Virus record (IMG/VR): IMGVR_UViG_3300032135_000002 | Direction: 5' to 3' (one strand) | DNA from: an uncultured virus (IMG/VR IMGVR_UViG_3300032135_000002) | Taxonomy: Duplodnaviria; Heunggongvirae; Uroviricota; Caudoviricetes | DNA: 64,000 nucleotides | Shown here: one piece after another, positions 1-64,000 of the stretch | Numbering within the stretch: the stretch's first letter is position 1 | Layout: every line of letters begins with the position of its first letter | Notes under the pieces: model-generated | The model's database searches: none | What the model saw: the letters and a program-made list of their open reading frames with translations, nothing else | What the model was told of the DNA's origin: nothing | Position numbers and translations under genes: made by a program

Positions 1-528
1 AGTCATACCCAGTACATAAGTGCCATCAAGTTTTTCAGTCTTGTTGAGAGCGGTAACAACCTACGGGAAGCTTATATAAAAACGTTTCCTGAACGGTGGG
101 AAGAAAGAAGCCGTCGTAGCGATGATCCGGATGCAGTCATAAATGCCGAAGCCAGCAGGTTTAATAAAACCCGGTTGGTAAATGACGTTCGCAGAATGTC
201 AGCTATACCCATCCAGCTTATCCATCGACACATACTGCATGAAGCCATTCTTTCACAAGCCCACCTTATGCGTACTTCAAGATCCGACATGGTAAGGCAG
301 AAGGCAGGCGCAACGCTGATCTCAGAGCTGAAGCCTACGGAAGATCAGACCATCAATATCAACGTAGATGATGGGTCCAAGTCCGTGATACAGGAGCTTA
401 GAGAGGCTACTGAGAAGCTCGCTGCAGCAGAGCGTAGATCCGTAGATGCCGGAGTTCCCATGAGGGATATCGCAAATTCCAACATCATAGAAGCGGAATT
501 TAGCAGCAGTAGCAGGGATGACGATTAA
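1..528 (+). CDS. N4 gp69-like protein (putative terminase small subunit), 5'-truncated
   Basis: Frame is open from base 1 (SHTQYISAIKFFSL...AYIKTFPERW...FNKTRLVN). Resembles N4-like gp69. Its stop overlaps the TerL start (TAATG). Confidence 0.7.
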   Translation, partial: SHTQYISAIKFFSLVESGNNLREAYIKTFPERWEERSRRSDDPDAVINAEASRFNKTRLVNDVRRMSAIPIQLIHRHILHEAILSQAHLMRTSRSDMVRQKAGATLISELKPTEDQTININVDDGSKSVIQELREATEKLAAAERRSVDAGVPMRDIANSNIIEAEFSSSSRDDD

Positions 529-2126
529 TGGATTTGGATAAACAGCTAAATTTAGTAGATTATGGATTCTTTGACACAGATTACCGTCCAACACAATTTG
601 CTTTAGAATTTATCGCTTTTGTTAAGCTGGTTAATGGTTCCATGGGGGAAGAAAACAAATCTCCTATTATCCATTACGACATGCTAGATCAGCTATCGGA
701 AGAACGGCCAGGCGCAGCTTCGAGGTTTCTTCAAAACCTGTACGTGTCTTTTCGTGGATCAGCTAAGACAACGGCTTTGCACGAGTACATGTACCTGTAC
801 CTGGCAACCTATGGCGGTATTAAAGGCATAGGTCCTATAAACGTAGCCATGTACATAAGTGACACTATGGAGAACGGTGTGAAGTCCATGAGGAATAACT
901 TGGAGTTCCGGTGGAACAACAGCGAGTTTCTTCAGAAGTACGTGCCGTATACCAGATTTACAGATGTTAGGTGGGAGTTTAAGAACGCTGACGGTAAGAG
1001 GCTGACGGTTCGTGGTTTTGGTGCTACTACGGGTGTTCGTGGTTTTAAAGAATACGGTGAGCGTCCGACGTGGTGCGGTATGGACGATTTGATGTCTGAC
1101 AAAAATGCCGAGTCAGCAACTATTATTCGTGACATAAAAAACATTGTGTATAAAGCTGCACGTCAGGCAATGCACCCTAAGAAGCGTATTGTTATATGGA
1201 CGGGCACACCCTTCAACAAATCAGATCCGTTCTATGAAGCTGCCAGCAGCAATGCTTGGAACGTTCGTGTGTACCCTATTTGTGAAAAATTCCCGTGCAC
1301 TAAACAAGAATTTAAAGGTGCTTGGGAAGATCGATTCCCTTACTCCTTTGTCAAAAACGAGTATTACTCATTGTTGGAGAGTGGTGAAATCAGCTCTTTC
1401 AACCAGGAGCTTATGTTGAGAATCACAAGCGAAGAAAGCAGGCTGGTTACGGACAGTGATCTGGTTTGGTACAACAGAGATCTGGTTGTTAAAAATCGTT
1501 CAAAGTTTAACTTCTATATTACTACTGACTTTGCCACATCTGATGGAAAGAAGAGTGACTACAGCGTGTGTGGTGTTTGGGCTTACACTAACAATGGTGA
1601 ATGGCTCCTAGTAGATGGGTTTTGTAAGCGACAGCTGATGGATAAAAACATTGACCAGCTATTTAGGTACGTTTCTGTATACCGTCCTTTAAGCGTCGGT
1701 ATTGAGATTAACGGTCAGCAGAAAGGTTTTATACAGTGGATAAAAGGAGAAATGATAACCCGTAACATATTCTTTAACTTTGCAAAACAGGGCAACATTG
1801 AAGGTATTCGTCGTACTGCTAAAAAAATAGTGTCTTTTAAATTGTTTGTACCTCAGATCAAAGCTAAGAAAGTTTGGTTACCAATAGAGATGAAAAAAGA
1901 TCCTTTGCTGGTAGAAATTGTGGAAGAGCTGACGTTTGCAACTGAAGAAGGCTTCCAATCTAAAAATGACGATGCTGGTGATATGATGTCCATGTTGACA
2001 GAAATGGACCCTTACAAGCCTGGTGAAGCAGTTGAAGTCTCTTATACAGAAGATGAAGATGGTAATCATGGCTTGTTTGTAGACGACGAAGAAGAAGACT
2101 TATACAATAGCAGCACAATATTTTAG
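528..2126 (+). CDS. terL: Terminase large subunit, N4 gp68-like
   Basis: Walker A-like FRGSAKTT, Walker B CGMDD, coupling motif WTGTP, nuclease motifs ITTDFATS and DDAGD; 532 aa. Confidence 0.92.
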   Translation: MDLDKQLNLVDYGFFDTDYRPTQFALEFIAFVKLVNGSMGEENKSPIIHYDMLDQLSEERPGAASRFLQNLYVSFRGSAKTTALHEYMYLYLATYGGIKGIGPINVAMYISDTMENGVKSMRNNLEFRWNNSEFLQKYVPYTRFTDVRWEFKNADGKRLTVRGFGATTGVRGFKEYGERPTWCGMDDLMSDKNAESATIIRDIKNIVYKAARQAMHPKKRIVIWTGTPFNKSDPFYEAASSNAWNVRVYPICEKFPCTKQEFKGAWEDRFPYSFVKNEYYSLLESGEISSFNQELMLRITSEESRLVTDSDLVWYNRDLVVKNRSKFNFYITTDFATSDGKKSDYSVCGVWAYTNNGEWLLVDGFCKRQLMDKNIDQLFRYVSVYRPLSVGIEINGQQKGFIQWIKGEMITRNIFFNFAKQGNIEGIRRTAKKIVSFKLFVPQIKAKKVWLPIEMKKDPLLVEIVEELTFATEEGFQSKNDDAGDMMSMLTEMDPYKPGEAVEVSYTEDEDGNHGLFVDDEEEDLYNSSTIF

Positions 2127-2137
2127 GAGACACAACT

Positions 2138-2782
2138 GTGAACATTAGCGAAGCTATTGAAATACTAATCAACTCTGAGCTAAAACAGTTGAGCCTTTCC
2201 GATGATAAAAAAGCAATTATCGGATACATCAATACTGCCATCACCGTTCTCTATAGTCGTTTCGATTTGTGGGAAGAAGTAGCGGTAGTGACAATGGTTG
2301 ATGGTGTAAATAAGTATACTATTGATGAACAAGATACCAATGTTGCTTTAGACAATACCGATCACGAATTTATTATGATCAATTCCATCTTTGATAAAGA
2401 AGATGAAAAGATAGAAATAAGCATTAAAGAAATTGATTACAAAATAAAAGTTCCTAGATACGGTAAAATAGAAGTTCCAAAATACAATATAATAAAAGTT
2501 GAAACACCCATAGAAGGTGATACTCTTAAAGTTAATTACAAAGCCGCACCAAAATTTCTTACTTACGAAAAACAGGCTATTCCACTACCCCCTCAGTATT
2601 TTGAAGCGTTGTTTCACTATGTTGGGTATCGGGCACATGCTTCTGTTAACGGTGACATCAAGGGTGAAAACAATACTCACTTCATGAGATTTGAACAAAG
2701 CTGTAAACTTATTAAATCTCAAGGACTTCAAAATGAAGACTCAATGCAAGTTTTCAAATTTGAGGCTAGTGGGTTTGTTTAA
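2138..2782 (+). CDS. N4 gp67-like virion (head-tail adaptor) protein
   Basis: Follows N4-like TerL; C-terminal LPPQYFEALFHYVGYRA...FEQSC pattern; SD AGGAG before GTG. Confidence 0.7.
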   Translation: MNISEAIEILINSELKQLSLSDDKKAIIGYINTAITVLYSRFDLWEEVAVVTMVDGVNKYTIDEQDTNVALDNTDHEFIMINSIFDKEDEKIEISIKEIDYKIKVPRYGKIEVPKYNIIKVETPIEGDTLKVNYKAAPKFLTYEKQAIPLPPQYFEALFHYVGYRAHASVNGDIKGENNTHFMRFEQSCKLIKSQGLQNEDSMQVFKFEASGFV

Positions 2783-2810
2783 AAGAAAAAATCAAAAGGT
2801 GTATAAAAAA

Positions 2811-2981
2811 ATGCTTACACAAAGTGAGTTTAATATTATTTATGAATTTTTAGATAGGGTACCTTTAAAAGGTCATAATGAAAGAACTGCTCTAAACTCT
2901 GTTATAATCAAACTTCAAAAAAGTACAATACAAGACAGCAGACAAAATGAAGATAATGGAAGGCGAGAGTCTGACAACTAA
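2811..2981 (+). CDS. Small hypothetical protein
   Basis: ATG 2811 with AAGGT upstream; fills the gap in the operon. Confidence 0.5.
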   Translation: MLTQSEFNIIYEFLDRVPLKGHNERTALNSVIIKLQKSTIQDSRQNEDNGRRESDN

Positions 2982-3017
2982 AGATGTGTATTTTTAAAAT
3001 AAGGTGCCCTAACTGAG

Positions 3018-3227
3018 ATGGAAGACTACTTTAGCAAGCTCGAAGAGAAGATTGAGCGTGACTCCAATTTCAGTAATGAGGAAATCGATGTCTTGAAATC
3101 CGTTATTAAGGTTTACCGAGGAATACTGGGAATTAAGATAATTGGATCTTGGATGGTTGCCTTGTTGGTAGGGTTTTCAGCTGTTTTGGTTTCTTGGAGC
3201 AGCATAGTAGAGAGGCTTGACAATTAA
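3018..3227 (+). CDS. Small membrane protein, holin-like
   Basis: One C-terminal hydrophobic helix; similar layout to 49357..49560; upstream of a peptidase. Confidence 0.55.
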   Translation: MEDYFSKLEEKIERDSNFSNEEIDVLKSVIKVYRGILGIKIIGSWMVALLVGFSAVLVSWSSIVERLDN

Positions 3228-3676
3228 TGAACGCCATAAGAAGAGTTGTTGAAAATACATTTGTTGTTTGGTTAGGTATTATTTTTCTTCTCAGTCTTAT
3301 ATTTATCGGAAAAGCAGCTAATTTAATAGGACGTCATTTCCCTGTTGTAACTCCTTTAAATATAACAAGTGTTGAAAAAATTGTAAATTTTGGTTTGGAT
3401 TCAAGTTTAATTAAAGGTACAAGTACTAAGCTCAGAGACTGTGATCAAAGAACTATGAGTTGGTTTATTGGTGAAGGTGGAAATGAAGGATCTGTTGTTA
3501 GCCTGTTTAAAGAAAAACCACAATCAAGAGAAAAAGGACTTATTGAGTTTACTGGTATAGTTGTTGGGCTTCCTCCAGAAAAACTTGATTTTGCAAGATC
3601 AGAAGTAGGTCATGATTGTTTTGGTGGTTATGTACGAGTAGTGAGTAATTTCTACACAGGAAAAGAGATAAGGTAA
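3227..3676 (+). CDS. Membrane-anchored periplasmic protein of lysis cassette
   Basis: N-terminal TM helix; FPVVT, KLRDC and HDC motifs shared with 49557..50039. Confidence 0.6.
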   Translation: MNAIRRVVENTFVVWLGIIFLLSLIFIGKAANLIGRHFPVVTPLNITSVEKIVNFGLDSSLIKGTSTKLRDCDQRTMSWFIGEGGNEGSVVSLFKEKPQSREKGLIEFTGIVVGLPPEKLDFARSEVGHDCFGGYVRVVSNFYTGKEIR

Positions 3677-3682
3677 AAAATT

Positions 3683-4132
3683 ATGATTCTTTGGATTCCT
3701 GAGCTTCAGCCAACAGAATGGCCTAATGGCACTATAGAAAAAATGGACCCAAAAATTCTAAAGGCTGCTATTGCCTTAAGAACAGAATCTGGAATACCCA
3801 TGACTCCAAGCCCAATATATAAAGGGCATGTAAGACAAAATGGAAATTCAAGGCACAGCATAAAAGAAGGAAAACGTCTTTCAGACGCTACCGATTTTTT
3901 TGTAAAATCTGATGTTAAAAGTATTTACAAAATAATTCAGTCGATATCCACGGTTTTAGAAATACGTGGTTGGGGTGTCTACTTTGATACTAAGCCAAGC
4001 GTCATGTTTCACATAGACTGCAGACCAGATTGCCTGGAGTGGATACGAGTAAACGGAAAATACATCTACGCTGTTAATAACCCTTCATTATATTACTCCG
4101 AACTTGCAAAACAGTTGAGCAAACTTAATTGA
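3683..4132 (+). CDS. Putative endolysin, peptidase M15-like
   Basis: Zn-peptidase pattern NSRH...ATDF...GWGVY...FHIDCR. Confidence 0.65.
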   Translation: MILWIPELQPTEWPNGTIEKMDPKILKAAIALRTESGIPMTPSPIYKGHVRQNGNSRHSIKEGKRLSDATDFFVKSDVKSIYKIIQSISTVLEIRGWGVYFDTKPSVMFHIDCRPDCLEWIRVNGKYIYAVNNPSLYYSELAKQLSKLN

Positions 4133-4204
4133 GTTAAACTCACAATTATATTACTGTAATCATGATATAATTTCGCAACAAACACGAACACCGAGGAATT
4201 ACTA

Positions 4205-4573
4205 ATGGCATTTATTGCAGGTACGGTTTACGACAACGGTTTGTCTTACGCACAGACTAACGGCACACAGCTGGATATCACCAGCTCAGAAGCTACTACC
4301 TACGCACAAGCAACCAGCACTTTGACTCTGGGTAATGACACAGTAGTTACATCTGCTCCAAGTAACGGTGCCGTTGATGGTCGGCGTGTACAGGTTCCTG
4401 CTATTACTGCAGGATCGGTTACAGGAACTGGAACGGCGGCATTCTGGGCTCTTACCGATGGTGTTGGTGAGCTTCTTGCAACAGGTACTATCACCTCTCA
4501 AGCAGTAACATCAGGAAACACATTCTCTTTGACAGCCATTAGCATTACATTGCGTGACGCTACAGCGGCTTAA
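4205..4573 (+). CDS. Small beta-rich virion structural protein
   Basis: SD GAGG; A/T/G-rich; GTAAFWAL and VTSGNTFSL resemble 9638..10027 and 52721..53161. Confidence 0.65.
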   Translation: MAFIAGTVYDNGLSYAQTNGTQLDITSSEATTYAQATSTLTLGNDTVVTSAPSNGAVDGRRVQVPAITAGSVTGTGTAAFWALTDGVGELLATGTITSQAVTSGNTFSLTAISITLRDATAA

Positions 4574-4670
4574 AAAGTAGAGTATCTGTAAACAGTTTTG
4601 GTGCACGCACGAAAGGTATTAAAGTTACTGAGTAATGCGTGCACTGTTTTATTTAATGAGGTTTAAATTT

Positions 4671-5099
4671 ATGAATAACTTGTTTGTTGTTATCCTGATT
4701 TCTTTTCTACTGTCCGGATGTTCCGTATTAGATAATATCGAAAAATCCCCAATGGCTTCAGAATTGATTACTAATCAAATCACTCTACGTTTTATTGCGG
4801 GTTCTGATAATCCTGCGGAACGGGCCGATGCTTTGAGAGAAACGTTGAAAGAGATCACCTTAAAGGTGTCAGGTCCCGAGCTTTACTCCCTGGCAGACAT
4901 CGAGAACACCGTGCGTGAAAATATCGATTGGTCTTCTTACAATTTGGCAGACCAGGAGCTGTTAAATTTTGCCTTAACAAAAGCACGACTTGTCATTAGC
5001 GATCTCATTGATGAAGGCATTGTAAGTCCGGATGAACGTTACCCATTGGAAACACTGATTCAGTGGATTGACCAAGCGGCACAGAGAGTCAGTTCATGA
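4671..5099 (+). CDS. Lipoprotein
   Basis: ATG 4671 with GAGG; signal peptide and lipobox LLSGC. Confidence 0.7.
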   Translation: MNNLFVVILISFLLSGCSVLDNIEKSPMASELITNQITLRFIAGSDNPAERADALRETLKEITLKVSGPELYSLADIENTVRENIDWSSYNLADQELLNFALTKARLVISDLIDEGIVSPDERYPLETLIQWIDQAAQRVSS

Positions 5100-5476
5100 C
5101 TGAGGCGGTTGAGTTAGCTGCATTGCCTGCATTTTCAGTGCTCAGTAAAGAGCATGTTAAGGGTGATAATTGGAAGCTCACCAAGCCGCTTTTCTATTTT
5201 CACCGAAGTGGTAAGACAATCATAATCCCAGAGGGTTTTGAATGCGACGGTGATAGTGTCCCACGTATCCCTGTCATCTATGCGATGTACAAGGGTCGAG
5301 CAATCCATGCGGCGTGGGTTCATGACTACCTGTATCGGGAACAGCGCGGTAAGGAGTTTGCCGATTTGATGTTTCTTGACGCCATGGAAGATCAGGGTCT
5401 TCCCGAACATATTCGCTACCCGATCTACTGGGGACCGTTTTTGTTTGGAAACAGCAGATACAGGGGTAAAGCGTAA
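5096..5476 (+). CDS. DUF1353 family protein
   Basis: IPEGFECDGDSVPR...AAWVHDYLY...ADLMFLDAM signature. Confidence 0.85.
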   Translation: MTEAVELAALPAFSVLSKEHVKGDNWKLTKPLFYFHRSGKTIIIPEGFECDGDSVPRIPVIYAMYKGRAIHAAWVHDYLYREQRGKEFADLMFLDAMEDQGLPEHIRYPIYWGPFLFGNSRYRGKA

Positions 5477-5685
5477 TGGTAGAAGTAAAAAAACGCACAG
5501 CACTGAAAACCACAAAGAATGTTGCAAAGAACAGCGGTGAGTTAGGCGGTGCAGCTGTAGCCATCATTCTGACAAAAGTTGCCCAGTCTTATGGAATACC
5601 CATCGGTGTTACAGAAGCAACGATCCTTGGCGGCTTTCTTGTTGGTATTGGCTCAAACATTCGGCATTTAATCAAAGACGACTGA
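5476..5685 (+). CDS. Small two-TM membrane protein (holin-like)
   Basis: Two hydrophobic segments; TAATG coupling. Confidence 0.5.
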   Translation: MVEVKKRTALKTTKNVAKNSGELGGAAVAIILTKVAQSYGIPIGVTEATILGGFLVGIGSNIRHLIKDD

Positions 5686-5695
5686 GGTAAACACC

Positions 5696-6136
5696 ATGAT
5701 CAAATTTGCAGCTTTTTTAATCGTCGGCATGATAGTCACATTGGCAGCCCACGCGGCCCCGGCTACATCTGAGCTAAGTTGGACAGCCCCGGACACCCGG
5801 GTTGATGGCACTCCACTGACGCTGGAAGAAATAAAAGAGTATCGGGTGTACTACACCGTGGACGGGCAGACGCCGGGCGACGGCTCCCCTGTTGTCGTGA
5901 ATGGCGCGTTAGGCAGCCAAACGGTAACACTAGAGCTGTTGCCCCGGGCCACTCCCTATGTTGTGGGGTTTGCTATTACCACCGTAGATACCGATGGGGT
6001 TGAGTCTGTGCGCTCGGATGTAGTCAGCAAGACATTCAACATCGACAGAATCGTGAAACCTTCTGCACCGACGAACCTACAGTTCAACATTACCTGCGGT
6101 GATGGCTGTACGATTACTGAAAAAGTGGGGCAGTAA
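5696..6136 (+). CDS. Secreted fibronectin type III-like protein
   Basis: Signal peptide ending AHA; LSWTAP...YRVYY...VDTDGVES...KPSAPTNL. Confidence 0.75.
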   Translation: MIKFAAFLIVGMIVTLAAHAAPATSELSWTAPDTRVDGTPLTLEEIKEYRVYYTVDGQTPGDGSPVVVNGALGSQTVTLELLPRATPYVVGFAITTVDTDGVESVRSDVVSKTFNIDRIVKPSAPTNLQFNITCGDGCTITEKVGQ

Positions 6137-6138
6137 CA

Positions 6139-6435
6139 TTGGTAAAATACTATCTTGTGCCAGTCATTGAGGACCCAGAGCTGGGCGGCAAGATTCCATA
6201 CACCGCGGCGACTTCGTGGACGGCTCGCTATCTGTCCGACACGGTTTGTCTGATTCGTGATCCAGACGGCTCACAGAACTACCCGCCGTTGCTGGACAAC
6301 ACGCCGGTAGGGACTTTGCCGCTGGAAGTTCAACCGACAATGACACCCGACGAGATAGATGTAGTTTACGCTAAGTGGGGCATAGAGCCTATGTCGTTGT
6401 GGAGTATGTTGTATGACCGAGTGGGTGGCGTCTAA
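6139..6435 (+). CDS. Hypothetical protein
   Basis: Contiguous in operon; TAATG coupling to the next gene. Confidence 0.6.
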   Translation: MVKYYLVPVIEDPELGGKIPYTAATSWTARYLSDTVCLIRDPDGSQNYPPLLDNTPVGTLPLEVQPTMTPDEIDVVYAKWGIEPMSLWSMLYDRVGGV

Positions 6436-7154
6436 TGACTCAGTTCTTTGAAGACTTCCGAGGTAAGACCCTCGACTCCACTCCACCGGAGTTTTCCGTT
6501 GCTTGGGAAGGGCCGCTCAGTCTGCTCGTAAAGGCAGGGAACCCGCTTGCCGGAAGCGCCAATCACCTACAGGTAATCCCGACCTCAACCGGTAGCTTTA
6601 GGCGAACAGCGGTAAAGTGGGACGTAGGAACTACATCCGGGAAAACAACGGTACGATTTCTGGCTCAGTTTTCGCCTGCCAATGTCACGATTCCGGGGGC
6701 TTTCCTAAGTGGCTCTGGAGCCACCGCTCAGCGTACGGGTTATGTGCAGTGGTGGGGTAGCAACCATAGAATATCGAAGTACGATAACGGTGGCGATTCG
6801 GCCATAGCGTCAGGGTCAACACCGCTTTCTAGTAGCGGTACCCCCACGTACTACTTTGAAATCATCAGAGACGGGGCGCTTGTAGAAGTCAGAGCTTGGG
6901 ATGTTGGTGGTACTAGGCCGGCAACCGCAGACGCATCAGTGACCGACGCGACTCCTCTACCTGTTGCGGGTTTTTTTGGTATTTCTTACCTTACGAACTC
7001 CAGCCCGACGATGGAGGTCTACGAAATAGCCGTAGGCACCAACGGCGACACAGCCCCGACCGCACCGGTCTCAACCGGTCCAGCTACCCCCGTTAACCTC
7101 GGCGCTACTAACATCCTCACTACCTCGGCCCGGCTTACTTGGGAGCAAGGATAA
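6435..7154 (+). CDS. Lectin-like beta-sandwich virion protein ending in half of an Fn3 domain
   Basis: FFEDF start, beta-rich core, C-terminus PATPVNLGATNILTTSARLTWEQG. Confidence 0.6.
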   Translation: MTQFFEDFRGKTLDSTPPEFSVAWEGPLSLLVKAGNPLAGSANHLQVIPTSTGSFRRTAVKWDVGTTSGKTTVRFLAQFSPANVTIPGAFLSGSGATAQRTGYVQWWGSNHRISKYDNGGDSAIASGSTPLSSSGTPTYYFEIIRDGALVEVRAWDVGGTRPATADASVTDATPLPVAGFFGISYLTNSSPTMEVYEIAVGTNGDTAPTAPVSTGPATPVNLGATNILTTSARLTWEQG

Positions 7155-9622
7155 TGGCTATCGACGTACCGCAGGCTGATAAAGACGCGCTGGTTGCTTT
7201 TTACAATGCGACGGGCGGCTCCAGCTGGAATACAAATACAAACTGGCTAGTCACAGAAGGTGTGGGTGACTGGTACGGAGTGACAGTCAGTGGCGGGCGT
7301 GTTACTGCGCTTGACCTGGCTTACAATAACGTGGTCGGGGCGGCTGGCAGCAGTTTAGCGGCCCTCACCTCCCTTACCACTTTGTATTGCAACGACAACT
7401 CGCTCACCACTTTGGATGTATCGGGGCTTACCTCGCTGACCGGCCTGTACTGCGGATACAACTCAATCACGACCCTAGGTGTGGCAGGGCTTACCTCACT
7501 GACAGAGATTCAGTGCTACGCCAACTCGCTCACAACACTGGATGTATCCGCACTCACGGCGCTGACCGTGATATCCTGCGGATACAACACGATCACCACA
7601 CTGAACGTATCAGCCCTCACCTCCCTGTCAAGTCTGTATTGCACCAATAACTCAATCACAACATTAGATGTAGCAGCCCTTACGGCGCTGACCATTCTGA
7701 ACTGTGAAAGCAACTCGATTACCACACTGGATGTATCAGCCCTCACGTTGCTGACAGAGATTAAGTGCGACGATAATACAATCACAGCCTTGGATGTATC
7801 CGCCCTTACGTCACTGACCACGCTATATTGCTTCACCAACGCGCTTACCACGTTGAATGTGGCAGGGCTTACCTCCCTGACAAACCTGCTGTGCTACGCT
7901 AATTCGCTCTCATCGCTGGACGTGTCAGGGCTTACCTCGCTGGTAATTCTGGACTGCAACAACAACTCGATTACGACCCTAGACGTAGCAGCCCTTACGT
8001 CGGCAACGTGGATTCAATGCAACAACAACTCAATTGCGGCATTGAATGTATCCAGCCTTACGTTACTGACCAAGCTGTACTGTGCCGACAATGCCATGAC
8101 CGCAGGGGCCATAGACAATATACTAGGTGGGGTAGATTCAGCTGGACCAACTAACGGGACGCTTCAAGCCGACGGCACAAACGCGGCTCCCTCAGCGACA
8201 GGGCTAGGCTATAAAGACGCTCTAGTCGCAAAAGGCTGGACGGTGACAGTGGCCGCAGCACCTACCACATATGTAGACATTGCGGCCGCTGCCAGCAGCG
8301 CCCTGACCGCTGCCGGTAGTGCAGGGGGTACACTGTCCTATACCCTCGAATGGCGACTAGTCGCTGGCCCGGGCGCCACGACTACTGTGACGGGCATCAC
8401 CGGACTGTTCTATGATCTGACAGGACTGACTCAGGCAACCCAGTATGAGTCCCGGGTACTGGAAACGGACGGGGTAACGCCCTCCGCGTTCTCGGCGTGG
8501 TACTCGTTTACTACGGCAGCGGAAGTCACCTACGTAGACATTGCGGCAGCGGCTGCAAGCGCGCTGGCCACTTCGGGCACAGCCACCACGCTCAAGTCTG
8601 TAGCGGGCACAGCTTCTAGCGTGCTCAGCACTACGGGCACGGCGTCTACTGTCCAAAGCGTTGCTGGCACAGCCACTGCGGCGCTAAGCACTTCGGGCAC
8701 AGCCACCACGCTCAAGTCTGTAGCGGGCACAGCCACTGCGGCGCTAAGCACTACAGGCGCAGCGGCGGTTACCAAGTCGGTGTCTGGCTCGGCTACTGCT
8801 GCCCTCACAACAACCGGAGCGGTCAGCGGGGGCACGACAGCCGCAGGTACTTCGTCCTCAGCGCTAAGTGCTTCGGGCACGGCGGCTATCAGCAAGTCTG
8901 TAACTGGCTCGGCCACTGCAGCACTTAGCGCTGCCGGCGATACTACCAAGCTGGTGACCGCAGCGGGCGCGGCCACTGCTGCGCTAGCAACCACCGCCGC
9001 CGGCTCTAAGGTCATATCTGTAGCGGCAAGCGCGGCGGCCACGCTTACGACTTCCGGCAGTGCGTTTGGGGGCGCGGCGTCAGACGCTTCGGGCTCAGCT
9101 GCCGCCACGCTCACAGCGTTGGGCGCAGCCGTAGCAGACAGGGCGGCAGCGGCAAGCGCGTCGAGCACGCTGACTGCCTCGGCCAGTGCTGCAGTTACCA
9201 AGACCGTCGGCGGCTCGGCCAGTGCAACGGCGTCAGGGCTGGCCAGTGCTGCCGTTATACGCTCCGTGTTCGCAAACGCGTTCTCGGTGCTGACGACTAC
9301 CGGCGCTGCTGTATCGGGGGTGGCTTCAGATTCAAGTGGTAGCGCTTCCAGCACGCTACTGGTGTCGGGAACCGCAGCCAAAACAGTCAGTGTCAGTGCT
9401 GGTGCGCTGGCTACGCTGACTGCAACGGGGGTAGTAGCCAGCAGCAGAGACGCCGCGGCGGCGGCGTTTGCTAGGCTCATAGCGAGGGGTGATACAACAG
9501 GCGGAACCGTTGTGCAGCCGCGCAGTCTCTACGCGGACGAAGTGAGTATTTTCCCGGCCATGTCGTGCTACACTGCTGTAATACCAGCGCTGTACGGCGA
9601 CGAAGTCGTACGACCTAGATAA
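7154..9622 (+). CDS. Leucine-rich-repeat / Fn3 / Ala-Thr-Ser-repeat fibre-like protein
   Basis: ATG 7154 overlaps upstream TAA; LRR N-cap (DKDALVAFYNATGG...W...WYGV), 12 LRRs, partial Fn3, long A/T/S/G repeat region. Confidence 0.85.
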   Translation: MAIDVPQADKDALVAFYNATGGSSWNTNTNWLVTEGVGDWYGVTVSGGRVTALDLAYNNVVGAAGSSLAALTSLTTLYCNDNSLTTLDVSGLTSLTGLYCGYNSITTLGVAGLTSLTEIQCYANSLTTLDVSALTALTVISCGYNTITTLNVSALTSLSSLYCTNNSITTLDVAALTALTILNCESNSITTLDVSALTLLTEIKCDDNTITALDVSALTSLTTLYCFTNALTTLNVAGLTSLTNLLCYANSLSSLDVSGLTSLVILDCNNNSITTLDVAALTSATWIQCNNNSIAALNVSSLTLLTKLYCADNAMTAGAIDNILGGVDSAGPTNGTLQADGTNAAPSATGLGYKDALVAKGWTVTVAAAPTTYVDIAAAASSALTAAGSAGGTLSYTLEWRLVAGPGATTTVTGITGLFYDLTGLTQATQYESRVLETDGVTPSAFSAWYSFTTAAEVTYVDIAAAAASALATSGTATTLKSVAGTASSVLSTTGTASTVQSVAGTATAALSTSGTATTLKSVAGTATAALSTTGAAAVTKSVSGSATAALTTTGAVSGGTTAAGTSSSALSASGTAAISKSVTGSATAALSAAGDTTKLVTAAGAATAALATTAAGSKVISVAASAAATLTTSGSAFGGAASDASGSAAATLTALGAAVADRAAAASASSTLTASASAAVTKTVGGSASATASGLASAAVIRSVFANAFSVLTTTGAAVSGVASDSSGSASSTLLVSGTAAKTVSVSAGALATLTATGVVASSRDAAAAAFARLIARGDTTGGTVVQPRSLYADEVSIFPAMSCYTAVIPALYGDEVVRPR
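7364..8098 (+). repeat. 12 x 63-bp (21-aa) LRR tandem array
   Basis: Consensus LTSLTxLxCxxNSITTLDVSA. Confidence 0.9.
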
Positions 9623-9637
9623 CATGAGGATTACACT

Positions 9638-10027
9638 ATGAGCTTTTCAGATTATGCAGAAGGTAAGGTGCTGGACCACGTGTTTGGCAAAACCGCTTTC
9701 ACCCAGCCTACTTTATACCTAGGCGTGTCGACTGCCGACCCGCTCGATGACAATTCTGGTCTGGCAGAGCCTGTGGGCAACGGCTACGCCCGAGTGGCAA
9801 CCACCGGCGCTGACTGGTCTCGCGCCGCGGGCGTAATGTCCAACGGCGTTGAGATGGCGTTCCCAGAAGCCACAGGCTCACAGGGCACGTTGACGCACTT
9901 TGCTTTGTTCGACGCTGCGACCGCGGGCAACCAAATTACCTATGGCGCTTTGACTGTCGATAAAGCTATTGCGGCTGCGGAGACACTGCGCTTCCCTATT
10001 GGAAACCTGACGTTCACTTTGGATTGA
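9638..10027 (+). CDS. Phage tail/fibre-associated small structural protein
   Basis: TADP...GYARV...FPEATG...THFALFDAATAGN; paralog of 52321..52719. Confidence 0.75.
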   Translation: MSFSDYAEGKVLDHVFGKTAFTQPTLYLGVSTADPLDDNSGLAEPVGNGYARVATTGADWSRAAGVMSNGVEMAFPEATGSQGTLTHFALFDAATAGNQITYGALTVDKAIAAAETLRFPIGNLTFTLD

Positions 10028-10031
10028 TCTG

Positions 10032-10361
10032 ATGAGCTCGCTCTACGTCAACAACGACCACCACGTTGAGCTGCGTAAGCTCCGGGAAGCTTCCGGGGCT
10101 TTTGTCGCTGGCGCGACTGTCGTAGCTACGATGTATGAGTCGGATGGTGTAACGGAAGTGTTGGGGGTCACTTGGCCCTTAGCACTAAGTTACACCGGTG
10201 CCAGAGGAACGTACAAAACCGACCTCCCGGCAAGCGCTACGTTCGAAGGAGGTAAGCGCTACGTGCTGAGAGTAACCGCGACTTACGCTGGCAGGCAGTA
10301 CCAAGAAGAACTGGTGCTACGTGCTAACAAAAGGCGGAGCCTTGCGACTATCGATGTTTAG
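10032..10361 (+). CDS. Ig-like virion protein
   Basis: Beta-rich; last gene before the terminator. Confidence 0.55.
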   Translation: MSSLYVNNDHHVELRKLREASGAFVAGATVVATMYESDGVTEVLGVTWPLALSYTGARGTYKTDLPASATFEGGKRYVLRVTATYAGRQYQEELVLRANKRRSLATIDV

Positions 10362-10437
10362 CAACTGCGCGACTGACAGAGTTGTGCGCTCTTCGGGCGC
10401 CAAAAAATTACTTTGTAACCTTGTCGTCCGGTAATGG

Positions 10438-10474
10438 AAAAAACAGGCCGCAGCTTATACAAGCGGCCTGTTTT
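10438..10474. terminator. Bidirectional intrinsic terminator
   Basis: AAAAAACAGGCCGC-loop-GCGGCCTGTTTT between converging operons; second hairpin CCAGTGTGG...CCACACTGG at 10482-10513. Confidence 0.8.
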
Positions 10475-10547
10475 GTACTGACCAGTGTGGAGATAGCGGT
10501 ATCACCACACTGGGGGCAAGTCATTTAGTTAATACCATAGCTAATCC

Positions 10548-11174
10548 TCAATGCTTGGGGTACGCCACATTAGGTACACTCAGATCCCAACAGGCACGGC
10601 AGCTACCGCATTCGTTGCCTTGGTTCTGAGCAGGACAGGTAACACTTGCTTTGTCCGTAGTCACTGTCGACGTGTTCACGAACCGCAGCGGAGCTGGGCC
10701 ATCGACCATGGTGCCAGACACGCGGATAACCAGATTGAGAGGGAAGTTTACTACGTCCTTCATATACCTTGCGACTGTAGTCTTCTCTCTGGTCGGTATC
10801 CAGAACTTAGTTCCCGGGCAGCGACGCGCTACTTCTGCGATGTTCTCTAAGTGCCACTCCCCCTGCAGATCACCGGCGTCGTGCCAGCGGAAAAACGTCT
10901 CTTTTTTGCGTTGAATAAGAAACACCATCGCGTCTACCCAGTGCGGAGAACGAAGCGACTCGAATCTACGCTCCTGAGCGGCTACAACGTTCGGGAACAT
11001 GTACCGGCCTTTGAGGGCGTAGCAGTCTGAACAGACACTATTGGGTACTTTAACCAGTTCGGCGCCTACCTTGCACCGAGTAGCGGGGATGCCGTATGAC
11101 AACCCCGGCATTTTGGAGGGCTTACCCAGCCCCCCAACGTATTTTTCAGCTTCTTTTACTGTTCTGAATACCAT
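10548..11174 (-). CDS. GP88-family Cys-rich protein
   Basis: SKMPG...C..G..L...CSDCYA, FFRWHDAGD, WIPTRE, CPAQ...CGSCRACW...YPKH. Confidence 0.8.
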   Translation of the reverse strand: MVFRTVKEAEKYVGGLGKPSKMPGLSYGIPATRCKVGAELVKVPNSVCSDCYALKGRYMFPNVVAAQERRFESLRSPHWVDAMVFLIQRKKETFFRWHDAGDLQGEWHLENIAEVARRCPGTKFWIPTREKTTVARYMKDVVNFPLNLVIRVSGTMVDGPAPLRFVNTSTVTTDKASVTCPAQNQGNECGSCRACWDLSVPNVAYPKH

Positions 11175-11536
11175 TCATAATCCTCTCGCGCATGGAGAAA
11201 CCGGTGCGTAGGGTGTTTGAACTTTTGTTGAATTAAAAAGGCCACCGCTTTTTTGCACAGGGCGTCGCCGTGCTCGGCCATAGCTACAAGTCTTTGATAG
11301 ACGTGGTTGGGGGAATGCGCTTTTGCTAAAGAAAACAGTTGGGGGATTGTCCCGTTCATTGGGATTACAATCATGAACTTAAGAGCCTGAGCCTCCATGT
11401 TGTCATCGTGTGACCAGCGCTGCGTAGGGTCTAAGGTGCCTAGAGTTCCCCCTCTTTCTAACTGGTACCATAGCCACTGCTGATACTTTCTAGCTTCGGC
11501 TTCTTCCATCGCTTTCTGGAGTTTCGGGAGCGTCAT
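11156..11536 (-). CDS. Hypothetical protein
   Basis: ORF in minus-strand operon. Confidence 0.6.
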   Translation of the reverse strand: MTLPKLQKAMEEAEARKYQQWLWYQLERGGTLGTLDPTQRWSHDDNMEAQALKFMIVIPMNGTIPQLFSLAKAHSPNHVYQRLVAMAEHGDALCKKAVAFLIQQKFKHPTHRFLHAREDYEWYSEQ

Positions 11537-11693
11537 TTTTTCTAGCCTCCTGAGCTTTGCGCTCGGCGCGTTTTCGTTTTTGCGCTTGTAGAAAATCGTC
11601 GATAAGCAGGTAAGTTGCTATCCCCGTAGCAATTAGTGTGTAGCTTGAGGTCACTACTTTAGTGATCTTGAAAACTATTCGGGCAAATGCCAT
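11490..11693 (-). CDS. Small membrane protein
   Basis: One TM segment; fills the operon gap. Confidence 0.45.
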   Translation of the reverse strand: MAFARIVFKITKVVTSSYTLIATGIATYLLIDDFLQAQKRKRAERKAQEARKNDAPETPESDGRSRS

Positions 11694-12100
11694 ACAGAAT
11701 CGCCTACTTGAGAATGTACCCACGCGGATACCTCAGCAGTCGTGTGCATACGGGCGACAAAATCCTGAGCTCTAAGCCCTTCGACCCAAGTTACTTCGTC
11801 CGTAAGAATGACACCACCGGTGGGGCACCCGACAATGACAGCAACGTTCCGGCCTTCTCTTTTCCGACGGGTCAGCCACTGTAGTTGTAGTGCTGAGAGG
11901 TCTGGGATTATCTGTGTATTTGCGCGCTTAGGAAGAGCGGGGATGTACTTGTACTCAACCCACAAGTCGCCTTCGCAACCTGAGTAGAAGACATCCGGGA
12001 TCCCGCCCTTATAGGGGTTGTTGGTTTTGTCGCTGTACACAAGTGGGATTTTTTTGTGTACGCGACCGATGAATCGATTCTCAGGTTTGGTGTTGGCCAC
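11675..12100 (-). CDS. VRR-NUC / Holliday-junction-resolvase-like PD-(D/E)XK nuclease
   Basis: GIPD...WVEYK...LSALQLQW...VAVIVG. Confidence 0.8.
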   Translation of the reverse strand: MANTKPENRFIGRVHKKIPLVYSDKTNNPYKGGIPDVFYSGCEGDLWVEYKYIPALPKRANTQIIPDLSALQLQWLTRRKREGRNVAVIVGCPTGGVILTDEVTWVEGLRAQDFVARMHTTAEVSAWVHSQVGDSVWHLPE

Positions 12101-12620
12101 TGAACATCGCCTTGAGGTTGTCTTGCAGGTCTTCGCGAGAGCCGGAGTTGTTCAGCACGAAGTCGGCAGGGTCTATGTCTAATTTGGCTTCGCTGGAATG
12201 CTCTTCAACTTCGCGGGCGCGGCCTGTCAGGTGCACGATGCGGCCCCCGGATTCTCGAATCCAATTAGCCTCGTGTTCAAACCGTACGTCCGTCACGATC
12301 ATACCGACCCCACTCCGTAGGAACCGGTCCTGAGCCATGATGACCCATATGTCACCTCGGACTAAGTTCTGGCCCCACTCAGTGCCGAGAGTCTGCATCA
12401 AGCGTCTGGGCGACACGCCAAGCAGCGGAATGACGTCGTCTTTACGAGCGTCCCAGTAGGGGTCATTCAGATCTACACCAATCTGGGCCAGCATGCGTTT
12501 GATGGGCGAAGCAAAGCTGTAGGTATAGCCGCCGAGATATGACAGAACAAAGCTTCCTGCCGTGTCCTTGCCGCTACCCGCCGGGCCTGCGATGCCTATT
12601 ATTGGGAGGGGGCGAGACAT
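12081..12620 (-). CDS. Deoxynucleoside monophosphate kinase
   Basis: GPAGSGKDT, SFASPIK, RRLMQTLGTEWG, TDVRF, HSSE. Confidence 0.9.
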   Translation of the reverse strand: MSRPLPIIGIAGPAGSGKDTAGSFVLSYLGGYTYSFASPIKRMLAQIGVDLNDPYWDARKDDVIPLLGVSPRRLMQTLGTEWGQNLVRGDIWVIMAQDRFLRSGVGMIVTDVRFEHEANWIRESGGRIVHLTGRAREVEEHSSEAKLDIDPADFVLNNSGSREDLQDNLKAMFSGQHQT

Positions 12621-13174
12621 CTTTTGTAGATCTCCAGAAGGTGAAGGGTTTGTTGCATCGCATCGTCTAGCGCGTAGTGAGGGGTCCCTTTAAAATTAGG
12701 AGCCAAGTCCTTAGCACCGGGCAAGTTTTTCAGGGTTCGAAAACATCGGTCGTTGTAAAACTTCCACGGCGGATTCATATCAGCAGCGGCGTATAGGTTT
12801 CGCAGAATCACGTTGTCAAACGCGGCTCCGTTACCCCACATTTTCACGTTGTCAGTGTCTTTACCTGACACCCCCCATACGAAATTTGAGATGTCTCTCA
12901 GACCATCGTGCAGATAGTTTACTCGGTTACCAAACCCTTCGTGAAACAGCATCCGTGCTTCTGGCGACTGTTCACTCCACCACTTTTTTGTTGCTGTGGA
13001 GATTGTCCGGTCGCAAAATTCTTGCTCGCCCATGCAGTTTTCGCTATTGAGCTCAATATAGAACTCAGCGCCTGTTTCCCCAGTATTGGGGTCGAACGCT
13101 ACGATACCAACAGACAGCACAAGCGCGTCGCTGCCGGTATCTAGAGTTTCTAGGTCTACCATGAAGTGCTTCAT
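12599..13174 (-). CDS. DEDDh 3'-5' exonuclease (Rv2179c/DUF5051-like)
   Basis: MVDLETL, WGNGAAFD, RCFRT, HYALDDA; start at ATG 13174. Confidence 0.88.
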   Translation of the reverse strand: MKHFMVDLETLDTGSDALVLSVGIVAFDPNTGETGAEFYIELNSENCMGEQEFCDRTISTATKKWWSEQSPEARMLFHEGFGNRVNYLHDGLRDISNFVWGVSGKDTDNVKMWGNGAAFDNVILRNLYAAADMNPPWKFYNDRCFRTLKNLPGAKDLAPNFKGTPHYALDDAMQQTLHLLEIYKRCLAPSQ

Positions 13175-13512
13175 TAAAGCATGCTCCTGACTACAGCTTG
13201 GAACAGATAGTCTTTCACTTTCTGCTCTTGATCTAGCTCGTAATAAGGCACGAAACACGGGTGCTCTTTCTTAGCCGGGTCTTTTTTCGGCCCGTACTTC
13301 CAGCCGTCGGCACGTTTTTCATCGAGCCAGCTTTCATGGGATTTCTCAGGCGTGGCATCTGGATTGCTTTGTGTGTATTCAACACCGGTTATAGCGCTTT
13401 TCTTTTGCCACTCAGGAGCTTCGTCCCAAGGTATCTGGCTGTCATCGCCGATAGCTGTGCAATATGCGCGATTTACTTCGTGGGCAACGCGGGCAATTTT
13501 TTTAATGTCCAT
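13174..13512 (-). CDS. RyR-domain phage protein
   Basis: HESWL..K..DGWKYGP.KD..KKEHPC.VPY.EL...KD. Confidence 0.85.
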   Translation of the reverse strand: MDIKKIARVAHEVNRAYCTAIGDDSQIPWDEAPEWQKKSAITGVEYTQSNPDATPEKSHESWLDEKRADGWKYGPKKDPAKKEHPCFVPYYELDQEQKVKDYLFQAVVRSML

Positions 13513-13514
13513 AA

Positions 13515-13823
13515 TTACACCTCTTCCGATAATTTGCGGTACGCTTCCAAGCGCCAAATTTCTGAGAACGAGTTGTCGTGGCTGATCTTTTTCCCGATTT
13601 CGTCGCGCCAGTTACTGGGGTCTATGCACGCAGCAGGTTTGCCGACGACAACAAAACCGTTATCCATGCAGATACCGCAATACATGAACTTTTGTCCGCA
13701 TAGTACGACGGTTTCATAGCTTACGTTAACAATCCGTGCTTCGATTGAGTCAGCAGTTACTCTGTCGCCAGCGCAACCTTGCTCATCCATCATCTCAGCG
13801 ACTTTTTCGTGATCTTGTGCCAT
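13515..13823 (-). CDS. Phage Gp49-family protein
   Basis: RVT...NGFVVVG..AC.DP.N...IG...IWRLEAY. Confidence 0.8.
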   Translation of the reverse strand: MAQDHEKVAEMMDEQGCAGDRVTADSIEARIVNVSYETVVLCGQKFMYCGICMDNGFVVVGKPAACIDPSNWRDEIGKKISHDNSFSEIWRLEAYRKLSEEV

Positions 13824-13828
13824 GAGAT

Positions 13829-14062
13829 TTATCCTTTGAGTTTTAGAATCGACGTGTTCAACTTGTCGACGTGCTTCTGCGTTGCCGCTAGCAGCTTGTC
13901 GAGGTTTTTACGGTCACGGGTGTATGTGCGATCAAGCAGCCGACTTTGTTTGTCCTGATCCCTGAGCGAAGAAAGAGCCTCCCGCATCTCTGCGTTCAGC
14001 TCCTTGATTCGTTCGTCGTCAGTATCAGTCGGCATGATCACACTGGATTTGCGTGTGGCCAT
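13829..14062 (-). CDS. Coiled-coil hypothetical protein
   Basis: SD AAGGAG; heptad pattern. Confidence 0.6.
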   Translation of the reverse strand: MATRKSSVIMPTDTDDERIKELNAEMREALSSLRDQDKQSRLLDRTYTRDRKNLDKLLAATQKHVDKLNTSILKLKG

Positions 14063-14074
14063 GCCTGCTGCTCC

Positions 14075-14785
14075 TTAGCGCTTACGTTTAGGTGGCTCGT
14101 ACTGAGATACATCGGGCTCAGTGACTAGGCGCTTGGTAGCGTCTTCACGGTGCTCGAAGAACAAACCCATCTCTGCGTTTTCCAGCGGTCGAACCACTGA
14201 GAACTTAGGCGATGCGTAAGTCAGGTTTTCGTCCAGCCAAACTTTGGTGACCACGCCAATAGGAACGGTCTTGTGCTTGCTAGCCAACGTATTCACATAG
14301 CTGTCGTAGTTCTTCAACGACGCCGGCGATACAGTCAGCAACCAGACAGGTGGTGGCTCGTCCGGGGAATCCAGAGCCGTAACAGGAGATACAGCCAGCA
14401 AGCGTGTGTTCTTGCACGCTTTGCCTTTACCAACCAGAGCAGAACCGAACTGGTTTTGAAGGCAGGACGCACAAGCATCCGATTGGCGGTCAGGGGAATT
14501 GTCAGAAGGCACCAGTGATGTTGGCTCAGGGCCAATAGCAAAGCATGCCGGTGGTTGGGGATTGTCCCGATCATACTGCGAGTCGTAGTACATGTTTGCG
14601 GACATGAAGTCCAAGACCACAACCTCGAGCTGCTCACCTTCTCCCCCGTCAGGAGTCAGAATAGTGTGTCCGTTAAAGCGAATGCGGTCACCAGACGGTG
14701 CTGCAATGCGCTTAGATATACCGGCAACTTCTTTGGCCATCAGCTCGGCGTAATTGATCGGAAGGTTATCTTGGGTCTTTGCCAT
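14075..14785 (-). CDS. Putative single-stranded DNA-binding protein
   Basis: PACF...CASC.QNQFGS...GKACKN.RLLA pattern, common near phage PolA genes. Confidence 0.6.
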   Translation of the reverse strand: MAKTQDNLPINYAELMAKEVAGISKRIAAPSGDRIRFNGHTILTPDGGEGEQLEVVVLDFMSANMYYDSQYDRDNPQPPACFAIGPEPTSLVPSDNSPDRQSDACASCLQNQFGSALVGKGKACKNTRLLAVSPVTALDSPDEPPPVWLLTVSPASLKNYDSYVNTLASKHKTVPIGVVTKVWLDENLTYASPKFSVVRPLENAEMGLFFEHREDATKRLVTEPDVSQYEPPKRKR

Positions 14786-14805
14786 CTTTGCGGTCTCTCT
14801 ATCAG

Positions 14806-15180
14806 TTATTTTGAGGAGTTGTTAAGGGTCAGCTTACGCTTTACAAAAGGCACAACCCCCGGTATTTTCCCGTCGTGCTCGAACATCTCTCGACATGCCA
14901 GCACTGCGGGGCGACGCTCCAACATATGGAAATACTTGTGCTCATGAATGAATTCATAGAACAGGTCCCAGTTCTCCACAGCAGGTACTACGCTCTTGGT
15001 AATTGATACAGAAGCAGCTCCGCTGGCAGCTTTAAAAGTGCCGGCTTCATCCATCTGATCAATCAATTCGCACTCCAACTCAGACATTGATTTGGAGATG
15101 TCTTTTACTTCTTTTTCTAGGTCCCGCTTCGCTTCTCGAAGCGCGTAAAGCCGATTAATTTTATCACCTATGGTCGACAT
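14806..15180 (-). CDS. Conserved phage replication-region protein
   Basis: Coiled coil then V.NWD.FY.FI...IPGV. Confidence 0.65.
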   Translation of the reverse strand: MSTIGDKINRLYALREAKRDLEKEVKDISKSMSELECELIDQMDEAGTFKAASGAASVSITKSVVPAVENWDLFYEFIHEHKYFHMLERRPAVLACREMFEHDGKIPGVVPFVKRKLTLNNSSK

Positions 15181-15181
15181 G

Positions 15182-15439
15182 TTATATACCTTTCCAACAC
15201 CGTGGGCATTCAACTTGGGTTACAAAAGCGCCGTTTCGTTTGTCTACATAGCCTGCCCCGTTGCACTCGTTACAGACCTTGCGGGACAGGATACGGTACG
15301 CACGTTGGACGCGGTTAAAATCATCGTTGCCGCCTCCGCGGTCCGGATGATGTTTCATAGCGAGCCGCTTATAAGCGAGTCGAGTTTCTTCAGGAGTAGC
15401 CGTAACGGGCACCCCTAAAATGTCGTGGTAGATGCTCAT
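15182..15439 (-). CDS. DnaJ-domain protein with short Zn finger
   Basis: YHDILGV...AYKRLAMKHHPD...CNECNG...CPRC; ATGA overlap with the pol stop. Confidence 0.88.
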   Translation of the reverse strand: MSIYHDILGVPVTATPEETRLAYKRLAMKHHPDRGGGNDDFNRVQRAYRILSRKVCNECNGAGYVDKRNGAFVTQVECPRCWKGI

Positions 15440-17286
15440 TTTGAATATTCTCGCGCGCTGCCGCCAGCTGCGGCTAACGGCAAATCCGGAGCCCAATCAG
15501 GTGGAGTAGACATAATCTCGAGCATAGTAGCCAGAGCCCAAGCTGCTTTGTCGTTAGGTACGACAGCGACAATCTCGTCGTGGGTCATCGTGGCTACGCG
15601 AATACCCGCGTCGGCTACCTTGAGCATCTGCTCAGCCACTACGTTACGGGCCAAAGCCTGTACAAAGTTCTCAGTCAGCAGCCCACCGTACAGCTTAGAC
15701 CGGCCATTCTTGTTCGCGTAGGTGACTTCGTTGGCGACAATATCGCCGTACATCTCGACAGCTTCACCTTCCAGCAGCGGATAGTGCAGGAACAAACCGT
15801 TGGGCAGGCGGGTATACCACTTGCCATAGTCCAAAGGACCTAAGCTGCCAGTCTTGCCTACGCACATGTTGGTCACTACTTTGTCCGCTTCTTTCCAATA
15901 CTTGACGATCTTGTGGTTCTTGGTCCGGTAAATCCTGACGATTGCCTTGCACTCGTCCAGTGTCAGATCTACTGGCGGGCCCATGGCGCCTAAGCGCAGA
16001 GTCTGCTGTAGTTTGTAAGCCCCCATACCAAACCCAAGACCCAACACACAGACCTTACCGATAAACCGCTGGTCTTTGGTGATCTGGTCTACAGGTACAT
16101 GGTAGATAGCCGAAGCCATCAGCACGTACACGTCTTCTTTCCTGCGGAACGCGTCCAGAATGTCATTCTGCCCAGCTACCCAAGCCAACATGCGGGCTTC
16201 AATCTGAGCGGAGTCGGCCACTACAATCTGATGCCCTGCCGGTGCAATAATAGATTTGCGTAGCTCACCACCACGCACGAAGTTTTGTAGGTTCAGCTTG
16301 TTGCCGCCAGACCACCGGTGCGTGTGAGCACCTGAATAGTGTAGTAACACAGGGAGTTTTTGGCCGTCACTACCGGCTTCGATTAAACGCTGGGCCCGAG
16401 ACTCGCCAATCGTAGATTTTACACGCAGCCGTGCTTCAGCCAGATCACGAATGTTTTCGCGTTCATGGGTCTGCAAAGCTTTAAAGCCGTCGTCTGTTTT
16501 AGCGAAAGCAAAAGTTTCTAGGCCCGTAGTAGGGCTAATCTTTGTTGGCGGCTCTACGCCGTGTTTACGTAGCACCATGGCGAACTTGTTGTTGCTCATT
16601 AACGAAGCAACTGGGATCTGAGCTTTATTAATTCGGAATTTTTTCTCGGCAATTTCGCGTTCCAGCTCTGCTTGTGCCCGTGGCTCGTCAACTTCAAGAA
16701 CAGGGTCGCAGAACATCCGTATGGTCAGGTCGACCAGCCGAAACTCGTCATGTGGAAAATGAGGCTCCATGACGTCAAAGATATTGCGCGTATCGTCTGT
16801 GTCGTCTATGCAGTATTCGCCGAGCTTTTTCTCTTGGATTTTAGGTAACGTGTAAATGTCCTTGGTGTTAGACAAGGCATCTTTCTTCACCTTACCTTTG
16901 AAACCGTGCAGCTTAGCGACGGTATTCAAGTCATGCCGCATGTTTGCCGGGTGCACGCCGCGCGACATAGACAGGCTATCCAGATAGAACCCCGGGATTA
17001 TGTCGTAGTGCTCAGACAGTATGAAACCGTCGAACGCCGTGTTGTGGCACAGCAGCGCTGTTTTTGACCAGTCAATTGCGCGCAACGCCATAATTACGTT
17101 GGCTGCGCCAGCAAACCACTTGGTAGGCAGGTCTCCTTTTTTAATCCCAACGCCGTGAACTTTGAAACGAGGGTCGCGAATGTACTCCGAAACGTTGAGG
17201 CTTCCCGAAAGTGTGAAGTCCTTACCGTAGAAAGTTTCAAAATCGAGAGTGACAATTTCATAGTCCACGCTGTTGATCGTGATCAT
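15436..17286 (-). CDS. DNA polymerase, family A, with 3'-5' exonuclease
   Basis: Exo motifs LDFET, HNTAFD, YCIDD; pol motif A DSAQIEAR, B RFIGKVCVLGLGFG, C THDEIV. Confidence 0.95.
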   Translation of the reverse strand: MITINSVDYEIVTLDFETFYGKDFTLSGSLNVSEYIRDPRFKVHGVGIKKGDLPTKWFAGAANVIMALRAIDWSKTALLCHNTAFDGFILSEHYDIIPGFYLDSLSMSRGVHPANMRHDLNTVAKLHGFKGKVKKDALSNTKDIYTLPKIQEKKLGEYCIDDTDDTRNIFDVMEPHFPHDEFRLVDLTIRMFCDPVLEVDEPRAQAELEREIAEKKFRINKAQIPVASLMSNNKFAMVLRKHGVEPPTKISPTTGLETFAFAKTDDGFKALQTHERENIRDLAEARLRVKSTIGESRAQRLIEAGSDGQKLPVLLHYSGAHTHRWSGGNKLNLQNFVRGGELRKSIIAPAGHQIVVADSAQIEARMLAWVAGQNDILDAFRRKEDVYVLMASAIYHVPVDQITKDQRFIGKVCVLGLGFGMGAYKLQQTLRLGAMGPPVDLTLDECKAIVRIYRTKNHKIVKYWKEADKVVTNMCVGKTGSLGPLDYGKWYTRLPNGLFLHYPLLEGEAVEMYGDIVANEVTYANKNGRSKLYGGLLTENFVQALARNVVAEQMLKVADAGIRVATMTHDEIVAVVPNDKAAWALATMLEIMSTPPDWAPDLPLAAAGGSAREYSK

Positions 17287-17293
17287 GCAGGGC

Positions 17294-17467
17294 TCACTTC
17301 TTTTGGATGTGTACGACTTGGCCGCGCTTTCTGGCGACGAGAGTTAACTCCCCTTGAGGGGTCTCGTATTCTAAAGTGAAATCGGTTCCCTTTTCTGCAT
17401 GTTTCACAGCATCGTGCGCACATTGCCACTCTTCGATGGTTTTAATGCCGTGGAGAACTATTTTCAT
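17294..17467 (-). CDS. Small hypothetical protein (57 aa, not in ORF track)
   Basis: MKIVLHGIKTIEEWQC...; ATGA overlap with the helicase stop. Confidence 0.55.
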   Translation of the reverse strand: MKIVLHGIKTIEEWQCAHDAVKHAEKGTDFTLEYETPQGELTLVARKRGQVVHIQKK

Positions 17468-18861
17468 GGTCCGAACACCGATTTCATAAGGTCTAGAAAA
17501 GTTAGCTGGCGGGCGTCTTTGTCCATCAGCTTCTGGTACACCGTTTCTTCGATAGTGTTTTTAGCAATAATCACGATTGTTTCAGTGTTGAGTTTTTGAG
17601 TAGCCCGGTAAATGCGCCGGTTACCTTGAACAAAGTGCTCAAGGTTGTAGGTAGGGCTCGCCCAGATAGTCGTGGTGCCTTTGGTCAACGTCAGCCCGTG
17701 CGCAGCGCTTTGCGGGTGGGCAAGCAGAACTTGGTAAAACCCCGCTTGATATTCGTCGACTGCTTTTTTACGGTCGCTGTCTTTAACGGAGCCGTCGATT
17801 AAAACGTACTTTATGCCCCGTCTTTCAAACTCAGCGATTAAGTTATTGCGCTGGTGGATCCAGTTGAAAAATACAATGCTGTGCTTCCGGTCTTCGACAA
17901 GCTCACCAACGAGCTCGTAGCGCCCTGTGTCGATGTTTACAAACTGGCCTGTAGGGACGTCACCCTCTAAGTCTGGTTCCGTGTTGTACACTGCGCCAGA
18001 GGCTATCTGAAGAAGCTTAGTCGCTACAGAGGCTGCGTTGACAGCGGTTACTATCTCGTTGCTTTGGGTCAGAGCTATGCCTACCCGCTCCATATCCGTA
18101 TAAGCTCGCCGTTGCTTAGCGCTTAAAGCGTAGTTCACAGAAAACGTGTGGTTCGGCGGAATGCTCAAGCACTCTTCAAACTTGTGCCTGACAGTGATGT
18201 CGCTAAGCAACTGAGAAACTGAGAGCTCCGCGCCTTCTTTGTCTTGCCATTTAAGCATATTGGCACTTGGCCCGACTTGTACAGGCTCACATACAGCAGC
18301 GCGAAACTGATAAAATGAGGTACCCAGTCGCACACCGTCGTCGATAAGAAACGCCGGATGCCACACATCTACGATAGAGTTTGCGTTTGGCGTGCCTGTC
18401 AGTCCTGCACGATACCGGAAGAATTTTTTAATCTTATTTACAGCCTTGGAGCGCTGGCTAGTCTTATGTTTGAACGTCGATATTTCGTCGATAATAAGAG
18501 TGTGGAAAGACGCAAAAAATGCCGGTTTCTGTTTGGCTAACCAATTGGCAGCATCGGTATTGGTGATGTAGACATCTGCAGGGACTTGAAAGGCCTTCTC
18601 TCGATTTGAGGCCCGGGCCACTGAGCACACTAGCTCGGGTGCAAATTTCTTGATGTCGTCTTCCCATGCCGATTCCAACAGAGTTTTTGGGGCAATTATT
18701 AGCGCTTTGCCCGGATCATGTTTGATTCGTTGACGGTAGGCTTCGATCTGCACACGCGTTTTGCCAGTGCCCGGGTCCGAAGTGTCTAAAATACGGTCGC
18801 ACTTGGCTATGCGGTCAACACTTTGCTGCTGATGCGCAAATAACGGAGGTATTTTAGGCAT
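17464..18861 (-). CDS. SF2 (SNF2-like) helicase
   Basis: DPGTGKT, IIDEIS, LTGTP, HGLTL, QGNRRIYR. Confidence 0.92.
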   Translation of the reverse strand: MPKIPPLFAHQQQSVDRIAKCDRILDTSDPGTGKTRVQIEAYRQRIKHDPGKALIIAPKTLLESAWEDDIKKFAPELVCSVARASNREKAFQVPADVYITNTDAANWLAKQKPAFFASFHTLIIDEISTFKHKTSQRSKAVNKIKKFFRYRAGLTGTPNANSIVDVWHPAFLIDDGVRLGTSFYQFRAAVCEPVQVGPSANMLKWQDKEGAELSVSQLLSDITVRHKFEECLSIPPNHTFSVNYALSAKQRRAYTDMERVGIALTQSNEIVTAVNAASVATKLLQIASGAVYNTEPDLEGDVPTGQFVNIDTGRYELVGELVEDRKHSIVFFNWIHQRNNLIAEFERRGIKYVLIDGSVKDSDRKKAVDEYQAGFYQVLLAHPQSAAHGLTLTKGTTTIWASPTYNLEHFVQGNRRIYRATQKLNTETIVIIAKNTIEETVYQKLMDKDARQLTFLDLMKSVFGP

Positions 18862-19162
18862 TTTTTTGGACAACTACGTCGAGCGAAAATACATCATTAG
18901 AATTAAGGTGGTAGTTCATATGGGGTCCTGAGATAGTCATAGGGGTATTTATAGCCTCAGACTCGAACTTAATCTTCATACCTTCAAAAAACATAGTCCC
19001 ATAAATAAAAGGCACTGGTATCTTATATTCTATGTCGTAGGCTAGAGTAACTCCGTGCATAGTATCTATGCGGCAAGTAGCTTCGGTACTAATCAGCCTG
19101 ACTCTTATTGTTTTGGGCAAAAACGACTCTAGAACTAGCTCCATTGCTTCGCCACCTATCAT
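18854..19162 (-). CDS. Hypothetical protein
   Basis: ORF in operon. Confidence 0.5.
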   Translation of the reverse strand: MIGGEAMELVLESFLPKTIRVRLISTEATCRIDTMHGVTLAYDIEYKIPVPFIYGTMFFEGMKIKFESEAINTPMTISGPHMNYHLNSNDVFSLDVVVQKNA

Positions 19163-19267
19163 CGTGTTTAGGGCACCACTTTTTTACGTATCCGCCTACT
19201 TCGTAATCTTTACGGACGGACTCGGTGTTCATTCGTGTAGCAATGACGCATCCACATTTGAGAGTGC

Positions 19268-19603
19268 TCATTTACCCAGTAGCTCAGCAACTTTTTTATC
19301 ACACGGACTGTCAAGAGCAGGAAAAACTCCAGTCCTAATACAGGCTTCAAACACTTTGAGCATAGTGCGCATTTCGTCGCGCTCGTTTTTAAAGCGCCCC
19401 ATGTGTCCGCGGTAGCTGGCAGAACGGCGCTTTTCTTGAGCCAGCTCAGCGGCCCTACTGTTTTCTTGGGTTTTGTTCCGGCCTTCTACAGCGTCAGCAA
19501 TTCGTAATATGGCGCCAAGCTGTACTTGCAAAAGGGATAATCTCCCCGGTTGGTCAGTACCGTAGTTTTTACGGGACTCTTCTTTATAGCTAGTATGTGT
19601 CAT
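19268..19603 (-). CDS. Hypothetical protein
   Basis: QLGAILRIADA motif; ATGA coupling. Confidence 0.6.
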   Translation of the reverse strand: MTHTSYKEESRKNYGTDQPGRLSLLQVQLGAILRIADAVEGRNKTQENSRAAELAQEKRRSASYRGHMGRFKNERDEMRTMLKVFEACIRTGVFPALDSPCDKKVAELLGK

Positions 19604-19989
19604 TTAGGGAACTCCAAAGTTTCTTCGAAAGTCTTTTTCCTGTCAATTCCTCCGCAGCTTGCGATATACAGCATCAGTTCTTTTAAAGGCACGTAACTGT
19701 AAACTTCAGGGGCAGGGTCGCCGTACTTACCAAACACGTCGGGTGGTAGTTCTATTTCTGACATAACTTCGACGTGTGTGTAGCTGTCAGAAGCTGCAGC
19801 AGGGCGAGAATATATCCAAAGCCCTGCTTGAACAGACAGCCATGAACCATCCATAAGGTACAGTCGCGGCATGCTGAGTATTCTTTCGATTGTCATTACG
19901 CCGAAACGGGTTTGCGTAGGTCGCGCACCAAGCATTTTGTCCAAGGACATTGCTTTGAATTCTTCGGGGATAGTGTAATCGTGAATCAT
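19600..19989 (-). CDS. Hypothetical phage protein
   Basis: DGSWLSVQAG..YSRP...Y.HVEV...VY.YVP...GG pattern; coupled overlaps. Confidence 0.65.
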   Translation of the reverse strand: MIHDYTIPEEFKAMSLDKMLGARPTQTRFGVMTIERILSMPRLYLMDGSWLSVQAGLWIYSRPAAASDSYTHVEVMSEIELPPDVFGKYGDPAPEVYSYVPLKELMLYIASCGGIDRKKTFEETLEFPK

Positions 19990-20693
19990 TGAATACCTAC
20001 CTTACAGTGGCCGGTGCCTTTTGGGCCGTACGGGCACCATTTGCAATTGAACATGTTGGGTTTGGCTGGGAACTCAGTGCGGTCGGTAAAAGCATGCCCG
20101 CGGCGATCCCATACGGGGAACGTCATCATCCCGCGCTCGCGAGTGTAGGTTGTCTGGGATATGTCATTGGTGTCTAGGTACCACAGTTCTGTGTGGATAG
20201 TTTCCAAGTCTGGGTACCGTAGAAACGCAGCCAGCTGGTACAACTGACACTGTTCTGCGTGCTTAATCTCGTTGCCGTATTTTTTGCCAGTCTTGTAGTC
20301 AATAACAACGGCTTCAGTAGGGTTTAGAAACACCAGTGCGTCGAGCTTAATACGGGCCCATGCGTCACGAGAACGCCACTCGACAGGTTCCCAGTCTTTG
20401 TTAAAGCCCCACTCGCCTTCCAGAGAGACTTTGCCGTCTTTGTACAACGCGCTAAGCACTTGAAACTCAGGTGCGTAGTTCTCCATTTCAGGCAAAAACA
20501 ACCCAGTGCCTTGAACATACAGCTCGGCGCCGTTATGGACTCGGTTACCACGCTCATTGGCTTGTTCAGTTTTCCCGGGCGGTAGGTCTCGTTGAGGTTC
20601 TGGAATTCTGTCAGCGAACGCCAGCCGCGCACGGTACGGGCACTGCTCGCCTATGATCAGACGAGAAAAACTCCAAGCCGATAAACGTGACAT
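19986..20693 (-). CDS. Cas4/RecB-like PD-(D/E)XK exonuclease
   Basis: QCP, RGNRVH, KLD...IDYKTG, QCQLY, CKWCPY...C. Confidence 0.9.
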   Translation of the reverse strand: MSRLSAWSFSRLIIGEQCPYRARLAFADRIPEPQRDLPPGKTEQANERGNRVHNGAELYVQGTGLFLPEMENYAPEFQVLSALYKDGKVSLEGEWGFNKDWEPVEWRSRDAWARIKLDALVFLNPTEAVVIDYKTGKKYGNEIKHAEQCQLYQLAAFLRYPDLETIHTELWYLDTNDISQTTYTRERGMMTFPVWDRRGHAFTDRTEFPAKPNMFNCKWCPYGPKGTGHCKVGIQ

Positions 20694-20724
20694 AAAAATC
20701 TCCGCAAAAAGAGAAGTTATGATA

Positions 20725-21729
20725 TCACAAGGAGTTTTCTAAGGCTTCTCTTGCTTGCTCCTGAGTTATTTTCCTGTAGAAATCAGCTCCGTACGCTTGC
20801 CGCATTGCCGGTTTTATACGGATTAGCGCGGCTTCAAAGTCCTGATATTTTCGCATTGGGGGCGTTTCATTGTATTCCTTGAGTCTTTTGTTTACGCGAG
20901 CGGTGGTGTCTTTTATGAAAGTAGTTACGTGGGCTTCCAAATTTGCATGGTCAAGAAAAGCCGATTCTTGCTGAGGGCGTAAAAACTCTGTGTGTATTTG
21001 ATGAAACCCAATAACAGCGGCCAGCGAATCTAAGGACTCAGTTTCTGCGTTAACTAACAGCTTTAAAGCGTGCGAAGCCACGCTCTGCGAATACCCGCCG
21101 TGAAAATAAGACCCTAGATACGACGATCTAGCGACTAGCTCTCGTAGCGAATTTTGGTTACCCTCGCTAGAACGCCCTGCAACTATGTTTTTAGCCAGAG
21201 TTTCTGGCGTCATTGAAAAACTTGCGCCTAGTTTGGCCCGAGTTTTGAGCATGTGGCGTTTTTCACGGATCAGTTTGTTCAGCGCTTTTCGCTTTTCAGG
21301 GTCGTAATCCAGTATTTGAGGAGCTGCAACTGCTGTAAAACCAACGCCCCACTCATAAGTAGCGGGGAATGGAGTCACTACTTGGTGGTTGTCGCTGGCT
21401 TGTACTTTTAGCCCTGAACTAAAAGGGGTCCCTGAAAGTGAACGTACGACAATATTGAACACGTTTAAAATAACGTCGCCGTGCAGCTGAGTAAAATACT
21501 TTGTCATTACAAAACGTTCTGGCGTAATTATAGCCAAAATAAGTGAGTTTTCAGGGACAAAACCCGCCTTGTCAAAAACTTGACGCATAGTGTGTGCTGG
21601 GCGGTAACAAGTCAGGACGTTTGCGCTCGCATCGTAATGCAGGTACTCAGAGCTCCCAATCTTTTTGCCTTTTTTCTGAACGCCGGCACGGGACGCGATC
21701 TTTTTTAGCTGTTCGAATGAATGAATCAT
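20725..21729 (-). CDS. Hypothetical protein (334 aa)
   Basis: Long ORF with SD GAGG. Confidence 0.7.
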   Translation of the reverse strand: MIHSFEQLKKIASRAGVQKKGKKIGSSEYLHYDASANVLTCYRPAHTMRQVFDKAGFVPENSLILAIITPERFVMTKYFTQLHGDVILNVFNIVVRSLSGTPFSSGLKVQASDNHQVVTPFPATYEWGVGFTAVAAPQILDYDPEKRKALNKLIREKRHMLKTRAKLGASFSMTPETLAKNIVAGRSSEGNQNSLRELVARSSYLGSYFHGGYSQSVASHALKLLVNAETESLDSLAAVIGFHQIHTEFLRPQQESAFLDHANLEAHVTTFIKDTTARVNKRLKEYNETPPMRKYQDFEAALIRIKPAMRQAYGADFYRKITQEQAREALENSL

Positions 21730-21740
21730 GTAAACCTCGT

Positions 21741-22100
21741 TTATTCTGGCGTGCTTTGTAAGCTGTCAGGATGAACTGCAAATGCAGCAACTGCTGCGCT
21801 ACGAAGATGCCCTCGAATTGCTTCAAGTTTTTCTTCAAGTGTTGTGATGCGAGCGTCACGCCAATCAGGCATTTTTTCTGCTTTAAAAGCAGTCTCTACA
21901 GACTCGTCACTTACGTAAGACAGTTCCGAAAACCCAGAAAGTGAGTACCCAATTAACTGCGCAAACTGTTCGCGGTCTTCGTTAGAAAAGTCTTCACGCG
22001 CCAAATCATTAAGGTCTTTTCCGCCATTATCCAGCAGCCATCTGACCATATCGTTTTTTACAAAACGATTGTCTTCCACTTTTTGCATAGGGTGTTTCAT
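21741..22100 (-). CDS. Hypothetical phage protein
   Basis: KHPMQ...RF..N..V...QFAQLIGYSLSGFSELSYVSD; SD GAGG. Confidence 0.75.
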   Translation of the reverse strand: MKHPMQKVEDNRFVKNDMVRWLLDNGGKDLNDLAREDFSNEDREQFAQLIGYSLSGFSELSYVSDESVETAFKAEKMPDWRDARITTLEEKLEAIRGHLRSAAVAAFAVHPDSLQSTPE

Positions 22101-22112
22101 GTAAACCTCGTT

Positions 22113-22580
22113 TTAGCAGTCGAACCAATAGATAACTCGGTAATTGTTGATAGTTTCTGGGCTGAACCCTTCTTGGTGCACAGACAAAGGCAGATTTTGC
22201 AATTTACGCTGGGCAGTTAGCCCAGCTGGCTGAGTAGCATGGGCGTGGGCGTTGAAAAAATCTTCTAAGGAGCAATGCCCTAAGCTGTGAGAATCCCCGT
22301 CGCAGGTAGCCTCAACAGCTAATTCAGTAGCTTGGTCAGGCAAACCCGGCGTGCCAAAAGGCCCGTGTACAGGTGATCTACGCACATCGGCTAGTTCCCC
22401 AAAAAAGTTGTAATCCCTGTCAGAAAAGTTGTCCCAAAACTCACAATGAGTATCGGGCACAGCTTTATCTGGAAACCCCGGAAGATGCTGGCCGTAGCGC
22501 CCATCAGAGGCGTAAATTTTCACGTATTTGTTTTGGTATTCGTGCTTACCTTCGATAACAAAATGAATGTCGCAGCCCAC
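22113..22580 (-). CDS. Hypothetical phage protein
   Basis: MGCDIH...RDY.FFG.LA.VR...GLP...HS...RVIYWFD pattern. Confidence 0.75.
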   Translation of the reverse strand: MGCDIHFVIEGKHEYQNKYVKIYASDGRYGQHLPGFPDKAVPDTHCEFWDNFSDRDYNFFGELADVRRSPVHGPFGTPGLPDQATELAVEATCDGDSHSLGHCSLEDFFNAHAHATQPAGLTAQRKLQNLPLSVHQEGFSPETINNYRVIYWFDC

Positions 22581-22593
22581 GTCGAGTTACTCC

Positions 22594-23757
22594 TTATTTT
22601 GCAATGATCAAATGCTCACCGATAGGCGGCACAACGTCGTAGTTGTCGATGCACCACATGGTTGGAAAGTCAGGCTCGTCAGGAAACGGTCCGTAGCCGT
22701 CTGTCAGATAAACGGCGCACTTAGGCACGATGTTATTGTCCTCTAGCCACTTAAACGGTGGCCGGAAGTCAGTGCCGCCGCCGCCGTGCAGCTTGAACTT
22801 AATGTCGTCGTCCGGACCAAACTGGTCAACATGCTGGACTCGTGCATCGCAGTAAATCACGTAGGTGGTCACGGGACGCAGCTCGCGAATAACACCAAGT
22901 GCCTCGGAAGCGAATACGTCGAGCTCTTCCTGACCAACGGAACAGGAAGTGTCGATCATAATGGCTATGTCACCGGTGCCTTCGGACTCACGGCTTGGCA
23001 AATACAAGCCTTGTGAGATAAACCGGCGATTGCCACGGCGCCAAGAGAAGTCGTCGTTGGCCCGCTCGGTCATAAAGCGACGCAGAATGTCTTTCCACGG
23101 CAATATAGGCTCGAAAATATCCTGCATCATGCGCTCGATGTCCGCCGGCAGGTTACCGGCTTGCTTAGCGACGTGAGCAGCTTGAGCTACTGCAGTCTTC
23201 CACTCGGATTCTTCGGCGCGCTGCTGTGATTGCGTACCTCCCGAGTTCTGGCTTTCTGGGCTGTCGTTTACTCCGCCGTCGTCGCCTTGACCCTGGCCCT
23301 GGCCTTGGCCATCGCCTTCGCCTTCGCCTTCGCCTTTACCGTCGCCCTTATCGTCATTGTCTTCTACAGGGATGAGCGTGTAGATGTGCTCGGCGGTCAT
23401 GCCCCGGTATTGAGCGTCGTTGTATTTACCGGTGGGCAAGTCGAACCCAGCATCTGTTAACAGGCCGTTGATTGAATGGTCGCATGCCTCGTTCCAGCGC
23501 TTCTTGTCGCGCGCTCCACGGCGTGTATGGTGGAGCATGGCCGGATGCATGACCAGATGCGCGACCATGCCAGTAACCTTGCTGAGGGGCGCCTTATTTA
23601 CCCATTCTGGGTTATAACGAATGATCTGGCCGTCTGTGTCGCCATGCTCAACGTCAGTGGACTCTTCCAGCTTCATACGAAGTGCCAGAGAGCCAAAGAA
23701 CGGTTGGGCCATGATCAGGTTAGCCCGGGCTTTTGCCATCTTTGTGTTAATCGCCAT
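22594..23757 (-). CDS. DUF2201-type metallopeptidase-like + VWA protein
   Basis: TDG..I.YNP, HLVMH, WNEACD, acidic Gly linker, DTSCS, GGGTDFRPPF, YLTDGYG. Confidence 0.88.
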   Translation of the reverse strand: MAINTKMAKARANLIMAQPFFGSLALRMKLEESTDVEHGDTDGQIIRYNPEWVNKAPLSKVTGMVAHLVMHPAMLHHTRRGARDKKRWNEACDHSINGLLTDAGFDLPTGKYNDAQYRGMTAEHIYTLIPVEDNDDKGDGKGEGEGEGDGQGQGQGQGDDGGVNDSPESQNSGGTQSQQRAEESEWKTAVAQAAHVAKQAGNLPADIERMMQDIFEPILPWKDILRRFMTERANDDFSWRRGNRRFISQGLYLPSRESEGTGDIAIMIDTSCSVGQEELDVFASEALGVIRELRPVTTYVIYCDARVQHVDQFGPDDDIKFKLHGGGGTDFRPPFKWLEDNNIVPKCAVYLTDGYGPFPDEPDFPTMWCIDNYDVVPPIGEHLIIAK

Positions 23758-24598
23758 GTTTTACTCCAGAATTTGCCAGTATTACGTTGAGTTTGTCAGC
23801 TATTTCTCTACGAAACGTAGAGCTAAGCCGAATTTTGTCAGCGCTTACGTCCTGCATAGTGCTGATCACTGCGTTGGCCAAGAATGTGACTTCTGGGTCA
23901 TCGTTGATGTTCAGGTCGTTGGCCAGATTAGCCATGTCAGGAACAGCTGTGACAGTCGTTTCAAAAACGCTACGCGATGGTGTTTTCAAAGCTTGATGCA
24001 ATAGCTGAACACGGTCGCGTATCCGCGTAATCAAAGCTTGTGACGCCTTATCCATCGCAGAGCCAACTGACGCTCGTGCCTGTTCACGCAGAGCTTCCAT
24101 ATCGTTTTCGGACACGCTGTCGATTCGAAAATCCTCAACTTCTGGGAACGGGGTAATATTGAGCTCAACACCAAAGTGGTTTTTAAGTCCCTGCTGACTA
24201 GGGTACTGAGTCTCGTCAAACAAGCCTTTCTTGGACTGCTTGGCGTGCTCAACCCAACGTGGATAATTATCGACAAACAACTGCACTGAGCGGTCGAAAT
24301 CATCACGGAGAGAGCTGAGCTGAGTCATAAATTTCAGGTATGACTTTGAAGGTAGAACTCGGATGCCGTTGTCTTGCCACGGCAACGTGTTTTTGCTGAT
24401 AAAGTCTCGGATATCCCGGGCGTTTCTGCGGATCGCTTGAAAAGCTGCCGGGGGCAGTAGATTCTTGACGTAAGAATCGTAGGTGTCTTGAACACCGTAT
24501 TTTGCGGCTACTTCATTCGCTACGTTGTCGTCGACATAGCGTCCGCGCCACTGACTGATAGTCACATGGACGAGGACGGCTCGGTTATTTAGTGCCAT
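23747..24598 (-). CDS. DUF3150-like protein
   Basis: TLPWQDNGIRVLP...Y...F....YP; within the MoxR/VWA cluster. Confidence 0.6.
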   Translation of the reverse strand: MALNNRAVLVHVTISQWRGRYVDDNVANEVAAKYGVQDTYDSYVKNLLPPAAFQAIRRNARDIRDFISKNTLPWQDNGIRVLPSKSYLKFMTQLSSLRDDFDRSVQLFVDNYPRWVEHAKQSKKGLFDETQYPSQQGLKNHFGVELNITPFPEVEDFRIDSVSENDMEALREQARASVGSAMDKASQALITRIRDRVQLLHQALKTPSRSVFETTVTAVPDMANLANDLNINDDPEVTFLANAVISTMQDVSADKIRLSSTFRREIADKLNVILANSGVKHGD

Positions 24599-25223
24599 AA
24601 ATCATCCGCTCCTTAGCTAAGCTAGCTTTTATAGAATCGTCGATGTTGATTTCTTGAACGATGTTTTTTCGTTTTTCTGTAACCTCGCGGTGTTTGCGTA
24701 CAACGTATTCCGGCATAAAATCTATGGCAGAAGGCCACAGCTCGAGCACTTGGCGCAGTGTGCTGCACTTATTCATTACGCCAGCACACAAGGTTTCTTG
24801 TAGATTGGCGTATTCGTCGTTGATCGATTTTACCCGCGCAAAAATCTTTTCCATGTGCGCGTAGAGTTCCGGATATTTGTCCTCAGTAACCCTTACGTCT
24901 GGCTGAAAATAAGTCGCCGAATATTTTTGGGGGACGTAAACACTTTCATGGAGCACAACCTGAATGCTGCCGGAACCTGTGCGGAGCCCAAAATTCTTCC
25001 GTGAAAAAACCCAGTCGTAGTGCTCCGGATCGCTTTTGCTTATTTCATTGACCGCAGTTTCTACTACGTCAAAAAGCATTTCTTTTTTGACTGCTGCTGT
25101 ACACAACGCGACGTCTAAGCTGGCTATTTGAGTTGCCACTCGACTGGCCCGCATGTGTTCAAATTTCTGTCTTACATGCTGCTTTATATGTTGTGAAATC
25201 CTGACAGTTGCCATGATCACCAT
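24585..25223 (-). CDS. Hypothetical protein of the MoxR/VWA cluster
   Basis: MATVRIS...STLRQVLELWP. Confidence 0.65.
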   Translation of the reverse strand: MVIMATVRISQHIKQHVRQKFEHMRASRVATQIASLDVALCTAAVKKEMLFDVVETAVNEISKSDPEHYDWVFSRKNFGLRTGSGSIQVVLHESVYVPQKYSATYFQPDVRVTEDKYPELYAHMEKIFARVKSINDEYANLQETLCAGVMNKCSTLRQVLELWPSAIDFMPEYVVRKHREVTEKRKNIVQEINIDDSIKASLAKERMIYGTK

Positions 25224-25597
25224 CCTTTTAATTTACGGGCGGATAAGACTTTCAATGCTTTCTGAGAAAGTAAGCAGCCTTGATCCGCAGTTGCTTGGAT
25301 AACTTCAAAAAGCTTGTCTTGGGTTTGGTAAGGCCCATATCTACCGCGAATCCAAGATCCGCCATCAAGGGCCCATGCATAGTTTTTTCTTACCGCCAGC
25401 TCGTTATAAGCACCCATCCATCGAGGTTCCATAAACGCCCGGTAGTGGAGATCACTATCCGGGGCTTTCTGTTCGAGATGGATCAGAACACCAAGGATGG
25501 TGTAGAAAGGGCCATTAAATCTAAGCGAAAAAGCGCCGTTCGAAAGCTGCCAGCCTTCGCTGTAGGCTAGCGCTTTATCCTCTTCTGTCCATTTCAT
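25217..25597 (-). CDS. Hypothetical protein
   Basis: Two internally similar halves (W.....A...W). Confidence 0.6.
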   Translation of the reverse strand: MKWTEEDKALAYSEGWQLSNGAFSLRFNGPFYTILGVLIHLEQKAPDSDLHYRAFMEPRWMGAYNELAVRKNYAWALDGGSWIRGRYGPYQTQDKLFEVIQATADQGCLLSQKALKVLSARKLKGW

Positions 25598-25604
25598 GGC
25601 GGAC

Positions 25605-26630
25605 TCAGTACATGATGTGGGCGTTCTTCAGTGACCAGTCTGTGAAAGCGCGTGTCTCGCTAAGGGATTCATCACGGGTGACGACGTCTTTCATGAGCAG
25701 CACTTGGAACTCAGCAGGCATGCGACCGGTGTACTGGACCACACGCTCCATGTTGTCTTCGGTTGCTTTGGACGCAAGGCCAGTAGCCATTGCATAAAGC
25801 ATTGCGGGCTCTTCAGGTACTGGCGCTTTGCCGGGGTTCATCAGGACGGTGTCCAGATTGGGCAGGTTGCGGTGGTACTTCATGTAGCCAATGAACTCGG
25901 CGGCTGCGCCTTCGCCAATAATGCCTGAGTACAGCTCGTGCTCAATAGAGGGGTCAGGGCCAGCCTGCACAATATTGGACAGGAACTCGTACGAGCGCGG
26001 AGTAGCGAATGCCTGAGCATCTTTCAGACGCTGCATGCGATCACGCTCTTCTTTTGAGTCGTTACGCGCCTCAAATTCGTTGAGCAACAATGGACGGAAA
26101 CGGATGAAACCAATGATCTCGGTTGCAACGTTGGACTTAAGCGCCCAAGTGCACCAGTCGTCGTTGCTAACTTCGAAGTTCAAGTGAACGAACCGGTTTT
26201 TCAAAGCAGTCGACATCTGGTTAACGATTGCGCGGTCGGACGTACGGTTACCAGCAGCTACGATGGTCCAGCCGTCTGGGAGCTCATAATCACCGAGCTT
26301 ACGATCAAGCACCAGCTGGTATGCAGCAGCTTGGGTTGCCTGAGCAGCTGAGTTGATCTCGTCAAGAAACAAAATGCCGCGGCCTGAAGTAGGCAGGAAG
26401 TCGGGCACGTTCCAGATGGTCTTGCGGGTCTTGTTGTCGACGCTGGGCACACCACGCAAGTCAACTGGGTCAAGCTGGCTCAGCCGTAGATCGATCATTT
26501 CCATGTTGTGCTTGTCGGCTACCTGTTTGACGATCTGAGACTTACCAACGCCCGGGGATCCGTGGATCATGGCTGGTTGGTTGGTACGTACACAAACATC
26601 AAGAGCGGCGACTAATTGGGTAGGATGCAT
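25605..26630 (-). CDS. MoxR-like AAA+ ATPase
   Basis: GSPGVGKS, DLRGVP, LFLDEIN, AAGNR, ALKNRF, TPRS. Confidence 0.92.
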   Translation of the reverse strand: MHPTQLVAALDVCVRTNQPAMIHGSPGVGKSQIVKQVADKHNMEMIDLRLSQLDPVDLRGVPSVDNKTRKTIWNVPDFLPTSGRGILFLDEINSAAQATQAAAYQLVLDRKLGDYELPDGWTIVAAGNRTSDRAIVNQMSTALKNRFVHLNFEVSNDDWCTWALKSNVATEIIGFIRFRPLLLNEFEARNDSKEERDRMQRLKDAQAFATPRSYEFLSNIVQAGPDPSIEHELYSGIIGEGAAAEFIGYMKYHRNLPNLDTVLMNPGKAPVPEEPAMLYAMATGLASKATEDNMERVVQYTGRMPAEFQVLLMKDVVTRDESLSETRAFTDWSLKNAHIMY

Positions 26631-26666
26631 TTCATATCTCCGTGCATTTTAAGCATTTTGGGGGGT

Positions 26667-26849
26667 TTAGTGGGTGTAATTAACGTGATCTGGGCCGGGC
26701 GACACAATGTAACGAAGAGGCGGCGTTTCTTCGTGGTCATTCAGTTCGCGGCGCTTCATTTTTGCGATCTGTTTGTCTGCAAAATAGAGCCCGGGAACTG
26801 GGCGCTTGGTTTTGGTATCCGTAATTTGAAACAATCGTTTTTGTTCCAT
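26667..26849 (-). CDS. Small hypothetical protein
   Basis: AK..R..L...VSPGPDH pattern. Confidence 0.6.
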   Translation of the reverse strand: MEQKRLFQITDTKTKRPVPGLYFADKQIAKMKRRELNDHEETPPLRYIVSPGPDHVNYTH

Positions 26850-26860
26850 AATGAAGCCTG

Positions 26861-27214
26861 TTAGTGAGTGGTGGGTTTTAGTTCTTTGATCATCGTGATC
26901 AAATGCGGTGCAAGCTCTGCAATGGTCACGTCTACGTTGAACGATTGCTTTACTAGTTGCTGGACCATTGTCGCAACAAGGTGCAGACCTTCGTCGCGGT
27001 TTTCTTTTATGAACCCAGATAGGAATTCGCTAAGCAGATTTGTCATTTGCTCTGCATCACCGTCGGCGATGTTTGACGCGTGAATTCCCATGGGCTTGCC
27101 TTCATCGTCGAGGGCAATTTTACCTCCGAGCAATACAAGCAGATCGATTTCGCCTTGCTCTACACGGGCGGCAAAATCTTTAAAGCTGGCTTTGGTATCT
27201 TTTTCTAAGCTCAT
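26861..27214 (-). CDS. Hypothetical protein
   Basis: ATG 27214 with GAGG. Confidence 0.6.
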   Translation of the reverse strand: MSLEKDTKASFKDFAARVEQGEIDLLVLLGGKIALDDEGKPMGIHASNIADGDAEQMTNLLSEFLSGFIKENRDEGLHLVATMVQQLVKQSFNVDVTIAELAPHLITMIKELKPTTH

Positions 27215-27224
27215 AACGCGTTCC

Positions 27225-27524
27225 TCAGTGCTTGGTGATTTTATCGAGCATGTTTTTGACTGTGTCTTTAACACTGTCGCCGCCAACTTTTTCTCCTTTG
27301 TTATTTCTAGTTTGGTCGATGGCATGCGCCATAACTAGAAGAAATACTGGGTCTTCTTTGATCAGGCGAACTAACGCGTTAGCTAGTTCTTCATGCAGAT
27401 CTTCTTTTTCTCCACCAGCTAAAAACGCAGTGTTTTTCTCTGTAGAGACCAAGATAAAAGCGGATTTAATCTCTTCTCCTTCTACTTTGTTAAGCATTTC
27501 TGTTATTTCTTTACGTAAGTTCAT
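27225..27524 (-). CDS. Hypothetical protein
   Basis: ATGA coupling. Confidence 0.6.
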   Translation of the reverse strand: MNLRKEITEMLNKVEGEEIKSAFILVSTEKNTAFLAGGEKEDLHEELANALVRLIKEDPVFLLVMAHAIDQTRNNKGEKVGGDSVKDTVKNMLDKITKH

Positions 27525-27706
27525 AAGTCACCTGTTGAATTGATTTCGATGTGTCGGCGTCTAGCTTCTTGCATCATTTGGTTTAAAAAATGCTCTTGCG
27601 GGTGAGCGCGCCCTTCGTTCCTAAATTTGTAAGTACTGCAGGTTCTAGACAGGCTATAAATTTGTGCGACGAGGGTCGGGTTGGACATTTTCGTTACGTC
27701 TGGCAA
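27521..27706 (-). CDS. Small hypothetical protein
   Basis: SD GGAGGAG upstream. Confidence 0.5.
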   Translation of the reverse strand: MPDVTKMSNPTLVAQIYSLSRTCSTYKFRNEGRAHPQEHFLNQMMQEARRRHIEINSTGDL

Positions 27707-28244
27707 GCTCCTCCTCCATTACTTGAAGTGTTAGAAAAGACAGGCTTGTTTCTCCTGTCTGCAGTCTCACTCGCATTATTTGTTGTCTAAGATCCCTTAC
27801 TACCATGTTGAGGTGTGAGTTAGTCAGGTCTTTAACCTTGAACATTGAGACCTTGTTTTGGACATCTACAGATCGCCATGCTAAATCTCTCATATCTAAT
27901 TCTTCAGGTACTTTTACACCGAGAACAGCTTTGTATTCATCTATTCTGCGCAAAGCTTTTCCGAGTTCTTTTTGTAAACATACGTTTTTTCTTTGGAGAG
28001 CAGCGTTGGCATATTCCAAGTTGTTTAAGTAAAAACTCAGCTCGTCGGCGCTTTGATTAGTAAAAACACGGTAGATTGGTGTGAAGAATATGTTTGTTTC
28101 ATTGCCGGTTTTTTCTGCTGTGTAGCTTCTTATGTTATGACGCTTCACACATAAGAAGTGGCGTTCTTCTCCGTCCCACCGGCCTAATTCACCCCTTCCG
28201 TTTCGATAATACGCGCCGTGCTTTAGTTCTCTTACATCAATCAT
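27654..28244 (-). CDS. Hypothetical protein
   Basis: ORF in operon. Confidence 0.6.
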   Translation of the reverse strand: MIDVRELKHGAYYRNGRGELGRWDGEERHFLCVKRHNIRSYTAEKTGNETNIFFTPIYRVFTNQSADELSFYLNNLEYANAALQRKNVCLQKELGKALRRIDEYKAVLGVKVPEELDMRDLAWRSVDVQNKVSMFKVKDLTNSHLNMVVRDLRQQIMRVRLQTGETSLSFLTLQVMEEELARRNENVQPDPRRTNL

Positions 28245-28626
28245 TTTTAGGGGTCCTGTTCCAGATAAAACGTTTACCAAAGATCTGGATTCCGACAGTT
28301 TCTACGCGGTAAATCTCTATACATTTTTCAGGGTCCGGGTGTTTGTCAGCCCGACGCTGCATTTCTTTTGCAGAGATTCCGGGATCTTTGAGCATTGTGT
28401 AGCGATGTCCTTCTTCTAGATTATGCACGTAGATTCTTAGCACAGTACGCAAAACAGAGCTTTGTTCTTTGTTTAGCGCCCACCGTGCTGTTGTGTCAGC
28501 AAGCAAAGCGCTAATGAAACACAGCACAAAGAAAGCTAGCAATGAGTCTTCGGGAAGAAGCACCCAGATCAAGGCGCATACAGATATGTGGAGAGTCCAC
28601 TCTAAGACTTTGGCGTAGAGCTTCAT
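28237..28626 (-). CDS. Membrane protein
   Basis: Two TM segments; ATGA overlap with the primase stop. Confidence 0.55.
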   Translation of the reverse strand: MKLYAKVLEWTLHISVCALIWVLLPEDSLLAFFVLCFISALLADTTARWALNKEQSSVLRTVLRIYVHNLEEGHRYTMLKDPGISAKEMQRRADKHPDPEKCIEIYRVETVGIQIFGKRFIWNRTPKND

Positions 28627-30944
28627 ATTTTGTCTACCTCTTTGAGTGCGCCGGCTAGCCAAATAGGGTCTGCTTTCCAAGCGACGTCGATACCACGCAC
28701 GTTGCGGTTGTCTTTCCATACTTGAGTCAGGTGAACTCTGTGGTGTTTGAGCAACGCTGTGAACTTATGCGGGCTTTGCGGCATGTTGCCTATGCACCAG
28801 TCCAGAAGAACAAACAGGTCGTCTCGAGTCAGCACAGCGGGCTGATCTTCTATGATCTCTTTCATCAAGACTTTGAAGCCCTCGACTTTCATGGTCGACA
28901 GGGCGTTCATTTCTTTGTTGTTCGTTGGCAAGTGGTCCCACAAGAACTGCATGTCGCCGGCGTACAACGCGTCAACGACTGTGTCGATGGCTGTGCGGTT
29001 GATGTCGATGAGCATTTTGCGCGCGTCGCTGATTAGCGGCTTGCGTGCTTTATCTGGGTTAGCTTTAAAATTCATTAGCCAGCGGTAAAATGTAGCGAGC
29101 TCCCGCGGAATCTTGTCGTCTACTTCTGTGGCTGTCAGGCTGATCGGGTCGTTCTGATACGGAGCGACGTTAAAACGTCTGTCGTCCGGAGCTACTTCCA
29201 CTGGACCCGGTTTGTTCGAAGCAAAGATCATACTGGAGAAGTTTTCAGCCATGTACGGCGGAGAGTACATTTTGCGTATGGAAATCGTCGGCTCGACGAT
29301 CAGGTTTTTTAGCTTCGCCGTGATCTTGTTGTGGTACAGACTTTTGCCAGCTTCGATCTCGTCTATAAACACCAAGAATTTGTTTTCCATGAATCCTGTG
29401 AACTCACTGTCTAGCTCGTCCATGCGCTTAGACACGACGTTAGGCTCGTTGAGCAAGGGCGTCAGTATGTTGTGGAACAGAACCCCCTTGCCTGTACCTT
29501 GGGTGCCTTGCCATACCCATGCAGTCCCTGTGCGGGTCTTGAACTGCACAATAACGGCAAGCCAGTTTAGGAAATGGTCAATGGTTCTCTGATCGTGGCC
29601 CATAACATGCTCGATGACGTACTTGATTGTCGACGGTATGTTCTTGGGCTTGGCGGGCGCCAGTGCTTCAAACTCACTGGGCGCGTACATGTTCAGCTCG
29701 TGCTTGTCAGCGTCTACGACTTTGGCAGAGTGTGGGTTCCAGATTAGGTCCCAGTCAGGTACACACTCGCCGAGAGGCTGGCCGTGCTGCTTCATAAAGT
29801 GCCTGAGCTGGGACTCGGACTTGGCCATGGCCAGAACTAATTTCTCAGTGCCTGTGTCGTAAGTCCCGTTGTAATAGTTGCTCGAACGAAAATCTCTGAA
29901 GGCCAGATAAATCAGGCCTTTTGAATTTGGGGCGTAGTTTGCTGTCTGCTGCTTGAGCTGAGCCCAGTAGTCGGGTAACAGCTCTTCGGTACGGTAGACA
30001 GGTTCGCCTTTGAAGTTGTACACATAGTCGGGGTTATTCTCCGGATGGTAGTAAGCCCATGAATCTCCTCCGTTAAGGTTGAAGTACACAAATCCGCGCT
30101 CTACCCTGACATCGGTCACGGTCGAGGCATCTGGATTGGCCATGTATTCCACAGTTCCGGCAAATTTGTACTTCGTGACTTTGCGCTTGGGCATGCCCGT
30201 CGCTACTCGGATCTCGTTTACCCGGGCGTCGATCCGTTGTCGCAAAGCGTCGCGCGTCGGGATTGGATAGGGCACTTTGAGCCTGCGGCTCTTCTTTTTT
30301 ACAAACTGGATCCGCTGGTTTCCGGGGAACGGGTCGGTAATTCCTTTCCCGATTTGAGGCGGTGCGATATACAACAGCTTGTCGTTTTGACATGTGGTAA
30401 TGTCCAGCGGGAATTTAAGGGCGTTCCCTGTTTTGGTTAGCTCAAGCTGGTTGCTCATGGCGACGATTGAAAGATTGAGGTCCATGAGCCAGTGTTTCAG
30501 CAACTGTGGATGCTGGGGCTGGGCTAGAAGCATGAATATGTGGCAGCGAAACCCAGCGTTGGCTTCTATGCCCATGCTAGAAGACCACTGCAGAATGTAG
30601 TCCACTTCTTGGCAGCCGATGGCAGTGAGGAATAAGTCGACGGTCTGGAAGTTGTCTACGCCGTCGAGATCCAGACAGATCCAGTCGGTTTTTTCGTCTG
30701 GGTTTGTGGAGCCGGCGCGGGATTCTTTGACAAGGGGCCTAGCAATATTGCCCTTGAGCATGCAGTTACCAAGCGCTGCATGCTTTTTCATGGCGACTTC
30801 AAGGTGGGCTAAATCGGACACAGTTTCGACGTGGCTAGAAACTTCGTAAACGAACGGGTAGCTGTGCTTTTCTAGGTCTCCATTGCTGTCTAATTCGTAT
30901 CTTTTTACTATGGCTTTTTCTGCAGACAGAAATACATAGTCCAT
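28623..30944 (-). CDS. Primase-SF3 helicase (DUF5906-type)
   Basis: LDLD...H prim-pol-like N-domain; GTQGTGKG, FIDE, FASN, DDRRF. Confidence 0.88.
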   Translation of the reverse strand: MDYVFLSAEKAIVKRYELDSNGDLEKHSYPFVYEVSSHVETVSDLAHLEVAMKKHAALGNCMLKGNIARPLVKESRAGSTNPDEKTDWICLDLDGVDNFQTVDLFLTAIGCQEVDYILQWSSSMGIEANAGFRCHIFMLLAQPQHPQLLKHWLMDLNLSIVAMSNQLELTKTGNALKFPLDITTCQNDKLLYIAPPQIGKGITDPFPGNQRIQFVKKKSRRLKVPYPIPTRDALRQRIDARVNEIRVATGMPKRKVTKYKFAGTVEYMANPDASTVTDVRVERGFVYFNLNGGDSWAYYHPENNPDYVYNFKGEPVYRTEELLPDYWAQLKQQTANYAPNSKGLIYLAFRDFRSSNYYNGTYDTGTEKLVLAMAKSESQLRHFMKQHGQPLGECVPDWDLIWNPHSAKVVDADKHELNMYAPSEFEALAPAKPKNIPSTIKYVIEHVMGHDQRTIDHFLNWLAVIVQFKTRTGTAWVWQGTQGTGKGVLFHNILTPLLNEPNVVSKRMDELDSEFTGFMENKFLVFIDEIEAGKSLYHNKITAKLKNLIVEPTISIRKMYSPPYMAENFSSMIFASNKPGPVEVAPDDRRFNVAPYQNDPISLTATEVDDKIPRELATFYRWLMNFKANPDKARKPLISDARKMLIDINRTAIDTVVDALYAGDMQFLWDHLPTNNKEMNALSTMKVEGFKVLMKEIIEDQPAVLTRDDLFVLLDWCIGNMPQSPHKFTALLKHHRVHLTQVWKDNRNVRGIDVAWKADPIWLAGALKEVDKI

Positions 30945-30999
30945 ACAATGAACCCCCTAGAAAATTTTTACCGCGGTCGATAAGCTTACGCTTGTGATA

Positions 31000-31197
31000 T
31001 CAGCTGTGCCAGATAATTATGCGCTCTGCCTCAGTCGGCATGGCTCTGGCGATTCGGCTGAGAGTAGACAGCGTAGGGTTGTGCTCTCCACGTTCGATCT
31101 TAGATAGGGCCGATACGGGGATTCCCGTTGCGTCGCTAAGATCTTGAAGCGTAAGGCTAAGAGCTTCTCGAGCGCTTTTTATTCTGAGGTGGTACAT
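31000..31197 (-). CDS. XRE-family HTH regulator
   Basis: LTLQDLS..TGI.VSALSKIERG..NPTLSTL. Confidence 0.88.
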   Translation of the reverse strand: MYHLRIKSAREALSLTLQDLSDATGIPVSALSKIERGEHNPTLSTLSRIARAMPTEAERIIIWHS

Positions 31198-31336
31198 TGC
31201 TAATCTCCGGAGGAAATTTGTTTTTTGCGGATAGCGAGTTCTTCAGGGGTTTTGTGTTTGAACAGCATAGTGTTATGGCCTTTCAAATACATGGCCGTGT
31301 CACAAGCCCAAACTACAGATACGAAAATCCAAAAAC

Positions 31337-31732
31337 CTAACATAAGGTCCCTCCTAGTTTTTTTACTAGTTTACGAACTAGTTTATTGGCTCCCCCTTCT
31401 CTTAACGATACTACTTGGCTGTACAGGTTTTGGGGGAGCGCTGGATGAGTAAACTCGCTTCTATTTAAAGCGATTGGGTATTCTCTCTCTATTACCCCAT
31501 AAAAAAGAGCGCAAGGGGTACTAAAACCCGGGCTGGTGCCATGTAGAAGCGCTTCGTTGGTATGGTCTTCTGGTGGTTTCTGCTTTTTGAGGCAGTTCTC
31601 TGACCATACGTTTCTGTTTTCTCTGCCTTTAGAAGCTATCCCTACCAGTACTCGATACCTGCACCCTGCGCAGGTAAAATTCTCGCCTTTGAGGCGGCGA
31701 GGTATAAGTTCTTGCGCAGTCTGCATTTCCAT
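31337..31732 (-). CDS. Cys4 protein, paralog family member
   Basis: LKGENFTCAGCRYRVL...WSENCLK...PCALF. Confidence 0.7.
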   Translation of the reverse strand: MEMQTAQELIPRRLKGENFTCAGCRYRVLVGIASKGRENRNVWSENCLKKQKPPEDHTNEALLHGTSPGFSTPCALFYGVIEREYPIALNRSEFTHPALPQNLYSQVVSLREGGANKLVRKLVKKLGGTLC

Positions 31733-31737
31733 TTTCG

Positions 31738-32169
31738 CTATTCCTCGTCGTAAGAAACAATTCCTACTACTGTCGCTTTTTGTGTTGGGACCAGCCTACG
31801 CAACATTTTCCGAGTGCCTTTTTCGTCCAGCCCAACCAGCTCTAAGCTCATGGTTTTAGCAGGGATTGCAGTATGACTAATTTTTATACTGCAGTGTTCT
31901 TCTGATTCTGGCGAACCATAAAAAAGTCTGCATGGCGTTTCAAAATCAATGCTAGGTTCTGATAACGTACCTATTTTAGAATGATCAGCAGGCAGTTTCC
32001 GTCCTTTTAAGCAATTTTCTGTCCACACTGAGTCTTCTTTTGAGTCTTCTTTTGAGTCTTCTTCCGACGAAATTAAGCCTAAAAGCACCCTGTACCGGCA
32101 TCCTGAGCAAGTAAAAGTCTCGCCTTTAAGGCGCGCCGCTGTAAGTTGCTGAGCAGTTCGCATTTTCAT
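31738..32169 (-). CDS. Cys4 protein, paralog family member
   Basis: LKGETFTCSGCRYRVL...WTENCLK...PCRLF. Confidence 0.7.
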   Translation of the reverse strand: MKMRTAQQLTAARLKGETFTCSGCRYRVLLGLISSEEDSKEDSKEDSVWTENCLKGRKLPADHSKIGTLSEPSIDFETPCRLFYGSPESEEHCSIKISHTAIPAKTMSLELVGLDEKGTRKMLRRLVPTQKATVVGIVSYDEE

Positions 32170-32172
32170 GGC

Positions 32173-32532
32173 TTACGTCCCTGAAGTAAAAGGTGACTCG
32201 GTTTTTGTTTTCTTTTCTGGCTGGTGCCATGTGTCTGTGGTTTTGGGCTCTAGTGCGAGCTGCTGTACGCGTTCAAAGACATGGAATACCAAACTATCGT
32301 TTTCAATCAGCGCTGTGCCGACGTATTTCAGGTTTTCGGAGTTATTGATACGGTGCCCGGTACCGTGCACTTGGAAAAAGCGCTTTTCTTTTGGAGCGTC
32401 TGGGTCTACAAGAGCCCAGATATACAGTTGGTTGTACTGGCTCTTAGCACTAAGCACCTTAGCGCCTTGAGGCATGTCGAAGGCTGCGTTTTGGGACAGT
32501 CTGTACTTCCAGATTTCTTTAGTATTCTCCAT
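32173..32532 (-). CDS. Conserved small phage protein
   Basis: IWKY...MPQGAKVL...WALVD...GTGH...YVGT...VFHVFE. Confidence 0.7.
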   Translation of the reverse strand: MENTKEIWKYRLSQNAAFDMPQGAKVLSAKSQYNQLYIWALVDPDAPKEKRFFQVHGTGHRINNSENLKYVGTALIENDSLVFHVFERVQQLALEPKTTDTWHQPEKKTKTESPFTSGT

Positions 32533-32908
32533 CTTTGATCCCCTTGAGGCCTTTCATGTTTCGGGAAGCGGCAAACGGTAAAACAGCGTCGGTATAAGCT
32601 TCCCGAACATCGAGCGCATAAATTTGCCCTTGCTTGTTACTAGGGCGGTATATTCTGTAATCGTCTCCTCTGTCTACTGCTACTGAACGCCCTTTGAATA
32701 ATGGGCAGATGTGCTTAAATACAGGCGACGTTGCACTTAGCGATTCAAAATCGTTGTGGCTTTGTGGAGGGTGTGTTTCTTTTACGCAATTCTCCGTCCA
32801 TTCGGCTTCTTGCATTAAAAGCACCCGATACACACACCCTGCACAGGTCACGTTTTTGCCTTGCAGCTTGTCACTGGCAATCTGCGCGTAGCTTTTTAGC
32901 TTTTGCAT
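32519..32908 (-). CDS. Cys4 protein, paralog family member
   Basis: LQGKNVTCAGCVYRVL...WTENCVK...ICPLF. Confidence 0.7.
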   Translation of the reverse strand: MQKLKSYAQIASDKLQGKNVTCAGCVYRVLLMQEAEWTENCVKETHPPQSHNDFESLSATSPVFKHICPLFKGRSVAVDRGDDYRIYRPSNKQGQIYALDVREAYTDAVLPFAASRNMKGLKGIKDGEY

Positions 32909-32910
32909 GG

Positions 32911-33345
32911 TTATTTAGCAAGCTCCGCGGCGTACTCCAATAAGAACAGCTTAGGGGCAAGCCAGATCTGGAGAGGGATCATAAAATCCAATATGTATGC
33001 GAGGCTGACGATAGTTGCCCCAAATTGAACAACGCTTAGTACGAGGCAAACTTCGTGCAGGTCGCCTCGAATGTTTCTGATTAGCGTTTCAACAAAACGG
33101 GGGTGGTCTTTTGTGCTGTCGGGGGCAGGAGTTTTCTTCCAACCAAAGCGCCACGCTGCCCAGAAAGTCAGGACTAATAGGAAAAGGCCAAAGAGCCCGC
33201 TTACTATTCCTTCTACAACGCTCCACATCAGTAGTTGTTGGATGACGTCTGGAATCTGCTCGCTGCCGAAAGTCACGGTTTGGTCGATGCCGTTGTTGAG
33301 TTTGTCGAGGAACTCTTTTAATGCGTTTTCAGTTGCTGGGTTCAT
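32911..33345 (-). CDS. Membrane protein
   Basis: QIPDVIQQLL.W...IWLAPKLFLLEYA; two TMs. Confidence 0.7.
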   Translation of the reverse strand: MNPATENALKEFLDKLNNGIDQTVTFGSEQIPDVIQQLLMWSVVEGIVSGLFGLFLLVLTFWAAWRFGWKKTPAPDSTKDHPRFVETLIRNIRGDLHEVCLVLSVVQFGATIVSLAYILDFMIPLQIWLAPKLFLLEYAAELAK

Positions 33346-34058
33346 GACGTCGTCTCCAGTAGTTCATTTGCTAGCGCGTAGAGCATGATCTCTGATGCGC
33401 GGTCGCTGTTTAGCCTCGCTACGTAGAATCCAATGCCAGCGGCTTCGATTGTTATTCTGCTTTCTGATTCGCGCGTAATTTTCCAGCCTTTGGGGATGGC
33501 GCTTTTGGCAGCTAGCTTTTGGTCGCACTGGACGCACGGGGCTACGTTATGGTGTCCGCATAACATTTTTCTTTCCCCTGATGTGTGGCTAAGCGCGCTG
33601 TCTAGAGAGATTGCTTTACGCTCTGCATATCCAGCGGCGACTCGCAAAGTAGCGGCAGTATCTGATTTATAGCTCCCGCATTCATCGGAAAGCCTGATAA
33701 TTCCTTTCGCTGTTTCCCTCACCGCATCAGCTTTCTGCCGCAATAACCATGCGGTAGACGAATTTTTGCTAAGCGCGTTGCCCATACGGCACAACGAGGC
33801 GTAGTTTTCTTCTGTGTTGGCGTCTGCTTGGATGATGTCGACAGCGTCTTTTAAAGCTATTGTTAGCTCGTGCAGCTTGTAATTAACACCGAGCTGCATG
33901 CCGAACTCGTGCGGGTCATGGTCGATCTTCCAATCTGCGCACATCGATGTAAGCCATTCGTTATGCTGGCTAACGGCTAAGTGCCACGGTGTCCAGTAGC
34001 CGTTGTCTGTCGGAACGGCTATATTTTGGTCGATGTTGTATCTAGGTAACTTGGGCAT
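33342..34058 (-). CDS. Hypothetical protein
   Basis: SD AGGAG; long ORF. Confidence 0.6.
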   Translation of the reverse strand: MPKLPRYNIDQNIAVPTDNGYWTPWHLAVSQHNEWLTSMCADWKIDHDPHEFGMQLGVNYKLHELTIALKDAVDIIQADANTEENYASLCRMGNALSKNSSTAWLLRQKADAVRETAKGIIRLSDECGSYKSDTAATLRVAAGYAERKAISLDSALSHTSGERKMLCGHHNVAPCVQCDQKLAAKSAIPKGWKITRESESRITIEAAGIGFYVARLNSDRASEIMLYALANELLETTS

Positions 34059-34258
34059 ATTTCTATTACTCCTCTCGGGAAATATTGCATGTCTGGCTCC
34101 TCGGAATACAGGAAGCAGAACTTAGGGCCGAAGAGCTCGAAGGCGATTTTTCTAGCGTCTTCGTAGCTTGAAGCCGGGAAGCTGGCTACTGAGTCTTTGT
34201 CGAATACCTGCTTACCGACTTCGTGTCTGTGCACTTGGCCGAACGTTACGTAGTACAT
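34019..34258 (-). CDS. Hypothetical phage protein
   Basis: YVTFGQ.H...AR...FG..FCF.Y. Confidence 0.6.
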   Translation of the reverse strand: MYYVTFGQVHRHEVGKQVFDKDSVASFPASSYEDARKIAFELFGPKFCFLYSEEPDMQYFPRGVIEICPSYLDTTSTKI

Positions 34259-34422
34259 AACCGTTCCATTTTAAGGCTGCTGATTAGAAGATTTTGTTGA
34301 ATCTGAGTGACTACGACGTAGATAAGTAGCGTTTGGATTACCTGTAGCTCAGTGCCGAAAAACACCATGAAGGCTAAAGATAAAAGAGAGATTGCTTGCA
34401 GGATAAGTACAAAGGTTTTCAT
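34246..34422 (-). CDS. Small membrane protein
   Basis: Hydrophobic; TAATG coupling. Confidence 0.5.
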   Translation of the reverse strand: MKTFVLILQAISLLSLAFMVFFGTELQVIQTLLIYVVVTQIQQNLLISSLKMERLCTT

Positions 34423-34604
34423 TACACATACCCCGAGTATTTTCCTAGGTCCTGTTCGGCATAACACCCGAAACAGACGAGTAATAGAAGCACTGCAGTT
34501 AGGACTGCATAGCCCCACCCTGCTTGAAAAGCGACAAGGGCTATAACGGATAAGAAGGCCAGTCGGCCAACCCAAAGAAAAATTTTTAATAGGCGGTTAC
34601 TCAT
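34422..34604 (-). CDS. Small membrane protein
   Basis: Two TMs; SD AAGGAG. Confidence 0.55.
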   Translation of the reverse strand: MSNRLLKIFLWVGRLAFLSVIALVAFQAGWGYAVLTAVLLLLVCFGCYAEQDLGKYSGYV

Positions 34605-34761
34605 CAGGGCATTCTCCTTTGTAAGGTGGCCAGCCGTACTCGCCTGAGGTTTCGTGGTGGATCTGTACCATTTCGCAGTACAGGTCGTGCTCAGAGGCTG
34701 GGTCCGGAGCAAGCGTGAGGCCAAGCACTACGAAACCTAGGACTGCGAGGATAAGTGGCAT
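34597..34761 (-). CDS. Small exported/membrane protein (54 aa, not in ORF track)
   Basis: MPLILAVLGFVVLGL...YCEMV...GWPPYKGEC. Confidence 0.6.
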   Translation of the reverse strand: MPLILAVLGFVVLGLTLAPDPASEHDLYCEMVQIHHETSGEYGWPPYKGECPDE

Positions 34762-34964
34762 ACTAAGCCCTCTATTTCTGTCGATTTGAGATCCGATGCG
34801 TAGATTAGAACGGCTTGCCCAACAGCTCGGTAAACTGCTCTTGGGTGCCGCTGTTCAAAAAGTGGGCATGAGGACGTGTCTGTTTTTCGCTCGCAAGTTT
34901 GCGTACAGAAGTATTTTGGGGAGTTTTTGTTTTTGATGACAGCTGCCCAGTAGTTCCTTTGAGC

Positions 34965-35273
34965 TTAGCGACCGCTGCTTTTGTGGTGTTCATACAAGGC
35001 TCCAAGATCTGAGTCACTAAGTTCTGGGGAGTGGAAGAATGCGCGGGACTCTTTTCGCCCGTGCACCCATTTTTGCCTGCCGTTTATAAGACCCTCAAAA
35101 TCTGAGCACAAAGTCTTGTCAGTTTTAAGTTCTAAGTGCTTTGCGCAGTAAGCGATCAGGCTTGGGCGCACTCCTTTCTCATGTTTTGAGATCGTTTGCG
35201 CATGATATTTACAGTCGCGGCAGTCGATTTTGGCGCCTTTTAGCTTCGCTACGAGGGCTTTTTCGAGGTTCAT
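34965..35273 (-). CDS. Divergent Cys4 protein
   Basis: LVAKLKGAKIDCRDCKY...YCAKH...LCSDF; weak SD. Confidence 0.55.
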   Translation of the reverse strand: MNLEKALVAKLKGAKIDCRDCKYHAQTISKHEKGVRPSLIAYCAKHLELKTDKTLCSDFEGLINGRQKWVHGRKESRAFFHSPELSDSDLGALYEHHKSSGR

Positions 35274-35378
35274 AGGGCAAAAACCGTAGTTTGGAGGGCT
35301 ATTTTGCTCTGTTTTAGGCCCTTTTTTAGGGGTAAAAACAGGATTCACTTTTTGAGCACCGATATCGGCATTTTCGAC

Positions 35379-35695
35379 TTGTCTTATAAGACAAACCCGA
35401 TTTGGGGTCCAGTTTGCTAGGGTTGCTAGGATTGCTAGGAAATAACCCTTACTTTTCAGTCTTCTAGCAAACCTAACTACTATTACTATAAAAAAACTAT
35501 TTTCTTTTTTTTTTTTTTTTGTTTTATAAGACAATAGGTTTAGCTTTATAGGACAACATTTTTTTTTATAAGTGGTAGAGTTTGCTTAAAATTTTGCTAG
35601 GGTTGCTAGAGTGTTGATTTGTAACGATTAATTCCTAGCAATCCTAGCAACCTGAGAAAAAGGTGTTTAGAATCAAGTAGTAAGGTCGCTAGGAA
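35379..35695. repeat. Iteron-like/AT-rich element, putative replication origin (copy 1)
   Basis: TTGCTAGG-type 9-bp repeats in both orientations, palindrome TTGTCTTATAAGACAA, long T tracts. Confidence 0.7.
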
Positions 35696-35831
35696 TATAG
35701 GAAGCTACATAAATTCGTCAGGTTCGGCGATGATCAGCACGTTGAGCATTGTTAGGGACGACAACTTGCACATCGTCTGCGTAGTTTTTTGGGTGCGTTC
35801 ATGTATACTCTCCTTCTGATATCACTTAGAG

Positions 35832-36062
35832 ATGTTTTTTATGCCTAGACCTAAGCCTGATGGATGGAAGTTGCGATACGCAGACCCCCGTAGTCAAAAG
35901 CGGTTGCTAATCAGCTTGCCTCAGGGAATGTTTGACGATGCCCATGCCGTGTCCAAGGAACTTGGTATCTCTGCTGCTGAATTATTCAGAGTGGCTGTTA
36001 CTAAGGAGATGGTTCGCCTTGCAGCTGAAAACTCTTTTCGGTTGGAAGGGACTGGGAGATAG
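35832..36062 (+). CDS. Ribbon-helix-helix DNA-binding protein
   Basis: LLISLP...LGISAAELFRVAV; ends before a bidirectional terminator. Confidence 0.7.
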   Translation: MFFMPRPKPDGWKLRYADPRSQKRLLISLPQGMFDDAHAVSKELGISAAELFRVAVTKEMVRLAAENSFRLEGTGR

Positions 36063-36091
36063 TGCCCATGCCCTCCTGGCTCTTGGCTGTT

Positions 36092-36123
36092 AAAACCCAC
36101 CGTGGTGTGCCGCGGTGGGTTTT
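36092..36123. terminator. Bidirectional terminator
   Basis: AAAACCCACCGTGG-TGTG-CCGCGGTGGGTTTT. Confidence 0.75.
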
Positions 36124-36259
36124 GTTCTATGGCGCGCTCTAGCTTCTGGCTTGGCACGCACTTGGGTGGATGTCGGGGTGGCTCTGTTACATGGTGTTCT
36201 CCTTTGTTGCCTGATAGAACAAAAATAGCCCCACCGGTATTAACCGGCAGGGCCTGAAG

Positions 36260-37090
36260 TTACGCTACGTCTGCAAGGGTGCGAACATTGCGTCCGGCCT
36301 CCATTGCTTCTCCTATCTCGGCTCTGTGCTCTTTTTCAAGACGGTCTACGTTAGCAGACATTAACTTTATACCCTCTTCGAACAGTGGGATGTTCCCCAA
36401 CTCTGTTAGCTTGCGGCTTCTCAACGCCCGCTCAAGCGACTTGTTCTTCGCTTTGCCGAGGCCTTCAACGATCTTGACGGCCAGTTGGTGCTGGGAGATA
36501 ACGTCTATCTCTTCGTCAGGGGTGTTTATGTACTCCACGTTTTTCTTCCGCTTCTCACCGAAACCTTCGAACGTCTGAAGTATTTCGGGCTTTTGTTCTG
36601 TTAGCTGCTCACGTTCCTGACGCTCCTGCGCCTCTTGGAATGTTTTGATGGTGGCCAGATCAGTACCTGCGGCATCCGCTAACGCTTGTAAAAACGCCAC
36701 GTCGGTCGGTGTCGCTTTCTGGATCATAAACTCTAGCATCTCTACCGGGGACATTGGCTCGTCCCACTTTGAGCTCGATAATGTTCTGATCTCAACCACT
36801 GCGTATTCGTAAAGCTTGTGGAACCGAGAGGCCTGAAGAATGGCTGACTCGCGGTCCTGCTGTAGGCCGTATGGTGCGGGCTTCTCATTGTCTTTCCACG
36901 CGTCCTGCTCGTTTCTCTGTTCCGTACTGATTGCCCCCTCTGGATTACGGACTAGGTATTGCGAATTGCGGATGTCCTGACGGATGGCTCCTATTGCCTT
37001 GGCCATCATTGAGTGGGCGATTGAGCGGTATGCAGCTACTTTCGCTACTGTGTCCATCTGTTCAATGTTATCTACGATGTTTGCGGTCAT
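36260..37090 (-). CDS. Hypothetical early protein (276 aa, helical)
   Basis: Long ORF with SD GGAG. Confidence 0.75.
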   Translation of the reverse strand: MTANIVDNIEQMDTVAKVAAYRSIAHSMMAKAIGAIRQDIRNSQYLVRNPEGAISTEQRNEQDAWKDNEKPAPYGLQQDRESAILQASRFHKLYEYAVVEIRTLSSSKWDEPMSPVEMLEFMIQKATPTDVAFLQALADAAGTDLATIKTFQEAQERQEREQLTEQKPEILQTFEGFGEKRKKNVEYINTPDEEIDVISQHQLAVKIVEGLGKAKNKSLERALRSRKLTELGNIPLFEEGIKLMSANVDRLEKEHRAEIGEAMEAGRNVRTLADVA

Positions 37091-37257
37091 TAGTTGTATT
37101 GCTCCAGTATGTTGATTACTTCGTCTACGGTTAGCTCACCTGTCTCTAACTGTTCTTCGAGGGTGGTGAGTAAGTCCTCGAAGGATTCCGTCGTGCTGTC
37201 TGACTTATCACACAGCGCATCCAGAAAATCGTTATCTCCGATACTCAAATGTTGCAT
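37090..37257 (-). CDS. Small very acidic protein (55 aa, not in ORF track)
   Basis: SD AGGAG; TAATG coupling to the next gene; 15 D/E versus 1 K. Confidence 0.65.
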   Translation of the reverse strand: MQHLSIGDNDFLDALCDKSDSTTESFEDLLTTLEEQLETGELTVDEVINILEQYN

Positions 37258-37555
37258 CGGTCGCTCGCTCCTGTACTAACGCCAAGACTAATTCTATGAT
37301 TTGCTCGGTGCCCTGACCGATTTTCTTAACGCGGGCTTCTGTTAGCAGACTCTTGAGCGTCTTCGACAGGTGGTGCAGCTCGTCCACACCGTCTATTTCA
37401 TGGGTGTGAATTAACAGCATGGCGTTGCCGAACACGGTGAAGGCGGCAAGTTCCGCCTTCGTAATGCCTTCACTGTCTTCGATGTCTACTCGTAGCATCG
37501 AAGACAGCTTGTGAGTGAGGTTTGCACGTTCTTCTACATCAGGTATGAGTTTCAT
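37232..37555 (-). CDS. Hypothetical protein
   Basis: SD AGGAG; ATGA coupling. Confidence 0.6.
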   Translation of the reverse strand: MKLIPDVEERANLTHKLSSMLRVDIEDSEGITKAELAAFTVFGNAMLLIHTHEIDGVDELHHLSKTLKSLLTEARVKKIGQGTEQIIELVLALVQERATDATFEYRR

Positions 37556-37872
37556 TTCTTTCTCCTGAACTGAATAGGGATAACCAGCTGTTCAGCCGGC
37601 ACAGTGACAAATTTGCCGGGATAGTATTTGTCCTTGAGGACATACCCGGCTGAGTAGCGTGCAGCTGACGTAAAGCCGCTGCACATCAAGCCGGCAACCG
37701 CAGCTGCCATCACGCCACTGAATGTACCGTAGTGCATGACGAAGGCTAATAACGAGCAGCCTAAGTCCAGATAGAACGGTTGGCCTAGAGCTCGCATGGT
37801 TGCCCACCTTGGCAGCTTGGCTCCCAACAAGAGCAAGCCGAGGAAGATGATGACACCACTCTCAATAATCAT
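37552..37872 (-). CDS. Membrane protein
   Basis: LD......HYGTFSGVMAAAVAGL; several TMs. Confidence 0.7.
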   Translation of the reverse strand: MIIESGVIIFLGLLLLGAKLPRWATMRALGQPFYLDLGCSLLAFVMHYGTFSGVMAAAVAGLMCSGFTSAARYSAGYVLKDKYYPGKFVTVPAEQLVIPIQFRRKK

Positions 37873-37906
37873 AATCTTTTCCTTTTGGTTGGAAGTTCAA
37901 CCAAAA

Positions 37907-37934
37907 GGGCCACCGCGCGTAAGCGTGGCAGCCC
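37907..37934 (-). terminator. Repeated early-region hairpin/terminator
   Basis: 25/26 identical to 38596..38621; followed by a U tract on the minus strand. Confidence 0.65.
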
Positions 37935-37940
37935 AGTAAT

Positions 37941-38093
37941 TTATGCTTTGTGCTCGAACGTGTGACCTGAGTATCCGGTCTTTTCACGCTCTCGAGCCTT
38001 AGCTGCTCGGCGTGTGCGCAGGGCAGCTGCGCCTGCATTTAATGCTTGGGCTACTGCCCATCCTATAACTGCACCTACGAGAACTTGAGGCAT
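37941..38093 (-). CDS. Small membrane protein
   Basis: SD AAGGAG; one TM. Confidence 0.55.
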   Translation of the reverse strand: MPQVLVGAVIGWAVAQALNAGAAALRTRRAAKAREREKTGYSGHTFEHKA

Positions 38094-38160
38094 AGTTTGT
38101 ATCTCCTTAATGAGAATGATTCCAGCGTACACGTGTACGCTGAAATGTTAAGACTCTTGT

Positions 38161-38550
38161 TTATCTGGGCGTCAAGGTGCCCCAGTCCATGGTTGCACCG
38201 TACGCAGGATCGAATGGCGAGTCGTCCCGGGTCTTAATGTGCGCGAACGCAATTGCTACGCACCCGGCGAACAGCGCCAGTGCATACCAGCCGATAAGCA
38301 TAACCACGGCAGGCAGCAACACAGCCACAAGGCCTATGTTTAGGCCGAGATTAGCCGCTTTCAGGTGGCCGAAAGACCAATGCGACGGATTGACTAGGTA
38401 CATGGACGCTGAGGTCAGGCAGCTGAGCAGCCAGAACCCGATCATCAGGGGGCCGTAGACCTCCCACAGCACAAACCAAGAGCCAAATACTGCGCACAGG
38501 GCCGCGCCGTAGAACAGGACAGAAACTGAAAGCTTAAGAACGTTTTTCAT
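38161..38550 (-). CDS. Multi-TM membrane protein
   Basis: About four hydrophobic segments; SD GGAG. Confidence 0.65.
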   Translation of the reverse strand: MKNVLKLSVSVLFYGAALCAVFGSWFVLWEVYGPLMIGFWLLSCLTSASMYLVNPSHWSFGHLKAANLGLNIGLVAVLLPAVVMLIGWYALALFAGCVAIAFAHIKTRDDSPFDPAYGATMDWGTLTPR

Positions 38551-38595
38551 AGTAGAAACTCCGAACGAACAATTGAGTGAAACTTCAATTAAAAC

Positions 38596-38621
38596 GGGCC
38601 ACCGCGCGTAAGCGCGGCAGC
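38596..38621 (-). terminator. Repeated early-region hairpin/terminator
   Basis: Copy of 37907..37932. Confidence 0.65.
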
Positions 38622-38628
38622 TTAGTGA

Positions 38629-38850
38629 TTAGTGCCTAGACCACGTGATCTCGTAGCCCAGTACCTGAGCTACGCGGGTCAGGGTGTTGATTCGAGGGGC
38701 GATAGTGATCCCCTCGCGCCAATGATACAGAGTGCTGGGTGAACACCCAGCCTCGTGGGCTACAGCTTCGAGGCTACAGCTCCGAAGCGCGAGCTGTACG
38801 GAGTAGTACAACTCGAGCAAGACTAGGTGTCTGAGATCTAGGCGCCTCAT
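38629..38850 (-). CDS. HTH (XRE-like) protein
   Basis: LEAVAHEAGCSPSTLYHW..G....PRINTL..VA.VLG. Confidence 0.75.
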   Translation of the reverse strand: MRRLDLRHLVLLELYYSVQLALRSCSLEAVAHEAGCSPSTLYHWREGITIAPRINTLTRVAQVLGYEITWSRH

Positions 38851-39053
38851 GATGCCAACCTAGGCAGGCGAAGTACCTTGCGGGCTAGAAGGCGATCTCT
38901 CAATAAAAGGATGAGCAGGGCGACGTTGCCGCCGAAGCTTGCGAAAGCTCCGATAGCTGCAAATACTGGGAGCAGCAGGCTGATCAAGGCCCAACAGGCC
39001 AAAGAGATAGACAGGTTGATCAGGATTCCACGAACAGTGGTGACGTTGAACAT
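38847..39053 (-). CDS. Small membrane protein
   Basis: SD GGAG; two TMs. Confidence 0.55.
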   Translation of the reverse strand: MFNVTTVRGILINLSISLACWALISLLLPVFAAIGAFASFGGNVALLILLLRDRLLARKVLRLPRLAS

Positions 39054-39112
39054 AGTAAATACTCCAGATAAGAAATAGGGCCCCAAGCGCTTAGCGCTTG
39101 GGGGAAGGGCAG

Positions 39113-39373
39113 CTAGGCAGCTACCCATTGTCCGTTGGACTTCACCTCTACCCGGTCGTTCCGGATCTGGGTGACTTGGCCGGTCTTCATGGCCAAGTGC
39201 TTGGCATAAGCCATAAGCGCAGCACGTGTAGGCTGAGTACTTGGTGTGCTGGTGCTGGTGCTGGTGCTGGTGCTAGCACGCAGAGCAGCGAGGTCAGCCC
39301 TGTACTGGGACAACATAGCGCGAAGTTCTGCGTTCTGACGGGCCAACTCTGCTTTAAGGATTTTCTTAGCCAT
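39113..39373 (-). CDS. First gene of early arm, hypothetical
   Basis: SD GGAG; coiled coil plus (ST)n linker from GTGCTG repeats. Confidence 0.6.
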   Translation of the reverse strand: MAKKILKAELARQNAELRAMLSQYRADLAALRASTSTSTSTSTPSTQPTRAALMAYAKHLAMKTGQVTQIRNDRVEVKSNGQWVAA

Positions 39374-39480
39374 GACGGTGATCTCCAAGATCAAGGTGTG
39401 CACCGCTCGGTAGTGAGCGACGCTTACACCACACACGGGCTACCGTGCGTTAGCACGGATGCTATGCGTACCATGGGGGG

Positions 39481-39592
39481 TGAGAGCTAAGAGCTAAGAG
39501 CTTGGTGCTTAGGGCAGGGAGCTGAGTGCTGAGGAGCTAGGCACTGGGCATGGGGGTGCTGAGTACTGAGAAGCTAAGAGCTGAGAGCTATG
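39481..39592. repeat. Degenerate 7-mer repeat tract (GAGCTAA/GAGCTGA/GTGCTGA)
   Basis: TGAGAGCTAAGAGCTAAGAGCT...GAAGCTAAGAGCTGAGAGCTA in the divergent intergenic region upstream of terS. Confidence 0.7.
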
Positions 39593-39845
39593 GGGCCCCC
39601 TTATCCCGAACCGAACTCGAAACCGAAGTGGCCCCCGGTTTCTAGGGTTGGGGGAGGGGGACCCGCGCAGCGACTCAGAACGAAATTTAAAGTTTCTTAG
39701 TGCCCCGTTTCTCGGCACCCCCCACCCCTTTCTCAGAACTCGATTCCAAAAAAATTCGCTAAAAAATAACCCAGTATCTGATATAACATATACCTAAGCG
39801 CCAGATTCCACTACAATCGTCAAATCTTTGACAGGACCCCGTTAT

Positions 39846-40313
39846 ATGCCCCCGAAGCTGACAGAGAGACAGAGAAAATTCGCAAAGATGGTCGGACAGG
39901 GCACGAGCCTAACCGGGGCGGCCACCCACTTGAAGTATGGTGCCCCCAGTCAAGCCGCGTGGCGTATGATGCAGAACCCTAAAATCAAGCTCGCCGTTGC
40001 TCAGGAAAAAGAACGGTACGCCAAGGCGTCGGACATGACCCGTGCCAAGGTTATCGACGGCATGAAGGAGGCTATTGATATGGCCCGCCTGAAAGCAGAC
40101 CCGACCGCTATGATTCAGGGTTACCGGGAGATTGGCCGGATGTGCGGGTTTTATGAGCCGACGAAGCATCAGGTTAACGTGTCGGTGAATGGGCAGGTTA
40201 TGCTTCAGAGGATGCAGTCCATGTCCGACGAAGAATTGCTGCAGCTCGCCGACGAGAAGGACGTTCTTGAGGGCGATTTTGAGGAGGTCACCGAGGAACC
40301 TAGTGATGATTAA
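39846..40313 (+). CDS. terS: Terminase small subunit
   Basis: KLTERQRKF...AA...Y...A.RMMQNPKI; upstream of TerL. Confidence 0.85.
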   Translation: MPPKLTERQRKFAKMVGQGTSLTGAATHLKYGAPSQAAWRMMQNPKIKLAVAQEKERYAKASDMTRAKVIDGMKEAIDMARLKADPTAMIQGYREIGRMCGFYEPTKHQVNVSVNGQVMLQRMQSMSDEELLQLADEKDVLEGDFEEVTEEPSDD

Positions 40314-40512
40314 TACCTTGCTGCTTTCGAGAACCCCCATCCCCGACCAAGACCTTAAGCCCGGGGTTCTGGTTATTTCCCCCGGCCAGCCGACTATGGG
40401 GCGAAGCGCGGACCACATTATAAATAATCTTGGCCCTATGAACGTGTTCGAGCAGGAGTGGTACAACACGTGTGTTGTCACTAGACTTAACCCCGGCGGC
40501 ACGATTACATGA
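40306..40512 (+). CDS. Small hypothetical protein
   Basis: Overlaps the terS end; SD GAGG. Confidence 0.45.
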   Translation: MINTLLLSRTPIPDQDLKPGVLVISPGQPTMGRSADHIINNLGPMNVFEQEWYNTCVVTRLNPGGTIT

Positions 40513-40670
40513 GGTTCTTACCGTTTATTGGTTTCCGCAGGTGCCACGTCGATTTTGCTGGCTGGCGCGTGGACCACGATTCCGGGTACACAGCTGAGAC
40601 GCTTGAAGTCGAGTGGCTGTTTGTCAGGATAACTCTGTACACGTTCGGTTATCGCAAAGGACCGCTATGA
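40509..40670 (+). CDS. Small hypothetical protein (53 aa, not in ORF track)
   Basis: MRFLPFIGFRRC...; ATGA overlaps at both ends. Confidence 0.5.
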   Translation: MRFLPFIGFRRCHVDFAGWRVDHDSGYTAETLEVEWLFVRITLYTFGYRKGPL

Positions 40671-43060
40671 GCGCCCCGACCAAAATTCAGAAGCTCCTTG
40701 CTGGGCGCGAACTGGCTCGGCGCCGGTTACTGCACTTCACGAAGGTGACCCACGGGTCCTACGACGCCGGCTGGGTGCACGAGGATATCTGCCGCCGGCT
40801 TGAGAAGTTCTCTAAGGACGTGGCCGACGGCAAGTCGCCAAGACTCATGCTCCTGATGCCCCCACGTCACGGTAAAAGTGAGCTGGCCTCGATACGCTTC
40901 CCGGCGTGGCACTTTGGCTCGTACCCCCACCACGAAATTATCAACGTCGGTTACAACACCGAGCTGCCCATGAAGTTCTCGCGCAAGGTGCGGGAAGTCA
41001 TGCGCGAAGGTCAGTATCAGGGGATCTTCCCCAATGCAGCACTCGACCCTAATTCTCAGTCCGTAGAAGCGTGGTACACAACTGCCGGCGGCGGATTTAC
41101 CGCGGCGGGTGTTGGTGGTGGTATTACCGGTAAGGGCGCGCACGTTCTGGTTATCGACGACCCTATTAAGAACCAAGAGGAAGCAGACAGCGTGTCTGTC
41201 CGCGACAAGCTCTGGGACTGGTACCAGTCGACGGCGTACACCCGCTTGGCGCCCGGCGGCGGGGTGCTGGTTATCGAGTGTATGACGGGTGATACCCCGG
41301 TCAGACTCCCCAACGGCTCAGAACGTCGTCTTGACGAGCTGCGTGCAGGGGACGTTATTGCTACGTATGAGAATGGGAAATTATCATCTTCTCGCGTGGC
41401 TAATCACCGCAGTAGTGGTAATGATCACATCTTGAGGATTACCACGAGTTCCGGTAAAATAGTACGTGCTAACGGACGGCATCCGTTCTTAGCTACGACA
41501 ACTACCGGAGAGTTAAAGTGGATAAGAGCGCGCAGCCTGTCATTAGCGAACAAAATCGTAACCGTAAAGGCCAGTGGGGGAAATACGCAGGGGTCGAATG
41601 CGCCGCAGCTGATTGCGACAAACCCGCCAAGTGCAGAGGTTTCTGCCCTAGTCACTACAGTAAGTGGAAGTGGGCTAGTGGGTACCGCGCCCCGTCTGCT
41701 AACCCAGTCTCCCAGCGCGCAGCACACCTCAAGTACAGATATGGGATCACAGCGGACGAGTACCAAGCCCTCCTTGAAGAACAGAATGGCTTGTGCGCAA
41801 TCTGCAGAAAAACTGGCAAAGACTCCAGAAACCCAGATCGGTGGAACCACATCCTCGCCGTCGACCACTGCCACGACTCCAACAAAGTCCGAGGGTTGCT
41901 CTGCAACGACTGTAACGCTGGAATCGGACATCTTGGAACTGAGTCCATCGCACTTGCCGCTGCACGATACCTCCGACTTCACGCTTGATGAGATAGTCAG
42001 TATCGAGCCTGATGGTGTCGAGGAAGTGTTCGATATCTCTGTCGAACGTACCACGAACTTCATCGCTAATGGCGTGGTATCGTCGAATACATGGTGGAAC
42101 GACGATGACCTCGCCGGCAGGCTCCAAGATTCCATGCGCAGGGATCCTGAGGCGGATCAGTTCGAGATCGTGAAGTACCCGGCTATTTCGGGCCAGTACG
42201 AATATCGCAACGACGAGACGAACGCGATTGTCTGCTTTACCGAAGACCCCAACCTGCTCGAAGGTGATGACGCTACCAAAGGGCTGACCCTGCTACGTAA
42301 GCCCAACGAGTGTCTGCACCACGGTCGCTACCCGCTTAGCGCCTTGAAGCGCATCAAAGCGAACTTACAGCCCCGGATCTGGTCGGCTTTGTTCCAGCAG
42401 AACCCTGTTCCTGATGAGGGCATGTACTTCCGGAAGGATTATTTTCGAGAGCAGCAGACGTTCCCCCAGACCTTCGGGCTTAGAATCTTCACGGCGTGGG
42501 ACTTCGCGATTGGTGAGAAGCAGGTCAACGACTGGACAGTTGGGGCCACCTTGCTCCAAGACGAGAACGACGTGCTGTATGTCCTCGACATACACAGATT
42601 TCGCGGTGACAGTTTCCAGATCGTAGAGGCCATACTCGACACCACTGAGCGCTACAGTTCGTTGGCCGGAGTGGACTATCAGGTGGGTGCCGAGGACGGC
42701 ATGATATGGCGGTCCATCGAACCCTTGTTGAAACGCCGCATGGGCGAGCGCCGGCTGTTCCCGGTTATTGAGCCGTTACGGCCAATAACAGACAAAGCTG
42801 CACGGGCCCGCCCGTTGCAGGGTAGAATGCAGCAGGGCCGGGTTGTTTTCCCGGCAGAGGCGCACTGGAAGGGGACGGCAGTATCCGAGATGCTAAGATT
42901 CCCGGCAGGTGCGCACGACGACGTAGTGGACGCGCTGGCGTGGGCCGTCCGTTTAAGCATGATGTCCGAGCCACCACAGCAGCCGCAGGAGCGCCGGATA
43001 CCTTCATGGCGAGACAAGCTAACAGCCGCCGGCAACGCCGGCAGCCACATGACCGCATAG
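40667..43060 (+). CDS. terL: Terminase large subunit, intein-containing
   Basis: MPPRHGKS, GITGKGA, VIDDPIK, VIE|TWWNDDDL, AWDFA, HDDVVDAL; start ATG 40667 with AAGGA. Confidence 0.95.
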   Translation: MSAPTKIQKLLAGRELARRRLLHFTKVTHGSYDAGWVHEDICRRLEKFSKDVADGKSPRLMLLMPPRHGKSELASIRFPAWHFGSYPHHEIINVGYNTELPMKFSRKVREVMREGQYQGIFPNAALDPNSQSVEAWYTTAGGGFTAAGVGGGITGKGAHVLVIDDPIKNQEEADSVSVRDKLWDWYQSTAYTRLAPGGGVLVIECMTGDTPVRLPNGSERRLDELRAGDVIATYENGKLSSSRVANHRSSGNDHILRITTSSGKIVRANGRHPFLATTTTGELKWIRARSLSLANKIVTVKASGGNTQGSNAPQLIATNPPSAEVSALVTTVSGSGLVGTAPRLLTQSPSAQHTSSTDMGSQRTSTKPSLKNRMACAQSAEKLAKTPETQIGGTTSSPSTTATTPTKSEGCSATTVTLESDILELSPSHLPLHDTSDFTLDEIVSIEPDGVEEVFDISVERTTNFIANGVVSSNTWWNDDDLAGRLQDSMRRDPEADQFEIVKYPAISGQYEYRNDETNAIVCFTEDPNLLEGDDATKGLTLLRKPNECLHHGRYPLSALKRIKANLQPRIWSALFQQNPVPDEGMYFRKDYFREQQTFPQTFGLRIFTAWDFAIGEKQVNDWTVGATLLQDENDVLYVLDIHRFRGDSFQIVEAILDTTERYSSLAGVDYQVGAEDGMIWRSIEPLLKRRMGERRLFPVIEPLRPITDKAARARPLQGRMQQGRVVFPAEAHWKGTAVSEMLRFPAGAHDDVVDALAWAVRLSMMSEPPQQPQERRIPSWRDKLTAAGNAGSHMTA
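41279..42088 (+). mobile_element. Intein (270 aa) in TerL
   Basis: N-term CMTGDTPV, block B RANGRHPF, block F VFDISVERTTNFIANG, C-term SSN followed by Thr; excision restores VLVIE-TWWNDDDL. Confidence 0.93.
41518..41988 (+). CDS. Endonuclease VII-type (His-Me) homing endonuclease, overprinted in an alternate frame inside the intein
   Basis: GTG with GGAG 7 nt upstream; C....C...G.C..HY Zn module, YGIT..EY, CAIC, LAVDHCH, VRGLLCNDCNAGIG, YL. Confidence 0.92.
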   Translation: MDKSAQPVISEQNRNRKGQWGKYAGVECAAADCDKPAKCRGFCPSHYSKWKWASGYRAPSANPVSQRAAHLKYRYGITADEYQALLEEQNGLCAICRKTGKDSRNPDRWNHILAVDHCHDSNKVRGLLCNDCNAGIGHLGTESIALAAARYLRLHA

Positions 43061-43073
43061 AGGAAGCCAAAAC

Positions 43074-45206
43074 ATGCCAGTGAATACGAGCCTTGCTCAG
43101 GAGATATGGGACCGCTACCTGTGGTTGCGGGATAACGGCCACCACAAATACGTCCGCAAGGCCGAGCAGTGTGAGAACTTCTTCGAAGGCCTGCAGTGGT
43201 CAGAGGAAGATTTGGCGTTGATGCGCAGTTATAAGCGCCCTGCTCTGACGATCAACAAAATCATCAGCACCATCAGCAACGTGCTGGGCGAGCAGATCTT
43301 CAACCGGGCGGACATCGCCTACAAGCCCCGGGGCAAAGGTGCGACAGCAGAGGTCGCTACAGCCTTGTCGAAAGTCTTTATGCAGATTTCGGACAATAAT
43401 AATCTCCCTTGGTTACGCAGTGACGTGTTCTGCGACGGGATTATCACCTCCCGCGGGTTCTTCGACGTCAGGCTTGAGTTCGACGAGAACCAGCAAGGCG
43501 AGATACGGATCACCCAGCCCAACCCCAAGAACGTGCTGATTGACGCGGACGCGGACGAATACGACCCGGATACGTGGGGCGACGTGGTGACGTCCAAGTG
43601 GATGAGCCCCGACGAAATCGAGGCTGTGTATTCGAAGAAAGACGCCGACCTGCTCCGCAACCGTGTAGATTCGTACATGCCCTATGGGCTTGATGCCGTA
43701 GAGCTTGCAGGCCGGGACCGTTTTGGCGATGCGCGCGGCACTCACTACCAGTATGCCGGCGGAGCCTCCGAGGGCAGCGTGCGCAGTATCCGGGTTATTG
43801 AGCGTCAGTACCGCAAGCTCGACAAAACCCTGCACTTCGTGGATTTGCGCTCAGGCGAGACTCGCCCTGTCCCAGCAGACTGGGATGAGACGGAGATTCA
43901 GAATTACCTCGAAAATAACCCTGACGCCTACACGCAGAAACGTTTGATCCGCCGCATCCGCTGGACAGTGGTCGCTGACAACATCGTGCTGCACGATGAC
44001 TGGAGCCCGTACCGGCACTACACCATCGTGCCCTACTTCCCGTATTTCCGCCGCGGGCGCACCGTCGGGCTGGTCGAGAACCTGCTTGGACCGCAAGAGC
44101 TGCTGAACAAGGTGTCCAGCCAAGAGCTGCACGTTATTAACACCACAGCGAACTCTGGCTGGAAGATAAAGCGCAACGGTCTGGTGAACATGACCATTGG
44201 CGAGCTTGAGCAGCGCGGCGCGCAGTCCGGACTGGTACTTGAGTTGGACGAGCTCACCAGCGCGGAAAAAATCCAGCCTAACCAGACACCCAACGGCTTG
44301 GACCGCATCAGCTACAAAGCTGAGGAGCACATCAAGACGATCTCCGGTGTGAGCGACTACATGTCAGGCTTCGCCCGCGAGGACGTGTCTGCCAAGAGCG
44401 TGGTAGCAAACCAAGAAGGTGGGCAGGCGAATCTGGCCAAGGTCATGGATAACATGAACCGGTCTGATCACATGCTGGCCCGCGTAGTGCTGAGTGTCGT
44501 GCAGGAGTATTACACGGAAGAACGGCTCGTCCACATCACGACTGACAAACTGGCCGGCAAGACTGAAGAAGTCATGGTCAACGAGATCTCGCCCGAGGGT
44601 GAAATTGTCAATGATTTGACGCTCGGAGAGTACTCGATCCTTGTGACTCGCCAGCCAGAACGTGACCAGATGGAAGTGAGCCAGTTCGAGCAGGCCATGA
44701 GACTTCGCACAGACGCTGGCATTCCTATATCAGATAAGTTTATCATTGGTGCCAGCCGGATGAAGGACAAGGCAGATATCCTGTCCGAGCTCGAAGAACA
44801 GGGCCAGTCGGAAGAAGCACAGGCTGAACGGGAGCTGCAGCAACGTGACGCAGCAGCCGAGGTCGCTGTGAAAGAGGCCAACGCCCTGTCGAAGCAGGCA
44901 GATGCTCGTTTGCGTGACGCCAAGTCTCAGAAAGAGATGCTGACCATCCAGAAGGACATGCAGACAATGCAGAACGGCGGGCAAGTCCCCGGCGAGATGC
45001 AGATGAAGATGGCAGAACTTCAGATGGAGATGCAGCTCAAGCGTGAGGAGATGGACCGTGAGTTCGAGCTGAAACGCGAAGCGATGGTTATGGAGTACGA
45101 TTTCAAACGTGAGGAAGCGGCTTTGAACGCGAAGGTCGAGCAACAGAAGGCGAAAGATGAGCGCGTAGACGCCGTCTTTAACAGTTCTAACCAAGGCGAG
45201 GAATAA
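43074..45206 (+). CDS. Portal protein (P22-like)
   Basis: F.G.QW...RPALTINKI; follows TerL; C-terminal coiled coil. Confidence 0.9.
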   Translation: MPVNTSLAQEIWDRYLWLRDNGHHKYVRKAEQCENFFEGLQWSEEDLALMRSYKRPALTINKIISTISNVLGEQIFNRADIAYKPRGKGATAEVATALSKVFMQISDNNNLPWLRSDVFCDGIITSRGFFDVRLEFDENQQGEIRITQPNPKNVLIDADADEYDPDTWGDVVTSKWMSPDEIEAVYSKKDADLLRNRVDSYMPYGLDAVELAGRDRFGDARGTHYQYAGGASEGSVRSIRVIERQYRKLDKTLHFVDLRSGETRPVPADWDETEIQNYLENNPDAYTQKRLIRRIRWTVVADNIVLHDDWSPYRHYTIVPYFPYFRRGRTVGLVENLLGPQELLNKVSSQELHVINTTANSGWKIKRNGLVNMTIGELEQRGAQSGLVLELDELTSAEKIQPNQTPNGLDRISYKAEEHIKTISGVSDYMSGFAREDVSAKSVVANQEGGQANLAKVMDNMNRSDHMLARVVLSVVQEYYTEERLVHITTDKLAGKTEEVMVNEISPEGEIVNDLTLGEYSILVTRQPERDQMEVSQFEQAMRLRTDAGIPISDKFIIGASRMKDKADILSELEEQGQSEEAQAERELQQRDAAAEVAVKEANALSKQADARLRDAKSQKEMLTIQKDMQTMQNGGQVPGEMQMKMAELQMEMQLKREEMDREFELKREAMVMEYDFKREEAALNAKVEQQKAKDERVDAVFNSSNQGEE

Positions 45207-45209
45207 AGG

Positions 45210-46184
45210 ATGTTGACTGCTGAGCAAATTGAACAGGCCGCAATTGCCCGCGGCGACGTAGTAGCAGAAACAGGCGGGGACGATGAGGCAGAAGCCGCAC
45301 GCGTAGAAGCCGAGCGCGTAGAAGCCGAGCGCGTAGAAGCCGAAGCTGCCGCAGCCGCAGCGAAAGACTCACTAAGCGACGAGGAAACCGAAGAAGAAAA
45401 AGCCGAGCGCGAAGCTGCTGAGGCCGAGGAAGCAAAGAAAAAGCGCATCCGTATCCCGAAGCAGCGCTTCGACGAAGCTATGAGCAAAGCGAAAACCCGC
45501 GAGCTCCAGCTTCAAAACCAGATAGACGCGCTAGAAAAAGACAGCGCCGGCAAGACGAAGAAGACCGAACTGACCACCATGCAGACGGAGATTAACGACC
45601 TGCAGGACAAGTACGAGGACTTGATCCTAGAGGGCAAGAAAGACGAAGCCCGGGCGGTTCGCAAGGAAGTCGAAGGCAAGCGCGAAGAGCTGTTTGACCG
45701 GCGCACCACGTCGAAGTCCGAAGCGGCTAAGCGCTCAGCGGTTGAGGAGCTGAAGTACGACTCGGCACTGGCCCGGCACGAAGGCGTGCACGCGGCAATA
45801 AATCCGGACAGCGACAGCTTTGACGAAGACACTGCCAGCGAAGTTTCTGAGTTGCTGGAGGCTTTTGTCGCTCGCGGGTTCACTCGGTACGCAGCGCTGG
45901 ACAAGGCGGTGAAATATGTTCTTGGAGACGCTAAATCGGCTTCTGGTAAGAAAGACACTGAGGAAACAGACACTATCCGCGCGCAGCGCGCAGCAGAGGC
46001 GCGGCGTAAAGCGGCGGACGCAGCAACGAAACAGGCGCCGTCGACAGGCGGTATCGGGAAAGACTCCGACAAAGGAGGCCAAGGTGCTGACGGGTCTAAT
46101 ATCAACGTGATGAAGCTCTCGCAAGAAAAGTTCGCCGAGCTGAACGAAGAACAGCTCAGCACGCTGCGCGGGGACACCGTCTGA
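45210..46184 (+). CDS. Scaffolding protein
   Basis: Acidic coiled coil, IPKQRFDE, C-terminal LRGD; between portal and capsid. Confidence 0.8.
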   Translation: MLTAEQIEQAAIARGDVVAETGGDDEAEAARVEAERVEAERVEAEAAAAAAKDSLSDEETEEEKAEREAAEAEEAKKKRIRIPKQRFDEAMSKAKTRELQLQNQIDALEKDSAGKTKKTELTTMQTEINDLQDKYEDLILEGKKDEARAVRKEVEGKREELFDRRTTSKSEAAKRSAVEELKYDSALARHEGVHAAINPDSDSFDEDTASEVSELLEAFVARGFTRYAALDKAVKYVLGDAKSASGKKDTEETDTIRAQRAAEARRKAADAATKQAPSTGGIGKDSDKGGQGADGSNINVMKLSQEKFAELNEEQLSTLRGDTV

Positions 46185-46210
46185 TTTTTGGCTTATAGTA
46201 TGGGGAGCTT

Positions 46211-46237
46211 GCGGGGGGCGCCACCCCCCGCTTTTTT
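46211..46237 (+). terminator. Intrinsic terminator
   Basis: GCGGGGGG-CGCCA-CCCCCCGC-TTTTTT. Confidence 0.75.
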
Positions 46238-46250
46238 CAGGAGCTACATC

Positions 46251-46421
46251 ATGCAGCCACAAGAATTTGTTATATGGGTCTGCTCACAACCCGGTCTGAA
46301 AGCCCTAGACCCTCCTTCTGAAGAAGAGTGGCGCGAATTTCGCCACCAGCTAAGCGCTACGATTGGCGCTATGGTTGCCGAGAAACTCACTAACGCAAAA
46401 AGCATGAATAAGCGCCAATAA
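46251..46421 (+). CDS. Small hypothetical protein
   Basis: SD AGGAG; MQPQEFVIW. Confidence 0.55.
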   Translation: MQPQEFVIWVCSQPGLKALDPPSEEEWREFRHQLSATIGAMVAEKLTNAKSMNKRQ

Positions 46422-46422
46422 C

Positions 46423-46451
46423 TTGACGCTTATTCTTTAAGAGCATAATAT
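46423..46451 (+). promoter_or_regulatory. Sigma70-like promoter upstream of capsid gene
   Basis: TTGACG-17 nt-TAATAT; -35 lies within the inverted repeat GAATAAGCG...CGCTTATTC. Confidence 0.55.
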
Positions 46452-46600
46452 CCTGATATGAATCTCGTTTTGTATGTCACGACAGCACATACGGAGTTCG
46501 GCCTCCTAAAAAGTCGCTTCCCGCTGGTCTGAGCGATATTTCGGGCAAACAGTAGTGAACCGACTGAACTTTAAAAACCCAGCCTTAGGAGGCTAACACA

Positions 46601-47713
46601 ATGGCTTTAACTAACTTTGCCGCGCTAACAGACGAGAATAAAACCGTCTGGTCCATGGACACATGGAAGCAGGCACGTAATTATTCTTTCGTAAATAAGT
46701 TCCTTGGTAAAGACGCCAACTCGCTTGTCCAGCACATCACTGAGCTGAAGAAGTCCGAGAAGGGTGCCCGAGCCGTTATCACCTTGCTAGCCGACCTTGA
46801 AGGCGATGGCATCGCTGGAGATCGTACGCTGGAAGGCAACGAAGAAGCGATGAAGAGCTACGATCAGGTTATCCAGATCGACCAGCTCCGCCACGCTAAC
46901 CGTCACGAAGGCCGCATGGCCGACCAGAAGTCCGTGGTTGAGTTCCGTAACAACAGCCGCGACGTTCTAGCCTACTGGCTTGCCGACCGGATTGACCAGC
47001 TGGCCTTCCTGACTTTGTCAGGTGTTAGCTACGCCATGAAGAACAACGGTACTGCCCGTATTGGCTCCGACTTCCCGTTCCTTGAGTATGCTGCTGACGT
47101 GTCCGCGCCTACTGCACAGCGCCGCGCCCGTTGGGACGGTACTAACAAGGTTCTGGTAACTGGTGGTGCTACTTCCGCTGTGGCCGCTGCAGATACCCCG
47201 ATGTGGGAACTGTTCGTTCAGCTGAAAGCCTACGCTAAAGACCAGTACATGCGCGGTGTTAAGTCGCCCGGTGGCGAAGAAGTGTACCACTGCTTCCTGA
47301 CCCCGCAGGCCATGGCCCAGCTGAAGCTGGACGTCACATACATGACAAACCTGCGCCACGCCCAGACCCGGTCCAGTGAAAACCCGCTGTTCACCGGTTC
47401 AAGTGTGCTGATCGACGGCATCATGTTCCACGAGTTCCGCCACGTTTATAACACCTCCGGTGCTGCCGCTGGTTCCAAGTGGGGCGCTGGCGGTAACGTC
47501 AACGGTTGCCAGATTCTGTTCTGCGGTGCTCAGGCACTAGGCATGGCGGATATCGGGACTCCAGAGTGGGTAGAAAAAGGCTTTGACTACGAGAACCAAC
47601 AAGGTATCTCTATCGGTAAGATTGCCGGGTTCCTGAAGCCTAAGTTCAACTCCGTCTACTCAGGTAACACTGTGCAAGACTTCGGTGTAATCTCTGTGTA
47701 TGTCGCACAGTAA
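46601..47713 (+). CDS. Major capsid protein (DUF4043/N4-gp56 type)
   Basis: LEGDG..GD.TLEGNEE...IDQLRHA...DFGVI; SD AGGAGG. Confidence 0.9.
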   Translation: MALTNFAALTDENKTVWSMDTWKQARNYSFVNKFLGKDANSLVQHITELKKSEKGARAVITLLADLEGDGIAGDRTLEGNEEAMKSYDQVIQIDQLRHANRHEGRMADQKSVVEFRNNSRDVLAYWLADRIDQLAFLTLSGVSYAMKNNGTARIGSDFPFLEYAADVSAPTAQRRARWDGTNKVLVTGGATSAVAAADTPMWELFVQLKAYAKDQYMRGVKSPGGEEVYHCFLTPQAMAQLKLDVTYMTNLRHAQTRSSENPLFTGSSVLIDGIMFHEFRHVYNTSGAAAGSKWGAGGNVNGCQILFCGAQALGMADIGTPEWVEKGFDYENQQGISIGKIAGFLKPKFNSVYSGNTVQDFGVISVYVAQ

Positions 47714-47745
47714 TTCACCACAACGATATCTGAGGGGATAGGACT

Positions 47746-48177
47746 ATGAAAAAATCTACCACTCGAGGCGCGGAGTACATCCTGAGCGCTTCATTCGAGT
47801 TCACGATTACTGACACTATGGCCAACGTCTCCGGTGCTGGTCAGGCTTTCGCAGCCGCCGCCGGGGTCTTCGAAGCGGTGTTTTTGCCGCCTAGCTCGCA
47901 GATCGTCGGCGGTGACATCACCGTTATCGCCGTAAGCGACGAAACAGGCACCGCCACCATCTCTGTTGGCGACGAGACTCTGGCTACCCGATACGCCAGT
48001 GCTGTGAGCCTGAAAACCGCTGCGCGAACTGCGCTTACGCCGACAGGTTTTCAGAATCTGGCCGGTGAGAATCTGCGCGTTACTCTGGCAAATGCCAACG
48101 GTAATGCGACAGCCGGCAAAGTGAAGGTAACTGTCCAGTATATCTCTGGCAAAACCAACGAAGTTCAGACCCACTAA
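47746..48177 (+). CDS. Capsid decoration-like protein
   Basis: Beta-rich; directly after the capsid gene and followed by a hairpin at 48183-48216. Confidence 0.65.
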   Translation: MKKSTTRGAEYILSASFEFTITDTMANVSGAGQAFAAAAGVFEAVFLPPSSQIVGGDITVIAVSDETGTATISVGDETLATRYASAVSLKTAARTALTPTGFQNLAGENLRVTLANANGNATAGKVKVTVQYISGKTNEVQTH

Positions 48178-48248
48178 CCGGTTAGCAGGAGGGGGCCAAT
48201 AGGCCCTTTCTTGCTACCACTTGTCTAAAAAGCGTGGAGATTAGAGCT

Positions 48249-48665
48249 ATGGCGTCTTCTAAAAAAGCCGGTAGCACCAACGAACTTGTGCTTAACCGCG
48301 ACTACACCCTGATTTCAACTATGGGCCACTCCGTTGCGTTTACAAAAGGTGTGCCTGTTCACGTTCCGCCTATTATGTACAAAGCTGCTTTGGGCATCGG
48401 CGCAGTTCCTGCTGATGGCACCGAGCCGGCTCTGGAAAACGAAAAGACTTCTGACAGCGCCCCCATCGATCCGGGTGAGCGAGCAGGGGTGATCTACGCG
48501 GTAATTATGCAGATGGTCGAAGACAACATTAACGACGAGTTCACTGCCGCGAATGCCCCGAAAGAGACAGCCGTGTCCAAACGGGTTGGCTTCAAGGTCC
48601 AGACCAAAGAGCTCAAGCCGCTGTGGCAGAGATACCACGACGAAAAGGCAGGCGAAAACGCCTGA
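48249..48665 (+). CDS. Hypothetical protein
   Basis: ORF in morphogenesis arm. Confidence 0.65.
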   Translation: MASSKKAGSTNELVLNRDYTLISTMGHSVAFTKGVPVHVPPIMYKAALGIGAVPADGTEPALENEKTSDSAPIDPGERAGVIYAVIMQMVEDNINDEFTAANAPKETAVSKRVGFKVQTKELKPLWQRYHDEKAGENA

Positions 48666-48677
48666 TGGTGACAAGCG

Positions 48678-49367
48678 ATGACTCCGGAAGACGTTATTAC
48701 CCTGTTTCGAGCTGAGTTCGGAGACACCGTCGCCCCCCATCTGTGGAGCGAGGGCGAAGCTGCTGTATACCTCACCGAGGCGCACAGGCAGTTCGTTCTT
48801 GGTTTAGGTGGGATTCCGGACATCGTCCCGGTTGATTACCTTCCTGATGAGCCATTTTCAAATATAACCCCTTTGCTGCACACCGTCCGGAAGGCTTATC
48901 ATCCGGACGGTGAGCCTCTGACTACTCGAAACATCGAGGAGCTAGACACTACGTCGCGGCTGTATCGTCCTGATAACCGCCGGTACCGCCCACTCGAACT
49001 CGTTCTCGGGCTTAAAAGAAACCAAGTACGCTGGATGCCAGTACCCTCGGAAGCGGGGGCTATTGAGCTGGCGATTTATCGCGCGTCCTCTTTGGTGGTC
49101 ACCTCAGACACTATTGAGACTGCAGAATTTGAGATAGAAGACCAGTACCACCGGTCTTTAGTGTATGGCATGGCCGCACAGGCGCTGCTAAAACACGATG
49201 CTGAGACGTTTGACGAGCAGAAAGCCCAAGAGTTGCAGGCGCGTTTTTTTGGTGTTATCACGGAAGCCAAAGCTGCCCGCGACAAACGGGATTACACTCC
49301 GCGGTCCATAGTGTATGGGGGCCCTGAAATAGGCGGTAACAGTTACGGAGGTCGCGGTGTCTGGTGA
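48678..49367 (+). CDS. Head-tail adaptor-like protein
   Basis: FR....D...P.LWS..E...YL.EA...EI....H..L...K.DAETFD. Confidence 0.7.
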   Translation: MTPEDVITLFRAEFGDTVAPHLWSEGEAAVYLTEAHRQFVLGLGGIPDIVPVDYLPDEPFSNITPLLHTVRKAYHPDGEPLTTRNIEELDTTSRLYRPDNRRYRPLELVLGLKRNQVRWMPVPSEAGAIELAIYRASSLVVTSDTIETAEFEIEDQYHRSLVYGMAAQALLKHDAETFDEQKAQELQARFFGVITEAKAARDKRDYTPRSIVYGGPEIGGNSYGGRGVW

Positions 49368-49560
49368 TGAACATAACGAGAGGGCGCTTACAGACGAGGA
49401 AATTCGTGAAATCCGGGGAATTATAGAAGCGGACAAGCGAGCTAAATGGCTTTGGGCAACTATCCGCACCGGTTCAATCTGGTTAGCGGCTGTTTTAGGA
49501 GCTCTGATGTTGGCTTGGGACTCGCTAGGGAGAATATTGCGGTCAATCGTTGAGCGGTGA
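49357..49560 (+). CDS. Small membrane protein, holin-like
   Basis: One TM; parallels 3018..3227. Confidence 0.6.
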   Translation: MSGDEHNERALTDEEIREIRGIIEADKRAKWLWATIRTGSIWLAAVLGALMLAWDSLGRILRSIVER

Positions 49561-50039
49561 AACCCATGTTGCGAGCTATATTTGGTAGAGCTGAATGTGA
49601 TGCAAGACACCCCCCTTCGCGCCGTAGGAATACTATGGGACGATACACTTATTGGGCTTTGTGCTTTGCTCTTTTCGCCGGCAGTTGGCTGACGTTCAAG
49701 GAGTTTGAGAGCCGCTTTTTTCCGGTAGTTACAGACTTCCGGATAACTGAGGTGGTAGAACAGGTAGACAGCACCGTCGACATTTATGGCTCCTTCTCAA
49801 AAGTACGCGACTGTGAATTTGTAGGGGTGGTAGCTTACTCCGGCCCAACGCTGGTCCGCGTCAGTTTCGTGGACGGAGAAGGTAGACTCTACCCAGACGT
49901 GACGCGGTTAGCCCGAAAGCAGTTTTTTGGTCCTTGGCGGCTGGAGCCAAAGACCGCGCAGTTAGAGCTTTATGTGACCCACAACTGTTCTACAGGGATA
50001 GTTGTCACCGAGTTGTTTGAAGGAGCGCTGGTTTTATGA
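49557..50039 (+). CDS. Membrane-anchored periplasmic protein of lysis cassette (start may be ATG 49635)
   Basis: TM then FPVVT...KVRDC...HNC; parallels 3227..3676. Confidence 0.65.
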   Translation: MKPMLRAIFGRAECDARHPPSRRRNTMGRYTYWALCFALFAGSWLTFKEFESRFFPVVTDFRITEVVEQVDSTVDIYGSFSKVRDCEFVGVVAYSGPTLVRVSFVDGEGRLYPDVTRLARKQFFGPWRLEPKTAQLELYVTHNCSTGIVVTELFEGALVL

Positions 50040-50443
50040 AGCTGAATGAAATGCCTTTTCGCAAGTGCGACGACCATGGGTGCGGCCATTGGCATGCTGG
50101 CCGGGGTAGCCGGTTGCATAATGGCGTCGATCTGGAATGCGTGCCCGGGACTACTGTAGATTCGCCAATCAGCGGGGTAATCACCAAGCTGGGCATCGTG
50201 TACGCTGATGACCTTCACTGGCGGTACGTTCAGATCAGCGCGGGCAAATACAATTTTCGCCTATTCTACGTGGACCCAACGGTCTCTAAAGGGGACGTCG
50301 TAGTTTCGGGCCAGCCAGTAGGCACCCACCAAGCGCTGGGTGGCCGGTACCCCGGCATTACCGAACACGTCCACTTTGAAATAAAGGACGCTAAAGGGGA
50401 GTATATCGACCCAACGCCGACGTTATTGGTGATGGGGGGATGA
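50036..50443 (+). CDS. M23-family (LECT2-like) Zn protein, putative endolysin
   Basis: HNGVD and HVH Zn motifs, DP C-terminus. Confidence 0.85.
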   Translation: MKLNEMPFRKCDDHGCGHWHAGRGSRLHNGVDLECVPGTTVDSPISGVITKLGIVYADDLHWRYVQISAGKYNFRLFYVDPTVSKGDVVVSGQPVGTHQALGGRYPGITEHVHFEIKDAKGEYIDPTPTLLVMGG

Positions 50444-50533
50444 GCTGAACCACTCGCCGTGGGAGAACAAGAGCGCTCCAGCCGGCGGTGAGCGCCTTGC
50501 CCGGGTACACGCTCCGGGTATAACACCGGTCTG

Positions 50534-50565
50534 CGGGCCCCTCTGAAAAGGGGGGCCCGTTTTTT
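50534..50565 (+). terminator. Intrinsic terminator
   Basis: CGGGCCCCT-loop-AGGGGGCCCG-TTTTTT. Confidence 0.75.
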
Positions 50566-50609
50566 AAGTAACACAGGTATACTGTAGGGAATTACAGGTC
50601 GGGGGCGTA

Positions 50610-51809
50610 ATGTCAAAGAAGGTAAGCCTAAGCAATTGGGAGAACGGGGCGAACAACATCGCCCCCGAAGACCGCCTACCTGATGGTTTTGTCCGCGACC
50701 TGCTGAACCTAGACCCGGTCGGTGGAACCCTCGAGATGCGCACCGGTTACGAGCTGGTTGCCGCGGGTACCGACGTGCGGGCGGTGATGGCGCTAGGCTC
50801 CAAAGTTTTGTATGTAGACGGGGCCACTCTGATCGAGTTTGACATGTTAACCAACGCTTCACGCACTCTGCGCAGCGTTGCTGGGGCCGGCTCAGTCTCT
50901 TCTTGTGTCCATAACCACGAACTGTTTTTCTCTACCGTGAACGAGACTTTGCGCTACGACGGCAAAAACGTACGGGAGTGGGGCGTCCCTGACGTCACCG
51001 GCCAGCCGCTGGTGAGTATCAGCGACCAAATAACCGGGCGCCGGTTGTACGCCATGACCTACACGAACCAATATGGCGAGGAAGGCGGCACGGTTTCCGC
51101 GGCCAACGTCCCCGAGGGCGTGTATGAATTCACTATTCCCCCTCTCGCAGCCGGCCTAAAAGCAAACCTGTATGTGTCTTCTCTCAACGGTCGGACTTTA
51201 TACCTACAGGGAACTTACGAAACGGCAGGCCCCGTAACGGTTAACCGCCCAGTAGACGACACGCAGACGCTGGCCACTATGCACATGCGCAAGCCTTCTC
51301 CAGCCACACATTTAGCGTCCAAAAACGCCGTTATTCTAAGCGCTGTGGGGTCGGCCCTACAAGTTACCAGCCCTATGGCGCCGCACCTAGTCTCGCCGGC
51401 GAGCGCGTTTTTTCAATACCCGACGGGCATAGGTATGGTTCTACCAGGCTCCCGGGGGGTGTACGTTAGTGCAGACAAGGTCTACCAGCTTCGGGGGGCA
51501 GATACCGACAAGCCCGACCAGAATGATATATCCGACTATCCCGCCGTGGCAGGCACTGGGGTTTCGCTCGCAGACGGGCGAGCTGCTTGGTTAACGAGGT
51601 ATGGAATGAGTATAGAAAGCGCAGATGCCCGTGAAGGGGTTATACAGCCGAACCGGCAGTCGTTCGTTCCCCAAGAGGCGACGCAGGGTGCCAGCGGTGT
51701 TGTGGACAATAACGGCAACGAGATGGTTGTCACCACCCTGAAAAACGGCGGTCAGCCGAATACGCTGGTCGCCAGCGACTACTTTGAAGCGGAGGTTATA
51801 CGGCCATGA
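50610..51809 (+). CDS. Tail (nozzle/stabilisation-like) protein
   Basis: GANN.....LP....RD..N.D...R.G pattern; beta-rich. Confidence 0.65.
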   Translation: MSKKVSLSNWENGANNIAPEDRLPDGFVRDLLNLDPVGGTLEMRTGYELVAAGTDVRAVMALGSKVLYVDGATLIEFDMLTNASRTLRSVAGAGSVSSCVHNHELFFSTVNETLRYDGKNVREWGVPDVTGQPLVSISDQITGRRLYAMTYTNQYGEEGGTVSAANVPEGVYEFTIPPLAAGLKANLYVSSLNGRTLYLQGTYETAGPVTVNRPVDDTQTLATMHMRKPSPATHLASKNAVILSAVGSALQVTSPMAPHLVSPASAFFQYPTGIGMVLPGSRGVYVSADKVYQLRGADTDKPDQNDISDYPAVAGTGVSLADGRAAWLTRYGMSIESADAREGVIQPNRQSFVPQEATQGASGVVDNNGNEMVVTTLKNGGQPNTLVASDYFEAEVIRP

Positions 51810-52312
51810 CGATCCTTGGGACCGGGCTAACATATAAAATCGAACTCATTAATCACGGCGTGGTTACTGAGTCCAGTATTGAACATAATATCTTACCTCA
51901 GCAGTCGGTGGACCACATCGCCAGCTTGATTCGAGGTGGGGGCTCGACGCCGATTTCTAGTTGGTATCTTGGGCTGTTCGAGAACAACTACGTGGCAGAC
52001 AGCTCAGTCACTGCGGCTGATTTGCAGGCCACGGTAGGAGAGTCCACAGCGTACACCCAAACTGCTCGCCTGCCGTGGACAAATGTTTACGACGGCGTTG
52101 GCTTTATTGGCAACGCGTCCAGCATGGCGGAGTTCGCGATGAACGCCAACAAGACGATTTATGGCGCTTTCATCGTGTCTAACGCCACCAAGGGCGGAAC
52201 CGCGGGCATCTTGTTGTCGATAGCACGGTTCAGTACGGCTAAAATAACCGAGCCCGGAACCGTCCTGCGCATCACGGCCGGCCTATCGCTCACCCCTACT
52301 AACCCGCTGTGA
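51806..52312 (+). CDS. Small virion structural protein
   Basis: HN..P...WYLGLF...TIYGAFI...GILLS. Confidence 0.7.
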   Translation: MTILGTGLTYKIELINHGVVTESSIEHNILPQQSVDHIASLIRGGGSTPISSWYLGLFENNYVADSSVTAADLQATVGESTAYTQTARLPWTNVYDGVGFIGNASSMAEFAMNANKTIYGAFIVSNATKGGTAGILLSIARFSTAKITEPGTVLRITAGLSLTPTNPL

Positions 52313-52320
52313 GGTAAGAC

Positions 52321-52719
52321 ATGAACGTATCAGAGTTTTCGTCCGAGCAGCTGGTTAAGCTGCTGTTCACAAGCGTCGCCCTCGGCACGCGCCCAACCGC
52401 TTGGTATGTGGCGCTGCACACCGGTGACCCTACGCTGGACGGCTCGGGCAACGAAGTGGGTGACGCCAACTACGCGCGCCAGTCCGCGACGTTTGCAGCT
52501 GACCAGCCGGTAGCCGACGGCCCGTGGCGAGTGCGTAACGCAGCAGACGTTGTGTTCCCCGCCGCAGCCGCGGCGTTCACCGTGACCCACGTGTCCGTGT
52601 TCAGCGCCCTGACTGCGGGTAACGCCCTTGCTATCTTCCAGCTTCCGTTGTCGCGGGCGGTGGGCACCAGCGGTGTGTTCTCCATCCCCATCAACGAGCT
52701 GGTAATCACAGGAGAGTAA
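52321..52719 (+). CDS. Small tail/fibre-associated structural protein
   Basis: WYVALHTGDP...YARQ...FPAA...THV..F.A.TAGN; paralog of 9638..10027. Confidence 0.75.
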   Translation: MNVSEFSSEQLVKLLFTSVALGTRPTAWYVALHTGDPTLDGSGNEVGDANYARQSATFAADQPVADGPWRVRNAADVVFPAAAAAFTVTHVSVFSALTAGNALAIFQLPLSRAVGTSGVFSIPINELVITGE

Positions 52720-52720
52720 T

Positions 52721-53161
52721 ATGTCCACAATAAGCACAGCGTTGCGTAACCACCTAATGACCGTCGGCTCGTTCAAGGCCGGAGTGGACGGCAGCGTCCT
52801 GAGAATTTACTCCGGCACCCCACCGGCTACCCCCGACGCCGCCGTGCCCGGCGCAGCTGTGCTGTTGTGCTTAGTGTCTGTAAACAGCACAGGCACAGGC
52901 GTCACGTTTGAAGCCTCCGCGAACGCGGGGCTGCTACTGAAGTCCGCCGGGGAAGTCTGGTCAGGGGTTAACGCGGCCACAGGTACGGCAGCGTGGTATC
53001 GGATCGGGACGTCTGCGGACGACGGCGCTGCCTCGACCGCGGCGATCCGCCTGCAGGGTACCGCGGGGCTTGCTGGAGCCGATCTGAACATGACCAATAT
53101 CAACTTGGTCTCTGGCGCTACGCAGACAGCGGACTACTTCTCGGTGCTGATGCCAGCGTAA
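52721..53161 (+). CDS. Small virion structural protein
   Basis: STALRN...IYSG.PPATPD...GTAAWYR...RLQG..G..GADL. Confidence 0.7.
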   Translation: MSTISTALRNHLMTVGSFKAGVDGSVLRIYSGTPPATPDAAVPGAAVLLCLVSVNSTGTGVTFEASANAGLLLKSAGEVWSGVNAATGTAAWYRIGTSADDGAASTAAIRLQGTAGLAGADLNMTNINLVSGATQTADYFSVLMPA

Positions 53162-53171
53162 AGGGGCCGAC

Positions 53172-55229
53172 GTGACCAACAAGCTGATAAGGCCGGTTAC
53201 CAAACAGTACATCCCGGGCGTCACGGCTATACCGCCGAGGCCCGCGCGGTGCTACACCCAGACGATAACCCGCACTACGTCGGGGAGCGTGGGTACGACC
53301 AGCACGTTTGTGTCCTACGAAGCCGGCGTGAACCAGTCCTTCGGGGGGTTCGCAACGCCGGTGTTCCGGCAGGTGCCGTCCTACATCGGTGACTTCGGGC
53401 AGCTTGTAACCCAAGAGCTTGTCGGCTGGAACATACTTCGGTTCGCTCCGGCTAACCCGATCTATACCACCACCGAGCAGACGATATGCACGCCGGCGGT
53501 GGCAGGGCGCGAAGGCGTAGCAGCGCAGACCATCGAGCAGAACGCTGGCCCTGACTGGCGGGCTTCGTCGCGGAGCGTTGAGCGCAAGACCGGCGACGTG
53601 ACTGCTGCGTTCGACGTAAGCAACAGCCCTCGAATACTCATAGGGTTCTCCACCCGCGACACCGGTGCCAATCAGAGCGACGTCCGTATGGGCGTGGCGT
53701 TCGTGACCGCAGGGCAGACTACTCAGATCATCCCGATAAACTCCGGGGTGCAGCAGGCGGCTGTCGGCACGTTCACCAACGGCGACCGTGTTGCGCTGTC
53801 CCGCGTGGGCGACAAGTTCTTCATCCAGTCTGGCAACGATCTGGTGTACTCCGCCACGGCGTCCACGCTGGAGCCGGTATACCTAGACGCCTTGCTGTAC
53901 ACCTCGAACGACTCCGTGGATAACCCAGAGTTCAGTACGCCCCTTGCCGTCTCGGTGTCAGGGCGCTTTGGTTTCACCGCTGGGCTGACCGCACGCACCG
54001 GCGTATCGGCGTCGATAGGTTTCGCCGGCGCTGTTGGCACACTGGTTGATGGCACCGTGCTGGTGTCCGTATCAGGCCAGATAGGCTTCACCGGCGTTGT
54101 GCTCACGGCCAATGGGCAGGAAGTATCGGCAGCTGGCCAAGTCGGCTTTACCGGCGCGCTGCGTACAGGCGTGGTGTTCCTCGATGGTTCCACTGGTGGC
54201 GACGAGACGTTTAACTCTGGGCTTACGACGTCGGCCATTACAATTGGCCCGCTGACCACCTTCGCTGCCGACAAGCCGTACACTGCTGGCGCTATCGTCC
54301 TCTCCTCCATTGCCGTGGAAGGTAGGACGGGCGAGGTTAGCCAGACCGTCGACGGGGCGGACATTGTGCTCGCCCCACTGGTGAGCTACGCAACGATGCA
54401 GACGGGCGGACTTATTACTGCCCAGCTGGTTCTGCAGGGCCTGCGCTCGTTGGCCGCTGACCGCCCATACGCCGGCGCTACCATGACCCTGCCGGCGCTC
54501 CTTGTGTATGGCGACGACGGGTTCGGTGACCCTGACTACTACGGCCACAACGAGGGGCTGGAACTGTCCGCCCCTATGTACACAGACCCTAGCCTGTTCG
54601 CCAGTATCTACGAGACGCTGGAACTTGAGACTGAGATGTCTCTGACCGTGCTATTGTCGGGTACGATCTTTGAGGGCTTGATCCTAGACCCGTCGCTGAG
54701 CGCTAAGGGCTTCCTGTACGCGATGATCGAGTCCGGTATCAACCTGTCCAGCGCTACACAGCTGCCGGATACGTCGGTGGCGCAGTACGCGTTTAACTCG
54801 ATTTCCGGAGCAGCAACGCGGTACTCGGACTTCGGGTTCACACAGTTTGCCCGGGCTGGGCAGGAGACTTTCGCTATCAAGCCCGACGGCCTGTACCGGT
54901 TACGCGGGGGCGACGACAACGGCGAGCTGCGTTCTGCGCTCGTAGACTTTGGCGCAATGGCGATGGGCGTGCAGCAGAGCAAGCACCTAGAAACCCTGTT
55001 CTTGGGGCTGGGCACCGACGGCACCGTGTACGCCAAGCTCACCGGTGACGGCGGGGAAGAGCTCATCTACCGCGCAGTTGAGCGGGAGTCTACAATGAGA
55101 GTCTCGCCCGGGCGCGGGGCATCTGCCCGAGAGTGGCGCTTGAAGCTTGAAATCTTCGATGCTGAGAAAGCCAGTCTGGACAGCATAGACTTTTACGTAG
55201 CGGTGTCCTCGCGACGGCGCACGCGGTAA
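53172..55229 (+). CDS. Tail protein
   Basis: 685 aa, beta-rich, with xSGxxGFxG repeats. Confidence 0.65.
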   Translation: MTNKLIRPVTKQYIPGVTAIPPRPARCYTQTITRTTSGSVGTTSTFVSYEAGVNQSFGGFATPVFRQVPSYIGDFGQLVTQELVGWNILRFAPANPIYTTTEQTICTPAVAGREGVAAQTIEQNAGPDWRASSRSVERKTGDVTAAFDVSNSPRILIGFSTRDTGANQSDVRMGVAFVTAGQTTQIIPINSGVQQAAVGTFTNGDRVALSRVGDKFFIQSGNDLVYSATASTLEPVYLDALLYTSNDSVDNPEFSTPLAVSVSGRFGFTAGLTARTGVSASIGFAGAVGTLVDGTVLVSVSGQIGFTGVVLTANGQEVSAAGQVGFTGALRTGVVFLDGSTGGDETFNSGLTTSAITIGPLTTFAADKPYTAGAIVLSSIAVEGRTGEVSQTVDGADIVLAPLVSYATMQTGGLITAQLVLQGLRSLAADRPYAGATMTLPALLVYGDDGFGDPDYYGHNEGLELSAPMYTDPSLFASIYETLELETEMSLTVLLSGTIFEGLILDPSLSAKGFLYAMIESGINLSSATQLPDTSVAQYAFNSISGAATRYSDFGFTQFARAGQETFAIKPDGLYRLRGGDDNGELRSALVDFGAMAMGVQQSKHLETLFLGLGTDGTVYAKLTGDGGEELIYRAVERESTMRVSPGRGASAREWRLKLEIFDAEKASLDSIDFYVAVSSRRRTR

Positions 55230-55245
55230 TTATCAGAGGTGACCT

Positions 55246-56202
55246 ATGGCTACTGAGTTAAACAACAGGCTCGACAATACTACTGACTTCCTGCAGGAGC
55301 ATGCACGCGATGCTATGATCCTTGCAAGGCAGTCTGAGGGGCGAATTCAAGCTAACGGAGTCGTCGACCTTAAAAACCCGCGGTTAAATATAGACCTAAA
55401 CAAGCCGAACATCGAGGCTCCGCCAAAGTTCTCGGACTTGTTCCCTGACGCTGACGGCACTTCGGAAGAGGTGGCGCGGCTGAACGGTGAAGTGGACAAG
55501 TGGCTGGCGGATTATTTCCCGTCCATCAACGACTGTTTCAAGAACGTGCCTGACGAGTGGTTGTGCAATATTATTTCAGGCACCGAGGCCTTCGGTCTGC
55601 ACGAATCTGTGTTCGAGGCTATCTGGCACAACTCCCGTGACCGTGAAGAGCGGCAGTACCGCAGTGAAGAAGCCTCACTGCGTGCAGACTTCTCTGCGCG
55701 AGGGTTCTCTCTCCCGCCGGGGGCGATGGCAGTGGCTATGGACAAAGCCCGCCAGAGAGCGTCTGAGGCCGTGCAGGAGGTCAACCGCACAGAGTCTATC
55801 CGTAACGAGGAAGTGAAACTCCAGCTCCTACAGTTCGCTGTTCAAGAAGCTGGGCGGTACAAGCTGGCCATTATGTCCTCGCTTGCCGAGTTTTATCGTA
55901 TCTGGACGACTATCCCAGACAAGGATATCGAGCGGGCCCGCGTGCGTGCGCAAGCGTACAGCTCTCTGTACTCAGCACTGAGCGCGTACTATAACGTCGA
56001 GATCTCGTTCGAGGAGCTGCGGCTGCGGGCTGCGTCCGGTGACGTAGACGCCCAGTTGGCATCGGACAGCAACAAGATCGCACTGAACAACAACACCGGC
56101 GTGGCCACGGCAATAGGCAACGCTGTGCGAGGCTTCTCTGACATATCCGCCAGCTCTGCGAACGCAGCCGGTTCGCTGATAGCTCAGATCGAGTCTGTAT
56201 GA
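55246..56202 (+). CDS. Virion protein (helical)
   Basis: FSARGFSLPPGA motif; SD GAGG. Confidence 0.7.
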   Translation: MATELNNRLDNTTDFLQEHARDAMILARQSEGRIQANGVVDLKNPRLNIDLNKPNIEAPPKFSDLFPDADGTSEEVARLNGEVDKWLADYFPSINDCFKNVPDEWLCNIISGTEAFGLHESVFEAIWHNSRDREERQYRSEEASLRADFSARGFSLPPGAMAVAMDKARQRASEAVQEVNRTESIRNEEVKLQLLQFAVQEAGRYKLAIMSSLAEFYRIWTTIPDKDIERARVRAQAYSSLYSALSAYYNVEISFEELRLRAASGDVDAQLASDSNKIALNNNTGVATAIGNAVRGFSDISASSANAAGSLIAQIESV

Positions 56203-57992
56203 GTGGGATAGTCCGCCGGCGGACCAACACGGCTACCGGAGCGCACTGGCTACGGCGGACTATGAACACCGCTGCTCGACTGGGAAAAAACAACAGTCGG
56301 GCTGAGATCCAAGATGGTTATATTCTTCGGGCTAATCACGCAGGTACGCAGCGCTCAGCTACTTTATTGGACATGCCGCCCCACGTTCGCGTGGTAGGTA
56401 GCCTCAACATAGCCGGGCGGGCTCTCGGGTCTCCGCGCTTGAAAGTAGGTGGCAACCGGGACGCGTTCCACCCGGGTACCGGCGCTGACCCGATCCCGCT
56501 CACGGTGGAAGACCTCGACGAAGCGAAGTTCCCCACCAGCTGGAGCACCATAAACTTGGCCGTCGCCCCCACTGCGTTTGGGGTTTGGGAGGGAGCTGCG
56601 CTGCCCGAGGTCAAGGGTGTGACCAAGCTGTGGTCCGGCGGGGCCGCGGACTCTCTAGACAGGGACGTGGAGGTATACCCACTAAGCGCTTCCCGGGCGC
56701 TTTACACACGGGTGGAATTTCTGAAGCGGGGCGACACTGGTACTGCCATCAACACGACTGAAGCGTTCGTCACGCCTATCACCGGCGGTTACCTCATGTC
56801 CCCACGCGACATAGTGGACAGCGCGTTCCAGCTGGCATACCCGACGGTAACCCCCCACGCTGCCACAGACTACGATCCGGTAGCCGGTACTATAGTGATC
56901 GCCACGCCGGTTACGAAGCCGCTAGCAAAAATTGCAGATGACACCGGGCAAGACTACGGCAAGGTCGCTATGTTCTTTACGCGCTCTGTCGACGTCAGCA
57001 CCGCGGAATCCTTCACCTCCTTGTACCTGTTCCAGTTCCCCAGCCTAGCCGCGTTTCAGCAGACGCTGTGGCGGAGCGCGGAAGAGCGGGGGTACACCCC
57101 GACGGTGGTGCATAGTCAGGCTATCCTACACCCCGATGGCTCGACTACGATCTACGGGAGGTTCTACGGTTTTGTGTACGGCACCGCTGCGACCACGCAG
57201 TCAGGGTTTGAGCAAATGCTGACGCGCTTCCGACTAAGCATAACCCCCGAGGGGCTAGACTCATGGTCGGTGCTAAGTTGCGACGTAACAGGCACCGATG
57301 CGTCTTTGGCTTCGCGTAGAGTGGGCTCTGTTGCAGGGCAGTTCCGGTGGGTGGAGCCGCCAACAGTGTTCTACGGCGCTGGTAGCCCTTGGGCTTTTTG
57401 GGCGCAGTACGACATCTCGTCATCGGGTTTATCGTACACCCCGTTCGGAGAAGGCGACGGCGGCGCGACTGTAGGTGGCTTTGTCATCTCCATAAACAAG
57501 GGCGCCACAGAAGTAGCCCGCGGCGTGCCGCCTAACATAACCATGTTCCGTTTTACTGGCGCCCCAACGAGGCTGCTGGATGGAGCGGCTACTACACCTC
57601 GGCGCTTTCCATACGTCGCCTGCCACGTCGACACCCCTGAAGTGTTCGGGCTTAGCTTCTTTGGGTGGGATAGAACCACAGAGGAATTGAAGCTGTGCAA
57701 GTGGGACACCGTCGACGGCTTCGGCATCTGGGAGATAGACCTGACCCAGATGAACCTCCGACGCTCAGACCGGCTACCCAGTATAAGTGTCTACCAACGC
57801 TGCTCCGTAGTTGACGGGCTAGTGGTGGGCCTGCCCAGCTTTGTGGCAAACTCAGAGTACGACGGGGGGTTCGTGGAGGGCCATATTATAGCCAAGGGCG
57901 TAGCCAAGTCTATGGGCGTGGTTGGCGGTTTGAGCGTATCAGCACTGGGGAATCCACTGCAAAGCAGTTTGCTTAACAACTTATATAGGTAG
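56199..57992 (+). CDS. Hypothetical virion/tail protein
   Basis: 597-aa ORF; ATGA coupling. Confidence 0.65.
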   Translation: MSGIVRRRTNTATGAHWLRRTMNTAARLGKNNSRAEIQDGYILRANHAGTQRSATLLDMPPHVRVVGSLNIAGRALGSPRLKVGGNRDAFHPGTGADPIPLTVEDLDEAKFPTSWSTINLAVAPTAFGVWEGAALPEVKGVTKLWSGGAADSLDRDVEVYPLSASRALYTRVEFLKRGDTGTAINTTEAFVTPITGGYLMSPRDIVDSAFQLAYPTVTPHAATDYDPVAGTIVIATPVTKPLAKIADDTGQDYGKVAMFFTRSVDVSTAESFTSLYLFQFPSLAAFQQTLWRSAEERGYTPTVVHSQAILHPDGSTTIYGRFYGFVYGTAATTQSGFEQMLTRFRLSITPEGLDSWSVLSCDVTGTDASLASRRVGSVAGQFRWVEPPTVFYGAGSPWAFWAQYDISSSGLSYTPFGEGDGGATVGGFVISINKGATEVARGVPPNITMFRFTGAPTRLLDGAATTPRRFPYVACHVDTPEVFGLSFFGWDRTTEELKLCKWDTVDGFGIWEIDLTQMNLRRSDRLPSISVYQRCSVVDGLVVGLPSFVANSEYDGGFVEGHIIAKGVAKSMGVVGGLSVSALGNPLQSSLLNNLYR

Positions 57993-58001
57993 GAGAGCTA
58001 C

Positions 58002-59615
58002 ATGCTTATTCTAGGAGAAGAAGCCTCGGCACCAGATGTGTGGCGGCTAGTATATTACGACCCTGTGACGGAGACGGTGCCAGAAAACGGAGTGGTCGAC
58101 CTGACTGCTTTGGTAGCCACCGTTGGGGTGGACATCTATAGATTTTCTTACCCAGTTGCGACAAGCGAGTACGTGTTCGTTTACGGCGCCGAGAACTTTG
58201 GTGGGGATTCGGGAGTAGTTTTGTCTGCAGATGGATTCTCCGTAGTCCACAACGCGGATTATGTTCTAGCTGCCTTTACAACCGCCCCTCCGGGCAACCA
58301 CAGAACAATAGTTGTGGCTGACGGTAAACTGGTTTTTATTAGCGCGGGCACCATAACAGTGTTTTCTCTGCCAGACCTTAATCTGGTGCAGACGTTTGAC
58401 ATGTCTTCTATAGACGGCGCCCTCCCCGATGGTGTATCTGGAGTAAACGCAGCGGGGGGCAAAGTCTTATACAGCATACCGGGCTCGAAGCGGACTGTTC
58501 TGTACGACGTGCCTACAAACACAGTGTCGACTTTTGCCTACACGGCTATTCAAAGTAGGACTGTGGCGTCATTTATTAACGTGGCGGGTATAGAACGCGT
58601 TGGTGTGTTCGCGACACAGCTCAGTGAGCCTATAGCGGTGCGCTCGGCTAGCGATCTAACGAGCGTCGGAGCCACCGGCACGCCTAACGCCAATGCCCAA
58701 AGTATGATGTTCCAGAGAACCGCGGGTTTTCTTGGCAGCCCAGACGGCAGTAACGAAGTCATTGTGGGTGCGTATGGCGGAAGAGGGGCGGGTGGCTCTA
58801 CAACTGGAAACTACGACCTAGACTATTACCCAGATGTGTTTACTACAAGCACAAACTACCGTGTAAATGACACTGCCGGGACCGACTTGTTCCCCTACAG
58901 TGTGCACCTTCACCGAGCTACCGGGAAACTCATATCGGTAGAAAACGCTGAGTCCGAGCTGAACATATCTGCTACCGATCTGGTCGGCCAAACCATGCAG
59001 GTACGCCCCCCGGCGGTCGCAGTTACAGGACTTACTAACCGCGTCTCGGACTTCTTTATGAGTTCGTATGATGCGTTTGTTCTGACGTCTACTCAACAAA
59101 CGTACTGGCTCGACGTAACAGACCCGGAGAACTGGGACACCGTGGCTTCCTCCCCCTACTTTCAATGGGATGGTAGCGTGTGGGTGTTCGGGGATGAGGG
59201 AGGAACCCCCGAGGGCGCAGAACTTCGAACTGCTGCCCCGCTGGTAGGGCTCGTACCGCTCAGACTACGGTTGACGCTGGGCCCAAAGATAAGCCAGTTC
59301 GGGACCAGCGACTACGTTAAGCTCTATGCTGAGGGGGGGGTATCCAGCAACCGTGCTACGTTCTTTGGGCGGGGGTGGCTGCCGTACGACGAGGCCGCGC
59401 TGGAACACGTTTTCACCTCGGACGAGTTCGTCTATCCCGCCTACGTCGAGAGCCTTGAAGCTGGGACTGGGCTGTTTATGTCCAACAACTCGTACGAGCT
59501 TGTTGAGCTCCGAAAGATTGAGGTACTGGTCACGGGGGCACCCATACCAGACGAGTTCTGGACAGCGTTCAACCAGACCCAAGAAATTTTAGTCCCCCTG
59601 TCTGATGTCGAGTAA
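58002..59615 (+). CDS. Beta-propeller-like tail/receptor-binding protein
   Basis: Short beta-strand repeats; C-terminal FWT.F..T.E; SD AGGAG. Confidence 0.6.
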   Translation: MLILGEEASAPDVWRLVYYDPVTETVPENGVVDLTALVATVGVDIYRFSYPVATSEYVFVYGAENFGGDSGVVLSADGFSVVHNADYVLAAFTTAPPGNHRTIVVADGKLVFISAGTITVFSLPDLNLVQTFDMSSIDGALPDGVSGVNAAGGKVLYSIPGSKRTVLYDVPTNTVSTFAYTAIQSRTVASFINVAGIERVGVFATQLSEPIAVRSASDLTSVGATGTPNANAQSMMFQRTAGFLGSPDGSNEVIVGAYGGRGAGGSTTGNYDLDYYPDVFTTSTNYRVNDTAGTDLFPYSVHLHRATGKLISVENAESELNISATDLVGQTMQVRPPAVAVTGLTNRVSDFFMSSYDAFVLTSTQQTYWLDVTDPENWDTVASSPYFQWDGSVWVFGDEGGTPEGAELRTAAPLVGLVPLRLRLTLGPKISQFGTSDYVKLYAEGGVSSNRATFFGRGWLPYDEAALEHVFTSDEFVYPAYVESLEAGTGLFMSNNSYELVELRKIEVLVTGAPIPDEFWTAFNQTQEILVPLSDVE

Positions 59616-60225
59616 GGTCGACGTCCACATAGGGCTAAGCGGGGCGGAGCCACAAGCGTGGCTCGACCGCTGCTTGCGGTCGCTTGAAGGTCAGCCAGTG
59701 AACATACGCTTCGTAGATGCGGTACCGGGTGACGTGGGTTCTATGCGTGCTAATGGTTACGCGCTAGGCACGTCAGGGCTTGTGAGCTATGTGGACCCTG
59801 ACGACTGGGTAGAGCCATGGACATACGCGTGGGCGGTGGAACAGATGCGAGCCCCCGAAGTGTCTGCGTGCTATGTGAACCACGGGCTGTACGAAGAGTG
59901 CGGGGCCGTTAGAACACGGCTATGGTTTGACCAGCTCGCTCCAGACGTGGGGTTTGCCAAGTGTAAGCAGATGCACCACGGCGTCGTGCACCGGCGCGAA
60001 GTTATTGGAGGGGTATTGCCTCTGCTTAGGGGAGTAACCCTGCGCGAGTGGCAGTACGCTAACCTGCAAGCACTAAAGGCCGGCAAGGTAGTTGGTACAT
60101 TGCGCGAGGGGTACGGCTGGAGGGTAACGCCGGGCGGAGCACATAAGGTAAGACCTATCCTGCCTCCGCCCACTGCCAGCGAACGGTGGAAGGCGGAAAT
60201 GCAGAGGATACTGTTAGCAAGCTAA
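59605..60225 (+). CDS. Glycosyltransferase, GT-A (family 2-like)
   Basis: WLDRCLRSL, MRANGY..G....VSYVDPDD. Confidence 0.8.
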   Translation: MSSKVDVHIGLSGAEPQAWLDRCLRSLEGQPVNIRFVDAVPGDVGSMRANGYALGTSGLVSYVDPDDWVEPWTYAWAVEQMRAPEVSACYVNHGLYEECGAVRTRLWFDQLAPDVGFAKCKQMHHGVVHRREVIGGVLPLLRGVTLREWQYANLQALKAGKVVGTLREGYGWRVTPGGAHKVRPILPPPTASERWKAEMQRILLAS

Positions 60226-60226
60226 G

Positions 60227-60404
60227 TTCCTAGCAACCCTAGCAAAGTTTTAGGGAAACTCTTTATAAAAGAGAAAACTCATTGTCTTATAAAACAAATT
60301 AAAAAATAAAAATAAAAAGTTTTTTATAGTATATAAGTACTAGGGTTACTAGAGAGCTGTTTGTTAAGGGTTTTTTCCTAGCAATCCTAGCAACCCTAGC
60401 AAAC
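60227..60404 (-). repeat. Iteron-like/AT-rich element (copy 2, inverted relative to copy 1)
   Basis: Reverse complement aligns with 35412..35609. Confidence 0.8.
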
Positions 60405-60483
60405 CGCATAGTGAATTTTTCCGACGTATCAACCGTTTGCATATCAGGGTAAAATGTTTTAGCGAATTTATTGGAGGTGGCTT

Positions 60484-62286
60484 GTGAGCAAAATTACCGA
60501 CAACTTGAGAAATAAAGCGCAGATGGCTAGGGATCGACTCCGTAATATGCGGTCGGGCACTGCGGCCAGCGGCGGAAATACTCCGGTGCGCCTTAACGGC
60601 CCGTCCACTACTACGGGCGTAGCGACTCAGCCCCGTGGGGCCTCCCCACTTGCGCAAGCAGGTTCCGGTGGTGCTGGCGGTGGCGGCTTACGCCCCCCGA
60701 CAACAACTGCTTCTCCTACTCCACCGCCAAAAGGCGGCTTACCGACGTTTGTTAACGACACCACTACTGCTAAGAGTAAGTTAGGTCAGGTGGGTAAGGC
60801 GCTCGGTAAAGGCGGAATACTGCGTGGGTTGGGTCAGCTCGGCACCGTAGCCGCCGTTACCAGCATGGGTGTAGAAGCTGCTGAGAATGCTCGGCAAGAA
60901 GCTGGCACTGCGGACATGGCAGATCTGTTTGCTCGCGGTCGTGCTGGAAAGCTCGAGAATACAGGCCCCGGATACAGCGGCGGTGCGCCATTAGATCCTA
61001 CCTTCGAAGATCTTGGTGACAAAGACGGTCTTGTCGCCCCCGGCCAAGCGCCTGAGTGGGCCCGTAACTTTCAGGCTGACCCGTTTACGTCTGGCTCAGT
61101 ACCTCAGGCCGACCCCAATGCCTCAGACACCCCCCGTGCTAGGCAGCTTCGTCAGATGGGTGTGCCCCAAGAAGCTATCGACTCAGCACCTATTGAAGAG
61201 AATGACCGGCGCGCTGTGCTGGCCCCTGACGGTAGGGGCGTCGCTGGGCAGACTTACAACTTAGGCAAGTTCGGCTCCCAAGACCCCAACGGTGATATCT
61301 TCGGCACTGCTGATGAGAACGGTCGGGTGAACAACTTCGCCGGCGTGGGCACCCCCCGCACAAACGAGCAGCGCATGGCAGAAGGCCTACGGTCTGCGGG
61401 CCGTAACGAGCGGGCGCTTGAGATTGCTCAAGGGAACAACCGCCTACGTAGCGAGCAGATTAACGGCGTAGGGTACTCCGAAGAAGACCGGGCTAATCAG
61501 CGGGCTAATCAGCGAGAGCGGAACCTGCGCGCTGATCTTGATACCAGCACTCCTTCAGGACAACGGGCCCTGACCGCGGCTCTTGAAGGCGTAGAGACGC
61601 AGCGCTTGTCTGAGATCAACGGGCTACGCAGCAACGCCGCTGCTACTGAGCAGCAGACTATTGCCGGTAATGCGCAGCGTGATGTAGCTGGGATAAACGC
61701 CGCCGGCGATCTGCGTACCGAGCGGTTGAAACAGACCCAAGAAGGTATCCGCAGTCAGGCAAAAGCTACTGCAGACGCGGCCAAAGTTAAGCGGGAGCTT
61801 GGCGAAAAAGGCTGGGAGCGGTACAACAACACTGTCGACCGTATGTTCTCAGAGCCTGATGGTAATGGCGGGTATCAGACTAACAAGATAGAACAGGAGA
61901 AGTTCCGCACGTTTGTGGAATCCAGCGACCTTATACTGGGCAGCGAGGAGTTTACGAGTAAGCCTCCCCAAGCACAGGCCAACATCCTGCAAGACCTACG
62001 CCGTCTGCAAGAGATGGGTGTCAGGCTGAACGAAGCCAAGGGTCAAGATTTGGAGGGCGTGGACCCGGTTACCATGATCCGTGAGGCTACGTGGGAGGAT
62101 GCCACCGGTGTTTTCTCAGACGATGGTATATCGTACTTCGACTACCTATACTCCAACCTGCTGGCTACTGATAACCAGTTGGTAGAGACCCAGAGCGGTA
62201 AGAAGATCCTGCGCTCAGATCTGAACCCAGACAGTAACGCGGAAGTTACCCGGCTTATGAATCCCGGCACGTTACGCAACCAGTAA
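60484..62286 (+). CDS. Putative internal virion/ejection protein
   Basis: SD GGAGG; G/A/Q-rich low-complexity 600 aa. Confidence 0.65.
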   Translation: MSKITDNLRNKAQMARDRLRNMRSGTAASGGNTPVRLNGPSTTTGVATQPRGASPLAQAGSGGAGGGGLRPPTTTASPTPPPKGGLPTFVNDTTTAKSKLGQVGKALGKGGILRGLGQLGTVAAVTSMGVEAAENARQEAGTADMADLFARGRAGKLENTGPGYSGGAPLDPTFEDLGDKDGLVAPGQAPEWARNFQADPFTSGSVPQADPNASDTPRARQLRQMGVPQEAIDSAPIEENDRRAVLAPDGRGVAGQTYNLGKFGSQDPNGDIFGTADENGRVNNFAGVGTPRTNEQRMAEGLRSAGRNERALEIAQGNNRLRSEQINGVGYSEEDRANQRANQRERNLRADLDTSTPSGQRALTAALEGVETQRLSEINGLRSNAAATEQQTIAGNAQRDVAGINAAGDLRTERLKQTQEGIRSQAKATADAAKVKRELGEKGWERYNNTVDRMFSEPDGNGGYQTNKIEQEKFRTFVESSDLILGSEEFTSKPPQAQANILQDLRRLQEMGVRLNEAKGQDLEGVDPVTMIREATWEDATGVFSDDGISYFDYLYSNLLATDNQLVETQSGKKILRSDLNPDSNAEVTRLMNPGTLRNQ

Positions 62287-62296
62287 GGTATACACA

Positions 62297-64000
62297 ATGG
62301 CTCAAAGACGTGAGAGCAGGCTTTCAGGACTACGCACTGGTGGGAACCGTCTAGCAGGGCTTTCAGCCACTGAGGTGCTCACGCCTGAAGAGCGGTATGA
62401 CGTACAGAACCCGAACGACAACCAGTTCTTTAAAGGCCTGCGCACTGCTTCGGCCAACATCTCTACTGGAGCGTTGCGTAACGAGCAGCTTGATGCTGAG
62501 TTGTCTGGTGACACAGAAGCAGAGGATATAGCTCGCCGAGGCGCTGAGCGTATCGAACGTGACCGCGGCATGTACGCGCCTAGAGTAAATTCCCTGCGGG
62601 ATATCAACAACGCTGGGGATGCTGGCGACTACGTAGCTAGTTCGTTTGGCCAAGGTCTAGGTTCCATGGCGCCATCTGTTGCCGCAGCTCTGGCCACCCG
62701 CGGTCTGGTAAAATCCCCGCTGGCTACGTTCACGTCCGCCGGCGCTGCTTCTTATCCTCAGGTTAGGGGCGAGGTGGTTTCCGAGCAGTACAACGACCCT
62801 ATTCTCGCAGCGGCCAGCGCAGAAGACCGCGACACTATAGCCACCCGCGTGGGTCTGGCAGGCTCAGCACTTGAAGCCGTCGTACCCACCGCGCTGTCCA
62901 GAACTCTGCTTCGTGGCCCCGCCGGCGAAGGTATCCGCGGCACTGCTCGTACGGCAGGACGGAACCTTGTTACTGAGGGCTCTACAGAAACGGCTCAGAC
63001 TGAGGCACAGTTCTTGGGTGCCCGGGCGCTCGACTCTACCCGCGAACGCGACCCGATGGCTTATGCTGACGCCTTCGCTGCTGGTGCCATTACTGGCGGC
63101 GGTACCTCTGTCGGTGCCAGCGCTGTACGCCCAACACTCGGAGCTGCTCGTGACGTAGCCGGCGCCGTGGCCCGCCCAATCGCTGACGGCCTAGGTGCAT
63201 TGTCTTCGCGCAAAGGGCCTACGCGCCCGAACGACACCGGACCGGTTGACGTCAGCGGCGACCCTACACAAGAGGCACCGACGGCTGAAGACAGCGTGTT
63301 CTACGAAGCTAAGCCCGAAGATCTGGCCGACGAGATCATGGCCGGTGATTCTGACCCCAGTCTGGTAGGCGCTACGCGGGAAGAGACTGCTGCGAACATG
63401 GACGCGTCAGAAGAGCGCCGAGTGCTCGGTGCCCAGCGCCTGAAAAATGAGATCTTAGCGCGTACTGACATTCCCGAAAACGTGAAAGCACAGATCCGTG
63501 AGTCTGGCAGCGTCACAGACCCCGCAGTGCAGAAGCGCATCGCTGAGACTTACAGGAAAGCCAACGCGCTCCGTGATCTGGGTGACGCGCTACCAGACGA
63601 AGACGCTACGGTTGCTGACTTTACAGAAATGAAAGACGGCGGCGTTAAGAGGAAGAACCTGCAGAACATGCAGACAACTAAAATGCCTCAGCTGGTTAAT
63701 ACTCTGGCGCGAGCACTCGGCCCTCAAGCTGATCAAGCACCAAAGATAGCCCGACAGCTTACGGCTCTTGCCGCGCGCTTAGACCAGAGTTCTCTGGACG
63801 CAGACACCGTCGAGGCTCTGACGCGTACTCGCGACGCGCTCGGCGGGCTGGACACTACTGGCGCTATCCAAGAAGTTTTGTCAGCGTCACTGCCCGCTCT
63901 GGCTAAAGGCATGGAGGCTATTCAGGCTATCCCGTCCGCCTTGTCCGACGTGCGTGGCAGCGAGGGTCAAAGCTTCTTGGAGTCCATGATGCCTCGGCGC
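62297..64000 (+). CDS. Large internal virion/ejection protein, 3'-truncated
   Basis: ATG 62297 (MAQRRESRLSGLRTG...); A/G-rich; apparently open to the window end (no stop seen, hence absent from the track). Confidence 0.65.
   Translation, partial: MAQRRESRLSGLRTGGNRLAGLSATEVLTPEERYDVQNPNDNQFFKGLRTASANISTGALRNEQLDAELSGDTEAEDIARRGAERIERDRGMYAPRVNSLRDINNAGDAGDYVASSFGQGLGSMAPSVAAALATRGLVKSPLATFTSAGAASYPQVRGEVVSEQYNDPILAAASAEDRDTIATRVGLAGSALEAVVPTALSRTLLRGPAGEGIRGTARTAGRNLVTEGSTETAQTEAQFLGARALDSTRERDPMAYADAFAAGAITGGGTSVGASAVRPTLGAARDVAGAVARPIADGLGALSSRKGPTRPNDTGPVDVSGDPTQEAPTAEDSVFYEAKPEDLADEIMAGDSDPSLVGATREETAANMDASEERRVLGAQRLKNEILARTDIPENVKAQIRESGSVTDPAVQKRIAETYRKANALRDLGDALPDEDATVADFTEMKDGGVKRKNLQNMQTTKMPQLVNTLARALGPQADQAPKIARQLTALAARLDQSSLDADTVEALTRTRDALGGLDTTGAIQEVLSASLPALAKGMEAIQAIPSALSDVRGSEGQSFLESMMPRR

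What the first reader, a model, noticed from the sequence alone, without database searches (positions are those of the whole stretch)
41279..42088. Dual-coding intein: a complete EndoVII homing endonuclease overprinted out of frame inside a terminase intein
Seen: the TerL frame reads straight through a 270-aa intein (Cys1...Asn270|Thr). Where a fused endonuclease normally sits there is only an S/T/P-rich, disordered-looking linker. The same DNA in the -1 frame (41518-41988) encodes a 156-aa endonuclease VII-type nuclease with intact motifs (CAIC, VDHCH, RGLLCNDCN) and an N-terminal Zn module. It has its own SD (GGAG, 7 nt before GTG), and its TGA falls exactly where the C-terminal splicing region (DEIVSIE) begins. 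Established: mobile inteins usually carry LAGLIDADG or HNH domains in frame. Inference: splicing and homing are encoded as two separate proteins from one sequence. Both frames have been kept stop-free over 156 codons, so the nuclease could be expressed independently of TerL. Standard annotation would call this a degenerate mini-intein and miss the nuclease.
Basis: partly seen in the sequence, partly recalled or inferred. Interest (0 to 1): 0.92.

Follow-up and report, generated by a model that had tools for sequence, protein, structure and literature searches.

The report
Terminase intein with out-of-frame nuclease gene
A phage DNA-packaging gene carries a self-splicing protein insert (an intein) whose middle also encodes, one base out of step, a complete endonuclease VII-type homing nuclease; the double coding is real and kept by selection, but it belongs to a family first described in a 2025 preprint.

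Summary
The 815-aa TerL frame (40613-43060) reads through a 270-aa intein (41279-42088; Pfam Intein_splicing 4e-16). A 156-aa ORF in the -1 frame (41518-41988) matches Pfam Endonuclease_7 at 3.3e-20. This is not a sequencing error. The same -1 offset, an intact nuclease ORF and an open TerL frame recur in 44 of 44 loci examined: the window, 3 GenBank actinophages and 40 IMG/VR contigs. The most variable codon position switches from the TerL frame to the nuclease frame at about 41549 and back at about 41969, so the nuclease frame is the selected one in the middle. The TerL-frame reading of that stretch is an unstructured loop (pLDDT about 29). The nuclease frame folds confidently (pLDDT 84). 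71 of 80 related TerL genes have no insert at the site, which fits a mobile element. [quoted passage not shown] This window is a homologous member in a phage outside the actinobacteriophages, related to Pseudomonas phage KPP25. Verdict: real, a new member of a known kind, of moderate interest.

The parts
40613..43060 (+). terL (large terminase) ORF, 815 aa, including the intein. The true start codon was not determined.
   Evidence: ORF list. Pfam Terminase_6N 1.3e-10 and Terminase_6C 6.1e-11.
40613..41278 (+). N-extein (ATPase part of TerL), ending ...VLVIE
   Evidence: 71 of 80 related TerL genes run straight from this point into the C-extein.
41279..42088 (+). Intein of 270 codons in the TerL frame: Cys1 ... 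Ser269-Asn270, followed by Thr+1
   Evidence: Pfam Intein_splicing 4e-16. Boundaries are conserved in 25 aligned relatives. Foldseek finds mini-inteins, E 8.7e-10.
41279..41575 (+). N-terminal splicing domain (intein residues 1-99)
   Evidence: AF2 pLDDT 83-97. TerL-frame third positions are the most variable over 41279-41518.
41507..41510 (+). GGAG Shine-Dalgarno-like core, 7 nt before the nuclease start. It is encoded by the intein's Gly-Glu codons.
   Evidence: Sequence. A strict SD core lies at -15..-5 in 30 of 37 loci.
41518..41988 (+). Endonuclease VII-type (HNH, beta-beta-alpha-metal fold) nuclease ORF: 156 aa, -1 frame relative to terL, GTG start, TGA stop
   Evidence: Pfam Endonuclease_7 3.3e-20. 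T4 endonuclease VII 7e-9 by profile. AF2 pLDDT 84.1. Nucleotide diversity at codon positions 1/2/3 is 0.348/0.327/0.579.
41519..41578 (+). Doubly constrained overlap: the end of the N-splicing domain and the N-terminal tail of the nuclease
   Evidence: All three codon positions are similarly constrained (0.24-0.37) in these bins.
41576..41923 (+). TerL-frame 'linker' (intein residues 100-215): Ser/Thr/Pro/Ala-rich, predicted unstructured, a by-product of the nuclease frame
   Evidence: AF2 pLDDT below 50 (about 29) with no secondary structure. TerL-frame second positions are the most variable.
41599..41658 (+). N-terminal Cys-rich module of the nuclease (residues 28-47; C28, C33, C43 invariant), a putative zinc ribbon
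   Evidence: Alignment A1. Weak Pfam Zf_WRKY19 match, E 0.042, below cutoff. Function is inferred.
41725..41976 (+). Endonuclease VII catalytic core (nuclease residues 70-153; C93/C96, D116-H117, H119, C129/C132, N133)
   Evidence: Pfam match range. Aligned to the CxxC, DH and CxxCN motifs of T4 endonuclease VII. Invariant columns.
41966..42088 (+). C-terminal splicing region (intein residues about 230-270)
   Evidence: AF2 pLDDT 88-98. The most variable position returns to TerL position 3 from the 41969 bin onward.
42089..43060 (+). C-extein (TWWNDDDL..., TerL nuclease domain)
41576..41580 (+). G5 homopolymer (from the Trp-Gly codons of the nuclease), where one public run's contig lacks one G
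   Evidence: X12 only. After such a deletion the TerL frame would meet a stop within about 10 codons.

Best explanation
The window's terL carries a class-1-type HINT intein. The position normally held by an in-frame homing endonuclease domain holds instead a complete, separately translated endonuclease VII-type (HNH) gene in the -1 frame.

Shown:
- Both frames are open.
- The nuclease frame is the one under purifying selection over about 41549-41968. The TerL frame is the selected one on both flanks.
- The arrangement is conserved with the same offset in every relative found.
- The insert is sporadically distributed among related TerL genes.

Inferred mechanism:
- Ribosomes translating terL read through the nuclease region and produce a roughly 116-residue unstructured loop between the two halves of the splicing domain. 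The intein then excises itself and restores TerL.
- Independently, ribosomes initiate at the internal SD (GGAG) plus GTG at 41518 and make the 156-aa nuclease.
- That nuclease cuts intein-less terL alleles at or near the VLVIE|TWW junction during co-infection. Repair from the intein-bearing copy then spreads the whole element (homing).
- The SD and start codon are embedded in conserved intein codons (Gly-Glu...Trp).
For: Identity of the two products:
- Pfam hits both products above cutoff.
- A profile of 32 nuclease sequences matches T4 endonuclease VII at 7e-9, with the CxxC, DH and CxxCN motifs aligned.
- The Foldseek top hits for the nuclease model are T4 endonuclease VII, though weak (E 1.9e-3).
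- The intein model matches mini-inteins: E 8.7e-10, and NpuDnaB at TM 0.87.

Conservation:
- The offset is +2 in 37 of 37 loci, each with an intact ORF and a start codon.
- The TerL frame covers the nuclease ORF in 36 of 37; the exception is cut by a contig end.
- The third frame has 3-18 stops.
- 7 further loci have the same offset.
- Start codons are ATG in 36 and GTG in 8 of 44.
- An SD core is present in 30 of 37.

Selection:
- Diversity at nuclease codon positions 1/2/3 is 0.348/0.327/0.579.
- Amino-acid identity is higher in the nuclease frame than in the TerL frame in every divergence bin above 5% nucleotide divergence, for example 0.70 against 0.45 at 25-35%.
- The most variable codon position switches between frames along the intein.
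- Embedded ORFs have 0 TerL-frame stops in 32 of 32. Free-standing relatives have 2-21 in 20 of 20.

Folds: nuclease frame pLDDT 84.1. The TerL frame is below 50 over residues 100-215, flanked by 83-98.

Mobility:
- 71 of 80 related TerL genes have no insert at the site.
- The C-extein tree needs at least 8 changes of presence, 6 of them forced by well-supported branches.
- The nuclease closest to the window's (L137, 69%) sits in a TerL with only 46% C-extein identity. The closest C-extein (L060, 68%) has no intein.

Not an assembly error: virus record G001 is 100% identical over terL, and contigs of runs X13 and X15 are identical where they cover the stretch.
Against: - No direct evidence of expression, splicing or cleavage. 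No RNA holder of the stretch was listed.
- The window's intein has Ser instead of the usual penultimate His. 22 of 25 aligned inteins have His; only the window, L026 and L137 lack it. Splicing efficiency in this lineage is therefore not assured.
- The SD core is missing in 7 of 37 loci.
- The tree used FastTree on C-exteins only and contains some long branches. Presence is phylogenetically clustered (0 of 500 shuffles as low), so part of the pattern is vertical inheritance and gains cannot be told from losses.
- One run's contig (X12, depth 58) has a 1-nt deletion in the G5 run that would break both ORFs.
- One relative (L022) has a 7-residue deletion in the nuclease core, and one (L139) has its frames rearranged. 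Decay does occur in some lineages.
Confidence: 0.8

Rival explanations
1. Sequencing or assembly frameshift: the nuclease is really an in-frame intein domain, and indel errors put it out of frame.
For: A contig of run X12 differs by one G in the homopolymer at 41576-41580, so indels at this spot do occur in data.
Against: - Two compensating indels would be needed, one to enter the frame and one to leave it.
- The same offset occurs in 44 of 44 independent loci, including 3 finished GenBank phage genomes.
- G001, X13 and X15 match the window.
- The X12 deletion does not put the nuclease in frame with TerL. It sends TerL into the third frame, with a stop within about 10 codons.
- A search for longer fused forms found no fully in-frame TerL-intein-EndoVII protein: 2 hits, neither of that form. 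The tool itself rates a blank as weak evidence.
Confidence: 0.01
2. Relic: the nuclease ORF is a decaying remnant of an old invasion, no longer translated, and the element is in effect a mini-intein with a junk loop.
For: Some lineages show damage: a 7-residue core deletion in L022 and a frame rearrangement in L139. No expression data exist.
Against: - Codon-position periodicity follows the nuclease frame across the family.
- All catalytic and zinc-ligand columns are intact in the window.
- Start codons are kept in 44 of 44.
- An untranslated ORF would gather stops, as the third frame does with 3-18.
Confidence: 0.05
3. The nuclease is made by programmed -1 ribosomal frameshifting from the TerL frame, as an N-extein/N-intein/nuclease fusion, not by internal initiation.
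For: The nuclease frame is -1 relative to TerL. One contig (L139) encodes exactly such a fusion as a single ORF of 513 aa in the ORF list; its database entry P0001 is 512 aa.
Against: - A canonical slippery heptamer near the junction is present in only 2 of 37 unique sequences.
- A nuclease-frame stop lies 0-34 codons upstream of the start, and in three cases directly adjacent.
- An ATG or GTG is conserved at the aligned position in 44 of 44, with an SD in 30 of 37.
Confidence: 0.04
4. The nested endonuclease VII-like protein serves the phage rather than acting as a selfish homing enzyme. It might resolve branched DNA before packaging, as T4 gp49 does, or act as an HNH partner of terminase in cutting DNA.
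For: Homology to T4 endonuclease VII and its location inside terL. The packaging roles of T4 gp49 and of terminase-associated HNH proteins are recalled from the literature, not taken from a call.
Against: - 71 of 80 related TerL genes have no insert, and hence no nested nuclease, at this site.
- In 44 of 44 loci the nuclease comes together with the intein, at one conserved insertion site.
- Intein and extein similarities are incongruent.
Confidence: 0.08

Closest known systems
Out-of-frame ('frame 3') endonuclease VII-like homing endonuclease inteins in actinobacteriophage terL (Gosselin, Arsenault and Gogarten, bioRxiv 10.1101/2025.01.02.630785; their cluster 47 includes Angelicage, Affeca, Keitabear and Sedona)
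   Same: - Same host gene and same insertion site (...V-x-x|C...N|T-[WR]-W).
- Same frame offset.
- Homologous nuclease (46-50% identity to the window) and homologous splicing domain (49-53%).
   Different: - The window's phage is not an actinobacteriophage. Its portal is 50% identical to those of Pseudomonas phages KPP25 and phiR18, and the stretch occurs in runs labelled brine, marine or aquatic metagenome.
- The window has Ser, not His, at the penultimate intein position.
- The preprint called the distribution of these inteins 'ambiguous' and raised pseudogenisation as a possibility. No codon-position test appears in the sections I read.
Canonical in-frame HNH or LAGLIDADG inteins
   Same: A HINT splicing domain is interrupted at the same structural position by a homing nuclease coding region. 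The distribution is sporadic.
   Different: The nuclease is a separate polypeptide from another frame. The intein protein itself carries only an unstructured loop.
Hidden out-of-frame HNH insertion in mycobacteriophage DNA methylase (ShiLan domain; Arsenault et al. 2025, PMC11855218; abstract and section 4.3 read)
   Same: An HNH gene is overprinted in another frame on an insertion that stays open in the host gene's frame.
   Different: - ShiLan has no splicing domain, and its authors found no ribosome-binding site.
- Here a full intein is present, and an SD core precedes the start in 30 of 37 loci.
[quoted passage not shown]
   Same: An intein with an overlapping-frame homing endonuclease and a sporadic distribution.
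   Different: The host gene is cellular (dnaX). I did not read which nuclease family it has.
T4 endonuclease VII (gp49; PDB 1e7d, 1en7)
   Same: Shared HNH-type core with CxxC...DH...CxxCN (profile E 7e-9; Foldseek top hit).
   Different: - T4 gp49 is a free-standing junction-resolving enzyme (recalled).
- The window's protein has an extra N-terminal Cys-rich module.
- Only about 63 residues align, and the structural match is weak (TM 0.30).

Membership tests
Intein (HINT splicing domain, class 1 type) | Nucleophile (Cys, Ser or Thr) at intein position 1 | tested here: met
   Cys at 41279-41281. C1 is invariant in 25 of 25 aligned inteins.
Intein (HINT splicing domain, class 1 type) | Block B His (TxxH-type motif) | tested here: met
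   N65-x-R67-H68-P69-F70 is invariant. Asn takes the place of the usual Thr. The block naming is recalled, not taken from a call.
Intein (HINT splicing domain, class 1 type) | C-terminal Asn followed by a Cys, Ser or Thr +1 residue | tested here: met
   Asn270 followed by Thr. N270 is invariant.
Intein (HINT splicing domain, class 1 type) | Penultimate His | tested here: not met
   The window has Ser269. 22 of 25 relatives have His. This residue is common but not obligatory in inteins (recalled).
Intein (HINT splicing domain, class 1 type) | HINT fold / family profile above threshold | tested here: met
   Pfam Intein_splicing 59.6 bits against a cutoff of 35.8. Foldseek matches the Ssp DnaB mini-intein at 8.7e-10 and NpuDnaB at TM 0.87.
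Intein (HINT splicing domain, class 1 type) | Protein splicing activity | not testable with these tools
   Inferred only from the essential nature of TerL and the conserved splicing blocks.
Endonuclease VII / HNH (beta-beta-alpha-metal) nucleases, Pfam PF02945 | Family profile above the gathering score | tested here: met
   72.2 bits against a cutoff of 23.6, E 3.3e-20, covering 79 of 82 profile positions.
Endonuclease VII / HNH (beta-beta-alpha-metal) nucleases, Pfam PF02945 | Four-Cys zinc site (CxxC ... CxxC) and catalytic Asp-His and Asn | tested here: met
   C93/C96, D116-H117, C129/C132 and N133 are present and invariant or nearly so. They align to the T4 endonuclease VII motifs. The roles of these residues in T4 are recalled.
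Endonuclease VII / HNH (beta-beta-alpha-metal) nucleases, Pfam PF02945 | Nuclease activity | not testable with these tools
Out-of-frame EndoVII-like homing endonuclease inteins of terL (Gosselin et al. 2025) | Nuclease encoded within the intein on the same strand, in frame 3 (-1) relative to the intein | tested here: met
   Offset +2 in the window and in Angelicage, Affeca and AlanGrant.
Out-of-frame EndoVII-like homing endonuclease inteins of terL (Gosselin et al. 2025) | Sequence homology of nuclease and splicing domain to the described members, at the same terL site | tested here: met
   tblastn finds 46-50% identity for the nuclease and 49-53% for the N-terminal intein. The junctions are conserved.
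Out-of-frame EndoVII-like homing endonuclease inteins of terL (Gosselin et al. 2025) | Actinobacteriophage host (the scope of the original description, not a mechanistic criterion) | tested here: not met
   The portal's best matches are Pseudomonas phages KPP25 and phiR18 at 50%. No actinophage matches the exteins closely.
Homing endonuclease (functional class) | Sporadic presence among closely related host genes, with element and host-gene histories incongruent | tested here: met
   71 of 80 relatives are empty at the site. At least 8 changes are needed on the C-extein tree. L137 and L060 give opposite rankings for nuclease and extein similarity. No formal AU test was run.
Homing endonuclease (functional class) | Site-specific cleavage of the element-free allele | not testable with these tools
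   Needs a biochemical assay.

The most novel reading that the evidence does not exclude
The -1 overprinted layout may not be a short-lived intermediate on the way to an in-frame fusion or to decay, which is how the 2025 preprint frames it. It may instead be a single-origin, long-lived and evolutionarily stable architecture.

- One ancestral event placed the nuclease's SD and start inside the intein's conserved Gly-Glu...Trp codons.
- The composite element has since moved between TerL genes of phages infecting different bacterial phyla: Gordonia and Mycobacterium phages, and KPP25-like phages from brines.
- Over that time the nuclease diverged to about 42% identity, yet the offset never changed (44 of 44).

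Separate translation would let the element set nuclease dosage and timing independently of the abundant late protein TerL.
Probability: 0.45. Interest if true: 0.55.

Novelty: new member of a known kind. Interest (0 to 1): 0.38.

Why it matters
**Annotation.** Gene callers and GenBank records list only 'terminase' over these loci, so a whole class of nested nuclease genes goes unannotated. The intein could easily be misread as a degenerate mini-intein.

**Intein evolution.** The family is a living example of the 'splicing domain first, nuclease invades later' model. The data here extend it beyond actinobacteriophages. They also show that selection acts on the nuclease frame, while the TerL frame is constrained only to stay open.

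**Engineering.** The intein tolerates a loop of about 116 residues of essentially arbitrary sequence at the endonuclease insertion point.

**Limits.** The concept is already in print as a preprint. Earlier reports of this scan also found many terminase inteins with overprinted nucleases. This window therefore adds breadth, not a new principle.

Tried and rejected
- **Own genome.** The window's assembly is not held, so I used the nearest virus record, G001, instead.
- **Promoters.** Two sigma-70-like matches lie upstream of the nuclease start, at 41358-41387 and 41432-41460. The count (2) is no higher than in shuffles (1.4 +/- 1.2), so this is not evidence of an internal promoter.
- **Antisense ORF.** The 236-aa ORF at 41425-42135 (-) is the codon-aligned antisense of the nuclease frame. 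It is open in only 3 of 37 unique relatives and is rejected as coding.
- **Synonymous shuffles.** These were meant to show stop avoidance but proved uninformative. The median fraction of shuffles with an open TerL frame was 0.23 (0.53 for the window), because the avoidance is already built into the codon and amino-acid make-up. The free-standing relatives served as the control instead.
- **Frameshift signals.** Slippery heptamers were found in 2 of 37.
- **Expression.** No RNA holder of the stretch was listed. Contigs of X20, guessed to be RNA, cover only parts at 90-95% likeness and mostly run on into unlike sequence, so they come from relatives. No conclusion can be drawn.
- **Fused forms.** The search for longer fused forms returned 2 proteins, neither a full in-frame TerL-intein-EndoVII fusion. 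The tool warns that a blank is weak evidence.
- **Earlier literature.** Kelley et al. 2016 (PMC5050341): a term search of the main text found no mention of endonuclease VII or of these phages.
- **Not done.** A formal AU test of intein against extein trees, an overlapping-gene dN/dS model, and a scan of bacterial genomes or metagenome contigs.
Full report
**1. Observation**

The window's + strand holds an 815-aa ORF (40613-43060) with Terminase_6N and Terminase_6C matches, interrupted by an Intein_splicing match. The intein runs from Cys (41279-41281) to Asn (42086-42088), and Thr follows. A second ORF runs from GTG at 41518 to TGA at 41986-41988, 156 aa, offset +2 (= -1) from terL. It matches Pfam Endonuclease_7 at 3.3e-20, 72.2 bits against a cutoff of 23.6. 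GGAG lies at 41507-41510, 7 nt upstream of the GTG.

**2. Not an artefact**

tblastn of the 156-aa product against GenBank phages placed its best relatives inside the terL genes of Gordonia and Mycobacterium phages.

- In Angelicage, Affeca and AlanGrant the nuclease ORF (151, 151 and 194 aa) is again offset +2 from a terL frame that reads straight through. The records annotate only 'terminase'.
- A scan of IMG/VR with the nuclease gave 54 loci. 33 have the nuclease inside a terL intein and 21 are free-standing.
- In the window plus these 36 loci, the offset is +2 in 37 of 37. The nuclease ORF is intact with a start codon in 37 of 37. The terL frame spans it in 36 of 37, the exception being cut by a contig end. 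The third frame holds 3-18 stops.
- A second scan with the C-extein added 7 more intein-bearing loci with the same offset, for 44 of 44 in all.
- A virus record (G001) is 100% identical to the window over terL.
- The stretch is held by 20 public runs from 15 studies. Contigs of X13 and X15 match exactly.
- A contig of X12 lacks one G of the G5 run at 41576-41580. That change would not bring the nuclease in frame with TerL. It would end TerL within about 10 codons. It is therefore either a homopolymer error (X12 also has low-depth indel variants nearby) or a defective variant.

**3. Which frame is selected**

- Across 32 unique nuclease ORFs, nucleotide diversity at nuclease codon positions 1/2/3 is 0.348/0.327/0.579. 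In every divergence bin above 5%, amino-acid identity is higher in the nuclease frame than in the TerL frame over the same bases.
- Along a 23-sequence nucleotide alignment of the whole intein, the most variable position changes as follows:
  - TerL position 3 from 41279 to 41518;
  - all three positions similarly constrained over 41519-41578;
  - TerL position 2 (= nuclease position 3) from about 41549 to 41968;
  - TerL position 3 again from 41969 onward.
- The middle of the intein therefore evolves as a nuclease gene, and the TerL frame there is constrained only to stay open.
- Embedded nuclease ORFs have 0 TerL-frame stops in 32 of 32. Free-standing relatives have 2-21 in 20 of 20.
- Openness in the window alone is not improbable given its codons: 53% of synonymous shuffles stay open.

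**4. Folds**

- With a 32-sequence alignment, the nuclease frame folds at mean pLDDT 84.1.
- Its profile matches T4 endonuclease VII (7e-9) and Hpy99I (2e-6), with the CxxC, DH and CxxCN motifs aligned.
- Foldseek's top hits are T4 endonuclease VII, but weak (E 1.9e-3, TM 0.30).
- The TerL-frame intein, with a 25-sequence alignment, gives pLDDT 83-97 for residues 1-99, about 29 with no secondary structure for residues 100-215, and 88-98 for residues 230-270.
- The intein model matches mini-inteins: Ssp DnaB at 8.7e-10, and NpuDnaB at TM 0.87 and rmsd 2.0.

**5. How the nuclease is made**

- An ATG (36) or GTG (8) sits at the aligned start in 44 of 44 loci.
- A strict SD core lies at -15..-5 in 30 of 37.
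- A nuclease-frame stop lies 0-34 codons upstream of the start, and canonical slippery heptamers occur in only 2 of 37.
- Internal initiation is therefore the best reading and frameshifting is unlikely.
- The SD and start overlap conserved intein codons (Gly-Glu ... Trp81).
- Promoter-like matches upstream do not exceed chance.

**6. Mobility**

- Of 80 TerL relatives found with the C-extein, 71 have no insert at the site, 7 carry the intein plus nuclease, 1 has another insert elsewhere and 1 is cut.
- A FastTree tree was built from 102 C-exteins, 31 of them intein-bearing. Rows without a near-full C-extein match were dropped, including L001-L003, L016, L018 and L029-L036. L070 and L094 were scored as empty.
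- On that tree, presence needs at least 8 changes, 6 of them forced by well-supported branches. The window sits among 39 empty alleles in a 42-row group with support 88.
- Presence is also clustered (0 of 500 shuffles as low), so inheritance is partly vertical.
- The nuclease nearest the window's (L137, 69%) lies in a TerL with 46% C-extein identity. The nearest C-extein (L060, 68%) is empty.
- This pattern fits homing or other horizontal movement, but gain and loss are not separated.

**7. What is known**

[quoted passage not shown] They name Angelicage, Affeca, Keitabear and Sedona, which are the window's GenBank relatives.
- They propose invasion of an intein by a free-standing nuclease gene, and they leave expression open.
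- Related cases:
  - a hidden out-of-frame HNH in a phage methylase insertion (PMC11855218; abstract and section 4.3);
- Two literature searches found no report of this family outside actinophages.
- Earlier reports of this scan describe many terminase inteins with overprinted HNH genes. These are not independent evidence.

**8. What the window adds**

- The phage is not an actinophage. Its portal is 50% identical to those of Pseudomonas phages KPP25 and phiR18, its terL DNA resembles theirs up to the insertion point, and the runs that hold the stretch are labelled brine, marine or aquatic metagenome.
- The family therefore spans phages of different host phyla with an unchanged offset.
- The window's intein has Ser at the penultimate position instead of His, as do L026 and L137.

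**9. Verdict**

The element is a new member of a known (2025) kind and of moderate interest. Expression, splicing and cleavage are inferred, not shown.

Noticed in passing
L139:2394-5037 (protein P0001): One IMG/VR contig has the TerL N-extein, the N-terminal intein half and the endonuclease VII domain fused in a single ORF (513 aa in the ORF list; database entry P0001 is 512 aa) that ends at the nuclease stop. The C-terminal intein half and the C-extein lie in another frame (ORF 3610-5037). The nuclease's N-terminal tail is shortened by a length that is not a multiple of three. This could be a split-intein-like derivative, a defective phage or an assembly error.
   Followed up: partly
L022:3001-3450: The nuclease has a 7-residue deletion that removes the KVRGLLC strand, including one zinc-ligand Cys. 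The terL frame stays open, so this looks like a decaying nuclease in a still-open intein.
   Followed up: no
L011 (terL frame 779-4528, 1249 aa) and L036 (863-4363, 1166 aa): The terL frames are about 300-350 codons longer than in the other loci. In L011 there is a gap of about 1.1 kb inside the N-extein match. This is possibly a second intein at another terL site.
   Followed up: no
L070:2429-3500: This TerL relative has no nuclease or N-intein match, but about 940 extra nt lie between the N-extein match (which ends at query residue 119) and the C-extein. A different insertion sits upstream of the usual site.
   Followed up: no
window 41576-41580: A contig of run X12 (depth 58) lacks one G of this G5 run. 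Runs X13 and X15 and record G001 have G5. X12 also shows low-depth indel variants nearby, which suggests homopolymer errors.
   Followed up: partly
window 41425-42135 (-): This 236-aa antisense ORF across the intein is the codon-aligned antisense of the nuclease frame. It is open in only 3 of 37 unique relatives, so it is a chance ORF.
   Followed up: yes
L002:1857-2441; L029, L031-L036 nuclease ORFs: Longer nuclease variants (192-209 aa) carry a second copy of the N-terminal Cys-rich module (C-x4-C ... C-x2-C/H) ahead of the WGKW motif.
   Followed up: no
window 1-64000: Gene layout: + strand ORFs at 528-9622, - strand ORFs at 10548-37090, and + strand structural genes from 40613 onward. The nearest virus record (62,289 bases, 94% complete by CheckV) starts about 9.8 kb into the window. 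The window therefore looks like most of a roughly 65-kb phage genome, not a prophage.
   Followed up: partly

Follow-up and report, generated by a model that had tools for sequence, protein, structure and literature searches.

LECT2 is a liver cytokine and forms amyloid. Peptides such as pentaglycine were reportedly tested by Zheng in 2016 in connection with the structure of LECT2. In PMC9662197, LECT2 is described as the sole mammalian M23 protein and as degenerate; PMC10034042 lists it as the only vertebrate member of M23, with three disulfides. The zinc of M23 enzymes is bound by the H(x)nD motif together with the second His of HxH, and the first His of the latter motif activates the water. 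A further His about 30 residues before HxH only "might participate" in catalysis, and Arg21 of EnpA is proposed to stabilize the oxyanion (all from PMC9662197). A passage search of PMC12596118 found no mention of LECT2. A literature search, with subscription papers mostly outside its coverage, found no paper on phage or bacterial LECT2-type proteins.

The gene described here lies at positions 50036..50443 (plus strand) of the window, i.e. the whole stretch of 64,000 nucleotides that was analysed. It encodes a LECT2-type M23 zinc peptidase of 135 aa that is likely an endolysin; the LECT2-type assignment draws on Pfam, PDB and fold matches and on residue conservation. The coordinates given in the preliminary description are exact and all motifs quoted there are present. 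Translation starts at an ATG located 10 nt downstream of the ribosome-binding motif AAGGAG (50020..50025, plus strand). The protein matches the Pfam M23 family PF01551 with E 1.7e-10 and 41.4 bits (cut-off 28.7 bits), and its H(x)nD and HxH motifs are H28-x3-D32 and H111-x-H113.

The lysis slot of a KPP25-like phage

The 134-kb contig consists of two joined phages, a part with a GC content of 0.41 (1-67600 of contig C1) and a KPP25-like part with a GC content of 0.535. The junction is visible in the window, with one phage up to about position 5700 and the other at 5774-64000. The M23 gene is located inside the KPP25-like part of about 66 kb, the ends of which repeat at 89% identity over 792 bp, suggesting that this part is complete. 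The low-GC part is missing from an independent assembly of 62 kb. The terminase large subunit gene contains an intein (40613-43060), and one of the tail-region genes (7139-9622) encodes an 827-aa protein with leucine-rich repeats (LRR_4, E 1.6e-27).

In KPP25 the gene order is capsid, two structural genes, adaptor, small genes, endolysin and Hc3. The order in the source phage is the same, with the slot between the head-tail adaptor (48678..49367, plus strand) and the head closure protein Hc3 (50610..51809, plus strand) filled by two small genes and the M23 gene. A GH19 endolysin directly precedes Hc3 in KPP25 and in Rollin, the match of the KPP25 endolysin to GH19 being weak (E 2.8e-5). No lysin is annotated at the slot before Hc3 in Acidovorax phage AP1, and the GH108 lysozyme of ctwe8250 is located after the portal gene and not at the slot. 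Two loci that are close by Hc3 (L064 and L065) are uninformative on the slot because a large structural gene sits before Hc3.

The first of the two small genes (49357..49560, plus strand) encodes a 67-aa protein with a single hydrophobic stretch, a holin candidate by position only, for which Pfam and PHROG gave no match. This gene travels with the M23 gene, and a copy in another locus (L013) is 51% identical. The second (49557..50039, plus strand, probable start at 49635) encodes a function-unassigned protein of 134 aa and its stop overlaps the start of the M23 gene. An apolar N-terminal helix and a β-sandwich are predicted for it (pLDDT 66), and a fold search with this model returned no match. 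The M23 gene is directly downstream in all eight loci found to carry the 134-aa gene. In three of these eight, the M23 gene is followed by a small membrane-type gene and then, two genes past M23, by a spanin-like gene; the single one tested is Rz-like in PHROG. The cassette ends with an intrinsic-terminator-like hairpin and T run (50533..50570, plus strand) from a consensus scan, with a stem at 50533-50560 of 12 pairs including 9 G-C. The M23 gene is thus positioned in a lysis slot. Among the scanned ORFs of the source phage neither Pfam nor PHROG matched a holin or a spanin, and the holin-like character that the preliminary description had ascribed to the two upstream genes comes down to their position.

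Additionally, lysis genes are found around relatives of the M23 gene. A PHROG holin or Rz-like spanin is present within three genes of it in 21 of 50 loci, as a raw rate and with two of the loci (L008 and L045) being one sequence; the remaining 29 have no labelled lysis neighbour. The scan comprised 143 hand-picked ORFs from 50 of the 60 loci, leaving out the source phage, five near-duplicates and four bacterial loci. In one locus (L003) the order is Q antiterminator, M23, holin and spanin. At another locus beyond the window (L042), genes for a lipoprotein-like protein of 111 aa and for a protein of 66 aa (8302-8830) follow a 2651-aa virion protein; both gave no library match and are possible spanin components.

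Another endolysin elsewhere in the genome would speak against such a role for the M23 gene, but Pfam and PHROG scans of the ORFs of the source phage, many of which belong to no family, found no other lysin. The window gene at 3683-4132 was considered as a second endolysin and dismissed; it has no Pfam, PHROG or PDB match and has no bearing on the question because it belongs to the other, low-GC phage. In three near-complete relatives (G002, G008 and G010), 134 of the 139 ORFs that reach 100 aa were compared with PHROG; no other endolysin family came up, and one ORF of G010 was labelled as an unassigned "hydrolase". A reverse transcriptase is encoded in G002 (L085, 14975-16333). The annotation of the cultured Salicola phage CGphi29 contains no other lysin. 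Lysozyme PF00959 was found in none of 40 records, and seven further lysin families gave a single match, SLT in G039, against CGphi29 and the 15 records that are at least 90% complete. The eight families searched do not include Amidase_3, GH25 and CHAP. GH108 and GH19 control phages were detected. These absences are soft, since the muramidase search detected nothing anywhere and the Amidase_2 search missed a real amidase of G039 that is detected by PHROG.

Likeness to LECT2 and the zinc site

The resemblance to LECT2 noted in the preliminary description was borne out by database searches. Human LECT2 (pdb entries 9non and 5b0h) is the top match of the 135-aa protein in a phmmer search of all PDB sequences (E 4e-18, 68.8 bits), and the next M23 protein, the best bacterial one, follows at E 6.7e-6. 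An AlphaFold model of the phage protein (pLDDT 95.5) gives the same ranking. LECT2 is first in Foldseek (E 5e-10, TM 0.79) with EnvC second, and first in VIA-align with a Z-score of 18.8 and an r.m.s. deviation of 1.9 Å over 125 residues (next Z 16.4). The VIA-align score of EnvC is level with those of active enzymes. On the sequence level the likeness to LECT2 is far above chance.

In the column of Tyr78, His is the residue in 26 of 29 canonical M23 domains, and Tyr is shared by 109 of 110 vertebrate LECT2s, a correspondence derived from the alignment (a pairwise display with LytM is off by one residue). Thus, the second His about 30 residues ahead of HxH, a trait of the canonical lysostaphin and LytM type, is replaced by Tyr in the phage protein. 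The preliminary description took this for the loss of the catalytic His. The substitution itself stands, but the lost residue is the upstream auxiliary His (His260 type of LytM). His111, the water-activating first His of HxH, and the three zinc ligands H28, D32 and H113 are intact. These ligands are near-invariant in the family, whereas the loss of zinc ligands marks the non-catalytic LytM factors (EnvC and NlpD). Furthermore, all traits of the LECT2-type branch are present: Tyr for the upstream His, the R-x2-D-x2-G-x-G loop, Y56 and Y105. The predicted site is completed by R23. The signal peptide and the three disulfides of vertebrate LECT2 are absent, the N-terminus not being hydrophobic and only three cysteines being present.

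The CDxHGC loop, also reported as shared with LECT2, is indeed present in the phage protein. Its cysteines are not a shared trait, as both are found in only 42 of 218 family domains (neither in 167, the second alone in 9) and each in just 37 of 110 vertebrate LECT2s. In both microbes and vertebrates the pair is optional, and it was rejected as a signature of LECT2. The conserved loop has the pattern R-x2-D-x2-G-x-G...R.

The family in phages, bacteria and vertebrates

The matches of a profile search fell into 266 clusters at a threshold of E ≤ 1e-30, rising to 1856 at 1e-10; among the best 150 clusters listed, one is crocodilian myeloid protein 1. Carriers include 40 IMG/VR loci (among them the source phage), 19 loci in bacterial genomes and CGphi29 (55% identity). 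Judged by these searches, the 135-aa protein is a typical representative of a large phage and bacterial family that has no name. The site is highly conserved. In 220 non-animal domains, not de-replicated and assigned as non-animal from sequence and tree, Y78 is kept without exception, D32, H113 and Y56 in 219 and H28, H111 and R23 in 218, with D12, G15 and G17 each in 218-219. Among the vertebrate LECT2s, R23, H28, D32, H111 and H113 are kept in 110 of 110, and each residue of the set R23, H28, D32, Y56, Y78, Y105, H111 and H113 in 108-110. ESM Atlas labels the family clusters, which are mostly viral, as M23 proteins only. The Pfam label LECT2_C fits one of them; the link to the LECT2 family is therefore latent in the databases.

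Of 51 longer members, a single one (P0178, a fusion to PG_binding_1) contains a recognised wall-binding domain. Several bacterial members (Caulobacteraceae and others) are exported forms with N-terminal hydrophobic anchors or signal-like segments (L049, L051, L058, P0099, P0101, P0103, P0061 and P0135). P0091 is a fusion with the domain behind a DHH/DHHA1-type protein, which may be a read-through or a gene-calling artefact. In the phage G039 the LECT2-type domain forms the N-terminus of a 943-aa protein (L040, 5962-8793), and the same phage has an amidase. The domain is probably virion-associated there; since it heads such a large protein in a phage with its own amidase, members do not all share one role.

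Each of the 18 vertebrate domains has its best score with the family (52-95 bits), above the 22-40 bits obtained with canonical M23s. In a maximum-likelihood tree of 46 rows (28 of 240 family, 6 of 18 vertebrate and 12 of 29 canonical domains), with several family rows picked for their best scores with vertebrates and no invertebrate sequence included, the family and vertebrate LECT2 split from the canonical M23s with a support of 100/100. The same clade has an SH-aLRT of 99 in a quick tree of 96 rows and of 87 when two long rows are kept. The phage protein is placed in the LECT2 clade, and the grouping with ordinary M23 enzymes that would have argued against the original proposal is not seen. 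The vertebrate sequences come out as one derived clade (100/99), either inside the family or next to it, and share a node (99/95) with 12 members that are mostly bacterial or of the toxin type; the 135-aa protein is outside this node. It was also ruled out as the nearest microbial relative of LECT2, as other members outscore it against all 18 vertebrate domains, and bacterial members are closer to LECT2. A topology in which the family is a single clade without animals is not rejected by an AU test (p 0.186). No invertebrate LECT2 was found among the matches listed (best 120 of 471). The kinship of the family and LECT2, with ordinary M23s outside the group, is firm in these sequence comparisons, and the direction of transfer was likely from the microbial family to vertebrates.

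The LECT2-type domain also caps the C-terminus of RHS or toxin-like proteins (L056, L054, L059, L072-L075 and L080). In L056 (1050-5048) it is the C-terminus of a 1139-aa RHS-repeat protein. In L054, L056 and L059 the gene is followed by one for a protein of about 188 aa; these three proteins are homologous, begin with a signal-peptide-like segment and occur in one copy per genome. The family of this partner is exported, TPR-like and unnamed; it has a conserved MCGAAY motif and no close solved relative. A metagenome scan with the partner as query yielded 10 loci. An M23 domain is directly upstream in five of them (three distinct sequences), four have less than 200 bp upstream and one has a different gene there. 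The partner was found in none of 40 viral loci.

A complex prediction of the L056 pair with zinc scored 0.87 (best control 0.01). Among solved complexes, 116 of 157 reach this mark, as do 2 of 215 mismatched pairs; both figures apply only roughly to the alignments used. The runs agree in at least 92% of the contacts and the pLDDT of the partner is at least 86. The predicted interface is located on the active-site groove and comprises the equivalents of R23, H28, 53-60, R75, Y105 and H113. A C-G-A-A stretch of the partner is predicted inside the zinc groove and is possibly a substrate mimic. The RHS-tip domain and the exported partner are a likely toxin-immunity pair, since an exported protein placed on the zinc groove in the model would fit immunity to a periplasmic wall-cutting toxin. 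In L050 (5445-6398) and L060 (1606-2076), different genes of exported or lipoprotein-like type come after the members and may represent additional immunity families.

Proposed function and comparison with known systems

The LECT2-type M23 zinc protein in the endolysin slot of this KPP25-like phage is probably an active endolysin. It is likely a working cell-wall peptidase because the gene occupies the lysin position of related phages and has the unusual zinc site of LECT2. Catalysis is plausible because the family keeps the whole M23 site except for the auxiliary His. The action on peptidoglycan suggested at the outset is thus a predicted activity that draws on the synteny with KPP25, the lysis neighbours of the relatives and the finding of no other lysin, and no longer on holin-like genes upstream. 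The endolysin would be released via a holin, and its predicted targets are the peptide cross-links in the host peptidoglycan. Zinc would be held by H28, D32 and H113 and the water activated by H111 as in LytM, with Y78 standing in for the auxiliary His beside the water. R23 may stabilize the oxyanion, as proposed for Arg21 of EnpA, and Y56, R75 and Y105 would line the groove. The cleaved bond is a guess, namely the D-Ala-diaminopimelate cross-link of a Gram-negative host.

Alternatively, the protein might be non-catalytic like EnvC and NlpD, binding peptidoglycan or a host amidase so that lysis proceeds via host enzymes. LECT2 is reported as degenerate and as acting through protein binding (PMC9662197 and PMC10034042), EnvC is second in Foldseek, and the invariant loop and the tyrosines could form a binding surface. 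This is unlikely, however: the three zinc ligands and His111 are near-invariant, whereas EnvC and NlpD are described without catalytic residues or zinc (PMC9662197). Moreover, the predicted partner covers the zinc groove, and by VIA-align EnvC ties with active enzymes. An active wall hydrolase could also be virion-associated and used at entry, rather than being an endolysin. The location of the gene within the structural module, the fusion in G039 and the frequent presence of M23 domains on virions (PMC9662197) are consistent with that. The slot in KPP25 holds the annotated endolysin, though, the gene elsewhere comes after Q and before holin and spanin, and an alternative endolysin was not found, which makes use at entry quite unlikely for the source phage.

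The likeness to LECT2 might also reflect convergence, or an animal LECT2 gene captured by a phage or bacterium. A capture would agree with the sister placement allowed by the AU test and with tree rows that lack invertebrate LECT2. Against it stand the far greater microbial diversity (the 266 clusters are at 50% identity) and the single derived clade of vertebrates. Convergence is at odds with the identity of about 35-40% over the whole domain and with shared insertions, and both origins are very unlikely. With an endolysin of the Tyr-type branch as the preferred reading, the degenerate-looking Tyr and the extra N-terminal loop of LECT2 would be the normal, conserved design of this branch, because the phage protein in the endolysin slot and the bacterial toxin members carry the same design. 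Vertebrate LECT2 probably derived from the branch by gene transfer. Far more tentatively, LECT2 might be a domesticated phage or bacterial weapon and, rather than being a dead enzyme, might still cut or bind diaminopimelate-type peptidoglycan, and this might underlie its reported antibacterial action. The membrane destruction by which LECT2-B of grass carp kills bacteria (PMC11929084) differs from such peptidoglycan targeting.

Should hundreds of phage endolysins and bacterial toxins prove to use this site, the view of LECT2 as degenerate would be wrong or incomplete. The Tyr in place of His would be a new catalytic arrangement in M23, and phages without an annotated endolysin, such as CGphi29, would be explained. 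The family would represent a compact new class of lysins, and the exported partners a candidate family of natural inhibitors of the zinc groove. The question of LECT2 becomes directly testable by using the 135-aa phage protein beside LECT2 on Gram-negative peptidoglycan.

Vertebrate LECT2 and myeloid protein 1 (5B0H and 9NON) share the fold, the R-x2-D-x2-G-x-G loop and the site residues with the phage protein. In contrast to them, the phage protein has no signal peptide and no set of three disulfides (only the loop pair is possible with its three cysteines), has Q99 where vertebrates have Leu or Met and R75 where they have Lys, and belongs to a phage lysis context, not to a secreted cytokine. 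LytM, lysostaphin, EnpA and StM23 have in common with it the HxxxD and HxH zinc site, the first His of HxH and the β-sheet groove (Z 14–16). The Arg ahead of the first His is likewise found in M23B enzymes (18 of 29 canonical domains). The phage protein differs from these enzymes by the Tyr in place of the upstream His, the extra N-terminal loop, an insertion carrying Y105 and its position in a separate clade (100/100), and it is a lone domain of 135 aa without a wall-binding domain.

Rhs polymorphic toxins with immunity genes are a known general architecture; it is relatives, not the gene of the source phage, that bear the domain at the RHS C-terminus, followed by a conserved exported gene. 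In Salicola phage CGphi29, which has no annotated endolysin, the hypothetical protein SLPG_00042 is 55% identical and encoded near an Rz-like spanin, but the phage architecture is different and includes a tape-measure gene. Pseudomonas phages KPP25 and phiR18 (Kochitakasuvirus) have the same gene order around the slot and an Hc3 with 40% identity, whereas the slot holds a GH19-type glycosidase in KPP25 and the M23 protein in the source phage.
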